Shown here: positions 1 through 64,000 of the stretch, piece after piece
Numbering within the stretch: position 1 is the first letter of the stretch
Layout: each line of letters opens with the position of its first letter
IMG/VR virus record: IMGVR_UViG_3300033757_000347
From: a virus
Lineage: Duplodnaviria > Caudoviricetes
Length of the DNA stretch: 64,000 nt
Direction: 5' to 3' (one strand)
The notes under the pieces: generated by a model
Database searches by the model: none
Told to the model about the DNA's origin: nothing
The model's input: the letters and a program-made list of their open reading frames with translations, nothing else
Translations under genes and position numbers: made by a program

Positions 1-2
1 TG

Positions 3-134
3 TCGATACGAACTCCGGACGATTGGGCGGTCACTTACTTGGTGGACGGATGCTTTTCTGATCTTTTCCAAGCCGCTGGAGACCAATTTCCTGTAGAATT
101 CAGATCTCGAGTAAAGGTTGAATTCAAAAGGTGA
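3..134 (+). CDS. C-terminal fragment of DinG/Rad3-like helicase (runs off window start)
   Basis: Frame 3 reads SIRTPDDWAVTYLVDGCF...KR*, resembling the GRxIRxxxDxxxxxLxDxxF motif VI region of DinG-family helicases. Confidence 0.6.
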   Translation, partial: SIRTPDDWAVTYLVDGCFSDLFQAAGDQFPVEFRSRVKVEFKR

Positions 135-145
135 TAAATATATGC

Positions 146-481
146 ATGGAACGAACAGTCAAATCATTTTTAACATTCATCGCTGAGAGTAAATTTTCGG
201 ACAGAAAACCCGGAAAGGAAGGCCTTCTTTCCAGCAAGACCTTTTCGAAGGAGATGAAGGAAAAGGTGCTGCCGTACGTCAGTTCCGAAACTTACTACTA
301 CAACAAGAAAGTTCTCAGACTGGCGATTCCAAAAATAGAAGGTAAAAGTTTTGATGGTGTTGACCTAGGTGCTGACAAGGACGGTTTTTTCGTGTTTACT
401 CACAGAGCTAGGTCAAAATCGTACGACTCTCCAGAAAAGATCCCAAACGGCAAGATCAAATTCATCGAATCCACTGGGTAA
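146..481 (+). CDS. Hypothetical virion/internal protein
   Basis: GATAAATA late-promoter-like box upstream; N-terminus TVKSFLTFIAE resembles the T4 capsid-targeting sequence. Confidence 0.65.
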   Translation: MERTVKSFLTFIAESKFSDRKPGKEGLLSSKTFSKEMKEKVLPYVSSETYYYNKKVLRLAIPKIEGKSFDGVDLGADKDGFFVFTHRARSKSYDSPEKIPNGKIKFIESTG

Positions 482-513
482 CCTAGAATAAATAGCAAAA
501 AGTTACCTCAGTT

Positions 514-1077
514 ATGCCAAGAAAACACGTAAAGGTCTTCGAAGAATTCAGTGCAGACCGCTTCCTAGAAAATCCAGAAGCTGAACTAGCCAACAGTTCC
601 GATCCTAACGAAATAGGAGAAGGAGATTACGTTGATTCTTACCGAGGCAAAGGCCAAGTTCTCGAAATAGTCGGAGATTTTGCAAGAGTTCAACTAGAAG
701 GTGCAGAGCAGAAGATCGTGAAGATCCCGGTGTTCTCCTTGAAGAAGAGCAGCGCTCCAACTTCAAAAGTTGATTACAAACTCATACGCGGCGAAGTCGC
801 TGACCTAGCAGATCGCATAACTAGCTACGTTTCTTACTTGGAACAGGACCCAACCGCTATCGATCTTCACAGTGCAGAAGATATGCTGAGCAACACTCTA
901 GTCGACATCATATCTCTCCAAAAGCAGGATCCTAGCATTACCAGGTCAGACGATTTTGACGCCATCTATCACAGCTCAGTTAGCTTAGCTGACATGATAA
1001 CCGACATCTCTCCAGGCAGAAGAGAAACTATCGACACCATTCTCTCCAAGTACGAAGAGCTTGGAAACATGCAGTAA
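514..1077 (+). CDS. Hypothetical protein (CTS-like N-terminus, SH3/KOW-like segment)
   Basis: 187-aa ORF, phage codon usage, HVKVFEEF motif, AATAAATA upstream. Confidence 0.7.
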   Translation: MPRKHVKVFEEFSADRFLENPEAELANSSDPNEIGEGDYVDSYRGKGQVLEIVGDFARVQLEGAEQKIVKIPVFSLKKSSAPTSKVDYKLIRGEVADLADRITSYVSYLEQDPTAIDLHSAEDMLSNTLVDIISLQKQDPSITRSDDFDAIYHSSVSLADMITDISPGRRETIDTILSKYEELGNMQ

Positions 1078-1111
1078 TCATTCCATTTTTTCCTTTCTGT
1101 AGTATAATTTA

Positions 1112-1277
1112 GTTGGGCCAAGCACCCGTCTCAAACCGTGCTGACAAGGGATGCCTCTTCGGAGCAGTCATTCACCTGAAGTGCGTACGCAAGCTAAGCT
1201 GGGAACAAACGAAGCATGCCGTAACCCAAGGGAATTCGGATGAGCCAAGGAAACTAGTACTCTCCTTGGCTCAGAAC
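1112..1277 (+). ncRNA. Candidate structured RNA / leader of unknown class
   Basis: GC-richer intergenic tract after TATAAT (1103-1108); UUCG hairpin; 11-bp stem TGAGCCAAGGA/TCCTTGGCTCA (1241-1251/1263-1273). Confidence 0.4.
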
Positions 1278-1300
1278 TTCGTCTAACAAAACCACTTATT

Positions 1301-1462
1301 ATGATAGTAGAAGTAACAAAAGAACACGACGGAATTCCAGAAGGTTCACGAATGAAGGTGGATAAGGAGCTTAAGCACTCTTACAAAGGGGTGTGGTCTA
1401 GCATGGCGGGATCCTACACGGTGAAATTCAAAAAGAAATACTCCAAAATCGTAGAAAAATGA
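1301..1462 (+). CDS. Small hypothetical protein (53 aa, below ORF-track cutoff)
   Basis: MIVEVTKEHDGIPEGSRMKV...KIVEK*; stop overlaps next ATG (ATGA coupling). Confidence 0.65.
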   Translation: MIVEVTKEHDGIPEGSRMKVDKELKHSYKGVWSSMAGSYTVKFKKKYSKIVEK

Positions 1463-1686
1463 GCGCTTTGGGTTACCTATTAGGAACAGCGTACATGTTT
1501 GTGGACATGGTCGGCGAGATGGAAGAAAAAAGCAAGCAAAGGTGCAATGACCTGATCGATCAGTACGCGAATTTACGAAACCTTCCTCGTAAAAAGAAGA
1601 AGAAAGAGAAGAAACGTATCCTTCTAGAGTACTCAATCTTCAGCTACAACCCGTTGACCGGAAAGACCTATGATTGGGCAAAATAA
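1459..1686 (+). CDS. Hypothetical protein
   Basis: 75-aa ORF translationally coupled to upstream ORF. Confidence 0.6.
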   Translation: MSALGYLLGTAYMFVDMVGEMEEKSKQRCNDLIDQYANLRNLPRKKKKKEKKRILLEYSIFSYNPLTGKTYDWAK

Positions 1687-1714
1687 TTGATCTAACACCA
1701 TAAAATCACTAAAA

Positions 1715-2329
1715 ATGTTCAAATCGTTAAAGATTTGGTGGGCAAAGCGCACAAACCGCTTGGCCAAAGCGGCTAACAAACAGAATGTTGCGCAAAGGGA
1801 AATCGTTCAGAAAGAGTTAGCAGAACTTATCGGAAAAGCTAAGGTCGAGGAATCTGAACAGGACCAATCGAACCGAGAGTACGTCAACCGCTACAACTCT
1901 CGGTGTCCTAAGTGCGGAGCAAGCGGGCAGTTAGACGTGGTTGATAAGATTCGTCAGGTTCAAGGAGACGGTGAAGTCAGCGGAAGCTTTTCTCTGGGTT
2001 TCGGAAGCGTGTACGGCAGCATGGAAATTGACACCAACGAAGTCAATCACTGCAACAAGTGCGGAAACGAGTGGAAGAAGGAAAAAAGACGTTATACATC
2101 TCACAAAAAAGTGATTGCTGAGTGGCTGAACGAATTAGAAACTCACCTCGAAGGAAAGTACACGTACGCTAAGCGCACGGTCGACAAACTCCAAAAATTT
2201 CACGCTGAATCAATATTTGCACTGTTCGGCGAAGCGGACGATGACAAGCTTTACTACAACGCAAAAAGCACGGTGACCTTATCCGCATTACGAACCCTGT
2301 TCAAATCCGTGTTCGATGAAAATAACTAG
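1715..2329 (+). CDS. Zn-ribbon-containing hypothetical protein
   Basis: CPKC...CNKC pairs. Confidence 0.7.
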   Translation: MFKSLKIWWAKRTNRLAKAANKQNVAQREIVQKELAELIGKAKVEESEQDQSNREYVNRYNSRCPKCGASGQLDVVDKIRQVQGDGEVSGSFSLGFGSVYGSMEIDTNEVNHCNKCGNEWKKEKRRYTSHKKVIAEWLNELETHLEGKYTYAKRTVDKLQKFHAESIFALFGEADDDKLYYNAKSTVTLSALRTLFKSVFDENN

Positions 2330-2645
2330 CAGAAAGTACCTTTGGGAAATCTTGGTGCCGTATCACGACAATAACGGCAACAAGTTCGACCTTGCGTACC
2401 ACCGCCAGTGGGACGATAAAGTTAGGTCGATCGCTGGGGGATTGACCGTATTCAAAACCTCAAAAGGTCAGTGGGTTAGCGAGGATAATGAGCAGTTTAA
2501 CGATCGCATGATTCCTGTGCGAATTTACTGCAGCGAATCGCAGATCGACGAGATCATAGAATTCACTCTGGAACACTACGATCAGAAAGCTGTACTGTGT
2601 TACACTATCAGCGATTTTGTTAAGCTAGTTTCTCGGCAAAACTAA
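2316..2645 (+). CDS. Conserved-type phage hypothetical protein
   Basis: 109-aa ORF overlapping upstream stop. Confidence 0.65.
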   Translation: MKITSRKYLWEILVPYHDNNGNKFDLAYHRQWDDKVRSIAGGLTVFKTSKGQWVSEDNEQFNDRMIPVRIYCSESQIDEIIEFTLEHYDQKAVLCYTISDFVKLVSRQN

Positions 2646-2659
2646 TTTTTCAACTGTCG

Positions 2660-2667
2660 TATAAATA
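2660..2667 (+). promoter_or_regulatory. T4-type late promoter TATAAATA (representative; similar boxes near 487, 3700, 7889, 11331, 12639, 23807, 33104, 37553, 41895, 55328, 56018, 59141, 62141)
   Basis: (T/G/A)ATAAATA recurs a short distance upstream of structural and late genes; T4 gp55 consensus is TATAAATA. Confidence 0.75.
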
Positions 2668-2770
2668 CTATTGGAACATAGAGCCTCGCTCTGTGAGTCT
2701 CGGGTCCAAGGGCCCTTGAGCGATCGATCGAACGGTCGCGATGAGATTTGCAAAAATAACACAGCTAACT

Positions 2771-3658
2771 ATGTACCTAAATCAATCAAGCTCGTACTAT
2801 TCGAGCGGAGTATACTATTACTCAACATCAAACCCAACCCCAACGGCTCACGTTACAGTGAACCGAAATCGTCTGAAGCTTTACGGAGAAAACGTCTACA
2901 TGAAGGACGGAACGACCTTCGAGATTGAGCTTTGGAATCCAAGATCAAACCGAGTTCTTGCAAAAATTTCCATCAACGGAGTTTCCGTGTCAGGTGGAGG
3001 TATCGTCGTGAATCCCGGCCAGAGAGTCTACCTTGAAAGGTTTTTAGAAGAGGACCGCAAGTTCAAATTCACCACCTACGAGGCGGAAAATTCAGCTGAA
3101 GGAAGAGCTGCTATCGCGAAAAACGGGCTGGTAACAGTCGAGTTCTACGACGAGATCTTCCAACAGAAGAACTGGTTCTGCGGAAACGGTTCCATTACCA
3201 TCAATGGACCTACCATTTATGGAGGAACTAGCGGAAACCCAACGTTCAATCCTACCTTCACGACTAACCAGCGTTACTTTAACAGCACGCCGACCAGCGG
3301 AGCTGTGGACAGCGTTGGAATGTCATCTAACGTTAACTATTCGGCCAACATGAACATGATGGATTGCTGCAAAGACAGCTTTTCCGACAGAGTACCGCTC
3401 GGCCGAAAATTGTCAAAGTCCTCTATGAACATAGAGACTGGCCGGATCGAAAAAGGCGAACGCTCAAACCAGAAGCTAGTTGATACCTACGGGGATTTCA
3501 GCTTCTACGCTTGCGCTTACTACACAGTGAAGATCCTTCCGGAAAGCCAAAAACCCGCAGAGATCGGAGAGATCCGTTCGTACTGCACAGGTTGCGGCCG
3601 CAGGTGGAGATCCGGTGAAAACTTCTGCCCAACGTGCGGAACTGCTAGAAACAATTAA
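2771..3658 (+). CDS. Hypothetical protein with C-terminal zinc ribbon
   Basis: C-terminal CTGC...FCPTCG; likely start ATG 2771 after a structured leader. Confidence 0.75.
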   Translation: MYLNQSSSYYSSGVYYYSTSNPTPTAHVTVNRNRLKLYGENVYMKDGTTFEIELWNPRSNRVLAKISINGVSVSGGGIVVNPGQRVYLERFLEEDRKFKFTTYEAENSAEGRAAIAKNGLVTVEFYDEIFQQKNWFCGNGSITINGPTIYGGTSGNPTFNPTFTTNQRYFNSTPTSGAVDSVGMSSNVNYSANMNMMDCCKDSFSDRVPLGRKLSKSSMNIETGRIEKGERSNQKLVDTYGDFSFYACAYYTVKILPESQKPAEIGEIRSYCTGCGRRWRSGENFCPTCGTARNN

Positions 3659-3729
3659 CAATTTGTGCAAGAGCGAGGCTCAAATTGTTCCTCTTTCCGT
3701 ATAAATAAACTCAAAATTGCATAACCAAC

Positions 3730-4008
3730 ATGGCAGAAATGAGTTTAACTAGCAGCGGAGCTAAAAAGGTTTTAAGTTTCGAAGAATTCACAGCTGCTCA
3801 GGACGGCGGAATGTCAGTTCCAAGCTTCGGAGAACAGCCAGAACTTCCAACCGAGCCTATTGCTGCTGAACCGGAAACTCCGGAAATGACTGATGAAGTC
3901 CCAACAACCGAGCCTGAACAGGACGAGGTTACCTTGCTTGATGGTCCGGAAGACGGGTCCGAAGAGCCTGCTCCGTCGGGAGAAGAAACCGAAGAGCCAA
4001 CCGCTTAA
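3730..4008 (+). CDS. Acidic Pro/Glu-rich putative internal head protein
   Basis: Late promoter at 3700; KKVLSFEEF motif. Confidence 0.65.
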   Translation: MAEMSLTSSGAKKVLSFEEFTAAQDGGMSVPSFGEQPELPTEPIAAEPETPEMTDEVPTTEPEQDEVTLLDGPEDGSEEPAPSGEETEEPTA

Positions 4009-4045
4009 CAAACTACACTTTACTAAAAAAAACTTCGTACACGAA

Positions 4046-4441
4046 ATGGCAGGTTCTCGTGGCACTAACGATTCGGTAGATAACATGATGAATGACATTC
4101 TAACAGCTTTAGAAATCATCAAGAAGCAATTACCGAACGGCGAACTAAAAGCAATTCAGGAGAGAATAGAAAGGATAGATCAGTCTCAGGAAGACATGAA
4201 GGAGGACCTTCGTGCAATAAAGAGACAGTTGCTGGATCCAGAAGATGGGATAATCGTTAGGGTCAACAAGAACACAGAATTCAGAAAGAAGCAGGAATCG
4301 GAGGAAAAGGACTTCGATAAGTTTATGGAGGAACACAAGGACATGATGTCGTTTAAAGACACTGTCACAAAGATCCTCTGGATAGTCTTCACTGCAATCG
4401 CTGGAATAATACTGGCAATGATATTCGGAGTGACAAAGTAA
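4046..4441 (+). CDS. Coiled-coil protein with C-terminal TM helix (holin/XhlA-like architecture)
   Basis: Likely start MAGSRG; C-terminal ILWIVFTAIAGIILAMIFGV. Confidence 0.6.
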   Translation: MAGSRGTNDSVDNMMNDILTALEIIKKQLPNGELKAIQERIERIDQSQEDMKEDLRAIKRQLLDPEDGIIVRVNKNTEFRKKQESEEKDFDKFMEEHKDMMSFKDTVTKILWIVFTAIAGIILAMIFGVTK

Positions 4442-4445
4442 CACC

Positions 4446-4601
4446 ATGAAAAGGATCGTCGAAAATTTTGAGCAGTTCTTGCAGCAAGCGAGCATATCCC
4501 AGACTGGCGATCCTAACATCTTTGGGTTGAACCCAAAGAAAAAGGGCTCAAAAGTTAAGAAAAGTAAGCCCAAATTAAAATCCAAACAACAGCCTGAGTA
4601 G
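4446..4601 (+). CDS. Small Lys-rich protein (51 aa, below ORF-track cutoff)
   Basis: MKRIVENFEQFLQQ...KKKGSKVKKSKPKLKSKQQPE*; CTS-like N-terminus. Confidence 0.6.
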   Translation: MKRIVENFEQFLQQASISQTGDPNIFGLNPKKKGSKVKKSKPKLKSKQQPE

Positions 4602-4637
4602 TATAATATCGTTAGCAAAAAAGACTAGCGAAATTAT

Positions 4638-4826
4638 ATGCAAACAACCTTCGCCGAACCAGGCATAATCATCACCATCCAAGAAGAAAAGGGTTCCAAT
4701 TATTACGATGAAGAGTTAGCAAAAGCTCTTGTCGAAATATGGAGAGCTCGTCACAGTTGGACTCCCGAACAGAGGGAGAGAATCATCGCTATCACAAAAG
4801 AATCGTACATCGACCATGGCAAATAA
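4638..4826 (+). CDS. Hypothetical protein
   Basis: 62-aa ORF after TAGTATAAT promoter-like site. Confidence 0.55.
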   Translation: MQTTFAEPGIIITIQEEKGSNYYDEELAKALVEIWRARHSWTPEQRERIIAITKESYIDHGK

Positions 4827-5031
4827 CGAGATGTTTTACCGGGAAGAAGACGTGTACAAAGAGTGCTTAACCTGGCATGCTCTTCAATGGATGAAAGATT
4901 ACGGTCACCTTAACAGCGTTTGGTACTTAGAAAACAACGCTGGGCCGGTCCTCGGCTACTTCATCAACAAGTACGGGATCAGCAAGGTACTCGAAGAGCT
5001 CGATCGAAAAATACAGGAACTAGTAAAGTGA
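4816..5031 (+). CDS. Hypothetical protein
   Basis: Likely start MANNEMF; overlaps neighbours. Confidence 0.55.
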   Translation: MANNEMFYREEDVYKECLTWHALQWMKDYGHLNSVWYLENNAGPVLGYFINKYGISKVLEELDRKIQELVK

Positions 5032-5435
5032 TGAAAGCTCTATTTCAAGCACGAAAGATACAAGTAAAGGAGAGTCCTGTCCACGGTTGGGGAGTCTTCG
5101 CGACAGAAGACATAGAGAACAACGAACTCATAGAAGAGTGCGCTTTCGTCGAACTGCCAATAGCGTACGGAGAATCGTCTTCTCTTCTTATCGATTACCG
5201 GTTCAACTACCCGGCTGGCCCGATGACTCCCGAAACCAAGCAAGTTGCGGTTCTCGGGTACGGCATGCTGTACAATCACAGATCTCCAAACAATGCATAC
5301 TGGGTAACTGATACTGCATCTCGCAGTTTTAAGTTTTACTCGTGTGCCCCTATTAAAGCCGGAGAGGAAATTTTTCTGTACTACGGCGGAGAAGATTATT
5401 GGAAAGACGGAAGGTCAAACACTAAAGTAAAGTAA
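5031..5435 (+). CDS. SET-domain protein-lysine methyltransferase
   Basis: SPVHGWGVFA, YNHRSPNNA, IKAGEEIFLYYG SET signature motifs. Confidence 0.9.
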   Translation: MKALFQARKIQVKESPVHGWGVFATEDIENNELIEECAFVELPIAYGESSSLLIDYRFNYPAGPMTPETKQVAVLGYGMLYNHRSPNNAYWVTDTASRSFKFYSCAPIKAGEEIFLYYGGEDYWKDGRSNTKVK

Positions 5436-5436
5436 G

Positions 5437-5649
5437 ATGGCAGCAACAAGCAATCACTACGGTGACGTAGCTAAGTGGATCGAAAAAGTTATCGATTCGT
5501 GCAAGACGACCGATCAATTGACGGGAGCATTTGCTCTCATCAATAATTTCGGAACAATGTTTCCGGCTCACTATTCGTCTCTGTTCTTACCTCTTTGGTC
5601 CAGAGCAGACGACCGGTGGAACGAAATAATCGAAGAACGACACAAATGA
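5437..5649 (+). CDS. Hypothetical protein
   Basis: 70-aa ORF in tightly packed operon. Confidence 0.6.
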   Translation: MAATSNHYGDVAKWIEKVIDSCKTTDQLTGAFALINNFGTMFPAHYSSLFLPLWSRADDRWNEIIEERHK

Positions 5650-6170
5650 AAGTGATATTCGTGGACATAGACGGACCTCTCTCGTACGGAACTTGGGACG
5701 ATGGATCTGTAAAGATAACCGAAGATCTTACGATACCTTACGCTTGGGAAAAGGACCGGTGCGAAGTGTTGGCTGAGATAATCACAGAAACGGGCGCTAA
5801 GGTCATCGTCAGCTCTGATTGGAAGAAACACTTCACGGTAGACCAGCTGAACTCTGTGTTCGAGTATTACGGTATTCCACCCGTTGTTATAGGAGTAACC
5901 GACACGCAGAAAGCTAAGATCAGCTCGTGGTTGGACATGGACAGAGCTTACCAGATAGCAAGGTGGCTTCAACAGAACCGAGAATCGGTGGAAGAGTGGA
6001 TCGCAATAGACGATCTCAACTTGGGAAAATGGTTCGAAGAAATGACGGAAGAGCACCCGTACATAACGAAAAATCACCACGTGTGGATATTCGGCGATTG
6101 GGCAGAAGTAAACACGAGGTTGGCAGACTGTGCCGATAAAATAATCAATCACTTAAATGGAAGAAAGTAA
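5646..6170 (+). CDS. HAD-domain protein (Swiss-Army-Knife RNA-repair-like HAD)
   Basis: IFVDIDGPL, VSSDWK, WIAIDD HAD motifs. Confidence 0.85.
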   Translation: MKVIFVDIDGPLSYGTWDDGSVKITEDLTIPYAWEKDRCEVLAEIITETGAKVIVSSDWKKHFTVDQLNSVFEYYGIPPVVIGVTDTQKAKISSWLDMDRAYQIARWLQQNRESVEEWIAIDDLNLGKWFEEMTEEHPYITKNHHVWIFGDWAEVNTRLADCADKIINHLNGRK

Positions 6171-6363
6171 GAACGAACTGAACATACCTCAGCTCAGCCA
6201 GGAATACGCCAGCGCTATAGTGCAATCGTTAGCGATAGCGCAAAAGAACAAAGCAATATCCGGGCCAGGAGACCTGGAACTTCTCATTGCTGCGGGTTTG
6301 GAAACTGCGCTTGAGGATTTTAAAGAAAAGCTATTGGCTAAACCTAAAATTGAATTGGGATGA
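6157..6363 (+). CDS. Hypothetical protein
   Basis: Coupled ORF. Confidence 0.55.
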   Translation: MEESKNELNIPQLSQEYASAIVQSLAIAQKNKAISGPGDLELLIAAGLETALEDFKEKLLAKPKIELG

Positions 6364-6737
6364 AACTGGAAGTATTTAAAGCGATAATACGTGCAATAGA
6401 GGTTCAGGGAGAACGCGGAGTAGAAGCAGCTAAGTTGGGTATCGATCTGGTGGAATACGAAGAAGGCTGGATGATTGCTCTGAACTTAGCTCTCAACGCT
6501 TACTACGGAAAGACCGGCGGAGATTGGATCGACTGGTACCTCTACGAGAGAACGGCTGGCGAAACTCCTCTGCAAGCGTTTGACGAGAAGAACAACCCTA
6601 TATGCTACGACGTTCCTAGCCTTTGGAAGCACGTAGAAGAACTTAGAGTAAGCGAGAATTTCGAAGAGTTTGACCTTCCTCAAAAGTTGACGATAACCGA
6701 TGCTGACATATTTCGGTTGCTGTCCGGCAAACGCTAA
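6360..6737 (+). CDS. Hypothetical protein
   Basis: 125-aa coupled ORF. Confidence 0.65.
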   Translation: MKLEVFKAIIRAIEVQGERGVEAAKLGIDLVEYEEGWMIALNLALNAYYGKTGGDWIDWYLYERTAGETPLQAFDEKNNPICYDVPSLWKHVEELRVSENFEEFDLPQKLTITDADIFRLLSGKR

Positions 6738-6767
6738 TTTTGGTATAGTATCTTAGAACTAAAAGCA

Positions 6768-7220
6768 ATGAAAAATTCAGTAATACGATACTTCAGTTAC
6801 CGAATAAAGCGAATGACCGTGCGAACTCGTCAGAAACGAAAAGAGTCTGAGAGAAAGCACGCTCTTGGTCTTCTTAGCTCTGAACAGAAGGACGTTTTTG
6901 ATCTGGTTGTCATGACCGTAAAGAAACACCCGGAGAAGATTCTTTACGATAAGGTCACCGGAGAAGTTCTGATAGTCGAAGAGAATCGACTGTTCACGAT
7001 GTATCACGACAGCAAGGATCACATGGTGTCCATCCACAATCACAGTGGATTTCACTCGCAGTGGTTCATGGAATCTTCGTACAATTACTTGATGGACATC
7101 GTTAACGCCGAAGCTCACAGGTACCGTAGAAAGTTAAAGTACGAAGTTCGAATGAACATCAGAAACTTTCTCAAGGGCATAACCGAAGAAAAGCAAATCG
7201 AAGATGCTGAAGGTAAATAA
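6768..7220 (+). CDS. Hypothetical protein
   Basis: 150-aa ORF, phage codon usage. Confidence 0.65.
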   Translation: MKNSVIRYFSYRIKRMTVRTRQKRKESERKHALGLLSSEQKDVFDLVVMTVKKHPEKILYDKVTGEVLIVEENRLFTMYHDSKDHMVSIHNHSGFHSQWFMESSYNYLMDIVNAEAHRYRRKLKYEVRMNIRNFLKGITEEKQIEDAEGK

Positions 7221-7237
7221 AATAAAGGAAACATCAC

Positions 7238-7873
7238 ATGGACGTTGTACTAACAGACACTTTCGCAAAGAGCCTGAAGCGCTTGCGAAATCGCCAAAGG
7301 TGGTTTTGGAAAGCTTGGGATTGCCTGAGGTACGACGTACCTCGCTTTCTTAAGAACCTAAAAACTTACAGCAAGGACCTCTGGAACACTTACCCGTGGG
7401 ACACTCACGGAGCACTAAGGCTTCTTCGCACCAACATCAGAATCACAGCAGATACGATCGAAAAGTACGGTCACGAAGTTGACGAGTCCCGTCTGAAAAA
7501 GATCGAAAAGATGCGTCGTGCTGTCGATATTTTGAACTATCACATTGAGGACGATTTTATTGACTTAGCTGAGGAACAACTCGGAAAAACCGTTTCAGAC
7601 TGGGTAGACTTCGCAAAGGATGACAAGCATCCTGACTGGGTAAAGCTCGTTTCTAAAGCTACTGAGCAGGAAGAAAAGGACAATTCTGCGATCTACGCAT
7701 TGGCTAGAAAGTTGGAAAATGACACGTGGAAGGAACTCTTCGAGATACTACACGGGCAGAACGTTGAGGAATACCGGAAGCTCATGGAAAATTTGACTGA
7801 GGAAGAGAAAAAAAGTGAGGACCATTGGTATAAATGGTTCGACGGCTCTGGTATGAAAGGGTGGTGGGATTAG
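7238..7873 (+). CDS. Hypothetical phage protein (C-terminal GWWD)
   Basis: 211-aa ORF. Confidence 0.7.
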   Translation: MDVVLTDTFAKSLKRLRNRQRWFWKAWDCLRYDVPRFLKNLKTYSKDLWNTYPWDTHGALRLLRTNIRITADTIEKYGHEVDESRLKKIEKMRRAVDILNYHIEDDFIDLAEEQLGKTVSDWVDFAKDDKHPDWVKLVSKATEQEEKDNSAIYALARKLENDTWKELFEILHGQNVEEYRKLMENLTEEEKKSEDHWYKWFDGSGMKGWWD

Positions 7874-7913
7874 TCGTGAAAGGTTGGTGATAAATAACAT
7901 AAACTATTTTGAA

Positions 7914-8500
7914 ATGGCGTATGTTTATCAACACGTAAGGTTGGACACTAATTCTATTTTTTACATAGGCATTGGTTCTGGTCCTGATTACCGGAGAGCG
8001 TATATGCTGCATAACCGAAATCCCTTATGGAATAATATAGCAAAAAAAGTAGACTATAAAGTTGAAATAATTCACGATAACGTTACTTGGGAAGAAGCAT
8101 GCAAATTGGAAAAAGAATACATCAAAAAATACGGTAAGCTCTCAAACGGCGGGGTCCTTGCTAATTTCACTGATGGTGGAGAAGGTTTCAAAATGAATCA
8201 TTCAAACGATTCAAAAAGAAAAATATCAGCGGCTCTGTTCAATAAAACGTATGAAGAAATCCATGGATCAGAAAATGCTCAATTAGAAAAAGATAAACGA
8301 AGAAATTCTGTAAAAAATGATTGGGCTAAAATGGATCTGATTAAAAAAGAAGATAGACTTAAAAAAATAAGCAATTCATTATCTGCTTATTTTGAAACTC
8401 ATCCTGTTCAATTCAAACAATTAACGTGTCCGCATTGTGGCATCTCAGGAAAAACAAACGGTATGTATAGATGGCACTTTGATAATTGTAGAAACAAAAA

Positions 8501-8504
<4 letters not shown>
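7914..8504 (+). CDS. GIY-YIG-like / NUMOD homing endonuclease
   Basis: YVYQH...FYIGIG...RA, NFTDGGEG, KRKIS repeats, CPHC...RWHFDNC; AT-rich with own late promoter. Confidence 0.8.
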
Positions 8505-10501
<1,997 letters not shown>

Positions 10502-10580
10502 AAAAGCGCTCGATAGGTACTAATTTTTCACCTTGGCACACTTTTTTGCTGTTAAATAACTAAGCAAAAAGAACGCCAAC

Positions 10581-11317
10581 ATGAGAACACTAGCCTTTTT
10601 AGCAGTACTGTCAGTTATCCTATCGTTCGGCTGCTCGCCGAAAGTTGTGCAGGTCTCAAAAACCCCCACCGAAACGTACGTTGTTCAGGAAGAGCCTCAA
10701 CCAGTCGAGTACGTAGCTCCAACCTACCATTTTTACTTCTACCAGGAGCCAATTCGCTACACTTACTATGGTTACTACTGGTACCAGCCGTACTACTACA
10801 ACTTTTATTATCCTTACTACGATCCATTTTACTACGATTTTTACCGGTACAGTTACGGCTGGTACCCTTACTATCGCTGGGGTGCATGGGATCACCACCA
10901 GCACCACAGTTGGTACAAAGGTGATGGAACAACAACGACTGGTATTACGGCCCTAGAAAATCGCTAGGTTCATCGACCTTGCGAACTGTCAAACCTCAGC
11001 CAAAGATGCAGGAACAGCCTAGGCAGCAACAGAGAGTTCAAGAAAAACCGAAACCTCAGCCGACTTACCAGAAACCTGCAAGAACAGAGCCAACCCGTTA
11101 CTATTCTCCGACTTACAGACAGCCTAGAAACAAAAACGAATACACGAGCCCAGCGTACCGGACTCCGCCTGCCTATTCCAAGCCAGCAGAAAAAAGTCCA
11201 ACTCGCACAAACCCTGTTTACGAAGCACCGAAGTCTCAGCCGAGAAACGTACAGCCTTCTCGCACTCCTACTCGTAATTATTCTCAGCCAACAAAAACAG
11301 CCAGAGGACCCAGGTAA
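10581..11317 (+). pseudogene. Tyr/Trp-rich lipoprotein gene split by a 1-nt frameshift near 10925
   Basis: Lipobox SFGC; -1 frame from 10925 reads WNNNDWYYGPRKSLGSSTLRTVKPQ and joins ORF 10979-11317. Confidence 0.65.
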
Positions 11318-11358
11318 ACTGACCAGCCTGTATAAATAATCATAAATAGCTGAGTTTA

Positions 11359-11874
11359 ATGGGAAAGTTCGGAAAGTACCCACTTCCTAAATTTCTTATG
11401 CGTAGGCTAGGACCAGTTGAAGAAACAGCCGGTCCTAACGCGGTTTTAGAAGAACCGACCAGCACAAAGAAATCCGAAGTTAACCTAACTGGTCCAACTG
11501 GTCAGGACAAAATAATTGAAAGAGAAATGTCAACCAAACGCGATCCTAATGTCGATAAAGAAAAAGGTTACGCCTTCGAAAGCTTTTCCGACTTCGAACA
11601 GCACGTCGAAACGGAAGAAGTCAACGAAGATGATATGCTGAAAGAACCGGAAGAAATGGTTCAACCTTGCGAGGGATGCAGCGACCACCCGGACGCTCTG
11701 TCGGAAAAAGCAAAGATTGCGATAAAGAAAATGTGCGACGAAGTCCTGATACAGGAAGCTACTGTTTTCGAAACATCGGATGATCCAAACCAAACTTACG
11801 AATCGTTTCTTCGCGAGTGCACTCACTACATGGCAGAGTGCTTGATAAGAGCAGCTCAGAACTTAAAGGTGTAA
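11359..11874 (+). CDS. Hypothetical late protein
   Basis: TATAAATA at 11331; internal FESFSDFE...VNE motif. Confidence 0.65.
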   Translation: MGKFGKYPLPKFLMRRLGPVEETAGPNAVLEEPTSTKKSEVNLTGPTGQDKIIEREMSTKRDPNVDKEKGYAFESFSDFEQHVETEEVNEDDMLKEPEEMVQPCEGCSDHPDALSEKAKIAIKKMCDEVLIQEATVFETSDDPNQTYESFLRECTHYMAECLIRAAQNLKV

Positions 11875-11876
11875 CG

Positions 11877-12647
11877 ATGGAACAGAAACAACCTAAGCAG
11901 ATAGGAATACTTGCAGGAAAGTTCAAACCGCCTCACCTCGGTCACTTTGGCGTGATTCAAGGAATAGCTGACATGAACTACGAAACTCACGTGTTCGTAT
12001 CGCCAGTTGAGATGGATGGCGTTACTGGAAATATGGCGGTCGACATTCTGTACGAGTACTTTAAACCCGGAAAAAGAGATCGTCAGGACGTGTTCATTCA
12101 CTTAGCAGACGGTTCGCCGGTCAGAGAAGCTTTTAAGTTCGTTTCTGACCTTGGAGAAAGAGAGGACGCTAGCGATTTCGAAGTTAACGTTTACGCTCTG
12201 CCAGAAGACATGAATCGATTCAAAACGATGGATAAATTCGCTGGCAATTTGGCTGGAGTGAATCGTTACCAAACTGAGAGAACCCAGGAAATTTCTGGAA
12301 CCAAGATGCGAGAAGCTATACGGAACCGGGACAAGGAAACGTTCAAAAAGGGAATCCCTGAGGGAATAGATCCCGAAAAGATATGGAAGATCGTCACGGA
12401 AGAAGCTGGTGGAACTTATGCCATACCGGCTGACTCGTTTGAAACGCCAAACCAGTACGATTTCAACGTTCAACCGTCTCAGATAAGCTTGAACTTGGGA
12501 GGAATTCCAAACCAATGGAACAATTCTCAACCCATTTCGAGATGGGACTTCATGACCAACCCAATAGTTCAAGTTCGTGAAGAACAATCGACTACTAAGC
12601 ACGTGAAATCCTTCACTGAGTACCTAGAAGAACAAAAGGATAAATAA
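11877..12647 (+). CDS. HxGH-family nucleotidyl(cytidylyl)transferase-like protein
   Basis: GKFKPPHLGH and ISGTKMRE motifs. Confidence 0.8.
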   Translation: MEQKQPKQIGILAGKFKPPHLGHFGVIQGIADMNYETHVFVSPVEMDGVTGNMAVDILYEYFKPGKRDRQDVFIHLADGSPVREAFKFVSDLGEREDASDFEVNVYALPEDMNRFKTMDKFAGNLAGVNRYQTERTQEISGTKMREAIRNRDKETFKKGIPEGIDPEKIWKIVTEEAGGTYAIPADSFETPNQYDFNVQPSQISLNLGGIPNQWNNSQPISRWDFMTNPIVQVREEQSTTKHVKSFTEYLEEQKDK

Positions 12648-12666
12648 GAAAAAGTACCGATACGAG

Positions 12667-13128
12667 ATGACAGATAAAATCATGTCCTTCGATCAATTTA
12701 GCAAGAGCGACATTCTGGAGGATCCAAAAACTGCTCTAAAAGGCAATAACGTTGATCCTGGAAAAAAGGAAAAATTCGTTGACCAGGTAAAGAAAGCTGA
12801 CCTAACTCAGCTGGAAACAAACGAACCTGATTACTCTAAAGTAAACGAAGCTGATTCAAACGAGATAGCAAACTTGCAGAGCGTTGTGACGGCCGCCGAA
12901 CGTGAGTTGAACGATTTTAAGGAAAAGTTCTACACGGACCTGGCCGCTAAAGAAAAAGACTTGCAATCCAAGAGAGAAGCTCTCAACCAAGCTATCGCGA
13001 CAGCGGCTTCAACTACTCAGACAACGACAGTTTCTCCGACTGCTCAGCCTGCAACAACGCCGACTGCACAGCAATCGATCGGTGGAGTTACTCCTGGTCA
13101 AGCACCAGCTGCACCAGCGACAGCGTAA
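12667..13128 (+). CDS. Putative internal head protein
   Basis: KIMSFDQF motif, VNE site, late promoter. Confidence 0.6.
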   Translation: MTDKIMSFDQFSKSDILEDPKTALKGNNVDPGKKEKFVDQVKKADLTQLETNEPDYSKVNEADSNEIANLQSVVTAAERELNDFKEKFYTDLAAKEKDLQSKREALNQAIATAASTTQTTTVSPTAQPATTPTAQQSIGGVTPGQAPAAPATA

Positions 13129-13142
13129 AAACACCAACGTAA

Positions 13143-13874
13143 ATGACTAGAGCCGAACTAGCACTGGACATAAAACAGGAACTAACATTAGCGCAAGCTC
13201 TTCCTTACTCGATACCAGATAAGGAAATCGAGCGTGTCATCATCAACGCGGAACGGTTCTTTTACGATAACTGGCGTCATGCGGTTGAACCTCGGTACAT
13301 TTTGATTCCTAGCGAACTTCTGTCAAGCGAACAGTACAAGAGAACTCGAACCATACGCATGCCAGATTGCGTCCAGTTCGTTCACCAAGTTAAAGAACCG
13401 AAGGGTTCTTCAATATTCGGAACGATAGACCAGGATTTTTCAGAACAGAAGTTCATCGGTTCTGAACTGTTCCTTACTCCGTTCATCGGAGAATCGTTAG
13501 TTTACAGAACCGTCATCTTTTCGTTTCTTGACATCACTAAGAACTTTACTCTCGACACGGTTGCGTACGACTACAACAAGAACACAAAAAGCATAACGGT
13601 AAAGGGTAGAACTCCTACCAAAATGGTCGTTGAAGTAAGCAAGAAGATAGAAGAACAGTACCTTTACGAGGACGAAATGTTTCAAAGGTACGTAAGAGCA
13701 AAGGCAAAGGTTAGGTTAGGAGAACTCTTGACCAGCTTTGACTTCAACTTACCCGGTGGAGTTAGACCGAATTACAACACCTTTGTCACTAAAGCTGATG
13801 CAGAATTTCAAGCAGTGCTTGACATGATGAAGGGCGAAAATACGCCGGACTGGCTAATGTTGGTTCACTTTTAA
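13143..13874 (+). CDS. Neck protein (T4 gp13-like)
   Basis: FQRYVRAKAK...LGELL..F.FNLPGGV..N C-terminus typical of gp13-like neck proteins. Confidence 0.7.
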   Translation: MTRAELALDIKQELTLAQALPYSIPDKEIERVIINAERFFYDNWRHAVEPRYILIPSELLSSEQYKRTRTIRMPDCVQFVHQVKEPKGSSIFGTIDQDFSEQKFIGSELFLTPFIGESLVYRTVIFSFLDITKNFTLDTVAYDYNKNTKSITVKGRTPTKMVVEVSKKIEEQYLYEDEMFQRYVRAKAKVRLGELLTSFDFNLPGGVRPNYNTFVTKADAEFQAVLDMMKGENTPDWLMLVHF

Positions 13875-13944
13875 TTTTATAATTCAATCCGGTATATTTT
13901 CTACTTAACGTTCGTAAATAAATAAAATAAAATTCGCGAATGTT

Positions 13945-14877
13945 ATGTTAGACTTGGATAAGTATTTTGACTTGTCTTTTAATGCTAAACGACCTAGTGC
14001 CTTTGTCGTTTCAGTGAAGAAAAACAAAAATGGGATGCTAGACGAATTGATTGAAATCACATCCTTTTTAGATCTTGAATACTCCAATGTATCAGTAAAT
14101 CAGAGGCTATTTCATTACATCAATAAAATTTACTCGGTATTGAGATGCAAGTATTGTGGATCTCCATTAATGCCAAAACCGTATAACGCTAGACTGCTTG
14201 GAAATTACTATCAAGGCACTTGTGGTAATGTTATTTGCCGAAAAAAACTAAATGTTGATCAAACAGAAGTTGGCGTTATAAAAAAGTACGGTGTCTCTAA
14301 TATTTCGCAGACAAAAGAATGGCATGATAAAGTAAAAGATACGAATTTGAAAAAGCGAGGAGTAGAATGGAACACCCAGTCTGCTGAATTTATAAACACA
14401 ACAAAAGAATGTAATAAAATAAATCAAGACGAAATAACCAGAAAACGTAAATTGACATATACTAAAAAGTCTATGGAAAAATATGGAGTACCTCATCCTA
14501 GACAAAATTCTAAAATTTTTGAAAGATCTATTGGCAATTGGTTTAAGAAAAAAGACTATATTTTGCCTTCCGGCAAACTTATCAAAGTTCAAGGATACGA
14601 ACCGACTGTCATAACTAACCTTTTGTCCAATCATAAGGAACGCGATATTATCATAAGCAACACTGAGATGGAAAATTACATAGGACAGATTATGTACACG
14701 TATAATGAAAAATTACATAGATACTTTCCAGATATTTTCATCGTATCTGAAAATAAAATAATTGAGGTCAAATCTCAATACACTTACGAAAAAGACATTG
14801 AAATAAATAATCTTAAGAAACAAGCATGTTTAAACGCTGGGTTCGATTTCGAATTCATAATAATCAAAAAACGATGA
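13945..14877 (+). CDS. Homing endonuclease (KYGV repeats + PD-(D/E)xK nuclease)
   Basis: KYGV repeats, RYFPDIF...IIEVKS; AT-rich insertion between neck and gp25. Confidence 0.75.
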   Translation: MLDLDKYFDLSFNAKRPSAFVVSVKKNKNGMLDELIEITSFLDLEYSNVSVNQRLFHYINKIYSVLRCKYCGSPLMPKPYNARLLGNYYQGTCGNVICRKKLNVDQTEVGVIKKYGVSNISQTKEWHDKVKDTNLKKRGVEWNTQSAEFINTTKECNKINQDEITRKRKLTYTKKSMEKYGVPHPRQNSKIFERSIGNWFKKKDYILPSGKLIKVQGYEPTVITNLLSNHKERDIIISNTEMENYIGQIMYTYNEKLHRYFPDIFIVSENKIIEVKSQYTYEKDIEINNLKKQACLNAGFDFEFIIIKKR

Positions 14878-15248
14878 AAGATTTTTATTTTAGACCAGTC
14901 GAAGACCCAAACTACAAAACGGACATTTTCGAGTCAATTAACGACATCGAAAACACCGTTTCGCAAGTCAGAATGACTCTGCTCACTAGAAAGGGAGAAG
15001 TTTTGGGAGAACCAAACTTTGGATTGGACGTCACCAAGTACCTATTTGAATTCGAGGGTTACCCTATCGACATCTTAGAAAAGGAAGCAGCTGAACAGAT
15101 ACAGAATTACGTGATGCTAGCTAAGGTCAACGAAGTAGTTCCAACAGCTTTCGCCTTGGACGATGCAGGAGATATGTTCAAAGTAGGATTAGGATTGGAC
15201 GTTTCGATCAACGGCAAGAGAACGTTCGCGGTTCTTTACGAAGACTAA
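14874..15248 (+). CDS. Baseplate wedge protein gp25-like
   Basis: LLTRKGEVLGEPNFG motif. Confidence 0.8.
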   Translation: MKDFYFRPVEDPNYKTDIFESINDIENTVSQVRMTLLTRKGEVLGEPNFGLDVTKYLFEFEGYPIDILEKEAAEQIQNYVMLAKVNEVVPTAFALDDAGDMFKVGLGLDVSINGKRTFAVLYED

Positions 15249-15373
15249 CGGTTCGCTCTTGACCACGTGGTTCGGTTGCTTAAGTTTCCACAACTTATTT
15301 AAGTTAGTACTCATAAAAATGGCAGAACGTGTATTTCGTCCTGCCCTTTTTGCCTTGTTTCTTTGCTCCCACG

Positions 15374-17065
15374 TTACAGTCCTCCGCCAGGAGGTGCCAT
15401 TTCGCTAGCTGTTTCTTTTTCTGGACCGGCCGGCGGTGCTGGCTGTTCAGGTTGAGCGCCTGGACCAGCTGGTGCAGGTAAAGTAACTTCAGCTTCCTGA
15501 CCCTCGGAAGTTTTTCCACCAGATTTTGCAAGGTAATCTTTGTTCTTCTGGATGACTTGGTCGCTGAGCTTGAGGTATTCCTTGACAAGGAAGTCTGACG
15601 AGAAGTACGGTTTGTTCTGATCGTCTGTGATAGCTTTGAGCGCGTTGATTGCAGCGATTCTCTTGTTAAGAAGATCCTGGTTCTTAATTTCTTCGAATAC
15701 GTTATCGTCGTACCAGACAACGCCGACCGAATTTTTGAACTTCTGGTCGTTCCTAAGCTCCTTAACGTCCATGCAAACTTGCAAGTACAGCGGTTTGGTT
15801 ATGAGTTCCTGGTAAGCAGATCTTAACCTCTTGATGAACTTATTGTAACGAATTTCTTCTCTTGAAATACCTTCTGACGTGAGCGTGAATATTCCACCAC
15901 CTTCGCTGAACCTAGAAGCTGGAATCTTTGAATCCTGCTTCAATTTTTCGGTAAAATACTTCAAGAGTTCCGAACCTGAAAGGTTTGGGCCTTGGTACTC
16001 AAGAGGTTCGATCTTCACCTGTTGCTGCTGGTCGTTGACCGGAACCACGTAATTCTTGTAGAACAAGATGTTGGGTTTTCCGTCGACTCTCAGTTCTCCA
16101 GATTCGCCGTCAAAGTAGATGTCCTCCTTCAGAGTGTTAACAAACTCTCGCACGTCTTCCTTGGCTTTCTGCATTGACTTGGTTCCAATAGGAACAGTTG
16201 TGACCAACCTAATCGGTGCATGCATAGTGTGCCAGATGACCTTGGAGTGCTCGATTATCCTCAGCATGTTGAACGATCTTACCAAACGTTCTGTGAAGCT
16301 TACGCGCTTCGTTCTCATGTGATTTGAGTAAGACAAGTATATGATCTGAGAATCGTTCAGCTGACGATCCTTCTTGGTAATTGGATCTCTTTGAGTCCAC
16401 TGAAGAACGATCTTACCCTCATTATCTTTTTTGAGAATAGGGTAAAGAGAAGCTGGGTCAAGTTCCTTAAAACCTATGATCTCTGTTGGTTTTTCGAGGT
16501 TATCGTAGATGATTTCGAAAGCCAGGTGACCTTCGATAAGCCACTGGTAAAAGTACTGCCAGGCTGAAATTCCCTGGTCGAATCCCCAACGACTGTAGAT
16601 CTTAGAAAATGCTGCTTGGTAAGCATTTATGACGCGTTCTTGGTAATCCAGACGATTTTTCTTGTTGTCTCCTAAGTATTGCATCTCACCGACCAGGTCG
16701 TTTGCGTAGCAAAATCGGTTGTCCTCGTCGAAAACGATAGCGTCATCCGTTATGGTTTCCAGGATGAATTCTATCTCACCGTTGGACGCGATGTCACGAA
16801 GACGTTCTCTTTTTGAAATGTAATCGAGTTGAAAGAAAGCGATAGCTTTAGTTTTTATCGAAGAAGTAGTGTCCGAAAGAGCCAAAGTAGCTCTCATGAG
16901 ATCGTCAGACGCAAAGCCGGCAGCTCCGCTGAGCTGACTTTCGATAAAACCTATCGCTTGTGAGTTCTTTATCAAGAGATCGTCGTACTTTAGACCGAAC
17001 CTGCTAAGCTCAGTCAACCTAGACTTGAGCGATCGCATAGGGTTACCTTCTAAAAATCCTGCCAT
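15374..17065 (-). CDS. Portal protein (T4 gp20-like)
   Basis: KIPASRF, ISREEIRYNKFIKRLR motifs; size and context. Confidence 0.85.
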   Translation of the reverse strand: MAGFLEGNPMRSLKSRLTELSRFGLKYDDLLIKNSQAIGFIESQLSGAAGFASDDLMRATLALSDTTSSIKTKAIAFFQLDYISKRERLRDIASNGEIEFILETITDDAIVFDEDNRFCYANDLVGEMQYLGDNKKNRLDYQERVINAYQAAFSKIYSRWGFDQGISAWQYFYQWLIEGHLAFEIIYDNLEKPTEIIGFKELDPASLYPILKKDNEGKIVLQWTQRDPITKKDRQLNDSQIIYLSYSNHMRTKRVSFTERLVRSFNMLRIIEHSKVIWHTMHAPIRLVTTVPIGTKSMQKAKEDVREFVNTLKEDIYFDGESGELRVDGKPNILFYKNYVVPVNDQQQQVKIEPLEYQGPNLSGSELLKYFTEKLKQDSKIPASRFSEGGGIFTLTSEGISREEIRYNKFIKRLRSAYQELITKPLYLQVCMDVKELRNDQKFKNSVGVVWYDDNVFEEIKNQDLLNKRIAAINALKAITDDQNKPYFSSDFLVKEYLKLSDQVIQKNKDYLAKSGGKTSEGQEAEVTLPAPAGPGAQPEQPAPPAGPEKETASEMAPPGGGL

Positions 17066-17068
17066 GTA

Positions 17069-17722
17069 TTATGAAGTAAATTTTGTCAAGAAGTACGAGA
17101 TCGGAGTTTTTGTTAAGACTGAACCATCCGTTACGTAACTCAATTTTGGAAGTTTTACTGCTTGCTCCCAATCGATGATTGCTAGTTTGTTACTCATCTC
17201 ACCTCTGGTATATTTATCAACCAGGAACTTAAAATTGATGTTATTCTGCTCGCCTATCTGAGTGATGAAGTTTCGGTTGATGTTCTTTAGCATCGAATTT
17301 TCAGAAAGTTTCATCCTTTCTCGAAAATCGATGAATTTTCCATCCTCATTCTCTGATTTTTCTATCAGGTTGCTGAGAATCTTGTAGTACTTTGATAGAA
17401 ACCAGTGTCGCACGCTAAGCGGCATTAGTTTCAAGTTAAGACCGACTTCCATTGGACCCTCCTGACCAAGCGATAGAATGATAGGTCGTCTGTCGAAGTA
17501 GGGTTTTACCGACTTGGTTGGGCTAGTTTGGTACTCGTCAAGTGAAGGCAACGAATCTTCTTCCACTACTTTGGCCGATACGAAAGTGTAGATGTACCCT
17601 GGAACTAAACGGTAGTAAGCAAAGGGAATGCAGTCATCGTCAAAGTAGTAGGGTCGACCTTCTTCGGTAAACGTTGGTACTGAGCCTACCCTTATGAAAT
17701 CATTGACTATCTTATTCTTCAT
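17069..17722 (-). CDS. DNA end protector (T4 gp2-like)
   Basis: YFDRRPIILSL...GLNLKLMP; adjacent to gp4. Confidence 0.6.
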   Translation of the reverse strand: MKNKIVNDFIRVGSVPTFTEEGRPYYFDDDCIPFAYYRLVPGYIYTFVSAKVVEEDSLPSLDEYQTSPTKSVKPYFDRRPIILSLGQEGPMEVGLNLKLMPLSVRHWFLSKYYKILSNLIEKSENEDGKFIDFRERMKLSENSMLKNINRNFITQIGEQNNINFKFLVDKYTRGEMSNKLAIIDWEQAVKLPKLSYVTDGSVLTKTPISYFLTKFTS

Positions 17723-17730
17723 GAAGTATT

Positions 17731-18243
17731 TTATATCGATTTGAATAGAAAGTTTTCGGTAATGATACCGAATTTGATTCCCTTCTGAGAAGCAAAGTTC
17801 TTGGCTGCCTCGAACTTAGCCTGGTTAACGATGTACTGCTTTGCTGCGTAAACGTAGTTTGCGGTAGCTTTGTCGGTCATCCTATCAGGTTTCTTGGGCG
17901 GGTTTATGTACTTGTTTGGTTTTACTTCCACCAAGTACTTGTACTCGTTGCCGTTAGGGTCCTTTACGATTATGTAAAAATCAACGTAATAAATATGACC
18001 GCGTTTATCTAACGGATTAAAAAATTTAATCCCGATGGGTTCACTAGCATACTTAATAATAGTTGGGCTCAAGTCACACCATTTCAAAAACTTGAATTCC
18101 CAGGAACTTCTGAAGACTATCTTGTTCACATCTCCCATGTACTTTTCTGGATTGGCTGGACGGAAATATCCCTGACGTGGGCCGCCTTCTTTATTTCTAG
18201 GTTTTAGAAAATCTTGGATTTTTTTTGGCTCGCGCTTAACCAT
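17731..18243 (-). CDS. Head completion nuclease (T4 gp4-like)
   Basis: FRPANPEKYMGD..KIVFRSSWEFKF, YYVDF, VEVKP, NQAKFEAA. Confidence 0.9.
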   Translation of the reverse strand: MVKREPKKIQDFLKPRNKEGGPRQGYFRPANPEKYMGDVNKIVFRSSWEFKFLKWCDLSPTIIKYASEPIGIKFFNPLDKRGHIYYVDFYIIVKDPNGNEYKYLVEVKPNKYINPPKKPDRMTDKATANYVYAAKQYIVNQAKFEAAKNFASQKGIKFGIITENFLFKSI

Positions 18244-18359
18244 TTAGGTCGGATAATTTTTCTTTGAAGAGTATTCCATTTAATTGATATTTACTTCTAA
18301 AATCTAGCCATTCTACATAGGTCATGTTATTTTTTTGCACAATTTTCAAACCAAAAGTT

Positions 18360-18552
18360 AGTATTTCGATGAAAATTGAGGAATTAGTGTTGTTTCCAAA
18401 AATAAGAGCACTAACAAGCAATGAAATTGTAGCTGCGCCCAAAAACATCGTGTCGTCACTAGATTAAAGATGGAACTAGCCAACAGGCCTTTCATCCTGT
18501 AGAGATATTATTTAATGCACTGAAAAAGATAGATTCTGAGAAATTGAATTAA
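18360..18552 (+). pseudogene. Decayed C-terminal fragment of a bacterial FAD/(Fe-S)-binding oxidoreductase
   Basis: SMKIEELVLFPKIR...VAAP, then frameshift, TSCRH*IKDGTSQQAFHPVEILFNAL; resembles the family tail MKIGELVLFP...APGTSCRHQIKDGT...HPVE (recalled, not searched). Confidence 0.7.
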
Positions 18553-18732
18553 ATTCTTTAAAGTTGAGTAAACATTAATCGTTTAATAAATGTTAAATAA
18601 AATAGTTCAACTTATTTAAAATGATGATTTAAGCTGCTTTTCTATGAATTGGAAAAAATTATTATAGTTGCATAAAATTAGTTAAGCTTAAAGATAAATA
18701 ATATTAAATAATCATTTAAAAACAGGTCACAT

Positions 18733-19944
18733 ATGAAAAAGTTAGCATTATTATTCATGGGTGTAAGCCTTTTGGTCGCATCCTGTTCCAAGGAAGAAGC
18801 GCCTGCCTTTGTCAATAAAGATGGTATTGTACTCAACAATAACCAGGAAGAACTGAATCAAAGGGTTACAATTAAAAATGAACCCTTGAATTTGATTGGT
18901 CTGAAAGCTTCACCTACCTTCTCTTTGGTGGCAGAAGTAGCTGCTCCTATAGTGAATGGTGTTAAACTCAGTACAAGCTATGTACATCGGAGATACCAGA
19001 AGGTTTATGTAACCTATCACGAAAGAGGAGCCGGACATGGCGGAGCTGTAGTGGTTTTTGATGTTTCAAATCCCTCCCTTCCTACTATCGTCTCTCAGAT
19101 GACTTTTGAAAAGATTGATATCAACACATGCGATATCAATGCGGGAGGAAGTGTTCTTTATCTTGCTGGCTCCCATAAAGCAAAAGGAGCCGTAGTGCTC
19201 AAAATTTCCATTGATGGAAATGGCATTATCACTTCCCTCCCTGAGCAGGTTAAAATTCTCAAAGTTGGTAATGCAGCGTCAGCCAATGGTATTATTCAGG
19301 CAAGCAACTGGATTTACGTGTCTGCTGGCAATACCAATGGAGGACTTTTTGCGTACAACCGCACAACTCTGGCATTTGTTGAAGCTGACTACTATAATGG
19401 CGCAAAATTTAGCACTGCAAATGGTAGGGTCAACGGAAAAAACCATATGAGCCTTGAAGTTGATGCCAGCAATAATGCTTACCTGCATGTGTATGTTGTA
19501 GGTTCAAGTGACCCAAATACCGAAACGGTATGGCCAATTGGTACAATCCAGCATCAAAATGTTGAACCTGAGTTTGTTAATTTCGGAAAAGCCACTATTT
19601 TTATCCGTCCTGATAGCGATGTCTGCTTTATTTCAATGGCTAAAAATGGTATGAAAGCTATCAATATCCATGACGGGTCACTGGTTTATCAATCCCCCGC
19701 AGGGATAATTACTTATGGCAACACGAACGCCGTTAGCGCCGACTACAAGTACATTTACATGGCCAATGGGGCACAGGGACTATACATCGCTAAAGCTCCT
19801 ACAAGCGGAACCGAGGTTGAAATCCTTGCTATCTGGGACGATAATAAATATCCCGGAAGCTGCAACCATGTCTACTCCGACGGCACCCATATTTTTGTGG
19901 CCAAAGGCGTTGAAGGTGGTTTGCAAATCCTGAAAGAAGATTAA
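18733..19944 (+). CDS. Bacteroidota-type lipoprotein with beta-propeller (LVIVD-like) repeats
   Basis: Signal peptide II MKKLALLFMGVSLLVASC-SKEE; YIYMANGAQGL and IFVAKGVEGGLQIL blades; non-phage codon usage. Confidence 0.8.
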   Translation: MKKLALLFMGVSLLVASCSKEEAPAFVNKDGIVLNNNQEELNQRVTIKNEPLNLIGLKASPTFSLVAEVAAPIVNGVKLSTSYVHRRYQKVYVTYHERGAGHGGAVVVFDVSNPSLPTIVSQMTFEKIDINTCDINAGGSVLYLAGSHKAKGAVVLKISIDGNGIITSLPEQVKILKVGNAASANGIIQASNWIYVSAGNTNGGLFAYNRTTLAFVEADYYNGAKFSTANGRVNGKNHMSLEVDASNNAYLHVYVVGSSDPNTETVWPIGTIQHQNVEPEFVNFGKATIFIRPDSDVCFISMAKNGMKAINIHDGSLVYQSPAGIITYGNTNAVSADYKYIYMANGAQGLYIAKAPTSGTEVEILAIWDDNKYPGSCNHVYSDGTHIFVAKGVEGGLQILKED

Positions 19945-19960
19945 GGTTTTTTTTGAAACC

Positions 19961-20000
19961 AATAAAAAACAGGGGTTGACTTACAATCCCTATTTTTTAT
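19961..20000. terminator. Bidirectional terminator between lipoprotein and yigZ
   Basis: AATAAAAAACAGGGGTTG-ACTTA-CAATCCCTATTTTTTATT. Confidence 0.6.
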
Positions 20001-20064
20001 TACTGAGAATTCCATTCAGCATCCCTAGGCACGGTAATTCAATCAAAAAAATCTTTTGACAACG

Positions 20065-20669
20065 TTAATTTTCTATTAGCCGAATTCCGTAAATATCGCT
20101 TAATCTCTTCAGCGCCATTTCCTTTTTGCTTAATTCCACTTCAATGGTAGCAATACAATGTTCAAGGTATTCAATATTCAATACCTCGGCATCCAATTCG
20201 CGGGTCAGGCTCATTACTGTATTCATCAATTCGTAAGAAAAAAATAGTTTAATAGGAACCGTAAGTTTCTTCTCAATTACCTTACAGGAGGAGAGAACCA
20301 TGTGAGCAGAAGTTTTATAAGCTTCAATAAGGCCGCTTACCCCTAATTTAGTTCCTCCAAAATAACGGACCACTACGACCAGAATGTTTGTAAGCTCGTG
20401 CGATAAAATTTGGCCGTAAATGGGCCTACTGGCTGTTCCAGAGGGTTCTCCATCATCATAATAGCGATAACGTTCTCCCTGAGGGCCCAGCCTCCACGCA
20501 AAACAATGATGAGTCGCATCAGGGTATTCATTCTTTAAAGCATTAATGTATTCTTTAATTTCATCTTCGCCCTTAACAGGATAAGCAAACAAATAAAATT
20601 TACTGGCTTTCAGTTTGTAATATGCTGATTCTGGTTGTAAAATAGTTTGTATTTGGCATCTATATCCAT
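20065..20669 (-). pseudogene. yigZ: YigZ/IMPACT family gene with 5' frameshift
   Basis: DATHHCFAWR, DDGEPSGTA, VVRYFGGTKLG; ATG 20669 MDIDAKYK is one base out of frame with TILQPESAYYKLKASKFYLFAYPV. Confidence 0.8.
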
Positions 20670-20762
20670 TTCACAAAATTAATATCTTGGGAATAATTTA
20701 TTCTAGCAAGTATTAAGAATGTATGGGTTTATTGTTATGTATCCGATACGTTTGATAGAAAA

Positions 20763-21884
20763 TCATAGGAAAGCTATGTCGTACACGCTATCGCTAAAAT
20801 AACTGTTCAAAAAATCGTTGAATTCATTGACTGTCAACGAAGGTTGTCGTTCCTTTAGAAAATTGAACAAGTCATTTATGTCCTTTATTTTCGTAAGCTT
20901 TATGAGGTCCGACTTACCGGAAACTTTCTTTTTTAGGTCGTTGATGATCTTGTTCCACAGAAGAACCGAGTAACCTTGCTTTATGAGGTTCATCATTTCT
21001 TCCTTGCCGCCTTTGTCCTTGTCAAAAAGGATTCGAATCTTGCCCTTTGCTCCCAATGATGGAAGTATGCTTCGCGCTTTAGTAACGCCGGTAGTTGCTA
21101 TGCAGTTTCGAATAAACAGTGCGTCAAACTGACCCTCAGTCAAACACAGAGGTTTGGAAAAATCGACGTTCAAGATGTTGAAATAGTTGTTCAAGTAATT
21201 CGCATCGTCCACCAGTTCCTTGTCGATCTCTCTCTGTAGGAATATGAGAGCTATGTCTGTGTAAGACTTTATGATGTACTTTCGTTCGGCGTTAGGATCC
21301 AAACTCCTTATGGATAGCCCTAGGAGCTTCCCAGAGCGACGATCGAAGTTGAAGATAAGTACTTTATTGTCCGACGAATCGGCATACAGGAAGTCCCCAA
21401 AATCCTCGATAAGGTCAAGGTTTCTGCTCTTGATGTATTCGAGTGCTCGTGGATTGTTTTCGGCTTGGTCTAACCTCACCAAGTTAAACCGATTGATGAT
21501 CTCGGAGATTGTTACTAGTTCAGTAGTGTCAGATGTTAGGAATCTCAAGAGTTGGTTCTCAGTTCTCTTTACTCGAACCGGTTTGTACTCAAAATCTGCA
21601 GCAAAGCTGGGCAGCATTATTCCGTGCTCCCTGCTCATCTTCGAAACGAACTCGGCTAACGACATGTAAGCCATGCAGCCGTCGTTGAAGCACTTGTAAG
21701 CTTCGGTATCAAAGTAGAGGTTACCTCTCTTCTTTGAAGATTTCTTGTGAGAGTCTCCGCAGATTGGACACGCAAAGTTCAGCTTTCGATCGTTGCTGTC
21801 GTCTACTTGCTGCTTTTCAAAATTATCGTGAAATCTCTTTCTGAGTACTATCTTGACAAAATCTACAACTTCCTCACGGTTCAT
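20763..21884 (-). CDS. DNA primase (T4 gp61-like)
   Basis: NFACPICGDS..KKRG Zn finger, TOPRIM LTEGQFDA, FDKD, KDIND. Confidence 0.9.
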   Translation of the reverse strand: MNREEVVDFVKIVLRKRFHDNFEKQQVDDSNDRKLNFACPICGDSHKKSSKKRGNLYFDTEAYKCFNDGCMAYMSLAEFVSKMSREHGIMLPSFAADFEYKPVRVKRTENQLLRFLTSDTTELVTISEIINRFNLVRLDQAENNPRALEYIKSRNLDLIEDFGDFLYADSSDNKVLIFNFDRRSGKLLGLSIRSLDPNAERKYIIKSYTDIALIFLQREIDKELVDDANYLNNYFNILNVDFSKPLCLTEGQFDALFIRNCIATTGVTKARSILPSLGAKGKIRILFDKDKGGKEEMMNLIKQGYSVLLWNKIINDLKKKVSGKSDLIKLTKIKDINDLFNFLKERQPSLTVNEFNDFLNSYFSDSVYDIAFL

Positions 21885-22138
21885 TTTCCTATTACGTTAT
21901 GTAGATTTTTTACTAACAATTTTAGCCAAGGTTTGGCTCTAACGACAGTTCGCTCAGGATCGTCGAACTGAACTTTTTCTCCGTCCCATATTCCGTGAAG
22001 AGGCTCGATCTTTCTGACCTTCTTTCCGTTTACGTAAGCCGATTTAGCATCAAGGTATTCTACCAGATCTCCTGGTTCAATATTATCTGTTTGGGTTCCC
22101 GCAGGTCTTCCGTAATCGTCAAAATCTTTATAGCTCAT
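21881..22138 (-). CDS. Hypothetical protein
   Basis: Coupled ORF between polB and primase. Confidence 0.6.
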   Translation of the reverse strand: MSYKDFDDYGRPAGTQTDNIEPGDLVEYLDAKSAYVNGKKVRKIEPLHGIWDGEKVQFDDPERTVVRAKPWLKLLVKNLHNVIGK

Positions 22139-23741
22139 CTTTCATCTCTTCAAGTTCAGCCTCGTTAAAAACGGTTACTTTTTTGGCTAAAATCTTCATC
22201 ACTCGAGAATAGGCAGCTTTGGTTGAGATACCTGTGTTTGCTTCCTTGTTCTTAGCCTTTGATTTTACCCAATTATCATCACTCCAACTCTTTTCCCAAC
22301 CATTTTCTTGCAGTACTTTAGCCATTTCCTCGTACGGGATAGCGAATGGATCCTCTACTTCGATACCCTTTTTCTTTGCTATCCGTTCTCTGTACTTCTG
22401 AAGTTCAGGCTTCGGCACGATAACTGTCGACAATCCATACAGACTGATGACCGAGATAAACGTTGGAAACAGATCGGCTGGCACCTGAACTTCCGGATTT
22501 CCGACGAAATCCTGAACCGTTGCTGGAATCTCTTCGAATTCAAGAGTTTCTGAATTTACAACGTAAAGTGGGTACAGATCCTCGCGTTTTGGGTTCTTTG
22601 CTCTGCTGCGAGACCGTACCATCTCCACGTGGCGTGTCAGTTTTGAGTTGATTTCTGAGTAGCCCATTGCTAAGAGCAGCTTGTTGATCGGTTCGACGAT
22701 CAACCTGAAGAATTGCTGTTCTCTGTCTATTGGTATCGCAAAATCTGGAAACACGCCAGGGGCGTAAGCGAACACGTCAAATTCGTAATCGTTGGTGGTT
22801 GGATCGCAGTAGTAGAATTTGATCTTCGAACCTCCGCGAATCATCGCGTACTTTTGGTTCTCGGTCTTGGTGATGATGTGATTGTGGTAGGCGGCCGCTC
22901 TGCCGTAGATTGGCATTCCCGTTCCTATGACGAGAGGGTTCAAGCTCTTCACGTGTTCCTCGTAGACTCGAACGTTGAAGTTGAAAGCTATGCTGTCGAT
23001 CGACATCGTTTCCATCTCGTTCTTCATTTCCTGCATGACAGGAATGAGGTCCTTTTCCAGGTCAAGGTCGTAACCCTTTGCTAGAAGGATCCAGTAAATC
23101 TTCTTGAGGTTCTCTCTAGCCCAGATTGGGTAAGAGGACTGTATCGCTTCCAAACCTTTGATCATCAGGGTAGGTTTCGGAAGAATCTTTGAACCTTTTG
23201 TCGCTACTTCAAGAACGTACTTTTTCTTAGCGACTAAGATGCCTGCTCTAGAAACGTTTTCGAGTTCGAAAACCAAGCGGTTCTTAGTGTGGAAGTGATT
23301 TGCATACTTTTCAAAAGCAGCTTTAAAGTAATCGTCCAGTCGGTACTTGTTGATGGCTAAGCAAATTTCCAAAGCTTTCATGTCGTCCATCTCGATGCCT
23401 TGCACAGATTTGATTGCGTACTCAATGCAAAAGTACACAGAATCGGTGTCAGTGTAGATAGCCGCTTCGCTCTCGATCGGTTGTATCACGTGGCCAACGA
23501 TTCCAAGCTTCTCGTGAAGCTCGGTGTCAAGGTGCCACCTGTTTCGAAAGTAGTGGTTTATTGCTTTGATTGTGAATTTGATAAGGTCCTGACCCTGAAG
23601 GGTGATGGACTGCGCTATGTCGTTGTTGTGGAAGTAAAAATAACGATTGCCAAACGCTCCGTAAAACGAGTTAATGAGAATCTTTATAGCGTTCTGTTTT
23701 AAGTCTAACGACTTTATCTGTTGATCTAGTGTTGTTTCCAT
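22128..23741 (-). CDS. Family B DNA polymerase, C-terminal subunit (gp43B-like)
   Basis: Starts at motif B KILINSFYGAFG; YTDTDS; KKKY; no exonuclease or motif A. Confidence 0.85.
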   Translation of the reverse strand: METTLDQQIKSLDLKQNAIKILINSFYGAFGNRYFYFHNNDIAQSITLQGQDLIKFTIKAINHYFRNRWHLDTELHEKLGIVGHVIQPIESEAAIYTDTDSVYFCIEYAIKSVQGIEMDDMKALEICLAINKYRLDDYFKAAFEKYANHFHTKNRLVFELENVSRAGILVAKKKYVLEVATKGSKILPKPTLMIKGLEAIQSSYPIWARENLKKIYWILLAKGYDLDLEKDLIPVMQEMKNEMETMSIDSIAFNFNVRVYEEHVKSLNPLVIGTGMPIYGRAAAYHNHIITKTENQKYAMIRGGSKIKFYYCDPTTNDYEFDVFAYAPGVFPDFAIPIDREQQFFRLIVEPINKLLLAMGYSEINSKLTRHVEMVRSRSRAKNPKREDLYPLYVVNSETLEFEEIPATVQDFVGNPEVQVPADLFPTFISVISLYGLSTVIVPKPELQKYRERIAKKKGIEVEDPFAIPYEEMAKVLQENGWEKSWSDDNWVKSKAKNKEANTGISTKAAYSRVMKILAKKVTVFNEAELEEMKDEL

Positions 23742-23826
23742 GTTTTATTTTATCAGTCAATCACCAAAAAGTTTAGATAAGTCTAAATCTTTTTATGGTG
23801 CATTCATATAAATAAAATAAAAACAA

Positions 23827-25395
23827 ATGACTCTTAATTATTTTGTAAATTCTAAAACTGGAAGAGTTAATTCGCAACGAGTAAAGAGCAGATGGCTAGA
23901 AAAAAGATTGCCCGAGTTTCTAAAAATGCTAGAAAATACGTATCCGGAACAACTGAGAACAGTTGAACGGATTTACTTGTATTTTAATAATCTTAGTGAA
24001 AAACCTACTTGCAAACACTGTAGATCAAAAAATGTTAAATTTAAGGGTTTATTAAATGGTTATTTTGATTACTGTTCAACTGCCTGTTCGAATGCAAATG
24101 ATACGGTAAAAAAGAATAAAGAAAAATCAGTAATGCAAAAATACGGAGTTAGAAATCCTTTCCAAGCAGATGAAGTTAAGAAAAAAATATCACAAACTTG
24201 CGTTCTTAGATACAATACGAATAATTTTGCTAAAACTAATATTTTCTTAGAAAAAGCTAAGGCAACAAATAATAGTAGGTATGCCGCAAATTGGGTTTTA
24301 CAAAAAAGTAGTACAGTTAGGAATAAGATAAATGAACGAAATGCGATTAACTTTAAAGAATTAATAAAAGCGGATGGTTTACAACTGTTAGACTGGTCTA
24401 ACGAAAAGTTTGGAAATGTTAGACTAACTGGATCGTGCAATCACACGTTCGCATTAAATAAGTGGCAAGTATATCAAAGGTTAATGCAAAAAGTAACGGT
24501 GTGCCCAATTTGCAATCCGTTTAATTCAAACAGTGATACTAATATAGAGTTGATAATTAAAAAAATTCTGGAAAAAAATAATATTGAATACATATCCGGT
24601 GACCGAAACATTATAAAACCACAAGAGGTAGATATTTTTATTCCAGAAAATAACGTAGCCATTGAAATAAATGGAGTGTTTTGGCACTCTGATGTGTTTA
24701 AATCAAAGGATTATCATTTTTGCAAAACCGAATTATGCAGAACCAACGGAGTAAAATTATTGCACATTTGGGAAGATCAGATACTTAATCAATTTGACAT
24801 TATCGAATCTATTATTTTAAGTAAATTAGGAAAATTTAAAGCTCGAATTTACGCACGAAATTGCAAAGTATTAAAAATATCAGCGGCTGATGCTAAGTCG
24901 TTCTTAACCAAAAATCACTTACAAGGACATGTTCCAGCTAAGGTCTACGTTGGCCTATTTTATAAAAATGAATTGATCGCAGTCTCATCATTTGGCAAAT
25001 TACGAAAAGCGCTTGGATCAAACTCTGAAACAGATAGTTGGGAATTATATCGATTTGCTAGTAAACTAAATGTACAAATAATAGGTGGGGCTGGTAAAAT
25101 GATTAAATTTTTTAAACGGTTAGAACCAGTTGCCCGAGTTATTTCATTTGCCTCTGCTGATATTTCAGACGGGGCGGTTTACGAAAAAATTGGATTTTCC
25201 AAAATTAAAAGAACCGGTCCAAGTTATTGGTATATAGAGCCAAATACAAATAAACGGTTTCACAGATATTCATTTAGAAAAGACCAGTTAGTTAAAAATG
25301 GAGCAAACCCAAATTTGACAGAATTTGAAATAATGAATGACCTAAAATACTTAAGAATATGGGATTCTGGGCAATTTCTATTTGAATTAAAATGA
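23827..25395 (+). CDS. Hef-like homing endonuclease
   Basis: KYGVRNP repeat, EVDIFIP..AIEINGVFWH, LLHIWED, IYARNC, IWDSG; AT-rich. Confidence 0.8.
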   Translation: MTLNYFVNSKTGRVNSQRVKSRWLEKRLPEFLKMLENTYPEQLRTVERIYLYFNNLSEKPTCKHCRSKNVKFKGLLNGYFDYCSTACSNANDTVKKNKEKSVMQKYGVRNPFQADEVKKKISQTCVLRYNTNNFAKTNIFLEKAKATNNSRYAANWVLQKSSTVRNKINERNAINFKELIKADGLQLLDWSNEKFGNVRLTGSCNHTFALNKWQVYQRLMQKVTVCPICNPFNSNSDTNIELIIKKILEKNNIEYISGDRNIIKPQEVDIFIPENNVAIEINGVFWHSDVFKSKDYHFCKTELCRTNGVKLLHIWEDQILNQFDIIESIILSKLGKFKARIYARNCKVLKISAADAKSFLTKNHLQGHVPAKVYVGLFYKNELIAVSSFGKLRKALGSNSETDSWELYRFASKLNVQIIGGAGKMIKFFKRLEPVARVISFASADISDGAVYEKIGFSKIKRTGPSYWYIEPNTNKRFHRYSFRKDQLVKNGANPNLTEFEIMNDLKYLRIWDSGQFLFELK

Positions 25396-25462
25396 ATCGC
25401 TTTTAGGTTTTATAATTAAGTGCCGAAAACCCATAGGTCTTTAGCCTATGGGATGTAAGGCA

Positions 25463-25867
25463 CTAACCTTGTTGTTCAATATATTTCCTAATTGTTTCTG
25501 GACTTGCTTCTCCTATTGAGCAACAGAAATATCCATCACTCCATAATGTGCGTTCAGCCCAAAACTCTTTTCTCAACTTACTCTCAAAGAGTTTCCAAGC
25601 GAATATCGTACTCTCTTGCTTGAGTTTTCTAACAATAGATGTTACTGATATGTTCGGTGGATAGTTGATGAGAAAATGGATGTGGTCTTTGTCTGACTCC
25701 ATTATTTCAATATCAAAATCAGACTTTTCTGCGATACCCTTTAAAATACATTTGATAGTATCATTGAATTTGCCTACGAGCAACTTCTTTCTGTACTTAA
25801 TACAGAATATCAAATGACACTTCAAGTAATATTTGTGTCGGTTACTATGCTCATAATCACTCCTCAT
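25463..25867 (-). CDS. tnpA: IS200/IS605 Y1 (HUH) transposase
   Basis: [14 protein letters not shown] (HUH), [15 protein letters not shown]. Confidence 0.95.
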
Positions 25868-25944
25868 ACTACAAAATTAACAAAAATATTTCACTTTTAC
25901 AAAACTTTTCTTGTTTTTGTAAATACTATATGTATATTTGCACT

Positions 25945-27150
25945 ATGATTAAGACGATAAATAGAACATACAGATTTAGGATATATCCAAATGCTTCCCA
26001 AATGGAATTGTTGGCGAAGCACTTCGGCTGTACTCGCTTTGTCTATAACTATTTCCTTAATCAAAGGCAAGAGCAATACAAAGAGGAAGGAGAGAGTGAT
26101 AACTACTATGCTCAGGCAAAGGCTCTAACTGAATTAAAGAAAAAAGAAGAAACCGCTTGGCTTAAAGAAGTAAACTCTCAAACACGTCAATTTGCTTTGC
26201 GTAATCTTGAAACTGTATACACTAATTTCTTCCAAAAGAGAGCGAAGTTCCCTAACTATCACTCAAAGAAAGGTAAGAATACATTTACCGTACCCCAATT
26301 TGCAACTATTGAAGATAGTAAATTGTGGCTACCTAAATTCAAGAGTGGTATAACTATCCGTCTGCATAGAGAAATCAAAGGTAAGATGGGTAAAGTTAGT
26401 CTAACTAAAACTCCAACAGGAAAGTATTTTGTATCAGTATTCACAATAGAGGAGTATCAAGAACTTGCACCTGCTAATAAAGCAGTTGGTGTAGATTTAG
26501 GTTTGAAAGACCTACTGATAACCTCTGATGGTGAAGTATTCAAGAATAATAGATACACAAAGAGATATGAGAAGAAACTTGCAGTAGCACAGAGACACCT
26601 ATCAAGAAAAAAGAAAGGTAGTAATGAGTACGAAAACCAAAGGCTCAAAGTTGCTAAACTCTATGAGAAGATTTCTAATTGCCGTATGGACTACTTGCAT
26701 AAGTGTTCTCACTCTCTAATCTCTAACTACGACACCATTTGTATTGAAGACCTTAATGTGAAAGGTATGGTACGAAACCATAAACTTGCTAAATCAATTA
26801 CTGATGCAAGTTGGGGTACATTCGTCACTATGCTAACATATAAGGCTAATTGGAATGGTAGGAATGTAGTTAAGATTGATAGGTTCTTCCCATCATCTCA
26901 AACTTGTAATGTTTGTGGCTATCGTAATAGCGAAATAAAAGACTTGAAAGTAAGAGAATGGGGTTGCCCATCTTGCGGTACACATCATAATAGAGATGTA
27001 AATGCTGCTATTAATATCCTAAAATTAGGATTAAATAATATATCGGCAGGGACTGCCGATTACACCGATGGAGAGGATAGAAGACCTAATCTTTTGAAAG
27101 GGCATTCCTCTGTGAAGTCGGAAGCCCACGAATCTTTAGTTCGTGGGTAG
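25945..27150 (+). CDS. tnpB: TnpB RNA-guided endonuclease
   Basis: RuvC GVDLG, IEDL, RDVNAA intact; Zn finger CNVC/CPSC; TATATTTG promoter box before ATG 25945. Confidence 0.95.
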
Positions 27151-27175
27151 TTCACAGCACTAAATAAATAAATAA
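27035..27175 (+). ncRNA. TnpB omega-RNA (reRNA) with flank-derived guide AGCACTAAATAAATA...
   Basis: Overlaps tnpB 3' end and RE; stems TCGGCAG/CTGCCGA, GAGGA/TCCTC, CCGA/TCGG; boundaries approximate. Confidence 0.7.
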
Positions 27176-27190
27176 AAGAAAAGTTCACCT

Positions 27191-27790
27191 GTGGTAAGTT
27201 CGATGAGCAAAAAAACGTACGTAGTCAAGAGGAAATACCCCTTCTTGGAAAACTTTCCATTTAAGGAATTCACTCTTGAACCTGGAGAAGCTCACAGAAT
27301 CGTAGCTGACGATGACGGAGGCGTTGCTATAGAAGACATTGAACCTACGTTGATGAAGTTCGTTTACGAAAAGGACAACAGTTCCATGACAGTCTTCATA
27401 TTCGACCGCGAACTTCGTTGGATGAACGAAATTTCTGAAAAGGTTCAGGACCTAAACTCAGCAGTTAAGACGATCGACAAAGCAATCGATTCGCCTGATT
27501 TACTGGCAAAAAGAAACGGTGCAAGTTACGCTGAAGCATGGTGCTCCCAGCTGCAAGATAACCGATCGAAACTTAGCTATTCAACCTCCGGCGGTATTCT
27601 AACGAGTTTGGTTGATGGACCCGATCAGTTGGTAACGGTGATCAACAAGATCATAAAATTGAACGCCGGAATAGGAATGGTTGGCCTGTCAACCAAAGAG
27701 TACCAGATAATCCTAACCTACTACCAGTTTCAACTCATTTACGCAAAATTACTATTGGGCATAATCATAGCCTCAAAAATATCCCTTTAA
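27191..27790 (+). CDS. Hypothetical protein
   Basis: 199-aa ORF after ATAAATA boxes. Confidence 0.65.
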   Translation: MVSSMSKKTYVVKRKYPFLENFPFKEFTLEPGEAHRIVADDDGGVAIEDIEPTLMKFVYEKDNSSMTVFIFDRELRWMNEISEKVQDLNSAVKTIDKAIDSPDLLAKRNGASYAEAWCSQLQDNRSKLSYSTSGGILTSLVDGPDQLVTVINKIIKLNAGIGMVGLSTKEYQIILTYYQFQLIYAKLLLGIIIASKISL

Positions 27791-28159
27791 ATGGAAGATT
27801 CTCAGATCGATTCCTTCTTAGCTTACGACGCGTTAGTTGAGGAAAGCTCGGAACAGTTCTCGCAGGACCAAGTAAAAAAATTGGAACTGATAAGGACTAA
27901 AGTTGGAGAGATCCTAAAGAAAACTCAGCCGCCCTTGCAACCAGCTAACTTTCAATCACCGATAGCTGTTTCTCAAGCATCTTCTGTGAAGATTGTTGAA
28001 AGCTTCGAACAGTTCGTCGAAGTGAACGAGATGATTAGAAAGCGCGGTAACAAGTGGGTTGTGCTGGACAAAAAAGGAAAAAAGGTTCTGGGGACTCACC
28101 CAACCAAAGAAAAAGCTCTAAGTCAACTGAGAGCGATCGAAATTAACAAGCACAAGTAA
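27791..28159 (+). CDS. Putative virion protein
   Basis: IVESFEQFVEVNE motif followed by basic domain IRKRGNKWVV...LGTHPTKEKALSQLRAIE. Confidence 0.65.
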   Translation: MEDSQIDSFLAYDALVEESSEQFSQDQVKKLELIRTKVGEILKKTQPPLQPANFQSPIAVSQASSVKIVESFEQFVEVNEMIRKRGNKWVVLDKKGKKVLGTHPTKEKALSQLRAIEINKHK

Positions 28160-28947
28160 TGGACCAGTACGTTCTATCCTTTTCAAATTTTGTCAACGAG
28201 AATCGGTACACAGGCGAACAGCCTTACCTTTTTCACGAGTACAAGGACAGGTTCGACGATTTTTCGTTCGAAGAAGATGTTGTGTTTCTAATCAAGCAGA
28301 TCGAAGAAAAGTGGATAGACCTGAAGCAAAAGTACAACTGGAACAGAGAGGGCCGAAATTCCAGAGGCGATCACTTTGCTTTAAACGTTAAGGTTTACAT
28401 CTTTCCTGACGAGAAAGAGATCAAAAAGCGGTTGAAAGTCCCAGAACTGTCAGACGAGGAAGCTGCCCGGGTGTGGTGGAAGTATTTACAGGACCAGGCG
28501 GAGGTGCTAGCAGATGGGATAGACTATGATTGGATAAAGGACGTCAGCTGGGGAGGAAAGAGCGGAGGTTGGCTTTTGCTTCACCCAGCAGTAGGTCCAG
28601 ACTCGGTGTTGGAAGGAATATACGAAGAGTGTGACAGTTACTTAGCTGAAAAAGAAGCCATCGAAGAAGAAGTGATGGCTGAGATAAAGGACAAGTACCA
28701 GGATCCGGATTTTAGCGAGCTGGTAGAAGTAGGTGCACTGAACGACCTTCCTGAAATATCTCAACTTCGAGAAAGAGCAACCGCCCTAGTTAATTACCTC
28801 ACCGAAACTTTAGGAGAAGCAGAAGCAATAGAAACTGACATATCCGCCATCCTGAAGCAGGTGGATCGTTTCAAAAAGGAAGGTCTTTCTTGGTTTTACG
28901 AGTACTTAGAGATGGAACCTGACGAGGCTTTGCAAGTTCTCTACTGA
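28159..28947 (+). CDS. Putative internal head protein
   Basis: YVLSFSNFVNE N-terminus. Confidence 0.65.
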   Translation: MDQYVLSFSNFVNENRYTGEQPYLFHEYKDRFDDFSFEEDVVFLIKQIEEKWIDLKQKYNWNREGRNSRGDHFALNVKVYIFPDEKEIKKRLKVPELSDEEAARVWWKYLQDQAEVLADGIDYDWIKDVSWGGKSGGWLLLHPAVGPDSVLEGIYEECDSYLAEKEAIEEEVMAEIKDKYQDPDFSELVEVGALNDLPEISQLRERATALVNYLTETLGEAEAIETDISAILKQVDRFKKEGLSWFYEYLEMEPDEALQVLY

Positions 28948-30554
28948 TCGACGAACTTAGTTAGGTCAAACTCGTGCTTCGAAACTTCAAATTCCTGCTC
29001 AAGGTAAATCTGTTCTCTTTTCTTTCCGTGCTTCACTATGTACCCGTCAAGGTCATCTACCAGGTCAAGGATCGTGATCTTGTGCTTTCCTAGCAACTTT
29101 CTCATTCCCCTGCCTATCGATTGTCGTACTGTGATTTCAGACTTGTAACTCTCCGCAAAGATTATGTAGTTGATGTTCTTCAAGTTTATACCTGTGGAAA
29201 AAGTTCCAAACGAAGCAACTAAAACAACACCAGCGTTAGATTCCATGATTGACCGATACTCTGACCTATCATCGTCCTTTACGCCACCGTCGATGTAGTA
29301 AACGTGCTCGTTCGTTTCTTTTATCTTGTCGTAAATTCTCTTTCCGTACTGGTCCTTTACGTTAGTAAAAAGGACCATCTTGTTTCCCTGTAACTTGCTA
29401 CACAGCTTAGCAATGAAGTTTATTCTGGGTTCGTACGAAACTATGAACGCTTTTTCTATCTCGTACTTTTCCTTTCCCGTAGCTCCGCCAGTTTCCTTAA
29501 GTTCGGCATATCCCTTGACGAATGGATCGTCTTCTGGGTACTTTAGCCTGACCATGTTCACCATGACGTCTACTGAGTAGTCGTTTTCCATGAGAAACTT
29601 TGCTTTGACGATCATGCTCAACGGTCCCAAGTACTCTTGGATCTTGAAAAAATCGGAGTACTGTTCCTCGATCTTAATCGTTCCAGACAAACCTAACTTG
29701 TACTCAGCGTTAGTGCTAGCTTTGAGAATATCGCGGATCGAATCTCCACGGCTCGTGTGAGCTTCGTCGATGCAGATGACGCTAAAGTTCTTGAAAAATT
29801 CAGGTTTAGTCTGCCTAACTATCGGGTTTCTAATCTTTCCGTTCTTATCCTTCTTCGGCTTTTTCGGCTTGCCGTCGTCCATTATCAAACTCTGGTACGT
29901 AGAAATGACTAACTCGCAGTCGTCGAATTTTTTCTGGGAAAACGAATTTGTGCCGCCGATTCGGTGAATGTTCCACGGAACCAGGCCAGTCTGGTATTCT
30001 TTCTCAAAAGCGTCAGCTGTCTGGTTGACCAGGGACGTTTTTGGGACCACCAGGAGTGCTTTTTTATCCTTGGTGATGATTCCTTTTCTCTTCAAAAAGG
30101 ATAGGTATATGAAGAAGATAAGAGTCTTACCCGCTGACGTTGCTAATTCCTGAGAGCAAAATTTGTACTTCAACCCTCTGTGAACTGCCTCTAACTGGTA
30201 AGCGTACGGTTCTATGTGAGGGTCGGTTCCGTCGAGAAGAACTGACGCAAACTTGTCGGACTTGTCCTTCGTGAAATCTAAGTTCAGAAGATCGTCCAAC
30301 CCCCTGATGTCTATCTCGTAATCGTAGCGTTCACCGAAATTGACGATCTCTCGCCAAAGTCCGACGCCTATTCGGTTCTGGCTGTCGATGAACTTGTCGT
30401 AACCGTCCCACAACTTTCTCTTGTAGAGCGGGTCGTGAAAGTAACCGGCTCTTCTTTTCTTAAAGTAGAGTTGAAGGTCCTTCAGTTCTCCCTTTCCCGC
30501 GTAATCCACGAGCTGAAGGTGCTGTTTATCGTCAGTCAGTTCAAATGATAGCAA
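28941..30554 (-). CDS. uvsW: UvsW-like SF2 DNA helicase
   Basis: ATSAGKT, IDEAH, GLSGT, TFSTGIN, QSIGRGMR. Confidence 0.9.
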   Translation of the reverse strand: MLSFELTDDKQHLQLVDYAGKGELKDLQLYFKKRRAGYFHDPLYKRKLWDGYDKFIDSQNRIGVGLWREIVNFGERYDYEIDIRGLDDLLNLDFTKDKSDKFASVLLDGTDPHIEPYAYQLEAVHRGLKYKFCSQELATSAGKTLIFFIYLSFLKRKGIITKDKKALLVVPKTSLVNQTADAFEKEYQTGLVPWNIHRIGGTNSFSQKKFDDCELVISTYQSLIMDDGKPKKPKKDKNGKIRNPIVRQTKPEFFKNFSVICIDEAHTSRGDSIRDILKASTNAEYKLGLSGTIKIEEQYSDFFKIQEYLGPLSMIVKAKFLMENDYSVDVMVNMVRLKYPEDDPFVKGYAELKETGGATGKEKYEIEKAFIVSYEPRINFIAKLCSKLQGNKMVLFTNVKDQYGKRIYDKIKETNEHVYYIDGGVKDDDRSEYRSIMESNAGVVLVASFGTFSTGINLKNINYIIFAESYKSEITVRQSIGRGMRKLLGKHKITILDLVDDLDGYIVKHGKKREQIYLEQEFEVSKHEFDLTKFVDQ

Positions 30555-30570
30555 AGTTTTGTGAGAAATT

Positions 30571-31008
30571 TTAGTTGCCGTCCAGCAACTTTTGAGCAGC
30601 GATCCTGTCCTTGATTCCGAAGATGACAGAATCGACCGTTTTTATGCACTCTGAGTAAAACTCGATCTGGTATTCAAGCTGTTCGAGCCGTTCCTTTAGG
30701 GCAGCAGTTTTAGCGTCAACGATCGTTACTTTCTCGCTTGGTTGGTACCGAGTTTGACCGATCTTGGAAGCATCAACCCATTCCTCGCCCTTCTTTTCTC
30801 GGTACTGCTTTTTGTACCGAGTAAAGTGTTCGAGAAGAGTGTGATTTTCTTCCAGGATTCTCTGCCTGAGGCTCAAGAAGGTTACCTGGACTTGAGGAAT
30901 GTTCTCAATCTTAATGAGAAGTTGAATCCCGTCCTTTATTTCCTTTGAAAAAAGCTCCCGTTTGTTACGAAAGTGCTCTTCCAGCGTTAGTTTATTTCCG
31001 TCTTCCAT
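30571..31008 (-). CDS. uvsY: UvsY-like recombination mediator
   Basis: Helical 145 aa immediately upstream of uvsW; IEFYSECIKTVDSVIFGIKDRI tail. Confidence 0.6.
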   Translation of the reverse strand: MEDGNKLTLEEHFRNKRELFSKEIKDGIQLLIKIENIPQVQVTFLSLRQRILEENHTLLEHFTRYKKQYREKKGEEWVDASKIGQTRYQPSEKVTIVDAKTAALKERLEQLEYQIEFYSECIKTVDSVIFGIKDRIAAQKLLDGN

Positions 31009-31040
31009 CTGTTTATTTTACGGAAAAAGCGCGATAAGTT

Positions 31041-31511
31041 TTACACCAAGAACGTGTAATAGGTGCTTTCTACTTGGTAATAGTCGCTCTGGAACTCGTT
31101 GATCTGCTGGCTTCCGTATATGGTGTTGCCGATCGGGTGGTGATCTCCGTTTCTGTAAAATACCGAAACGTTTCCATCGTACAGGCAAATTATAGAATCT
31201 AGCTTGTAGTGAGATAGCGAACCCTTTACGATCTCTTTGAACTCGTCAAGGGAAACGTCGGTTGCTTCGTTCGTCACAAAGATGCTAGGAAACACGAACC
31301 TAACTTTTCTTTCAGCAAGTGACATTGACGTGATGGTCTGCACCACGTAATTCAAACGGCCGAAAGAGTCCAAGTCGTTTAGAAACTCGTTGTACTGATC
31401 GGAACTCGTGAAATTGTAGATTGCGAAAGGCTTTTGAGCTTGAACGCAATCACGGATCAGGTGATACCTGTTCCCTGAATACTCTCTTGTGCGTCTTAGT
31501 GTCCTATCCAT
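31041..31511 (-). CDS. Hypothetical protein
   Basis: 156-aa ORF. Confidence 0.65.
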   Translation of the reverse strand: MDRTLRRTREYSGNRYHLIRDCVQAQKPFAIYNFTSSDQYNEFLNDLDSFGRLNYVVQTITSMSLAERKVRFVFPSIFVTNEATDVSLDEFKEIVKGSLSHYKLDSIICLYDGNVSVFYRNGDHHPIGNTIYGSQQINEFQSDYYQVESTYYTFLV

Positions 31512-31572
31512 CGATAATTTGGTATTGTATTACAGAACTATGCAGTTATTTATTAGTAAAAGATCTGCAAGT

Positions 31573-31932
31573 ATGAAAATTGAAAAATCTTACACAGTTC
31601 AGATATGGGTCGGCTTGAGGGCAGGGTACGGACACTACTACTTTAATCTCAATGACGTTCGACAGATCTGCGATGAGTTTGTAAACGAACTCGACGAAAA
31701 TGGGTTGGGAGATTGCGTGACAATCACTCCAACCGAGTACCGTTACGTTAAAGGTTGGGAACCTGGAGCGATAGTGGGTTTCGTAAACTACCCAAGGTTT
31801 CCGAGAAGTCCGGAAAAACTCACCGAAAAAGCGCTGGCTTTGGCTGAACGATTAAGAAAAGGACTGAAACAATTTAGGGTAACCGTTGTTACTCCGGATA
31901 ACACATACATGTTGGAAGATGAACAAGCCTAA
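31573..31932 (+). CDS. Hypothetical phage protein (NYPRFP motif)
   Basis: Likely start MKIEKS. Confidence 0.65.
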   Translation: MKIEKSYTVQIWVGLRAGYGHYYFNLNDVRQICDEFVNELDENGLGDCVTITPTEYRYVKGWEPGAIVGFVNYPRFPRSPEKLTEKALALAERLRKGLKQFRVTVVTPDNTYMLEDEQA

Positions 31933-32464
31933 GGAACACATCAACGTATTCGATTTCGATGAGACTCTCTACCGAGTTCCTGGATTTACCTGCGCCGAAG
32001 CAGTAGGAAAAAAACCCTACGAATGGTTCGACGATCCAAAGTCTCTCGAAAATCACGAAACCGTATTTCCGATTCTCAACACGATCGAAAAGACTTGGGG
32101 AGAGAACTCCAAGTACGAGAATTACCTCATCACTCACAGGGTTCTTGCGTGCAAGGAAGCAATCCTAAAGCTTCTCGATAAGAGCGCTTGCCTCTTTCAC
32201 AGGGTTTACTTTCTCGGAAGAGAGGAATCCAAAGCAATGAAGCTTCTCGAGATCTTGGACATGAACCCTCAAGCAAAATCCTTGACCATATACGAGGATT
32301 CCATGTGGGAAATCATACAGTACGCGCAAATTTTAGCAGACGAAGCACCGGAATTGGAGATCAATTTCGTTTTCGTTGATAAAAGTAAAGTAATAAAACT
32401 GAGCTTAGCCTCAGTCGTCCCGCTTTGCGATTACAAGGACGTTGAAAGAATCAGATTATTATGA
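31919..32464 (+). CDS. HAD-family phosphatase-like protein
   Basis: VFDFDETL, LITHR, IYEDS. Confidence 0.75.
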   Translation: MNKPKEHINVFDFDETLYRVPGFTCAEAVGKKPYEWFDDPKSLENHETVFPILNTIEKTWGENSKYENYLITHRVLACKEAILKLLDKSACLFHRVYFLGREESKAMKLLEILDMNPQAKSLTIYEDSMWEIIQYAQILADEAPELEINFVFVDKSKVIKLSLASVVPLCDYKDVERIRLL

Positions 32465-33105
32465 TACTATTCGTAGAAGGTCCGCGAGCATGCGGCAAGA
32501 CTTACCTGATAAACGACTTGCTAGAGTCGGTAAACTTGGAATTGCTCAAGAGCCCGGAAAAGTTCGACACGGATCCGGACATTGAATACTACAAGTTCTA
32601 CTTTGCAAATCACATTAGAACTTTAGGCTTGCACGACATTGACAACACGCCAGCTCTTCACTATTTCAGCTTGGGTAACATCATGACCATTCTCGAAATG
32701 AACCAACAACCTCAGTACAGAGATAAGATCTGGATCTTCGATAGAGCCATCATCTCTGCTTACGTTTGGGCAGTCTTGAGGCAACGTTTGCTTCCAACGA
32801 GAGCAAGACAAGAGTACGAAGCTTTGCTGTCGTCCGACCTCTATCGAAACTGCAAGACGATAATGATCACGGTAAACCAGGATCGCAGAGACCAGGATCT
32901 AGCCAGAAACAAGGACGTTTTCGATGGAGCTCACTCCACCGACGAGGAACTTCACCAGTTCGGGCACTTCTTGGAGTTCGGAAAGGACCAGTTAGCTGAC
33001 CCAGCTAGAAAAAATGGTATCTCATTCATCACCAACAACTTTGACCAAGAATCGGTTGACCGTTTCGTAGCTGAAGGTAAAAAGCTTTTAGGCATCTCGG
33101 CTTAA
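32461..33105 (+). CDS. Nucleoside monophosphate (thymidylate-like) kinase
   Basis: FVEGPRACGKT P-loop, IFDRAIISAYV. Confidence 0.75.
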   Translation: MILFVEGPRACGKTYLINDLLESVNLELLKSPEKFDTDPDIEYYKFYFANHIRTLGLHDIDNTPALHYFSLGNIMTILEMNQQPQYRDKIWIFDRAIISAYVWAVLRQRLLPTRARQEYEALLSSDLYRNCKTIMITVNQDRRDQDLARNKDVFDGAHSTDEELHQFGHFLEFGKDQLADPARKNGISFITNNFDQESVDRFVAEGKKLLGISA

Positions 33106-33131
33106 TAAATAACAAAAATAGTCAAAATGAG

Positions 33132-33686
33132 ATGCTTAAAAAGTTCACGAAAGATTTCGGAGAATTTGTAAACGAATCCGTTGAATCCGATTCCAGAGGA
33201 TTACCTCTTTCTGAGTTCATGCCGCTCTTCTCTGAGTTGGTCATGATGTGCCCTAATTTGGAAGAATTTACTTATGCTAGCGACATACATGGACACGCTA
33301 GCCGCGTTATCGAACTCAGCAGAAATGGAAAAACTGGGGAACCGTGGATGTTCACCAAAGAATCAGGTTTAGCTGAGATGGAAAAACACCTGAAAGGAAT
33401 CGAAGATTTTTACGAAAAGCATTACGAGGGAAAAGACACTCCGGTTTTCTACGTTTGGACAGTAATCACTAGAGGATTAGGTTACAATCAATTGGAAAAG
33501 AGGCTTAAGGAAGTAGGTGGAATGCCAAAATCTCAGGATTTTAGGCTTCCTCAGCTTATCGACTTGTTGAAAAGCGATCAAGTGTTGAGAGACGCGGTCG
33601 TCAGAATAAATTCCTCTTTGGATTCAATCTCTTCTACTGAATTTGGCAAAGCAATGAGTAGAGGCGACTTTGGCCCACTAGACTAA
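33132..33686 (+). CDS. Putative internal head protein
   Basis: FTKDFGEFVNE; late promoter. Confidence 0.6.
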   Translation: MLKKFTKDFGEFVNESVESDSRGLPLSEFMPLFSELVMMCPNLEEFTYASDIHGHASRVIELSRNGKTGEPWMFTKESGLAEMEKHLKGIEDFYEKHYEGKDTPVFYVWTVITRGLGYNQLEKRLKEVGGMPKSQDFRLPQLIDLLKSDQVLRDAVVRINSSLDSISSTEFGKAMSRGDFGPLD

Positions 33687-33699
33687 CAAAATTAAAAGC

Positions 33700-35835
33700 A
33701 TGGCAGGTTTATCGCATTTAAAGGACGTCTTAGACAAATACGGAAAAGACTTCGTCGACAACTTACTCAACAAGACGGTCATCGTAAACGAGAAGATGGA
33801 CGGAGCGTTTTTCGGTTTGATGAAGGACGATCATGGAAAGATAGAGTACTTCAAAAGAAACGGCCCAATATCGTACGTGGACAGAGTCCTTAGCAAGTAC
33901 TTTGAGCCTGCTATTTCCTACCTGGAAAGTAAGAAGAGCGAGATCGCTCCGAACATTCCGCCGAATTACTACTTCGGAATGGAATACTTTTCCGACAAAA
34001 AACCGCAGACCATATCCTACGACAACCTTCCGAAGAATCACTTGATCTTGAGTTACATACACATTCTCAAGAAAAACGGAGAGGTAAAGGAAACAATACA
34101 GAGCAGGGAAGAGCTCAACAAATGGGCAGACGTTTTAGGAATAGAACGACCTCCGATCATCTTCCAGGGCAAGCTAAGCCCAGAGCAAAAGAAGCAGATA
34201 CACGAATTCATATACACGCCGTTTGATGAGTTAGTAGAAAAATTCAAGACGACTTCTTTCACTAGGTACATAGTTTCAGTCCTCAACCCATCAATGGAAA
34301 AATCGTTCCTTCAGGATTCTTTAGACAAGGACATTGAGGGAATCGTTTTCAGGTTTTACGATGATTCGGCTAGAGGAGAAGAACCTGTGTTCTTGGCCAA
34401 GCTGATAGATCCTACCTTCCAGGAAGGAGCAAAGAAAAGATCGGCAGAAGATCGCAAGAAGAGCGATGATTACATCTGGATCATCGTGATCGACCTAATG
34501 AACTTCATCGAGCAGTATTCGGTTAGCGAGCTGAGAGAAATTCCTATGAAGGGCGAGACCTATGAGGAACGGTATGTGTCCCTGGTCAATCACATATACT
34601 TGGAATTCGTAAAGGAATTTGGCGAGAAGTACAGGGACTTAGACATTCAGATACCTGATTTTCTGCAAAGAGACGATTTCAACGTGAACTTCGGCCTCAT
34701 CGACAATCCTAGAGTAACATCGATGATCGAATCCAACCCTAATTTCAAGGAAATTTACAGGGTCTTCATCAACATGTTCAGAAAGAAAAAGATCAAGGTA
34801 AGTTCATCGTTCTTCACAAAAGAGATGAAAGAGAACCTTAACGACCAGATCGACAAAATTAGCAGAGTAATCATGGGAGATTCAATCTACGAAAATTACT
34901 TCCCAACGTTCAAAGAATTCGTCGGCGAAGAAAAGGATCCGGGCTACTTTGAGACATTCAAGCAGGTAGAGGATAGGAAAACTAAACCCGTAAACTTGAT
35001 CATCTCTGACTTTCAACCTATACACCCAGGACACATAAAATCAGCGCAGAGCTTGTTCAACGAGAACGGTCTTCCGTGCTTGTTAGTGTGCGTCCACCCA
35101 GGAAACACAAGCAAAGCTAGACCTTTCAAGAAAGAAACAGTCATAAACGGTCTGCAGAGACTTGCGAACGTTCACCGCAGTTTCATAGAAGGTTACGTTA
35201 TCGTTTCCGACGGAGAAGTGGAAAGCTTGCTAAAGACGATAAAGCCTAACTACGAACCCAACATCATAGCAGCCAACCGGAGTAGAATAAGAGACTTAGC
35301 TCTGCAGATAGAGCTTGCTAAGAAACGATCCAGAAACCTAAACTTGAAAAAGGACCTTAGGTTGATGGAACTTCCGTCCGCTGGCATAAAGGACGTCATA
35401 ATGAACACTGTCAAGAACGGAGATTACGCAGGATTCAAGTCAGCAGCTCCGCAGGAGATACACTCGGACTTTTACAGCATGAACCAGGACCTGATGGAGA
35501 AATTGAACGAATCACTTTCGCGGTTCAGTTCTCCAGGAATTTCGGTGATTGAGACCGACGAATCGTCTCAGTTGATCAACGAATCGATCGATCCCATCCT
35601 AAACGTTGAAACTGCAGAAGAGGACGATGTTCAGCAAGTAATAGTTCTATCCGAAAAGGACCAAGAGCTGTTAAAGGAAGCAAAGAAGTACGAAGAAGAG
35701 CGCAATCGCTCAATCGCAGAAGCTGTGAAAATAGCTAACGAACACCCAGAGGATCCTGGGCTATGGCCAAGTTACACTCAAATGACAAAGATGGGACCAG
35801 GTACTTCAGGTACTTCCGGAACAGCCCACACCTAA
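33700..35835 (+). CDS. Ligase-like (KxDG) nucleotidyltransferase fused to HxGH cytidylyltransferase-like domain
   Basis: NEKMDG, DIEGIVF, LAKL in N-half; FQPIHPGH in C-half. Confidence 0.65.
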   Translation: MAGLSHLKDVLDKYGKDFVDNLLNKTVIVNEKMDGAFFGLMKDDHGKIEYFKRNGPISYVDRVLSKYFEPAISYLESKKSEIAPNIPPNYYFGMEYFSDKKPQTISYDNLPKNHLILSYIHILKKNGEVKETIQSREELNKWADVLGIERPPIIFQGKLSPEQKKQIHEFIYTPFDELVEKFKTTSFTRYIVSVLNPSMEKSFLQDSLDKDIEGIVFRFYDDSARGEEPVFLAKLIDPTFQEGAKKRSAEDRKKSDDYIWIIVIDLMNFIEQYSVSELREIPMKGETYEERYVSLVNHIYLEFVKEFGEKYRDLDIQIPDFLQRDDFNVNFGLIDNPRVTSMIESNPNFKEIYRVFINMFRKKKIKVSSSFFTKEMKENLNDQIDKISRVIMGDSIYENYFPTFKEFVGEEKDPGYFETFKQVEDRKTKPVNLIISDFQPIHPGHIKSAQSLFNENGLPCLLVCVHPGNTSKARPFKKETVINGLQRLANVHRSFIEGYVIVSDGEVESLLKTIKPNYEPNIIAANRSRIRDLALQIELAKKRSRNLNLKKDLRLMELPSAGIKDVIMNTVKNGDYAGFKSAAPQEIHSDFYSMNQDLMEKLNESLSRFSSPGISVIETDESSQLINESIDPILNVETAEEDDVQQVIVLSEKDQELLKEAKKYEEERNRSIAEAVKIANEHPEDPGLWPSYTQMTKMGPGTSGTSGTAHT

Positions 35836-35842
35836 TAAAAGC

Positions 35843-35869
35843 AAAAAAGCTCCTTTCGGAGCTTTTTTT
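35843..35869. terminator. Bidirectional intrinsic terminator
   Basis: AAAAAAGCTCC-TTTC-GGAGCTTTTTTT between convergent genes. Confidence 0.85.
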
Positions 35870-35889
35870 ATGCAGTTTTACACGAACCT

Positions 35890-37467
35890 TTAGAATAAAG
35901 TAGTGAACTCGCCGTTGATGAAATTCAGGTGCTGAGCCTTTCCGTCCTCGTGAACGATCACGTGAGACTGAAGCCAGCTGCTAGGGCCAATGTTGTAATT
36001 TACTCTGAGCTTGGTCGAAGTGCCGACTGCTAAAGCTCCATCCTTTCTTCCAGGAGAATGATAGTGACCAACAATGATCTTCGTGTTAAGGTTTCTGTAC
36101 TGAGACAGGGAACCGTACGTTCCGTTGGTTCCGATATCACCGTGCTGAGCAAGTTCCCAGTCCTTTATGATGAAACTATCGTTTCTATCGAGAGTTACGA
36201 AATTCGGAAATCTCTGCTTGATGATGTATGGAATGACTCCGTTCTTAGCTTTTCCGCTGAGAATCAGAGCTGCATACTCCATGTACTCTAGAGAATTCTT
36301 CAGAGTTCCGGCTTTTCTCCAATCTGAGGTCTGCAACCACCTATCGAGAAAATCGTCGTGATTTCCTCTGACAATTACTGTCGTAAAGTCGTTGCTGTCA
36401 AAGTCTTCCAGCCCTTCAAGAAGCGCCTCAACCTCGTCTTTCAGAGAATTTGTGCCGTTCATCTCTCGTTCGTACTGAACGAAAGGATTCTTCATGTCAT
36501 GGTGATTTATGGAAAGTCCATCGAACACATCGTGAAGAACGACGTGTTTTGGTTTCATCACGTTAAAGAAATCGAGAGTCTTGTCGATGATCTCCTGGTC
36601 GTGCTGGCCGAAGTGTATGTCACCGAATATGATGGCTGCTATCGTGTCCACCTTCTTTACTGTGCTGACCTTGAATTCTTCGTCGTACTCGACTTTGCTG
36701 TTCAGGTCGGTGAAGTTACCGTTATCGGTGGCAGTGATCTGCCTTACGAAGAAAGTATCATCGTCCTTGATCTCAATGATGACAAAACCTAACGTGTGGT
36801 GGAACTCGCCTTTCTTTCCAGATTTCGAATCTGTGTAGTTCTTTACCGTGCACGCGCCGGTCGTTACCATTATCTTAGGAAGGTTACCTTCCAGGACCGG
36901 AACGGTTTCCATCTGAACTTTTGGCGACCCGAACACGCAGGAGTGAACTCCTGTTAAACCACGAAGACCCGTCATCGGGTCAGTTGCAGTAGGTTGGATC
37001 TTGATGTCTGACATTATCCACATGTTCTTGTGGACGTTGTGCCGGTTAGCGTCGAGGTATTCCTCGATCTTTTCGTCCCACGTATCGTAATTCTTATCGG
37101 TGAATACTGATGTTGGGTTCTTGTACCGTCCTGCTATCACGTGAATGTCCGCGTTTATGTGCTCGGCGTACTTTTCGAGGTTAGAAACGAACGCTTCGTG
37201 AATCGGAGTGTCGTTCTGAGCCCAGGTGATGAGGAACCGCTTTTTAGTGCTCAACTGGCGTTCTTTTGCCTTTATGAGCTGAGGGGATTCTACCATAGCT
37301 TTTTCGGTTAAGCCTAACCGAGCCAACCACTTGGACACGGTTCGTTCCGATTTGTTTAGGTAGCTGCTTAATCTGTTCATTCGTTCATCCCAGCTGAGAG
37401 TAGGGTGCCAGTATATGGCTTTGATGTCTGAGATGTTCTCTTGGGTTAGATCTTCAAATTTCATCAA
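35890..37467 (-). CDS. Calcineurin-like metallophosphoesterase with N-terminal HTH
   Basis: GDIH, HDVFDG, GNHD, QHGD, GHYHS motifs. Confidence 0.8.
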   Translation of the reverse strand: MMKFEDLTQENISDIKAIYWHPTLSWDERMNRLSSYLNKSERTVSKWLARLGLTEKAMVESPQLIKAKERQLSTKKRFLITWAQNDTPIHEAFVSNLEKYAEHINADIHVIAGRYKNPTSVFTDKNYDTWDEKIEEYLDANRHNVHKNMWIMSDIKIQPTATDPMTGLRGLTGVHSCVFGSPKVQMETVPVLEGNLPKIMVTTGACTVKNYTDSKSGKKGEFHHTLGFVIIEIKDDDTFFVRQITATDNGNFTDLNSKVEYDEEFKVSTVKKVDTIAAIIFGDIHFGQHDQEIIDKTLDFFNVMKPKHVVLHDVFDGLSINHHDMKNPFVQYEREMNGTNSLKDEVEALLEGLEDFDSNDFTTVIVRGNHDDFLDRWLQTSDWRKAGTLKNSLEYMEYAALILSGKAKNGVIPYIIKQRFPNFVTLDRNDSFIIKDWELAQHGDIGTNGTYGSLSQYRNLNTKIIVGHYHSPGRKDGALAVGTSTKLRVNYNIGPSSWLQSHVIVHEDGKAQHLNFINGEFTTLF

Positions 37468-37567
37468 ATCTAGGTTATTACAGTTTAATGTATCTATATT
37501 TTACACGTATGCCATATAAAGTTTTGGGCACACTTTCTTCCAAGAATATCAGAATAAATAACCAAGT

Positions 37568-37753
37568 ATGGAAAAGACTCACCAGAATTACAAGAACTAC
37601 CGAGCAGGAAAAGAACCGCTTAAGAATGCAGTTCTGCAGCACCCAGAAGGAAACAGCGTTTACGATTACCTCAAGAGTAAAGTAAACCGGGATCTTTGGG
37701 TTATTCCGTTTGGCAGGTGGGAGAAGAAACAAAAAAAGCTCAGGTCAAGATGA
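37568..37753 (+). CDS. Small basic protein
   Basis: AATAAATA upstream; coupled to next gene. Confidence 0.55.
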   Translation: MEKTHQNYKNYRAGKEPLKNAVLQHPEGNSVYDYLKSKVNRDLWVIPFGRWEKKQKKLRSR

Positions 37754-38235
37754 TCGAAATCGAACAAATGCCGACTTTTCCGATAGAGCCGGAAGAAACC
37801 CAAGAAGTCGTAGCTGACGTTACAACTCCGCCAGCTGAGCAGGTAACCGAAGAAACCACAGTTGCTGAATTCATGCTATCGCTGTTTCAAATAGCCGATC
37901 AAGCGAAAATAATTCACCTGCAAACAGATTCTGACACCGAGCACCGTCACTTTGGCTTGTTCTACGACACGTTCACCGACCAGTTAGATGCTCTCATCGA
38001 GGGAATCGCTGGAAAGTACGGAGCCCAAACTCTTAAGTTTGGTCAAGCTCAGATCGTTCTGTACGACCGGGAAGAAGCGATTCAGATCTTCTTCGAAGTA
38101 GTTGACCAGACTTTGAGAATGAAGTTTGCTTCCCTGTTCGATAGGGAAGCGGATTCGGAACTGTACAACATGGTCGACGAGATGATCACTCTCAAGAACA
38201 AAGTGCAGTACCTTCTGCAGATGAAAAGAAACTAA
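37750..38235 (+). CDS. Ferritin/Dps-like (DUF5856-type) protein
   Basis: KIIHLQT...EHRHFGLFYD...DALIE..GKYG, NMVDEM...NKVQYLL. Confidence 0.7.
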   Translation: MIEIEQMPTFPIEPEETQEVVADVTTPPAEQVTEETTVAEFMLSLFQIADQAKIIHLQTDSDTEHRHFGLFYDTFTDQLDALIEGIAGKYGAQTLKFGQAQIVLYDREEAIQIFFEVVDQTLRMKFASLFDREADSELYNMVDEMITLKNKVQYLLQMKRN

Positions 38236-38241
38236 TCGCGA

Positions 38242-39861
38242 ATGTTCAAAGTAAGAAAGTTTCAACAGTTCGAAAATTTGCTGCTGGAAGCAGACATCAT
38301 CAGGTTCGAAGATCAATTTTCTGGCATAAACCAGGATTTTCGTCACGGTTCAGGAAACGATAGTCAGGAAGAGGACGGCGATCCGAATGCGGAAGCTTGG
38401 AAGAGGTTAGATTACCTCATAGACATGCTTTTGGACAGAGGAATTGTTGACTTGGAACAGGCACTGAAGGATCCGATCTACCAGAAAGAATTTGGATCGG
38501 TTAGGGGAATGGAAATATCTACCGCTTACTTGGAGTACTGCCGAAAAAAGATACGCAGGCTCAGCATACAGCTGGACGAGGAATTCAAAAAAGAGGACCG
38601 TGACGTTGAAGCGATTCAGAGAATCGCAGCAGAACGGATCCAAGTAGCAGCAAGAGTTCAAGCTCTTGAAAGAATTTACGAAGCTTTCAAACTTTTGAGG
38701 CAGGAAGAGTTAGACAGGATAGCGGATGAAGTGCTTAAGAAAGTAGCTAGCATAAAGGATGAAGTTTCCTCGCAGAACGATAACACCATCGTGGAAGTAG
38801 GAAAGCTCATCCAGCCAGAAATGGCACAGATACTGGATTCTGACACTCAGCAGGAAGGAAAAGAACACAGCGCAGCTAAAGTGATAACCACTCTCATCGC
38901 GTTGGAAAAGGTTCTACCCTTTTACGGAGAAGAAACCAAAGCTTCTGCCGAAAAAGCAAAGGAAACTGTAGAGAAAACCATAAAGGATAAGATCGGAGAG
39001 GAACGGTACCAAACGCTGTACAGAACGATCCTATCCAACGACCAGGAGGTACAGATCCTCAAGAGAATACTGAACCTTCGACACCAGAACTTTACTAGCG
39101 AGCAAGATATTTTGAAGGAGATTGATAGCATCAAGATCTCGATAAACGGTCTGGAAGGAGTTCGAAACGGTCGCCCTCTGTCTAAACCGGAAGTCATAGA
39201 ATTCCTAAAAAAGACCCTCACCGAAGAAGCCAAGTACGTTCTAGAAAGAGCTAGGGAAAAGACAATAACTTTAAAAGACGCTAAGGGCATTCACTTCGAC
39301 TTTAGAACGAAGCTGAAACTTCACGAAGCGGTCGACCTTCCTGTGACAGGAAAACAGATAGCTGACGCTACCTGGCTGATGAAATTTAGGAAGAGATTCA
39401 CGTACATAATGAACCTTCTTCCGGTAGGCCAGACTCCGGTAACTCCAGCTGGACAAGCTTGGGCAAACCTAGGAAAGCAGACTCACAAGCTCTACGCTAT
39501 CGCTCTAAACAGCGCTGGCAAGTTCATCGGAAAGATGCTAAAGGGCCGCGAAGGTCAGATGAAAGGCGATGCAGTTACTCGACTGTTCATTCCGGACACG
39601 GGCGTTCTTGACGAACCTGGTCCGTTAGCGTCGAACGCTGTTTCGGAAGAAGTAGCTCCTGGAGTTTCGATGCAGGTCCCAGGTTCTATAGGTTCAATGG
39701 GCCCAATCGTTCCACCTACCGAAAATTCGATAGGCTCCGGAGATAATTTTAATCCAAAGAAGAAAAAGAAGAAAAGAAGAAGCGTTTACGAGGAAAGGAT
39801 GCAGATCATGAACTTCGACGCGTTCGTATCGAAAAATAACAGAATCGGAAATGGCATTTGA
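38242..39861 (+). CDS. Putative virion protein
   Basis: KVRKFQQFE and IMNFDAFV motifs. Confidence 0.65.
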   Translation: MFKVRKFQQFENLLLEADIIRFEDQFSGINQDFRHGSGNDSQEEDGDPNAEAWKRLDYLIDMLLDRGIVDLEQALKDPIYQKEFGSVRGMEISTAYLEYCRKKIRRLSIQLDEEFKKEDRDVEAIQRIAAERIQVAARVQALERIYEAFKLLRQEELDRIADEVLKKVASIKDEVSSQNDNTIVEVGKLIQPEMAQILDSDTQQEGKEHSAAKVITTLIALEKVLPFYGEETKASAEKAKETVEKTIKDKIGEERYQTLYRTILSNDQEVQILKRILNLRHQNFTSEQDILKEIDSIKISINGLEGVRNGRPLSKPEVIEFLKKTLTEEAKYVLERAREKTITLKDAKGIHFDFRTKLKLHEAVDLPVTGKQIADATWLMKFRKRFTYIMNLLPVGQTPVTPAGQAWANLGKQTHKLYAIALNSAGKFIGKMLKGREGQMKGDAVTRLFIPDTGVLDEPGPLASNAVSEEVAPGVSMQVPGSIGSMGPIVPPTENSIGSGDNFNPKKKKKKRRSVYEERMQIMNFDAFVSKNNRIGNGI

Positions 39862-40564
39862 ACTCGGAGATAAAGTGATGGTCAGAGCAAACTCGGACGA
39901 GTTGGAAAGCGATCTCTTTCAAGCTATCGACGGAGTTCGTGCTGAGATAACTGAAATCTACTCTACCGACTACGAACCGGACGTTAAACGTTACGAAGTC
40001 ACTCTTGAGAATCCGGTGGAAATAAACGGGGAAAGATTGGCTGTCGTTCCGGGTTTGTACGAGGATAACTTGGAAAAAGCTGAAGGAAAGAAAAAACAGC
40101 TTTCGGAAAACAGAGCTGTTACTAAATTTGCACTGTTCGAAAACAAGATGGAAGAGTCTTCGTGGTATTACGGTTTAGCAGACTGTCACGGAATAGAATC
40201 GTTCATAAAGGAACCTGACGAAGCAAAGGACTGGACTGATTTTGAGGAACTGTTTACAGTTGGTGTTCTTTCGATCGATCCAACCGAACTTCCTGGGAAA
40301 AGAGCGTACAACACGCAGATCGGAATGATCATCAGACGAGCAAAAGCTAACATTCAAAGGTTTCCTGTTGTGTACAGAGCAAAGTTAAAGGGAAGCGATG
40401 CCATGGTAATCGACCGAATGCTAAACAAGGGACTGTACGAGGAAGCTCTGGTCTACCTTAAGGAAAAATCCGAGCACACTCAGTTGGCTAAGAGGCTGGG
40501 CGGAATGAACGCCGAACGTAATTGGGAAAAGATCCCTAACCCTGAGCTGGATCCAATGTATTAG
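39851..40564 (+). CDS. Hypothetical protein
   Basis: 237 aa, SH3-like N-terminus, internal TKFALFENKME. Confidence 0.65.
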   Translation: MAFELGDKVMVRANSDELESDLFQAIDGVRAEITEIYSTDYEPDVKRYEVTLENPVEINGERLAVVPGLYEDNLEKAEGKKKQLSENRAVTKFALFENKMEESSWYYGLADCHGIESFIKEPDEAKDWTDFEELFTVGVLSIDPTELPGKRAYNTQIGMIIRRAKANIQRFPVVYRAKLKGSDAMVIDRMLNKGLYEEALVYLKEKSEHTQLAKRLGGMNAERNWEKIPNPELDPMY

Positions 40565-40666
40565 GATCACCCAGAAATGATGCTCTTTTGAGTTAATGAT
40601 AACATAAGAACCTATTTTTAGGTTCACCTGAGTTCATCCTACCATTTGGAGGAAGGAAATCGAAAG

Positions 40667-40694
40667 ACGCCGGCCTAGAAGCTAGGCGTTTTTT
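40667..40694 (+). terminator. Intrinsic terminator
   Basis: ACGCCGGCCTAGAAGCTAGGCGT followed by T-run. Confidence 0.55.
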
Positions 40695-40930
40695 GCTTGG
40701 CCAGTTTTCCGGCTATAGTGAACTACCCACCCACGCCATAGGCGATGGGTTAGGCTTCTGACTAACGCACGAAAAGTTTTTAGATCAGTGGTGCTAACAA
40801 TTACAGGTCGTATCTGTCCAAACTTTTTGATGGACGTTTTTAACTTACTGAAATAATACGGATCTTCTTGTTTGTGCGTATTCAGTTGTATAGAATCTAT
40901 GGGTACATAAAGTAGTTTTGTCTCTATCAT
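40682..40930 (-). pseudogene. ParB/Srx N-terminal fragment truncated by IS right end
   Basis: VPIDSI...KLKTSIKKFGQIRPVIVS, then reads through RE sequence. Confidence 0.65.
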
Positions 40931-40943
40931 ATCTTTTCTGTTT

Positions 40944-40978
40944 ATCTACATTAGTAGAAATCTTAATGTGTTCCTAAC
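40944..40978 (-). CRISPR. Solitary Cas12a (type V-A)-like repeat
   Basis: GTTAGGAACACATTAAGATTTCTACTAATGTAGAT, 35 nt, TCTAC-TAAT-GTAGA stem; no second copy seen. Confidence 0.6.
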
Positions 40979-41212
40979 GTGAACTACCTATTGGCTAAAT
41001 ACCAATGGGCTTCGTGCTTCACAGCAACTTGCTTACTGCTCCGAAGAGTTAGAAGTCTTATTGTCGCTCCACACGTGTACTCGCAAGTCCCTTACGAGGT
41101 TTTAATGTCTTGTACTGACAATGCAAATATACAACTTTTAATTTGAACTACCAAATGTTTTTGTCGCTTACATCCCATAGGCTAAAGACCTATGGGTTTT
41201 ACGCTCCTTTCT
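40979..41212 (-). mobile_element. 234-bp IS605 MITE encoding only promoter + omega-RNA scaffold
   Basis: LE hairpin identical to the autonomous element, TTTAT target, TTTG-N20-TATATTTG promoter, covarying omega-RNA, RE GGTAGTTCAC. Confidence 0.85.
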
Positions 41213-41227
41213 ATAAAAAAAGAATCT

Positions 41228-41746
41228 TTAGAAATTGAAGGTCTGTAACACATCCTGATAAAAACTTTCTAATTTTTTCTTGACTTCGTTAATCGGAACT
41301 ATTTTAGTACAATAAGAAGGATAGTCTGTCTCTTCGTCTTCCGTCCAACTAAAGACTGCGAACACAGTACTGCTTTTGTCATCATAATGCTCTAACATGT
41401 CCTTAAACTTTATGTTCTCACAACCATGTGTACGTAAAAATCTAGAAACCAATTTAATTTCTGTATCATCCGTTAAGTTTTTTGGTGTCCAAATAAAAAG
41501 TTTTTCAGAGGAAAGACGTGTATCTTGCCTTTCAAAGAGGAGGTGTATTAAAAGATTCAGTTGACTCCGAGACAAACTTTTGATTCTTGTAATTTGTACA
41601 TTTTTAAGTATGTATTCGTGTTTCAAACATTCCTCGGCTGTATCAAATTCAAATCCGTCCTCTGAAATGTATTTTGTAAATGTTTCTGAACCTACCTTTA
41701 CTGATTGTAAAGCGTATTTGTCTACTGTTTGTACAACTTCTTTCAT
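41228..41746 (-). CDS. Cargo hypothetical protein
   Basis: 172 aa, YISEDGFEFDTAEECLKHE phage-type motif; AT-rich. Confidence 0.7.
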   Translation of the reverse strand: MKEVVQTVDKYALQSVKVGSETFTKYISEDGFEFDTAEECLKHEYILKNVQITRIKSLSRSQLNLLIHLLFERQDTRLSSEKLFIWTPKNLTDDTEIKLVSRFLRTHGCENIKFKDMLEHYDDKSSTVFAVFSWTEDEETDYPSYCTKIVPINEVKKKLESFYQDVLQTFNF

Positions 41747-41921
41747 ATTTTTTGTTTTTTTATTCTAGCTTATTATACCTCAAATTTTATACTAAAGTAT
41801 TGTTTTTTTGTAAAATTTTTATATTCAAGGTTAATTACTATCTTTGTCGCTTACATCCCACAAACTAAAGATTTGTGGGTTTTACGCTCCGTAGTATAAA
41901 TAACAAAAATAGTCAACAGAG

Positions 41922-44039
41922 ATGGGCGGCGGTCCAGGTTTCAACAAACAATCAGCAAACACCGTAGCGAACGGCACTAACACGTGGTCGAGTAGTCAAA
42001 ATTCGTCGACTGTCGAGCTTCTAAAGGTTGAGCAGGCCTTTAGCGGAGTAAACTACTTGGAAGCACTATCCAAAAGAACTAAAGCTGAGCTGGGTCAGTA
42101 CTTGTCAGACGAAGCTCAAAACCAATCTGGCGGGTCTATCATATCGGCTGACACAGACTCAATATTCAATAAATTCTCCATCTTTAAGTACTCCAAGTTC
42201 ATAAACGGAGCAGCTTACCAGCCGGATGCTCATTTTATCGGTTACGCGGCAAAACAGAGCGGAGATCCTTACACCGACACCGTGAATCAAAATGCGGCCG
42301 ATGGATTGCAAGTATTGGTTGACAAGGATAAAACTAGTAAAGCAGCAGCAACTAATGCTAACCTGCAAGCTGCGTATCAGAAGGCTATCGACGATAATCT
42401 AAAGAGAATGCAGGCTCTAAAAAATTCTGCAAACAATTACGCGGTTAAGAATTACTCAGCTATCGCTAACCCGACTGCTAAAAATTTGATACAGTGGGCA
42501 AGCACTCAATCGATGGAAAGCGTTACCGGCTTTCAGCCGTACGCGATGACAGACTTCATGTTCTGCAAGAACTACGGAAAGATTCCTAACAACAGGTTAG
42601 TAACTCTTCGTAGGTACCCATTTCCTATCGATGATCTTATCAGAGCTCCAGGAAACCTAAACCCAATCCCAATTGCGCAAGCGGTAACTTGGTTCGGAGA
42701 AGGAACTGACAACGTTCTGTCGAACATAGGTTTCATGAACTGGGGATTGCGCTGGGAGACGGTAGGGCCTATTGATGATCCGCAGATACTAGAAGGAAAC
42801 GAAGTAACAGTTACCGATTTGATGAAAGTTTTCAAGGACATTCCGAAACTTCAGAAACTTGGCGAAAGGCTAGAAGCAGTTTACGTCGGTCTAAACGGAC
42901 AGGACGCGCAACTCACTCAGCTAAGCCGAGTCGAAGAAAAGCTACAAAAATACTCAAGGGAACTCTACACTCAGGGTCCTTACTGGAACAGGATATACGG
43001 TCCAGTGAACGTTGTGAACGCTTCTACCAGAAGAGCTAGGGGAATGCAGGATGGCTGGGACACGCCGTTCACGTTAAACTTTCATTATTCTTTCAGGTCT
43101 TTCAGCGGGTTGAGCCCAAAGATCGTTGCTCTGGACCTAATAGCAAGCTTTTTGAACTTAACTTACAACGATGCGACTTTCTTGGGCCAGTTAGCTAGGT
43201 ACTTTCCTAGGCTTGGCGTAAAATTCGACGAAACTACTACTCAGATGTTAGGAGAACTCTTAACTTCGTGGGGAACGGTGTTCAACGGTGACATCAACAC
43301 GATGATGAGTAAGATGGAAGCGGTCTTACAGTCAATACAAGCATCGGTTGGAGAAACGGTTAACAACATGGAGCAAGCAATAAAAAACGGAAAAGCTGGA
43401 GAAAAAGCGGAAGCCGCTCTAGTCAACACTTTTCAAGCAGGTACAGCTCTTGCTCTTGCGGATGCTATTCCAAACCTGATCTCCATCAAATCTGCCCTGT
43501 CAGACCGGCCTATCGGAGAATGGCACTTAGTAGTAGGAAACCCAATGAATCCGATCATGGTGATGGGAGACTTAGTCGTGTCGAACTGCATCCTAAAGTT
43601 CGACGAGGAAATGGGGCCTGACGATTTTCCGACCGGCTGCACGTTTACAATAAAACTCCAACAAGGAAAACCTAGGGATAAAGTGGCAATCGAGAGAATG
43701 TTTAACTTGGGAGAAGCTAAGCTGCTCTTCACCAAACTAAGAAATCCGTCGTCAGCTGACGATACGTTCGGAGAAACAAATAACACGAGGTTCAAACAGT
43801 TCTTTTCTACCAGCACAGGAGAAAAGGGAGCAAACGAACTAACGGATGACGACAAGCAAGCTATCCAGCAGCAGTTAGGAACGGGTTCCTTCGATCGTTA
43901 CAGAAACAGAATAAGAAAATCGTACGGGTACGCTCCGCAGATGAACGGCAAAAATCCAGTCTCAGGAGATTCGACGGTCGACCGGATGGACGATTCGTTG
44001 CTGTGGTTGTACTTCGATAAAGATTTGACTAAAACTTAA
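41922..44039 (+). CDS. Baseplate/tail structural protein
   Basis: Late promoter; first gene of baseplate cluster; EWHLVVGNPMNPI...DDFPT. Confidence 0.55.
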   Translation: MGGGPGFNKQSANTVANGTNTWSSSQNSSTVELLKVEQAFSGVNYLEALSKRTKAELGQYLSDEAQNQSGGSIISADTDSIFNKFSIFKYSKFINGAAYQPDAHFIGYAAKQSGDPYTDTVNQNAADGLQVLVDKDKTSKAAATNANLQAAYQKAIDDNLKRMQALKNSANNYAVKNYSAIANPTAKNLIQWASTQSMESVTGFQPYAMTDFMFCKNYGKIPNNRLVTLRRYPFPIDDLIRAPGNLNPIPIAQAVTWFGEGTDNVLSNIGFMNWGLRWETVGPIDDPQILEGNEVTVTDLMKVFKDIPKLQKLGERLEAVYVGLNGQDAQLTQLSRVEEKLQKYSRELYTQGPYWNRIYGPVNVVNASTRRARGMQDGWDTPFTLNFHYSFRSFSGLSPKIVALDLIASFLNLTYNDATFLGQLARYFPRLGVKFDETTTQMLGELLTSWGTVFNGDINTMMSKMEAVLQSIQASVGETVNNMEQAIKNGKAGEKAEAALVNTFQAGTALALADAIPNLISIKSALSDRPIGEWHLVVGNPMNPIMVMGDLVVSNCILKFDEEMGPDDFPTGCTFTIKLQQGKPRDKVAIERMFNLGEAKLLFTKLRNPSSADDTFGETNNTRFKQFFSTSTGEKGANELTDDDKQAIQQQLGTGSFDRYRNRIRKSYGYAPQMNGKNPVSGDSTVDRMDDSLLWLYFDKDLTKT

Positions 44040-44049
44040 CAGATGACGC

Positions 44050-44793
44050 ATGCTTAACTTAAGAACATTAATGAGTAAAACAAGCTTCACCAAGCTCAAC
44101 GGCGATACGATCGTCAATCTCGCGATGAGCACTGTGTCTTTTTTGGGTATCAGAGCTAACTCTGGGAAAGCTTACGTCGTTACGGAAGAAACTGCAATGA
44201 GGCCTGACCTGATCGCTAGCTATTTTTACCAGGACCCTGGCTACTTGGACCTCCTTTTGAAGTACAACGGGTACCCTAACCCGTTTGCTCTGGACGTTGG
44301 AGACATTATCCGAATACCGTCTATGGCTACTCTTTCTAAATTTGGAAGCACCGGAAAAGTAAACGATCCTAAACTCATGGCAGTTAGAAAGAAGTACACC
44401 AACTTGGTCATGGCTCCTAGGTCAAGGAAAGACCAGGTTAGGATGAACTACTTGCTCCAGAAAGGAACCGCTATCAATTCGAACTTAGCCAAGTTGAACG
44501 CGCTCCTTCAGAGCGGGAATCTGTCGAGCTTGAGCTTGTCAGCTTTAAGTTCGCAAATATCCAACATCATGCAGGGCGGGAACTTCTCAGGAACCGGCCC
44601 GCTTACCTCAGCTTACCAAGCAGGCGCTAGCGCTCCGGTACCGCCGAACATTGCTCTCGACAGCGGAGTAAAGATACAGAACGGAAAGATCCTGTTCGGG
44701 TCAGACGTTACTTCCGTAAAGAAGGAAGATTGCACCGAGCCTATTTCCAGAACAAAGCTGAAAGAAACTCTTCTAAAAAATAGGCTGGCATAA
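44050..44793 (+). CDS. Baseplate wedge gp53/LysM-like protein
   Basis: RPDLIASYFY...LLKYNG..NPF.LDVGDIIRIP. Confidence 0.75.
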   Translation: MLNLRTLMSKTSFTKLNGDTIVNLAMSTVSFLGIRANSGKAYVVTEETAMRPDLIASYFYQDPGYLDLLLKYNGYPNPFALDVGDIIRIPSMATLSKFGSTGKVNDPKLMAVRKKYTNLVMAPRSRKDQVRMNYLLQKGTAINSNLAKLNALLQSGNLSSLSLSALSSQISNIMQGGNFSGTGPLTSAYQAGASAPVPPNIALDSGVKIQNGKILFGSDVTSVKKEDCTEPISRTKLKETLLKNRLA

Positions 44794-46400
44794 TGGCACA
44801 GGAGAACAGAGTAACGGTAAGATTTACGCCGACTATCACACCGACCAGAATCGAATTAGCTGATTTCGAAAGCAGCTTGAGCGAGGAGGATCGCAGGAAA
44901 CTGTTCGATGGAACGTACAGCAAGTTCAAGCAGAGAAGAGGTTTTTCTACTCCCCTAGTAATGATAGGAAAGGTTAAGATCCCGCCGGAAAAGATAAAAG
45001 CTTTGCACGTTCGTCAGGAAGATTTTACTCCGACGATATCTGTCACTTTCGTGGACGATGGTCACATTTTCAGCGCTAGGGGTTTTCCTCTGTCCAACAT
45101 CATAGTGAGCGTGTTCGTCAAGTCAACAGTTAAGAAGTTAAAATCGCTGTCTGCTGACTTTCTGATAAACGCGGTTTCATCCATGCCTATTCCTGGAACA
45201 GAAGCAGTTGTGTACACTTTCTCAGGAGAAATGCTAATTCCGACTCTGTACGGAAATTACTCAAAGTCCTACAGAAACATGACTTCGTTGGAAACTCTAG
45301 CTAAGGTAGCAGAAGAGCTCCAGTTAGGATTTGCTGACAACCAGGCGGAAGGAACTTCCGATGCTATGACTTGGATCATGCCGAACTACACGTACAAGGA
45401 GTTCATAACTCAAGTTTCGAAGTACGCTTACAAGGATGACGGGAACTTCTTCGACTGTTTCATCGATAGGTACTACGTGCTCAACTTCATAAACGTCGAA
45501 AAGCAGTTCGCTAGGGACGATGAAGTGGACACCGGGTACATAGCTATAGGACAGACGGAAATGAACAAGGATAGGTTCGATCCGGAAGAAGAGGAGAAAG
45601 AGGATGAGGTTGAAGTGCCGATAATCCTAACCAACTACCCTGAGGCCAGAGCATCCGAGTTCTACATCACCGATTACTCGCTTATGAGCAACCACGGTGA
45701 CATACTCAGAAACAATGCTATTCGCCGGTACATTTACTGGTACGATCACGGATCGGGAAAGGGCGAAGATTCTGAACCTAGGAAGATAGAGGAAATCATT
45801 GATGCTGGAAAGCCTAGCACTTACCCGTTCGAACAGTACGAACAGTTCAGGCTGCACTTCTTGGAACCGCTAACTTCAACGGTCACGAACGACGGAAAGA
45901 AACCTCACACGGTCGAGATACCTGAGTACTTAAGTAACTCAGATAACGATGATGATGGACCAGCAGTAGCAACCGGAGTGTGGTCCGGAATAGATTACGG
46001 TAACGCTCACCCATCTTACAAGTTTGCAGAACTCTTGAACTATCACAATTGGCTGGAAACTGAGAAAAATTTGCTCTTAGTAACGCTGAACGGGTTCAGC
46101 GCAAACGTTATCAGAGGAAGCCGAGTAAAGGTTGAAATTTACATGGACAAAGCATCTGCTATGCTTGGAAGAACGATGGCCAGCGACCAAGAAACGGAAG
46201 TTGACTTGGACGACATCGACACTGGAATACCAAGGATCGACGATCTTCCTCAGGGAGCTATTAGAGATAAAGCTCTGAGCGATTTTTACTACGTAAAATC
46301 GATCTCTTACTCGTACATTGACGGCGAATTTTCGACCAAACTAACCCTAGCTAGAAGGCACTGGTTGTTGCCGTTAGCTAAAAAAGACGTAAAAGTGTAA
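44793..46400 (+). CDS. Baseplate hub (gp27/VgrG-N-like)
   Basis: Position between gp53 and gp5; LSDFYYVKSISY C-terminal motif. Confidence 0.6.
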   Translation: MAQENRVTVRFTPTITPTRIELADFESSLSEEDRRKLFDGTYSKFKQRRGFSTPLVMIGKVKIPPEKIKALHVRQEDFTPTISVTFVDDGHIFSARGFPLSNIIVSVFVKSTVKKLKSLSADFLINAVSSMPIPGTEAVVYTFSGEMLIPTLYGNYSKSYRNMTSLETLAKVAEELQLGFADNQAEGTSDAMTWIMPNYTYKEFITQVSKYAYKDDGNFFDCFIDRYYVLNFINVEKQFARDDEVDTGYIAIGQTEMNKDRFDPEEEEKEDEVEVPIILTNYPEARASEFYITDYSLMSNHGDILRNNAIRRYIYWYDHGSGKGEDSEPRKIEEIIDAGKPSTYPFEQYEQFRLHFLEPLTSTVTNDGKKPHTVEIPEYLSNSDNDDDGPAVATGVWSGIDYGNAHPSYKFAELLNYHNWLETEKNLLLVTLNGFSANVIRGSRVKVEIYMDKASAMLGRTMASDQETEVDLDDIDTGIPRIDDLPQGAIRDKALSDFYYVKSISYSYIDGEFSTKLTLARRHWLLPLAKKDVKV

Positions 46401-48445
46401 TGGCACGATCGTTAGAAGAAATAAGAAGAAAGAACCTTTTCGTAAAATCGTCAACCGACGATTTTCAGGACCCAGTGTTTCTAACGTTCAGGATAGACTT
46501 CTTTCCGGCTGAGGAAACTTACCCGTTCGGAGACGGTCTCACAAACTCGTGCCTTTTGAAACCGGTAGCAAGCGACATCGACAAAACCGGAGTTACTGCA
46601 GTTGGAGACAACAAGATAGTCGAGTACCCAACCATCCAGTGGCTGAACGATTACTACCCTATTGGCACTGCTCCGAAAAACTTACAGAACTTGACTCCAG
46701 CTGCTGCGTTAGCTCGCTTCAGAAATCTGTTGGAGGAAGTTCAGGATTCTCCTTGGTACTTCCAATCGATCCAGGGAATAGGAGACCTTTGGAAAGCGCT
46801 TCACCGAGTAAAAGAAGGAAACCAAAAAACGTCCTTGACCATAAACTGCATCGACTCGGTAAAACAGCCGTTGACAGAACTTGCAGAAATGTACAGGTAC
46901 GCGATCTACGATAACGAAAGATTGTCGTACAGAGTACCTGACAACATGAGGTGGTTCGACATGGTCATAGACCTCATAGAAATTAGGGACATTGCAGACT
47001 ACTCTGGCCAGTTCTTCCAAGCTGATTCAGAAGGAAACTTAAACTCTGGTTTGAGAATGGTGCAGTTTCGCTGCAAGATGTGTGAGTTCGATTTTAGCAA
47101 CTTCCTAGGAGGTTCGCAATCTGACCACAAGATCTACACCGAAGAAAAACCGTTTTCGCCTTCGTTCGGAATAAACGTCGGCTGGGTAATTCAGGAACCG
47201 ATATCGCTTAGAGATGCTTACGATTACCGGCAGCTTGGAATGTTCGCTGGTGCCTTGGGAACCTTAAACAACAGAATAAGCAGGTTCATACAGAACGCAA
47301 CTCGTTTGCCATCTGCAATAGTTGGGTCGGTTCTCAACGAGATACAGACAATGGCAGAAGTTACGGTGATGGGAAACGTTTACTCTGGAGCAAACGCTTT
47401 CTTAAACGACATGAACAACATAAGCGGTGAGCTGACTGGAAGAACTCCACCGGTAGGACCTCCTCTCGTCTCAAACCTCGGCGAGGACGTTTACCCAACC
47501 GTTCCAACTCAGCCTGTTCAGTCGATGGGTAGAGCATACGTAAACGAACCTCCAGTACCGCCGGTAGCTAACATGGGAGACCTTTACCAGGACGTCCCAA
47601 CCCCAGAAGTTTCTAACATAGGCGACATTTACGAACCGGTTCAACCAACCGAAGTTAACGACATCGGAGACGTCTACCCAACCGAACCGCCAGCACCGCC
47701 GATCGCTGAGATGGGAGACACGTACGAGGACATTCCTCCTACTCAAGTTAGCGAGATCGGAGACATTTACCCGGACGAACCGCCTGCACCTACGATCGGA
47801 GACATGGGAGACGTTTACCAGGACGTTCCACCTACGCAGGTCAGCGAGATTGGTGACGTTTACCCTGATCAGCCTCCTGCTCCGGCAGTTTCCGACATGG
47901 GAGACGTCTACCAGGACGTTCCTGGAACTCAAGTCGAAGAGATTGGGGACGTTTACCCTGACGAGCCGGCAGCACCGTCGGTTTCCGACATGGGAGATAC
48001 TTACTCGGACGAACCAGCACCGCCAAGCGTAGCTGAGATGGGAGACGCTTACCCAGTTGACGAAGCGACCGTTGGTGTTGGAGAGATAGGATCTACTTAC
48101 CCAGAGGCTGAAAAGAACCCAGAAATCGGAGAGATAGGAGACTCTTACCCGATCGACGAGGAAACCAAACCAGCAGAAGAACTTGGAGACGTTTACCAGG
48201 ACGTTAGAACGGAAGCGGTAGATTCGATAGGCGACGTTTACCAGCAGAGCGAAACGACCGAACCTGCCGAAGACTTGGGAACAGTTTACCCAGCAGCTGA
48301 TCAAGTTCAGCCGGTTGGAGAATTAGGAGACGTTTACCAGGACGTTCCAGCAAGCAGCGTTGATTTCATGGGAGATGCTTACCAGAACGACGAGGAAACT
48401 CAAAAAATAGACGATCTCGGCGAAATTTACAAAACGCAGAGTTAA
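46400..48445 (+). CDS. Baseplate/tail-tube-initiator-like protein with C-terminal acidic Pro-rich repeats
   Basis: PWYFQSIQG tube-like N-domain; about 21 (I/M/L)GDxY repeats. Confidence 0.6.
   Translation: MARSLEEIRRKNLFVKSSTDDFQDPVFLTFRIDFFPAEETYPFGDGLTNSCLLKPVASDIDKTGVTAVGDNKIVEYPTIQWLNDYYPIGTAPKNLQNLTPAAALARFRNLLEEVQDSPWYFQSIQGIGDLWKALHRVKEGNQKTSLTINCIDSVKQPLTELAEMYRYAIYDNERLSYRVPDNMRWFDMVIDLIEIRDIADYSGQFFQADSEGNLNSGLRMVQFRCKMCEFDFSNFLGGSQSDHKIYTEEKPFSPSFGINVGWVIQEPISLRDAYDYRQLGMFAGALGTLNNRISRFIQNATRLPSAIVGSVLNEIQTMAEVTVMGNVYSGANAFLNDMNNISGELTGRTPPVGPPLVSNLGEDVYPTVPTQPVQSMGRAYVNEPPVPPVANMGDLYQDVPTPEVSNIGDIYEPVQPTEVNDIGDVYPTEPPAPPIAEMGDTYEDIPPTQVSEIGDIYPDEPPAPTIGDMGDVYQDVPPTQVSEIGDVYPDQPPAPAVSDMGDVYQDVPGTQVEEIGDVYPDEPAAPSVSDMGDTYSDEPAPPSVAEMGDAYPVDEATVGVGEIGSTYPEAEKNPEIGEIGDSYPIDEETKPAEELGDVYQDVRTEAVDSIGDVYQQSETTEPAEDLGTVYPAADQVQPVGELGDVYQDVPASSVDFMGDAYQNDEETQKIDDLGEIYKTQS
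47477..48442 (+). repeat. Degenerate 42-51-nt coding tandem repeat
   Basis: Recurrent GGAGACGTTTACCAGGACGTT-type units. Confidence 0.85.
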
Positions 48446-48464
48446 AATTTAGTAGAAGAACAGC

Positions 48465-49271
48465 ATGAGACACAGCGAAGAAGGCATAGCTGGAATACCT
48501 GGCGAGGAAACTTTCGTATCGACTTACATGGGTGTGGTGGAGGACATTGACGACCCAAACTACGAGGGTAGGTGCAGGATAAGAGTGTTCTCTGTGTTCG
48601 ATGACCTGCCTACCGAGGACATACCTTGGGCAGTTCCTGCAGCTAAGCCGATGTTCTTCGGGCAGGACGCAAAAGCTGGATCTATTTCGATCCCTAAGGT
48701 TGGAGCTATCGTAAAAGTTAGGTTCGCAACTGGAGACATATACACCCCAGAATACATTCAGATCCAAGAGCTCGGAGACGACATCAAGGAACAGCTTAGA
48801 AAGGGCGGTTCCAAGTACGAGGGAGCTCACTTCGTCCTGTTCGACGGAGATGAGGAAATAAAGGTCTGGTTCGACAAGCAGATCGGCTTGCAGATCGAGC
48901 TGAAAAAATCCTTCGTGAGGATAGACAACGAAACTTCAAACGTCCTAATAGAGCACAAGGACAACCTGTCTTCCATATCCATGGAAGGTAACGTGATAAG
49001 AATAGTGTCGGATTCTGAAGTTAACGTGACTACTGGCTCAAAAGCGACGGTGTCAGCAAAAACCGTTCACTTGGACGGCGTCAACACAGTGGTAGGACAC
49101 AGCACCATACAGCACAGCGCAGTTCTTGGAGAACCGCTAATGGCTCTTCTCAAGACGATAGCAGCCGCGGTTGATGCAAAGATGCCGTCGACCGCTGGAG
49201 CTGTCTCAGCTGCAGTAGAAGCAGCAAAGCCAATGGTCCTTTCGAGATCAGTGACTATAGGCGCTTACTAA
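48465..49271 (+). CDS. Baseplate spike gp5/VgrG OB-fold protein
   Basis: GVVEDIDDP..GRCRIRV, DIPWA, IPKVGAIVKVRF. Confidence 0.85.
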   Translation: MRHSEEGIAGIPGEETFVSTYMGVVEDIDDPNYEGRCRIRVFSVFDDLPTEDIPWAVPAAKPMFFGQDAKAGSISIPKVGAIVKVRFATGDIYTPEYIQIQELGDDIKEQLRKGGSKYEGAHFVLFDGDEEIKVWFDKQIGLQIELKKSFVRIDNETSNVLIEHKDNLSSISMEGNVIRIVSDSEVNVTTGSKATVSAKTVHLDGVNTVVGHSTIQHSAVLGEPLMALLKTIAAAVDAKMPSTAGAVSAAVEAAKPMVLSRSVTIGAY

Positions 49272-50098
49272 TAAATTATACCGAATTCGTTCTCGCACTG
49301 GAAGAGTTTCTGCTCTTCCCTAGGGTCGTTGGTATCGCCCAAGTGCGCTTTTGTGAACTTTAAGGAACCAGTTTCCACAGACTTTAGGACGTCCTTTTCC
49401 AGTTCCGGAAGAAGGTTTCTGTTTGGAAAGAACCTGCTCGAAGCAACGTACTTGCTTAGAAGATCCTTTCTTACCATCTCCATGTGGTGCATCGTGATGA
49501 ATTCCCTCTCGAAAACGAGAGTCTTCCTGTAAGATTCGTCAAGGATCCCACGAGTCGGATCTATTCCAGAAAAGTTAGTCTGGAGAACGTGGTGCCTTGA
49601 ATTTGGAAGGATTCGATAGATGAATGGAACCTTCCACCTTGAGTAACCGCGGTGAAGCGTCGGAGTGACGTAATTCACGTAGTGGACGGCGGTCGCGTCC
49701 AAGTTTTCTGCTTCTATTCGTTCCTTAGCTCTGGCGAATTCCTCAGATCGGTAAAACTCGTCAGCATCCATCGAAAGGTAGTGAGTGCAACCTTCCGATT
49801 TGGCAACTTCCAAGCATCCCTGTCGCTTGTTCAGCTCAAACTTCTTGGCATTCATAGCTTCCGCCGCGGTCTTTAGAGAAGTCGGCCTAAACATCGTGAA
49901 TTCGATGAGTTTGTCTATGAGCCCGGAATTCTGCAACGACTCGAGTGTTGGAATGAGCTCTGGTGAAGCTTTTGTTCCACCCCAAGAGATTTTCTGGTAC
50001 GAGACTATCACTAGGTCAACGTTAGCGCGAATCGCTTGTATCGACTGAGCCAAAGTCTCTAAACCGTCGAAAACTATGTAGCCTGCTGCTAGTTTCAT
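49268..50098 (-). CDS. Glycosyltransferase-like (GT-A) protein
   Basis: THYLSMDADEFY DxD motif; MHHM. Confidence 0.7.
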   Translation of the reverse strand: MKLAAGYIVFDGLETLAQSIQAIRANVDLVIVSYQKISWGGTKASPELIPTLESLQNSGLIDKLIEFTMFRPTSLKTAAEAMNAKKFELNKRQGCLEVAKSEGCTHYLSMDADEFYRSEEFARAKERIEAENLDATAVHYVNYVTPTLHRGYSRWKVPFIYRILPNSRHHVLQTNFSGIDPTRGILDESYRKTLVFEREFITMHHMEMVRKDLLSKYVASSRFFPNRNLLPELEKDVLKSVETGSLKFTKAHLGDTNDPREEQKLFQCENEFGIIY

Positions 50099-50403
50099 TT
50101 CTTTAGCTTCTCTACCAATTCAGCAATCTTTTGTATCGAATTGAAATTTGTTGGAACGATCTCAGATTCCGGGACGGTGATGTTGAATTCCTTTTCCAGA
50201 AAAACGACGATCGATACCATGGAAAACGAGTCGACGTACCCTCCGCTTATCAACGGAGTGTCAATCGATATCGCTTCACGGTCCCGGCAAGAGCACGATT
50301 CCCAAGGGAACATGCACGAGGATTCGTGAGTTTTTCTGTTTCCGACTTCTACGAACTCGTCGGTCACGTACTGGAGTATCTTGCTAACTATTTCGCTGTT
50401 CAT
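50095..50403 (-). CDS. Acyl carrier protein (DltC-like)
   Basis: GYVDSFSMVSIVVFLEKEFNI phosphopantetheine-Ser motif; NFNSIQKI. Confidence 0.85.
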   Translation of the reverse strand: MNSEIVSKILQYVTDEFVEVGNRKTHESSCMFPWESCSCRDREAISIDTPLISGGYVDSFSMVSIVVFLEKEFNITVPESEIVPTNFNSIQKIAELVEKLKK

Positions 50404-50936
50404 TTCGTTCTAAATTTTTTGCACGCTTCAAAAAACTCTTCGAAGCGATTAGAGCACAGTAATGGAATTATTTGATCGATTTCTACATCATCTAAATCCC
50501 ACCACTTTGCCTCCAATAATCTGTCGATCGTCGCTTGATCAAACCGAAAGTAATAAAATTTTGCCGGATTTCCGCCTACCACTGAATACGGTTTTACGTT
50601 TTCAACAACGTGCGAATTTCTGCCGATTACTGCACCATCGCCTATCGTAATTCCGCTCATTATGGTTACACCTGAACCTATCCAAACGTCGTTGCCGATT
50701 TTTACATCTCTGTTCTTTTTTAAAGGGTACCTTGACTGACTAGGTTTGTTCTTGAAGACGTCTGTGTGCTTTATGCCGAACGGGTAGGTAGTGATCCAAT
50801 CTACTCTGTGACTACCTCCTAAAAAGACGGTGACGTTATCTGCAATGGAACAAAATTTTCCTATCGTTAACTTAGCACCTTCTTCCCACAAAACTTTTAC
50901 GTGCTGCGACCCGTGTGTGTATTGTCCTACTTCCAT
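50400..50936 (-). CDS. CatB/Vat-family hexapeptide O-acetyltransferase
   Basis: IGKFCSIA, IGNDVWIG, PYSVVGGNPAK, KWWD. Confidence 0.9.
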   Translation of the reverse strand: MEVGQYTHGSQHVKVLWEEGAKLTIGKFCSIADNVTVFLGGSHRVDWITTYPFGIKHTDVFKNKPSQSRYPLKKNRDVKIGNDVWIGSGVTIMSGITIGDGAVIGRNSHVVENVKPYSVVGGNPAKFYYFRFDQATIDRLLEAKWWDLDDVEIDQIIPLLCSNRFEEFFEACKKFRTK

Positions 50937-50939
50937 CGA

Positions 50940-51641
50940 TTATTTAACTATTTCTGGTTTTTTGTAAGTAGTCCCACCGCCGTTTCTTTTAGCGGTGTTG
51001 ACATTCACAAAGACCCCATATTCGTCGCGATCTTCCATGAACTTTTTGATTCGATTCCACATGTCAGCATCAGCCGCGTAAGATTTGCCTGTTTCCTCTA
51101 TCATGTTTCTAAAAAACAGTCCAAAGTGCCGATAATTTACGCAAGTTGAAACTTTGAACAGTCGATTGGTTTCCGGTCGGTACTCGGTATAATGTTGGTC
51201 TGTTTCAATAGGCGGATAAGCTCCGCACTTAGTCGAAACAAAATTAGTTCCTGTTGCCTCTATGCAATCGGAAATTTCCATAAGGTGATTTTCCAAAAAC
51301 ATGTCATCGTGGTCCAAGTGGCAAACGTAATCGTAACCTTCACTGAGAGCTTTTCTGACCCCAACGTTCGAAGCGTTCACTCCGCTGGTCCGCCAAAGAT
51401 CCATTCCTGAGTACTTAATTCTTTCGACTGCAACCGGCAGATTCTCTACGTAAATTTTATCACGGTCAACGATCTTAGCCAACTCAAACAATTCATCAGA
51501 GTTGGAATAATCGTCTCCGATCAAAAAGAGCTTGTAGTCTTGGTGAGTTTGGTTTTTAACTGACTCCAGAGCTAATCGTAAGTGATTAGCGGTCGACCCA
51601 TCAAGTTTAAAGTACGTTGGCGTTACTATCGCTAGCTTCAT
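50940..51641 (-). CDS. Glycosyltransferase family 2
   Basis: IVTPTY, SVKNQT, LDHDD, DADMW. Confidence 0.85.
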   Translation of the reverse strand: MKLAIVTPTYFKLDGSTANHLRLALESVKNQTHQDYKLFLIGDDYSNSDELFELAKIVDRDKIYVENLPVAVERIKYSGMDLWRTSGVNASNVGVRKALSEGYDYVCHLDHDDMFLENHLMEISDCIEATGTNFVSTKCGAYPPIETDQHYTEYRPETNRLFKVSTCVNYRHFGLFFRNMIEETGKSYAADADMWNRIKKFMEDRDEYGVFVNVNTAKRNGGGTTYKKPEIVK

Positions 51642-52839
51642 CGAGTTTCTTCTTATTTTGAATGATGCTGAACCTTTTCTTTATTCCTGGAAAAGTTTGG
51701 TAAGGAACTCCGAGTTTTTCTGACACTGCTTTGCACATCGCTAACTCGTCAGCTCGGTGAGTATCGTCAAAGATCATAGTCACGTCGGTGTTGAATAGGT
51801 CCAAATTTTCAACAAAACCTGTGCGGTTTCCCTCTCCGATCCATGGACCGTCTACCAATATCACGTCGTAAGTTAAACCAGGTAGAGACTTTTCGAGAAC
51901 AGATCGATCGTACCATTCTCCTTTTAACGGAGCGTATATGTACTTCGATTTATCGGTTAAGTTCATCCACTCTGGATCGTTCTCTACGCTTATCATCTTG
52001 TACCTCTTGGCCAGATCGATAGTACCGTAACCGCTGCCTAACTCTAAAATAGTGGAGCCCGGCAGAATGTTACGAAATACCCAACCGTAAAGCTTAGAAT
52101 CGATAGCAAACCCAGGAGTCTTTTTTATGCCGTATTCCAGAAGCTTTCTATTTATCAGCGTTTTTGGAATTGCTACACCGCGTACCCGGTTTGAAATATT
52201 TTCGCCGTGAATGATCTGTAGAACCTCCAAGCTAGAAACCTTTGTCCCCATCATCTTTTCTTTTATCCTACCGTGACCAGAGTAAATACCGATCCCTGGA
52301 GAATCTGTAAGAATAGAAGTAAACGGAGACGTTCTGTCCCCGTACTTGGCAGTTGTAAAAACATTGGTCACTGGATCGTACATGTTGTAATGATCAATGT
52401 CAAAATAAAAATTTGAAGGTTCGTCAGCTTTACCTAAGTACTCATTTGCTTTCTTCTGAAGAGAATCGACAAAATCACGAGAATAACAGTCGTCTCTATC
52501 TAACCTAGAAAGCAGGTAAATTCGCTCTTCAACGTTTTTGGTTATGAATTTTTCTATCGCTGAACCAAGTTCAGAAACTTGACCGATTCTAATGATGTGC
52601 TCGTTTGGAAGAACCGGCCCAACGTCAACCACGCTCTCGTCGACGATAGTCAGCAGAATAAAATTCTTGTTACTCTGGTTCTTTAAAGAAGGTCGACAGT
52701 ACGTGTCGTACAGTCGTATGCTGTTTTTTAGCCATTCTTCCCATGTTAGACCCAACTTAGATTTGCAGATGAGCTCTCCGTTTTCGTCGTACCATTTCAT
52801 GGCTACTCTAGAAATGATGATGTGCTTGTATTTTTTCAT
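51607..52839 (-). CDS. Putative rhamnosyltransferase-like domain fused to class I SAM methyltransferase
   Basis: CRPSLKNQS, RLDRDD N-domain; ILELGSGYGT, ILVDGP, IFDDTHR C-domain. Confidence 0.7.
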   Translation of the reverse strand: MKKYKHIIISRVAMKWYDENGELICKSKLGLTWEEWLKNSIRLYDTYCRPSLKNQSNKNFILLTIVDESVVDVGPVLPNEHIIRIGQVSELGSAIEKFITKNVEERIYLLSRLDRDDCYSRDFVDSLQKKANEYLGKADEPSNFYFDIDHYNMYDPVTNVFTTAKYGDRTSPFTSILTDSPGIGIYSGHGRIKEKMMGTKVSSLEVLQIIHGENISNRVRGVAIPKTLINRKLLEYGIKKTPGFAIDSKLYGWVFRNILPGSTILELGSGYGTIDLAKRYKMISVENDPEWMNLTDKSKYIYAPLKGEWYDRSVLEKSLPGLTYDVILVDGPWIGEGNRTGFVENLDLFNTDVTMIFDDTHRADELAMCKAVSEKLGVPYQTFPGIKKRFSIIQNKKKLDEASDSNANVL

Positions 52840-54299
52840 TCGTCTATTTTTTCGTATTTTCCAGTTATCCTAGGAATAAAAACCTCCTCCGGTCGGTAGT
52901 GCGGTTTTATCATTTTTTTGTAGCTTTTGCGAAGATCCGATTCGAAACCGGTGCTTGGATTAAGCGTTAAGCTCTGCTGGTGAAGTCTCCTGTAAAAAAC
53001 GGAGTCCTTTAGCACTGAAACCGAAACTAATCCGCTGACTCTTTGAATGAATTCTGTGTCTGCTCCGCACTTCCATGCTTGGTACCCTCCAGCAATTTCA
53101 TCTATTACTTTCCTTTTTATGCACATGATTCCGTGAGCAACGTTCACCTTGGCTTCAACCGCTCCGCCAGTTCGAAAATTATTGTAAGAAAGTCTAAGAA
53201 CATCACTGTGCAGATTGTCAGCCACTTGCTTTACTAAAAATTCGCGCATGACATCATCTGAGTCAAACCTAATTATGTAATCTTTAGTTGCTTGAGAGAT
53301 CAGAGTGTTCGTCGTGATGTACGTGCCGGAATTTTCAAGCATCATGTACACAGATAAGTTTCGATACTTTTTCCTTATTTCTAAAAGCTTGTCTAGCGTT
53401 TCCTGACACCCATCAACCCCGACGAGAACTTCGAAATCATCGTATCCTTTGAAATACGATTGACTTTCTATGGAATCCAAACACTCCTCAATGTAATCAG
53501 CTGTCTTATATGCGGTTACAACTATGCTGAAAGTCTTTTTAATCGGATCTTCGGTAGTAGTAGTCGTCGTCGTTTGCGACGAAAATTCTGAAAATTTTGG
53601 GTATTTCTTTTTCTTCAGAGAGCTGAGAGTGATCAGGGTCTGTTTTCGACTGTAATCGTTGATCATAGTGTGAGCTCTTTTTGATGCGTGCTCTTCCATG
53701 TTGGTCGTGTCAATAGCTATGACGCTATCTGTCTGAAGAGCGGAAAGGTTGGAATCGTTAAGAAGTTTTCCGCTGACTATCTGTTTGGAACTAACGATCT
53801 TTGGAATCAAGAAATTGTTCTTTACAACGTACGAAAATTCAATCTCAGTTATCGAAGAAACGGAAGATCGCCTAACAGACGAAAAGGCTAAGTTAAACTG
53901 ATCGCCAGCCTTAACGTAGCACAGCTTGGTGGAAAGATTTCCCTGGTGTTGCCTAAAAAATAGACCGGCATTCTCCGGTAGAACGAATGTGCTGATTAAA
54001 AACATTCTAGGATCGACATAGAGACGATCGTGCTCGTGATAGGTCAGCAAAAATTCAACAAAGTAGGGATTTTCTTCGACTACGCTGGTTCCAGTAGGAG
54101 ATAAATGAACGTTAACTTCGACTAAAGAAGCGATAGCAAAGAATTTATCGACTAGCTCCAGCTCTCTATGGGGCATTCTCCCCCTAGTCATGATCACCAG
54201 TTCAAGATTTTCCCCTCCAAGCGCTGAAGCAATTGACCTGATTGACTTGGCAAAGAAATTTTTTGCCGAATCATCGTAATAAGTGAAAACCTTTAGCAT
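52836..54299 (-). CDS. Two-domain protein with C-terminal GT2
   Basis: SIVVTAYK..YIEECLDSI, RFDSDD, ADTEF; Thr-rich linker. Confidence 0.8.
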   Translation of the reverse strand: MLKVFTYYDDSAKNFFAKSIRSIASALGGENLELVIMTRGRMPHRELELVDKFFAIASLVEVNVHLSPTGTSVVEENPYFVEFLLTYHEHDRLYVDPRMFLISTFVLPENAGLFFRQHQGNLSTKLCYVKAGDQFNLAFSSVRRSSVSSITEIEFSYVVKNNFLIPKIVSSKQIVSGKLLNDSNLSALQTDSVIAIDTTNMEEHASKRAHTMINDYSRKQTLITLSSLKKKKYPKFSEFSSQTTTTTTTEDPIKKTFSIVVTAYKTADYIEECLDSIESQSYFKGYDDFEVLVGVDGCQETLDKLLEIRKKYRNLSVYMMLENSGTYITTNTLISQATKDYIIRFDSDDVMREFLVKQVADNLHSDVLRLSYNNFRTGGAVEAKVNVAHGIMCIKRKVIDEIAGGYQAWKCGADTEFIQRVSGLVSVSVLKDSVFYRRLHQQSLTLNPSTGFESDLRKSYKKMIKPHYRPEEVFIPRITGKYEKIDE

Positions 54300-54377
54300 T
54301 TACTGGCTTTTCTTTTATTTAATTCAAGTAAACTTGAAGCACATTTTTAGTAATATACTCGAAAAACAGAGATAGAT

Positions 54378-55289
54378 TTGGCCGAGGAAACTTATTATTC
54401 GATACTTGGGGTAAAAAAGGATGCCAGCCAGGACGAGATCAAGAAAGCGTTCAGAAAGCTTTCCAAAAAGTACCATCCTGACAAGAACCCGAAGGGTGAG
54501 GAGCAGTTCAAGAAGATCAACGAAGCGTACTCAGTCTTAAGCGATCCAAAAAAGAGACAGCTCTACGATACTACTGGTTCTGCCAAGGAAAGAGTGTCTC
54601 CGGTCGGAGACCCTTACTCTGACTATTTCAGCCAGTTCAGGAACGTTGCGTTCTCCATGATGAACCTTGAGTACCTGAACATTCACGTGGACCGGCACTT
54701 CAAGATTTCCGAGCTTATGAACGGCGTCGAAGACACGGTCACCTACTCTATCTCCAAAGCGAGCTTATCCGAATCAAAGGTCGAAGAAAAGACTATCAAG
54801 TATTCTGTCAACATGTCCGAACGAGGTTACCCGTTGGCCATGATAGGCAATAATATAGGAATAGTCGTGCGCGTCCGCGGGGGAGGTTCCAGCCAAGAGA
54901 TCGACGGGTTCGACGACGTTTTCAAGAGACGACACCATGGAGTAGCGACAGGCGATCTGTTCGTCAGGATCATCATAGACTTGGAGGGCTTGGAAATCAC
55001 CGAGACTTCCGATCTCGTTCAGACGGTCGACGTTTCCGTGTACGACGTCCTGTTCACCGAGGAGCTCGTCCTGGAGAACCCGTTCGGAAAAAAGTACAAG
55101 ATAAAGACTATCAATTCTCCAGCTCTTTCTAACATTCAAGTTAGAGTTCCGGAGCAGGGTCTCGTTTCCGCTATGGGAAAACGAGGGTCCTACATATTCA
55201 GGCTGAACGTCACCAGACCTGACATTTCCAAACTTAGCGAAGAAAAACTAGCCCTTCTTAAAGAATTACTTAGAGACCTTGATAAATAA
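54378..55289 (+). CDS. dnaJ: DnaJ-family co-chaperone
   Basis: [15 protein letters not shown]-domain; GDLFV C-domain; no Zn finger. Confidence 0.9.
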
Positions 55290-55355
55290 AGTTAGCTGAG
55301 GGCCCGTATTTTGATACGAGGCTCGCTAATAAATATCAAAAAAGTCTCAACGAAG

Positions 55356-57338
55356 TTGACTAGTACACAGATCGGACTTAAAGACCCGGCACTTCTCCAG
55401 CAGGACGTAGTCCTCATTTTGGAGAGAGCGAACCAGCCTTTAGGTGTTTCTAAAAACGCCAACGGTGACATCATACTGGAAGGGACCTGCGCGGTCTTCG
55501 GAAAGATGAACGACAATCACCGAGTGTACGAAAAGCAAGAGTACCTTCCTCACCTGAGTTACCTCATGGAAAAGATCAAGAAGGGACAGCTTTTCGGCGA
55601 GTTAGACCATCCTCAAAGCTTCGACGTTTCTCTAAAGAACGTCTCCCACACAATCGAATCCCTAACTTACGACGAACCTTCTAACAGCGTTAAGATACGT
55701 TTGAGAGTTCTGGACACGCCAAGCGGTAGGATCGCTAAGACCCTAGTGGAAGCAGGGTGCACGATTTCCAGCTCCTCAAGAGCAGCTGGTCAAGTCCTGG
55801 AAAGTGGCAAAGTCAAGCTTCACAAGATATTCACGTACGACCTGGTGGCTGAACCAGGTTTCAACGAAGCTGCCCTATCACAGGTAGCTGAGAACCTGCA
55901 AGGAAATTACACAATGCTTTTCGAATCACTGAGCACCCTGAAGGCGAATTCCATCACAAATTCGCTAGTGGACATCTCAGAAAGCTTCGATTTCGAGAAT
56001 TCTGTGCGGGTTTACAAAATAAATAATCCAAACATTCAGACTCCACAAAATAACGAAAAGCAAATGGCTAATGACTTTGTAACAAAAGAGGAAATGAATC
56101 AGTACTCGCAGGTTGTTAAGAAAAGGTTTCAGACTCTTCAGGAAAAAATCAACCAGAACAACACTGATTTACTAGCTCTTGGTGAAAAGGCCGATCAGGA
56201 CCCAGTGACGGAGAAGCTCATTCAGTTCACCAACTACTTAGCTGGTGAAATGGAACAGATCGTCGAGTTTACCAACTACCTGGCCACCATGCTTAACAAG
56301 GGAATAGGTTACACCGAACACGTTGCCGAAAAGGTAAACAACGTGATCGATTACTCGGACTACTTGGCAGGCATGACGGAACAGAATATCGCCTTCTCAA
56401 ACTACTTGAGCGAAAAGCTGAACCAGGGTCTCAACTACACCGAGTACGTTGGCGAGATGACGGAAAAGAGCATCAAGTTCGGAAACTACCTGGCTGAACA
56501 GCTGGATAAAGGAATTCAGTACACCGAGTACGTTGCTGAAAAAGCATCGCAAGGTCTGAACTTCTCGAACTACTTGGCACAGAACATCAACGAAGCCATT
56601 AAGTACGCCGAGTACCTGGGCAGTAACATTAAGAAAGGTATCGCTTACAGTGAATACATTGCTGAAACGATGAACCAGAAGGTTGGAGCAGGAACAATGG
56701 CTAAGACTCGCAAGCTTCTATCAGATGTTGCTGCTCTCAACGAAAGTATCAACATCTCAGTTAACGAATCTTCCCCAGTCGATGATCTAGTCTCAGCAGT
56801 AGACGGAATACTTTCGAACATCAAATCAAACACTGCTAATGCAGTTCTTGAAAACAAGTACCCGTTCTTAAAACTCCTCACCGAGGAAAACAAAAAGAAA
56901 TTTTACGCGCTTGACCCGGAAATCAAAAAGGCAGTCGTTGAAACTCTACGTGGAGCGGTGTTCTTCAACGAAGGTGATGTCATTGGCATCATAGAAGCTG
57001 TCATGAACAAGCAGGAAGAAAATACACCGACCTACATTAGGTTCATGCCGGACAAGTACAAGGCTGTTTACGAACAGATGAACGACAACGAGAAAAATTG
57101 GATCGCTGCTCAAGCTTCTACCGTTCACATCAACACGCCTTACCAAGCTAAAGCGTTCTGGGATTCTCGTGATCTCAGAGGAATTCACGAAAGAATTGCA
57201 CAAAGTGCAAGTATAGATAACTCAGTTAACGAAAACCAAGGTAAAGAGGGTTACATCTCGTTACAAGCAGTAAACGAAAGCGTACGCGGATATTCTAACG
57301 CGTACATTGAGTCTCTCAAACGTAGAGCAAACTCATAA
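55356..57338 (+). CDS. Prohead protease (gp21) fused to core/scaffold region
   Basis: GELDHP, SSSSRAAG, TYDLVAEPGF; 14-aa repeats; TTG start inferred. Confidence 0.85.
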   Translation: MTSTQIGLKDPALLQQDVVLILERANQPLGVSKNANGDIILEGTCAVFGKMNDNHRVYEKQEYLPHLSYLMEKIKKGQLFGELDHPQSFDVSLKNVSHTIESLTYDEPSNSVKIRLRVLDTPSGRIAKTLVEAGCTISSSSRAAGQVLESGKVKLHKIFTYDLVAEPGFNEAALSQVAENLQGNYTMLFESLSTLKANSITNSLVDISESFDFENSVRVYKINNPNIQTPQNNEKQMANDFVTKEEMNQYSQVVKKRFQTLQEKINQNNTDLLALGEKADQDPVTEKLIQFTNYLAGEMEQIVEFTNYLATMLNKGIGYTEHVAEKVNNVIDYSDYLAGMTEQNIAFSNYLSEKLNQGLNYTEYVGEMTEKSIKFGNYLAEQLDKGIQYTEYVAEKASQGLNFSNYLAQNINEAIKYAEYLGSNIKKGIAYSEYIAETMNQKVGAGTMAKTRKLLSDVAALNESINISVNESSPVDDLVSAVDGILSNIKSNTANAVLENKYPFLKLLTEENKKKFYALDPEIKKAVVETLRGAVFFNEGDVIGIIEAVMNKQEENTPTYIRFMPDKYKAVYEQMNDNEKNWIAAQASTVHINTPYQAKAFWDSRDLRGIHERIAQSASIDNSVNENQGKEGYISLQAVNESVRGYSNAYIESLKRRANS

Positions 57339-57356
57339 AAAAAGCCTCAAAAAACA

Positions 57357-59063
57357 ATGGCATCAGTAAAAATGTTCAAAAGACTGAACGATGCTTCCCT
57401 AAAGGAAACTTGGGTACCTATTTTGGAAAGTTACGGCGCAGATGAGGCCACTCTAAAGTCTCGTCCTTGGTTGGTTGACGTTGCTCACTACCACGCAATT
57501 TTCGATAACGCTGGTTCTCCGGTTAACGAAGCAGTTGTTCCTGGTCTATTCTACCAGCAGCCGGGTTCTATCAGTGCAATGGGTTCCATTCACGCCCCGA
57601 CTAACGCGATGACTCCGTTCTCCGGTTTTGGAACTGGAACGGCAGCAAAAGGCAGCTACTCGAACTCAGGTTCAGGGGACAAGTTCCCGAGCTTACTTCC
57701 AGTTGCAATCCAGGTTGCAGCAAAGACGATCGGTTTCGACCTCGTCGGCGTTGTTCCTATGGACGCTCCTGTCGGATTCATTCCTTACCTCGACTACGTC
57801 TACCAGGGCGGTAACATCGACACCCAGTACGAACCTTTCGTCATCAAGATCGAAGGAATCGTTGGATCGACCGTTCTAACAGCAGGTGGTACTTTCTCAC
57901 AGCTCATCAGCGGTGACAACCTAACCGTTTCTGACGGTACAGGTAACCTTACCATCCAGTTCGTTGGATTCTCACGTGTTGACGGTGTTGCGATGTTCAA
58001 AGTTCTGTCAGACTACAGCGATGGAACCAAGAAGATCACGGACTTCATCAAGACCGGCGGTGTTCTAACTACCGTTACAATCGGTGGTGCAGCATCAGTA
58101 AAAACCTACACGCTGCTCGCAGCTAACGTACCTGGCCTCGCATCGGCTCTGGAAAACCACATTTCAGGTTTCACCACGACCAGCGATGACGACTACGCTA
58201 CTCAGCCGTGGAACGGACCATTCCTTGGAGCAAACGGAACTCAGTACGAAGGTATGAAGAGGGAAGTTGCGGAAGTTTCCAAGTTCCGCCAGATGGGTCT
58301 GAAGATGTTCACCAAGTTCGTCGAAGCAAAAGGCGACCAGGTGGCTATCTCAGCAACTGTTGAACAGATCCAGGACCTTAACCGGGTATGGAACTTCGAC
58401 GTTATCTCCATGCTGGAGAACGTTGCTGTCAACGAAGTTGCACAGTCCATCAACAAAAAGCTCGTCGACAGAGTATTCTCTCTCGGAGCTCTCCACACGA
58501 CCAACATCAACGCAATTGAAGGTGCTGGTATCACTACTCTCGACCTAACCGTTGGTTCAGGTTTCGAAAACATCTCAACGTTACAGCGTAGGGTCGTTAC
58601 CAAGATCCTCGAAATGGCTAACCTGATTTACCACAGGGGTCGTTTCGGAGCTGCTACCCACATCGTTACCAACGGTCGTGTAGCTTCCGCTCTCGCAGAC
58701 GTTGCAGGTTACACCTTCGCACCGTTCAACAACGACCTGCCGTCAGGACCTGGTCAGCTTTACCCAGCTGGTAAAGTTCACGGTCTGACTGTGTACGTCG
58801 ATCCTAACCTGAAATTCGGAGACAACCGTATCCACATCGGACGTAAGGGTGCTGACGAAGAACCTGGTGTAAAGTTCCTACCTTACATCATGGCAGAATC
58901 GCTGCAGACTATTTCCGAAGGTACCTTCTCACCGAAGATCGGTCTCAAATCGAGGTACGCTATCACGGAAGCAGGATGGCACCCGGAAACTCAGTACATC
59001 ACCCTGACCGTCGCTGGTCTTGGCGTTCTGACCGGATCCGTCGCTCCGTCGACTGGTTACTAA
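57357..59063 (+). CDS. Major capsid protein (T4 gp23-like)
   Basis: VGVVPM..P.G, TVEQIQDL, VYVDP, FLPYI, PKIGLKSRYA; PVNE putative maturation site. Confidence 0.9.
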   Translation: MASVKMFKRLNDASLKETWVPILESYGADEATLKSRPWLVDVAHYHAIFDNAGSPVNEAVVPGLFYQQPGSISAMGSIHAPTNAMTPFSGFGTGTAAKGSYSNSGSGDKFPSLLPVAIQVAAKTIGFDLVGVVPMDAPVGFIPYLDYVYQGGNIDTQYEPFVIKIEGIVGSTVLTAGGTFSQLISGDNLTVSDGTGNLTIQFVGFSRVDGVAMFKVLSDYSDGTKKITDFIKTGGVLTTVTIGGAASVKTYTLLAANVPGLASALENHISGFTTTSDDDYATQPWNGPFLGANGTQYEGMKREVAEVSKFRQMGLKMFTKFVEAKGDQVAISATVEQIQDLNRVWNFDVISMLENVAVNEVAQSINKKLVDRVFSLGALHTTNINAIEGAGITTLDLTVGSGFENISTLQRRVVTKILEMANLIYHRGRFGAATHIVTNGRVASALADVAGYTFAPFNNDLPSGPGQLYPAGKVHGLTVYVDPNLKFGDNRIHIGRKGADEEPGVKFLPYIMAESLQTISEGTFSPKIGLKSRYAITEAGWHPETQYITLTVAGLGVLTGSVAPSTGY

Positions 59064-59092
59064 GAACTAATAACACCTTAATTGGTGATACT

Positions 59093-59120
59093 AAAAGGGC
59101 TCCAAACGGAGCCCTTTTTT
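59093..59120 (+). terminator. Intrinsic terminator after MCP
   Basis: AAAAGGGCTCC-AAAC-GGAGCCCTTTTTT. Confidence 0.85.
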
Positions 59121-59174
59121 AGTTTTGTAATATTGGCACTGATAAATAACTTAGCGAGCGATCGCGGTAAAAAA

Positions 59175-59603
59175 ATGAAAAACGACATGACTAAGTCTGT
59201 TCTGAGCTACGACGAGTTTATCCTAGAAAAGAAGATGAACCAGGAACTGTCAAAGGGAGCTCCGGCTAAAGGAAACAAAATTACCAAGCAGGTTGACGAC
59301 GAAACGTCAGACCTTCCAGCAGGAAAGGGAAAAGCTACCCAGAAAACGGTGAAGCCTAACATGGCTGACATGCCTAAGGGTAAGGGAAAAACGATCTCAA
59401 AGAGCGTTAAACCTGGAACCACAACTCTTCTTACGAAGAAAGGTTCTGCCCCTAAGAAGATGGTCGAAACCAAGGCCGAGACCAAGCTGGTCATCAAGGG
59501 CAAGCCTATCAACAAGGAAGTAAAACCGGAAATGGCAAAGCTTCCTATCGGATCGGTAAAACCTAACCCAGCAGTTAAGAAGGCATCTCCTCTTAAAAAA
59601 TAA
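59175..59603 (+). CDS. Lys-rich putative DNA-condensing internal protein
   Basis: VLSYDEFILE motif; PxGKGK repeats; late promoter. Confidence 0.6.
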   Translation: MKNDMTKSVLSYDEFILEKKMNQELSKGAPAKGNKITKQVDDETSDLPAGKGKATQKTVKPNMADMPKGKGKTISKSVKPGTTTLLTKKGSAPKKMVETKAETKLVIKGKPINKEVKPEMAKLPIGSVKPNPAVKKASPLKK

Positions 59604-59614
59604 GCGAAGCTCTA

Positions 59615-60106
59615 ATGGGAAACAAGAACACGAAAGCTTACGCAACCTTCGAAGCGTTCGACAACAACGAAGCTAACGAACTTCGGCTGAACAACATCAT
59701 GGACGATCCTATCGAAGTTGTTTTTCGTGAAGGTCGCATGGGCTTGTCAAACGAGGACGATCCGGACACGGCTTACAGAAAAGGACTTGAAGACATGTAC
59801 CATTACATGCTCTCAAAAGTAGTTCCTGAAGTAGACGAGAACATCGTTACTGAGGAAAATTCTCTGAAAACGCTAGTAGGAAAGTCAGACGACGAAGAAC
59901 TCGACCTTGACGATGCTAGAACTATCGGAAAGAAGATCTCCAAGATGCACGGTGACGATAGGAAGAAATTCATCGGAATCGTTAACTTCATGGGAGCTTC
60001 CTGCCGAATCTACAACGAGATCTGGGCAAACTACAAGCCAGTTGACCCTACTAAGAAGAAATCCAACAAGGGAAAAGAGTTCCGCGGGGACAAAGAAATA
60101 GGTTAA
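59615..60106 (+). CDS. Putative virion protein
   Basis: ATFEAFDNNE motif. Confidence 0.6.
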   Translation: MGNKNTKAYATFEAFDNNEANELRLNNIMDDPIEVVFREGRMGLSNEDDPDTAYRKGLEDMYHYMLSKVVPEVDENIVTEENSLKTLVGKSDDEELDLDDARTIGKKISKMHGDDRKKFIGIVNFMGASCRIYNEIWANYKPVDPTKKKSNKGKEFRGDKEIG

Positions 60107-60127
60107 AAAATTAACTAAGCATAAAAC

Positions 60128-61084
60128 ATGAAACAACTAATACTGGGTTACTCTCAGTTCGTGAACGAGATGTACAACGCTAACGAGGAAGCAGCAAACC
60201 AGCCTGCAAAATCTGTTATCCCAGAAGGATTCATAACCCCGGAAAACATAACCGACGCAGAAGGAGGAAAAGCAAAACTTTCCGAGCTTCAGAGCAAGTA
60301 CGCGTTCAAAGCAGACGGAAATCCTATCGCTATCGACAGCAATGACCTTGTAAAATTTTACCATGGAGCTCCGGGACCGTTCGCTCAGGCAAAGCAGGAC
60401 GTAATGTCAACAATCAATACTGACATTCGTGCTTACGAAATTCAGAATGCTAAGACTGGCATCTACTACCGGATCCTTAAGGGAAGCGGTTTGGAAGACC
60501 CAGCAGCAACGGTTGACGTAGTCGGTGTCCTTGCTGGACCTAACCAAGCTGAAGAAACTCCTACTGCAACGGAAACTCCAGCAGCAGAACCTGCACCAGC
60601 GGCAGAACCGCCAGTAGCTCAGACTGAACCGGTAAAAGAAGCAAAAACTGACCTTTTAGCTACTTACACTCAGCAACCCTTAAAAAAGGAACAGGTTCAA
60701 GAAATCATGCAGCAGTTATTGGCTGAAGGTTTCGAAAAACCGGACGGCACGGTACTTACCCCAGCCGAATTACCTGACGGCCAGTGGTACTGGTCAAGGT
60801 TAGTTGGTCGGGACAGAAAAACCAACGCTATGCTAATCCAGAAATCGCTGGAAGCAAAAGCTAACAGCTTAGCTGCAAAGAATATGACTACTGTCATGTC
60901 AGTAGTTCTAGTTGCTCCGCTTAGCTCTGACGAAGTCGAAGGAGTCGGTTTCATTTGCATGAATGCTCCTGCCGAAGCTTCAGCCGGTAGCCCAACCGGA
61001 GTAAGAGGACTGGAACAGACAGAAACTCCAGCTACTGCTTCTACTCCAGTGTACGAAGCAAAGCGCTACATAAGAAACAAGTAA
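60128..61084 (+). CDS. Putative internal head protein
   Basis: LILGYSQFVNE N-terminus. Confidence 0.65.
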   Translation: MKQLILGYSQFVNEMYNANEEAANQPAKSVIPEGFITPENITDAEGGKAKLSELQSKYAFKADGNPIAIDSNDLVKFYHGAPGPFAQAKQDVMSTINTDIRAYEIQNAKTGIYYRILKGSGLEDPAATVDVVGVLAGPNQAEETPTATETPAAEPAPAAEPPVAQTEPVKEAKTDLLATYTQQPLKKEQVQEIMQQLLAEGFEKPDGTVLTPAELPDGQWYWSRLVGRDRKTNAMLIQKSLEAKANSLAAKNMTTVMSVVLVAPLSSDEVEGVGFICMNAPAEASAGSPTGVRGLEQTETPATASTPVYEAKRYIRNK

Positions 61085-61088
61085 CACT

Positions 61089-62123
61089 ATGATAGGCGAC
61101 GGTGTAATCGCTGAGTCCGTAATCAGCTTCGAAATAACCTGGAAGAATCCAGGAAATGGGGAGCAGCCAAAATGGGATCAGAACGATCAGAAGATCTATT
61201 ACCATCAGGCTGACATCTACCCGGACCTGCTGTTCACTAAGGCTCAGGGCATAGCCACTTACTACACGTACACGACTATCGACGCAATAATTCACCTCCT
61301 AAAGGAGATCGACGAAATCATCGATGCAAAACTTTCATCTGCAGAAGTTTCCGAAGAAGTAAAACAGCTTGGGCCTGCCACCTCCGTACAGAGAGTTGGC
61401 CCTACCGGTTTGCAGACAGTACCTCGAGGAGAGATCCAAAGAGTTGGCCAGACCGCTCTGCAGAGAGTTCAGCCAGGAAACACTCAGTTACAGACAGTTC
61501 AAAGAGGTCAAGTTCCGGCTACCGTTCAAAAAGGTCAAGTGCCAGCAACTATTCAGAAGGGCCAAGTTCCAGCTGTCATTCAAAAGCAAAGCATTTCGAG
61601 TGACCCTGAGGAACCCGTTAAGCAGGATGAAGTTACTAATGAACCTGAGCCTAAACAGGGCCAGGAAGCATCTGGTTCGTCCAGGGCTTACACGGTGATA
61701 GTCTACGGTAAGGAACTTAAATTGATAGACGCTCAGTTAACTAGCGCTAACATCAGAGTAAGGCACAGAATATCGGCCAACCTTTTCCGAAAGATAAACG
61801 AAGAGATCGTTGACAACACCAAGAACATCTGGTTAGAAGTTCACTTCGGTTTGGGAAGAGTTGTGAAGATGGAGATGAAAGAGTTCGAAACCAAAGACGG
61901 TGTAAACCTGTTAGTTCAAGTACTCCCAACGATCGACCTAATTTTAACTCCTGACAAGAACGCAGTAACTCCAAAATCCGAAGAAACCATAAACGTCGAA
62001 GATAAGATAAAAAACCTAAGACGGTTAAGGTACGAAAGGGAAGAGAATCGGTTCGAAAGATCCAGATCCGAAACCGAAAAAGGGTTAAAAAGAGCGGGTT
62101 CTTACTGGAAGAAGTCCGAGTGA
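61089..62123 (+). CDS. Hypothetical protein with 9-aa Gln-rich repeats
   Basis: VQRGQVPAT/VQKGQVPAT repeats. Confidence 0.65.
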   Translation: MIGDGVIAESVISFEITWKNPGNGEQPKWDQNDQKIYYHQADIYPDLLFTKAQGIATYYTYTTIDAIIHLLKEIDEIIDAKLSSAEVSEEVKQLGPATSVQRVGPTGLQTVPRGEIQRVGQTALQRVQPGNTQLQTVQRGQVPATVQKGQVPATIQKGQVPAVIQKQSISSDPEEPVKQDEVTNEPEPKQGQEASGSSRAYTVIVYGKELKLIDAQLTSANIRVRHRISANLFRKINEEIVDNTKNIWLEVHFGLGRVVKMEMKEFETKDGVNLLVQVLPTIDLILTPDKNAVTPKSEETINVEDKIKNLRRLRYEREENRFERSRSETEKGLKRAGSYWKKSE

Positions 62124-62168
62124 AAATCCTAGAGCTCACGAATAAATAAACAAAAAACACAAGACAAG

Positions 62169-62771
62169 ATGGCTGGTCTACCACATTTCAAAAATCACAC
62201 AGCTGGTCCGAACAGGTACGAACCTATATACCTAAACCAGTTCGAGGTTATTATTACTCCACCTCCGGCGGTTTCGGCTAAGATCGGTTTCAACAATAAC
62301 TTAACTCTGGAGCACGTTAACAAGGTTGGTCCACTTCCTGAACTAGCAGGTAACGCAGGCGGACCGCTGCAGGTTCAGAGGTACAAATTCGCGGAAAGAG
62401 CTTACTCAGCTGCACGTCCAGCTACGACGCTGTCTAAGTTCACGATAGAATTCTCTCTGAACTTGAACGAGGATAACGACAACTACATCTACAACGCGTT
62501 CAGAGCATGGGCAGACTTGATCTACAATCCGATGACTGGTGCCCAAGGACTAAAAAGAGATTACGCAGGAACAACGGCTAACCCGGCTATCGTTCAGATC
62601 ACCCAGTTCAACAAAGCAGGTCTGATCTTCAGGGAATTCGTTTTCAATCCTGTGTTCCTGGACAGCGCTAAGTTCAACGAACTTCAGCTGGATTACGCAG
62701 GAGAGCAGATAGCTACTCTAACCGTTCCGTTCGTTGCTGACCGTTACGTTGAAACCAGAGTTGGTCAGTAA
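62169..62771 (+). CDS. Tail tube protein (gp19-like)
   Basis: EPIYLNQFEV, FRAWADLIYNPMTG.QGLKRDYAG, LDYAG; late promoter. Confidence 0.8.
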   Translation: MAGLPHFKNHTAGPNRYEPIYLNQFEVIITPPPAVSAKIGFNNNLTLEHVNKVGPLPELAGNAGGPLQVQRYKFAERAYSAARPATTLSKFTIEFSLNLNEDNDNYIYNAFRAWADLIYNPMTGAQGLKRDYAGTTANPAIVQITQFNKAGLIFREFVFNPVFLDSAKFNELQLDYAGEQIATLTVPFVADRYVETRVGQ

Positions 62772-62788
62772 AAACACAGAACCAAGAA

Positions 62789-63478
62789 ATGGACATATTT
62801 GACGTAAAAAGAAGAGATTTTCCTAAGCTCGATCGGTTTGCCGGCCGGAATGCCAAACCTTTTGGCGGACCAGGTGAAAAAGAAGACTTTCAGGGAAATA
62901 AGCGCAAATCCCTTAATAAATATCAAAGAGTGATTGAGCGCGACTGGAAGACTGAAGGCAGCCTTCACAATCCTGTTACGGGAGAAGAAATGTTCCAGCC
63001 CAATTACGATAGCGCTTGGCACGCAGTGACAAGCGACAAAGTTAGCAGAGATGCAAAGAAAAAACCTACTGATGTCATGACCGCAAAAGCAACAATTTTT
63101 ACACAACCTGTCGAGGAAAACAAGATAATGAGATTCGAACAGTTCGTTAACGAAAATTTCGAAAATCCAGAAATTGGAAACGAAGAAGAATCAATGCAGC
63201 CTGAATACATGCAGACAGAAGAAGTCGACGACCAGGTAAATCTAGAGGATGAAATCGATTCCGGATACGAAGTTGACGAAGAACAACTCGAACAGCTCAT
63301 GGAAGAATACGGAGACGACCTAAACGAATTACTTGACAAGATCGTTACCGAAATGGAAATCGAAAAAGAAGAAGCTGGCGAATTACTAGCGGCTGCATTC
63401 GAAAAGATTTGCAAGGAAGAAGAAACTGAAGAAACCGGCGAGGAAACAGGTGATGAATCTACCGAAGAAGGAGCATAA
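62789..63478 (+). CDS. Acidic putative internal protein
   Basis: KIMRFEQFVNE internal motif; Glu-rich tail. Confidence 0.6.
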   Translation: MDIFDVKRRDFPKLDRFAGRNAKPFGGPGEKEDFQGNKRKSLNKYQRVIERDWKTEGSLHNPVTGEEMFQPNYDSAWHAVTSDKVSRDAKKKPTDVMTAKATIFTQPVEENKIMRFEQFVNENFENPEIGNEEESMQPEYMQTEEVDDQVNLEDEIDSGYEVDEEQLEQLMEEYGDDLNELLDKIVTEMEIEKEEAGELLAAAFEKICKEEETEETGEETGDESTEEGA

Positions 63479-63504
63479 CATCAGAAGACTTACTATACAC
63501 TTAC

Positions 63505-63532
63505 AAAAAAGGGGCTTAACCGCCCCTTTTTT
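63505..63532. terminator. Bidirectional terminator
   Basis: AAAAAAGGGGC-TTAACC-GCCCCTTTTTT. Confidence 0.8.
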
Positions 63533-63929
63533 ATTGTGATTTGAGAATCTTTACGCTATTAGGAACTCGGAGTTCTCCGTCAAAATCCACTAGTATGGGT
63601 TCGAACTGGACGTCCGAGTACGTTCCTGACAGAAAGTCGATAGTGTTCAGAATCGTGTTGGTAGTAAGGTTTGAGTTTATGTAAACTATCCTCTTGTACT
63701 TGCGATTTCGAACGTTTATCGCTTTATCGATTATCTTTTTGATCTCGTAGTTTATCAAAAAAGCTTGGATCTTGTTTGGAACTACTATCTCGTGAGAGAA
63801 CTTGTCTCTCATGATCTTGTTAACGTTCAATAGGTAATCGGATTTACCTTTCTTGTGAAAGACCTGGATGAACTGTTTCTGGTCAGTCACGAATACTACC
63901 TGTAAAGCTCTTACTGGGTCTTCAATCAT
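63531..63929 (-). CDS. Hypothetical protein
   Basis: 132-aa ORF. Confidence 0.65.
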   Translation of the reverse strand: MIEDPVRALQVVFVTDQKQFIQVFHKKGKSDYLLNVNKIMRDKFSHEIVVPNKIQAFLINYEIKKIIDKAINVRNRKYKRIVYINSNLTTNTILNTIDFLSGTYSDVQFEPILVDFDGELRVPNSVKILKSQ

Positions 63930-64000
63930 TCAGCTGGGTTTAGTTTCTTTATCTCAATTCCGGCTTTCTTCAGCAGTTCCAGACCGGTGACGTCCCGGTA

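Follow-up and report, generated by a model that had tools for sequence, protein, structure and literature searches.

The window analysed here, a stretch of 64,000 nucleotides, corresponds to bases 38941-102940, read on the minus strand, of an IMG/VR phage record of 174 kb with a CheckV completeness estimate of 67%. It carries an autonomous IS200/IS605 element and, on the opposite strand, a 234-bp element of the same type that encodes no protein (a MITE, or PATE) and whose right end directly adjoins a 35-nt sequence resembling a Cas12a-type CRISPR repeat. Both the MITE and the repeat lie within a larger, 1178-bp IS605-type insertion, described further below.

The protein-free MITE and the resident autonomous element

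The two elements and the repeat-like sequence comprise the following features (LE, left end; RE, right end):

25414-27155, plus strand: autonomous IS200/IS605 element, right after a TTTAT; may supply TnpA and TnpB in trans
25463-25867, minus strand: tnpA of the autonomous element (Y1_Tnp match, E 1e-34)
25945-27150, plus strand: tnpB of the autonomous element (domains OrfB_IS605, TNB and HTH)
about 27036-27155, plus strand: predicted omegaRNA of the autonomous element, overlapping the 3' end of tnpB
41213-41217, minus strand: TTTAT target/TAM of the MITE, immediately 5' of its left end
40979-41212, minus strand: 234-bp protein-free IS200/IS605 MITE/PATE with LE, tnpB-type promoter box, omegaRNA scaffold and RE
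41167-41200, minus strand: LE hairpin region of the MITE, identical to the autonomous element at 34 of 34 nt
41124-41155, minus strand: promoter motif of Bacteroidota type, TTTG-N20-TATATTTG, left over from the tnpB promoter/start region
40979-41100, minus strand: predicted omegaRNA scaffold of six helices, with the RE hairpin and GGTAGTTCAC at its end (from covariation and a single-sequence fold)
40944-40978, minus strand: solitary Cas12a-type repeat-like 35-mer, its 3' 20 nt forming a UCUAC/GUAGA handle; would-be omegaRNA guide

The resident TnpB can be aligned from end to end with that of ISDra2 (8H1J, 8EXA; E 2e-85), and the three RuvC motif contexts GVDLG, IEDLN and RDxNAAxNI are the same in the resident protein and in the closest PDB TnpB-type nuclease, as read from the printed alignment. 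Its gene is the only tnpB in the 174-kb record. The nearest TnpB from an isolate phage is that of Parabacteroides phage PF672P2 (73.8% identity), a kinship that fits the Bacteroidota-type promoter boxes at the locus. As in ISDra2, the putative omegaRNA stops at the RE and overlaps tnpB at the 3' end of the gene, and the TAM is a pentanucleotide that coincides with the transposon target. This pentanucleotide is TTGAT in ISDra2, whereas it is TTTAT in the window, and any activity of the resident TnpB is putative.

Read on the minus strand from 41212 to 40979, the MITE starts right after TTTAT and ends in ...GGTAGTTCAC at position 40979. The window contains precisely two occurrences of the 34-nt LE string, at 25426-25459 on the plus strand in the autonomous element and at 41200-41167 on the minus strand in the MITE, with a chance expectation from shuffled sequences of 0; in the 12 nt that separate TTTAT from the LE hairpin, the two elements differ. 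No ORF of at least 40 aa was found on the MITE's own strand (a 55-aa plus-strand ORF at 40979-41146 runs antisense to the element). The promoter motif is not rare in itself, with four occurrences in the window vs 1.64 expected. Its -7 box, GTATATTTGCA, is kept across the other copies of the MITE and is homologous to the box that directly precedes the probable tnpB start codon of the autonomous element, which identifies the MITE as a tnpB-type element from which the ORF was deleted and in which the promoter was kept. The shared left end, the lack of an ORF and the promoter at 41155-41124 had all been noted in the original prediction, made from the sequence of the locus, and each was borne out.

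The 3' 120 nt of the MITE align with the last 120 nt of the autonomous element, i.e., with the omegaRNA region that overlaps the 3' end of tnpB. From an alignment of 13 sequences, including the tnpB 3' end of the autonomous element, RNAalifold predicted 39 pairs. Across the six scaffold helices, which comprise 35 pairs, 96.9% of alignment cells were paired in the 13 sequences, and 16 of these 35 pairs were altered on both sides. None of 500 shuffled controls reached any of five covariation measures, and sliding the 3' partners out of register reduced pairing to 31-43%. The scaffold of the MITE has clearly diverged from the omegaRNA of the resident element; every stem for which compensatory changes relative to that omegaRNA had been listed beforehand was indeed compensated, and the RE hairpin (helix 6) was likewise compensated across copies. 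No Rfam family matched in the whole window at the gathering threshold. On this comparative evidence, the MITE carries at its RE a conserved, predicted secondary structure of the omegaRNA type, homologous to that of the tnpB-bearing element.

An exact 21-mer from the first stem of the MITE was found in 12 further IMG/VR contigs, so that the MITE exists in at least 13 copies. All 12 are protein-free and have the promoter box, scaffold and RE in common, TTTAT precedes the LE in each of the nine that retain one, and tblastn searches with TnpB gave no match in the region upstream of the scaffold in these other copies. A looser motif common to the MITE and the autonomous element was found at no fewer than 62 IMG/VR loci. 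Among the matches listed, tnpB lies upstream of the scaffold at about 27 loci and is missing at about 25, which indicates that protein-free omegaRNA elements are common in these phages. A complete 114-kb phage with a copy of the MITE encodes a single TnpB, only 36% identical to the resident one, and no TnpB was found in the 131-kb sister record (51% complete) or in three shorter fragments. Since several records lack a close TnpB or any TnpB, the partners of these elements may often be host-encoded proteins. The GenBank phage collection gave no match when queried with the locus and with the MITE.

These observations support, by analogy, a protein-free omegaRNA MITE that would need TnpB and TnpA in trans, an element known in kind: PATEs with omegaRNAs needing TnpB in trans have already been described (Meers et al., bioRxiv 10.1101/2023.03.14.532601). 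Like these PATEs, the MITE lacks a protein gene, has subterminal LE and RE hairpins and sits 3' of a short TAM without target duplication, and, if the analogy holds, its scaffold at the RE would take the flanking DNA as guide, with TnpA and TnpB acting in trans. Unlike the PATEs described, it is found in phages of a probably Bacteroidota-associated lineage, has a Bacteroidota-type tnpB promoter box and TTTAT as TAM, and, in the copy from the window, is nested in another non-autonomous element.

The outer element and its captured cargo

The presence of a second left end (41895-41843) and of a third RE, whose last position is 40718, indicates that the MITE is nested in a larger element. The outer element and its contents are as follows:

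40718-41895, minus strand: non-autonomous IS605-type outer element of 1178 bp, containing the MITE and the repeat; absent from the sister phage L037
41896-41900, minus strand: TTTAT target of the outer element, directly 5' of the second left end
41843-41895, minus strand: second left end (LE'), with the compensated hairpin CCCACAAATCTTTAGTTTGTGGG
40718-40761, minus strand: right arm (RE'') of the outer element, with the hairpin CCCATCGCCTATGGCGTGGG followed by GGGTAGTTCAC and no omegaRNA scaffold upstream
41228-41746, minus strand: ORF172, captured passenger gene, with no match in Pfam, PHROGs or PDB sequences
40762-40930, minus strand: first 56 codons of a captured ParB_N gene, which runs on as ORF82 into the RE arm and flank
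40930 to 40682, minus strand: ORF82, the parB head reading into the RE arm and flank

LE' is 84% identical to the first left end, its hairpin fully compensated. The third RE has a different compensated hairpin, of a type also found in another MITE (L056), and the LE' hairpin stem recurs, with a single loop base changed, in an RE that lies at the end of the record. The second LE and the third RE, and hence the nesting, had been overlooked when the locus was first described.

The history of this insertion can be read from L037, a sister phage with 84-89% nucleotide identity that is colinear with positions 37000-40717 and 41896-44996 of the window and has nothing between them. Its empty site reads ...GTTATTTAT/TATCGCCGG... 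(the slash marks the junction), with TTTAT/TATCGCC intact, and there is no target duplication. Because this empty site is exact, 40718-41895 represents a single IS605-type insertion. The autonomous element is missing from L037 as well. The outer element encloses captured phage DNA between a left arm of 124 nt and a right arm of 44 nt and has no omegaRNA scaffold of its own. It resembles transporter IS and composite-like IS605 derivatives in that its ends flank captured DNA and in that the whole was moved as a unit into a canonical target. Unlike transporter IS, it has short arms and microhomology at its right junction, and it carries as cargo a phage gene and a spacer together with a truncated parB.

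Relatives of the cargo come from a small number of contigs. ORF172 has two relatives in a set of 5.8 billion proteins (95% and 82% identity), and ORF82 is identical to the representative of a ParB_N cluster at 54 of 66 residues. ORF172 is adjacent to, and followed by, a 164-aa ParB_N gene in four other contigs (L061-L064), in which the pair lies downstream of FolE, QueD and QueC genes. Two stretches of the outer element match L061 at 97% identity: one begins 25 nt before ORF172 and extends to the stop of this ORF, and the other runs from the handle region through parB codon 56. Judging from these matches, the cargo, i.e., ORF172, the intergenic spacer and the head of parB, is captured from another phage lineage, which illustrates that IS605-type ends can capture phage DNA and carry it between phage lineages. 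No relatives of ORF172 or of the ParB fragment were found in IMG/VR. The ParB_N homologues in the large protein set form one near-identical cluster only, so the comparison of spacers is limited to three allele types. For ORF172, an Atlas search returned only viral clusters without a name, and the AlphaFold model has a pLDDT of 41. What is new at this locus is a nested, cargo-carrying IS605-type element with a candidate RNA anti-CRISPR (Racr) inside.

The solitary Cas12a-type repeat-like sequence

The candidate Racr is the 35-mer read from 40978 to 40944, which is present as a single copy in the window and in the 174-kb record, lies between genes and is co-oriented with those that flank it. It has the V-A handle form AAUUUCUACU-loop-GUAGAU with a 5-bp stem. 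Compared with the canonical handle AAUUUCUACUGUUGUAGAU, a string found in the literature as a Cas12a crRNA scaffold, it differs at one stem-external base and in the loop only; a literature search with the exact handle string of the window gave no match. Its last 20 nt, AGATTTCTACTAATGTAGAT, are identical at 20 of 20 positions to the array repeat of a Candidatus Kaiserbacteria MAG. The MAG has two such arrays, each repeating about every 63 nt, and a 1283-aa Cas12a (TIGR04330, 383.7 bits) is encoded on the same contig as one of the two. A match to the 15 fixed bases of the handle has a chance expectation of 1.4e-3 per 174 kb.

Searches with shorter and longer pieces of the repeat delimit this likeness. 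The exact 31-mer has no other copy in IMG/VR, and neither the 25-mer nor the 23-mer was found in JGI metagenome contigs. Across 185,579 species-representative genomes, the 19-mer matched only the Kaiserbacteria arrays, which share these 3' bases and have a different 5' half, and three single sites. The 5' 15 nt of the 35-mer matched no array repeat in the collections searched, and neither regularly spaced copies nor a full-length match to a known array repeat was found. The exact 18-mer is present in 28 IMG/VR contigs, none with the flanks seen in the window; most of these contigs fall into small groups with near-identical flanks, have no repeat-like 5' half and resemble ordinary genes. The phage record was also searched for Cas12a, and none was found. 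The original prediction had the RE abutting base 1 of the repeat and had looked to arrays carrying it. The RE end does directly adjoin the 35-mer; no such array was found in viral, metagenome or genome collections and, as there is no cognate array, base 1 cannot be fixed.

Homologous spacers between ORF172 and parB provide a second view of the 35-mer. With the MITE removed, the spacer in the window reads ...AGATTCTTTTTTTAT/GTTAGGAACACATTAAGATTTCTACTAATGTAGAT AAACAGAAAAGATATG. The L064 spacer is of a short type without MITE that reads ...ATTAGGAACACACTGAGATTTCTACTAATGTAAAC and is preceded by the pentamer TATAT. It differs from the window's 35-mer by six changes (83% identity), no better conserved than the flanks, and two of the six fall within the essential GTAGAT (GTAAAC in L064), where they break the handle stem. 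L061-L063, also without MITE, have flanks near the junction that are almost identical to those of the window; their allele reads TTTTTTTAT/GTTCGGGACACAG (TTTTTTTAT/GTTCGGG... in L061) and continues with a cassette of about 170 nt that contains a 43-codon ORF, ends in ...GATTTTAAAAATGTAAAT and has no handle. Both other alleles have GTAAA where the window has GTAGA. Because MITE-free homologous spacers exist, the 35-mer belongs to the ORF172-parB spacer and not to the MITE, and this pre-existing repeat-like sequence speaks against the dedicated hybrid of the original prediction. By the same alignments, the repeat is not conserved as a Cas12a handle in homologous loci.

The 35-mer may be a solitary V-A-type repeat unit, either a candidate Racr or a decaying relic. 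We neither favour nor disfavour the proposition that its likeness to a Cas12a repeat is a matter of chance, or a dead relic in drifting intergenic DNA, bound by nothing. The divergence of L064 is what such drift would produce, since the 35-mer has changed about as much as its flanks and the essential GTAGAT has not been spared, and the GTAAA of both other alleles and the lack of a cognate array in the collections searched point the same way. The full 20-nt match to a natural V-A repeat, however, is not readily expected from chance (about 1e-3 per genome for the 15 fixed bases), and the 97%-identical flanks around a swapped spacer in L061 suggest a discrete module rather than drift.

A working RacrVA-like or crRNA-like RNA, for which the MITE would have been kept as a strong promoter and the 1178-bp element would act as a TnpA-moved anti-CRISPR cassette, appears unlikely to us. 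V-A Racrs (RacrVA1-3) have been experimentally validated, in work that reports 2,103 viral SRUs (Camara-Wilpert et al. 2023, PMC10651486). Like these units, the repeat in the window is single, is intergenic in a phage and has a V-A handle and no neighbouring repeat, and its identity to a genuine V-A repeat beside cas12a, the low chance expectation of its handle and its co-orientation with the flanking genes would all suit a Racr. The spot is moreover cassette-polymorphic, with the repeat in the window and the 43-codon ORF in L061, and the whole cassette was transposed as one unit. Cassette polymorphism is often seen at anti-defence loci. Against a Racr, the 5' 15 nt had no match among the known repeats compared, and no host array with the repeat was found in genome and metagenome collections. 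The handle is broken in L064 by GTAAAC and lacking in L061-L063, the repeat has no terminator of its own, and no features of an Acr or Aca are recognisable in ORF172 next to it. Handle-like strings are also expected by chance at the scale of many windows, as the 28 contigs with the 18-mer illustrate. The repeat thus differs from RacrVA1-3 in that no known repeat matches it over its whole length, no host array was found, no acr gene is recognisable beside it and it is not conserved in homologous loci, and it also differs from them in lying inside transposon cargo, directly behind an omegaRNA. As for binding by a host Cas12a, the handle sequence makes it possible, though we lean against it. Another candidate role, in which the repeat and the 24 nt downstream would form a self-made crRNA against competitors, was rejected, the corresponding sites in L061 and L064 having no TTTV PAM ahead of the matching sequence.

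Origin and possible function of the MITE-repeat junction

We consider it likely that the locus is an ordinary nested transposon arrangement, in which the MITE landed at its usual TTTAT, and not a designed TnpB/Cas12a hybrid. The MITE has lost tnpB while retaining the left end, promoter box, omegaRNA scaffold and right end, and it inserted 3' of a TTTAT, the target and TAM of its family, that directly precedes the 35-nt repeat-like sequence in the ORF172/ParB_N spacer. ORF172, the spacer and 56 parB codons are passenger DNA of the 1178-bp element, itself inserted at another TTTAT. Under this scenario, the MITE would be transcribed from its own retained promoter, a TnpB acting in trans (the ISDra2-like protein of the phage or one from the host) would use its omegaRNA, and TnpA would move the element in trans. 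The use of the resident TnpB and TnpA is assumed, because the scaffold has diverged and the 12 nt before the LE hairpin differ.

The flank, i.e., the 16-20 nt past the RE, would then act as guide, and TnpB would cut the MITE-free TTTAT+GTTAGGAACACATTAAGATT joint, which is how donor joints of IS605 elements are ordinarily targeted. Cutting would bias repair towards the MITE-bearing copy, for instance in co-infection, and so would favour retention or homing of the MITE. The guide would coincide with the repeat for no other reason than that a TnpB guide is always the flanking DNA, and its sequence is determined by the landing site of the element alone. Because of differences in the seed or the TAM, the alleles of L061 and L064 would probably escape cutting. 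A guide acting in trans had been proposed from the outset, aimed at MITE-free alleles or at host arrays; the MITE-free TTTAT allele stands as a target, and no host array with the repeat was found. One observation counts against an ordinary insertion: the 174-kb genome has 572 TTTAT sites and a single Cas12a-like handle, and the MITE occupies the very site that adjoins this handle, for which the prior is about 1/572. The junction may have been selected, e.g., because the MITE promoter drives the repeat.

An extension of the Racr reading, which we find quite improbable, takes the Racr as cargo of a TnpA-mobilised IS605-type element, with the nested MITE as its promoter and a transcript that feeds two RNA-guided effectors. 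A Cas12a cut just 5' of the handle would provide TnpB with an omegaRNA whose guide is about 16 nt long, and the same cut would release a non-targeting, Cas12a-bound RNA. In the predicted single-sequence fold, the handle hairpin forms, and a single transcript can accommodate it together with the first stem of the scaffold and the hairpin of the RE, a model that permits cross-talk between TnpB and Cas12a without supporting it. If the repeat were a Racr, the locus would present an RNA anti-CRISPR carried as transposon cargo, with possible cross-talk between the RNAs of TnpB and Cas12a, ancestor and descendant.

Least probable, to the point of being scarcely credible, is the dedicated hybrid put forward in the original prediction, a selected junction at which TnpB, guided by the repeat, would cut TTTAT-preceded V-A arrays or leaders and the same RNA would provide a Cas12a-processable decoy: the exact abutment of RE end and 35-mer, the intact promoter box and structured scaffold, a handle hairpin modelled to fold independently in the fused transcript and an apparently intact TnpB gene in the same phage would suit it, but the junction was found in this record only across the IMG/VR, metagenome and species-representative genome collections, MITE-free homologous spacers exist, and cuttable repeats would be limited to those that follow a spacer ending in TTTAT. 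A 20-nt guide would not match the Kaiserbacteria arrays either, because their 5' half differs. The recurrent insertion at repeats that such a hybrid would entail was not seen. Of the other copies of the MITE, ten have a usable 3' flank, and these flanks are all unrelated; the flanks are likewise unrelated in about 46 copies of the wider family (the matches listed together with L054 and L056), which include these ten and are in some cases with and in others without tnpB; the Cas12a handle TCTAC-N3-6-GTAGA was found within 80 nt past none of these roughly 46 located RE ends. Random flanks and the lack of a matching array are the results that the original prediction had itself named as evidence against it. 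Its decoy component amounts to the known Racr concept.

Captured phage DNA in an outer IS605-type element

The protein-free 234-bp element (MITE) lies within a larger element with short end arms, whose outer limit coincides with the second left end (LE').

Window 40718-41895: IS605-type element of 1178 bp, with end arms of 124 nt and 44 nt.

The cargo of this element is captured phage DNA, comprising ORF172, a spacer and the first 56 parB_N codons. The sister phage is without the element and carries a clean TTTAT empty site. The 1178-bp element exemplifies phage genes carried across lineages by TnpA-type ends. In the donor-type contigs (L061-L064), genes for FolE (GTP cyclohydrolase I), QueD (PTPS) and QueC lie upstream of ORF172, within the native ORF172/ParB_N neighbourhood, and suggest a 7-deazaguanine DNA-modification cluster in donor-type phages.

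Three of these contigs (L061:4520-4740, L062 and L063) contain a ~170-nt cassette with a 43-codon ORF, at the position occupied in this phage and in L064 by the 35-nt repeat-like sequence. The cassette flanks are 97% identical to those of this phage, so this position is one at which small accessory modules are swapped. The Cas12a handle seen in this phage also occurs once in a Ruminococcus MAG (L006:6057-6092) and once in L014, each time following a repeat-like stretch in AT-rich, apparently intergenic DNA; these are possible solitary repeat units elsewhere.

OmegaRNA copies across IMG/VR

The omegaRNA core motif was common to at least 62 IMG/VR loci (including L065-L118), with tnpB absent within 1.3 kb upstream in ~25 of them, and several large phage contigs (e.g., IMGVR_UViG_3300045988_152231 and _155520) held 3-4 copies each. 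Three MITE-family copies (L049, L050 and L052) retained the promoter box, scaffold and RE; the LE motif was not found in the 260 nt searched upstream of each, and these copies would be immobile omegaRNA genes.

Additional ORFs and a second IS variant

Window 23827-25395: 522-aa ORF adjoining the autonomous IS, with weak DUF7487, Mom and Vsr matches.
Window 40979-41146, + strand: 55-codon ORF with a GTG start, antisense through the omegaRNA scaffold.
G000:C1:174426-174479, at the end of the full record and outside the window: further RE (…AAGCCCACAAATCTTCAGTTTGTGGGTAGTTCAC).

The 522-aa ORF had no match in the record of the sister phage, in which similarity to this stretch starts only at window position 27165. 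The antisense ORF is probably spurious. The hairpin stem of the further RE is that of LE' (41895-41843), with one loop base differing, and this RE represents a second IS variant truncated by the contig end.
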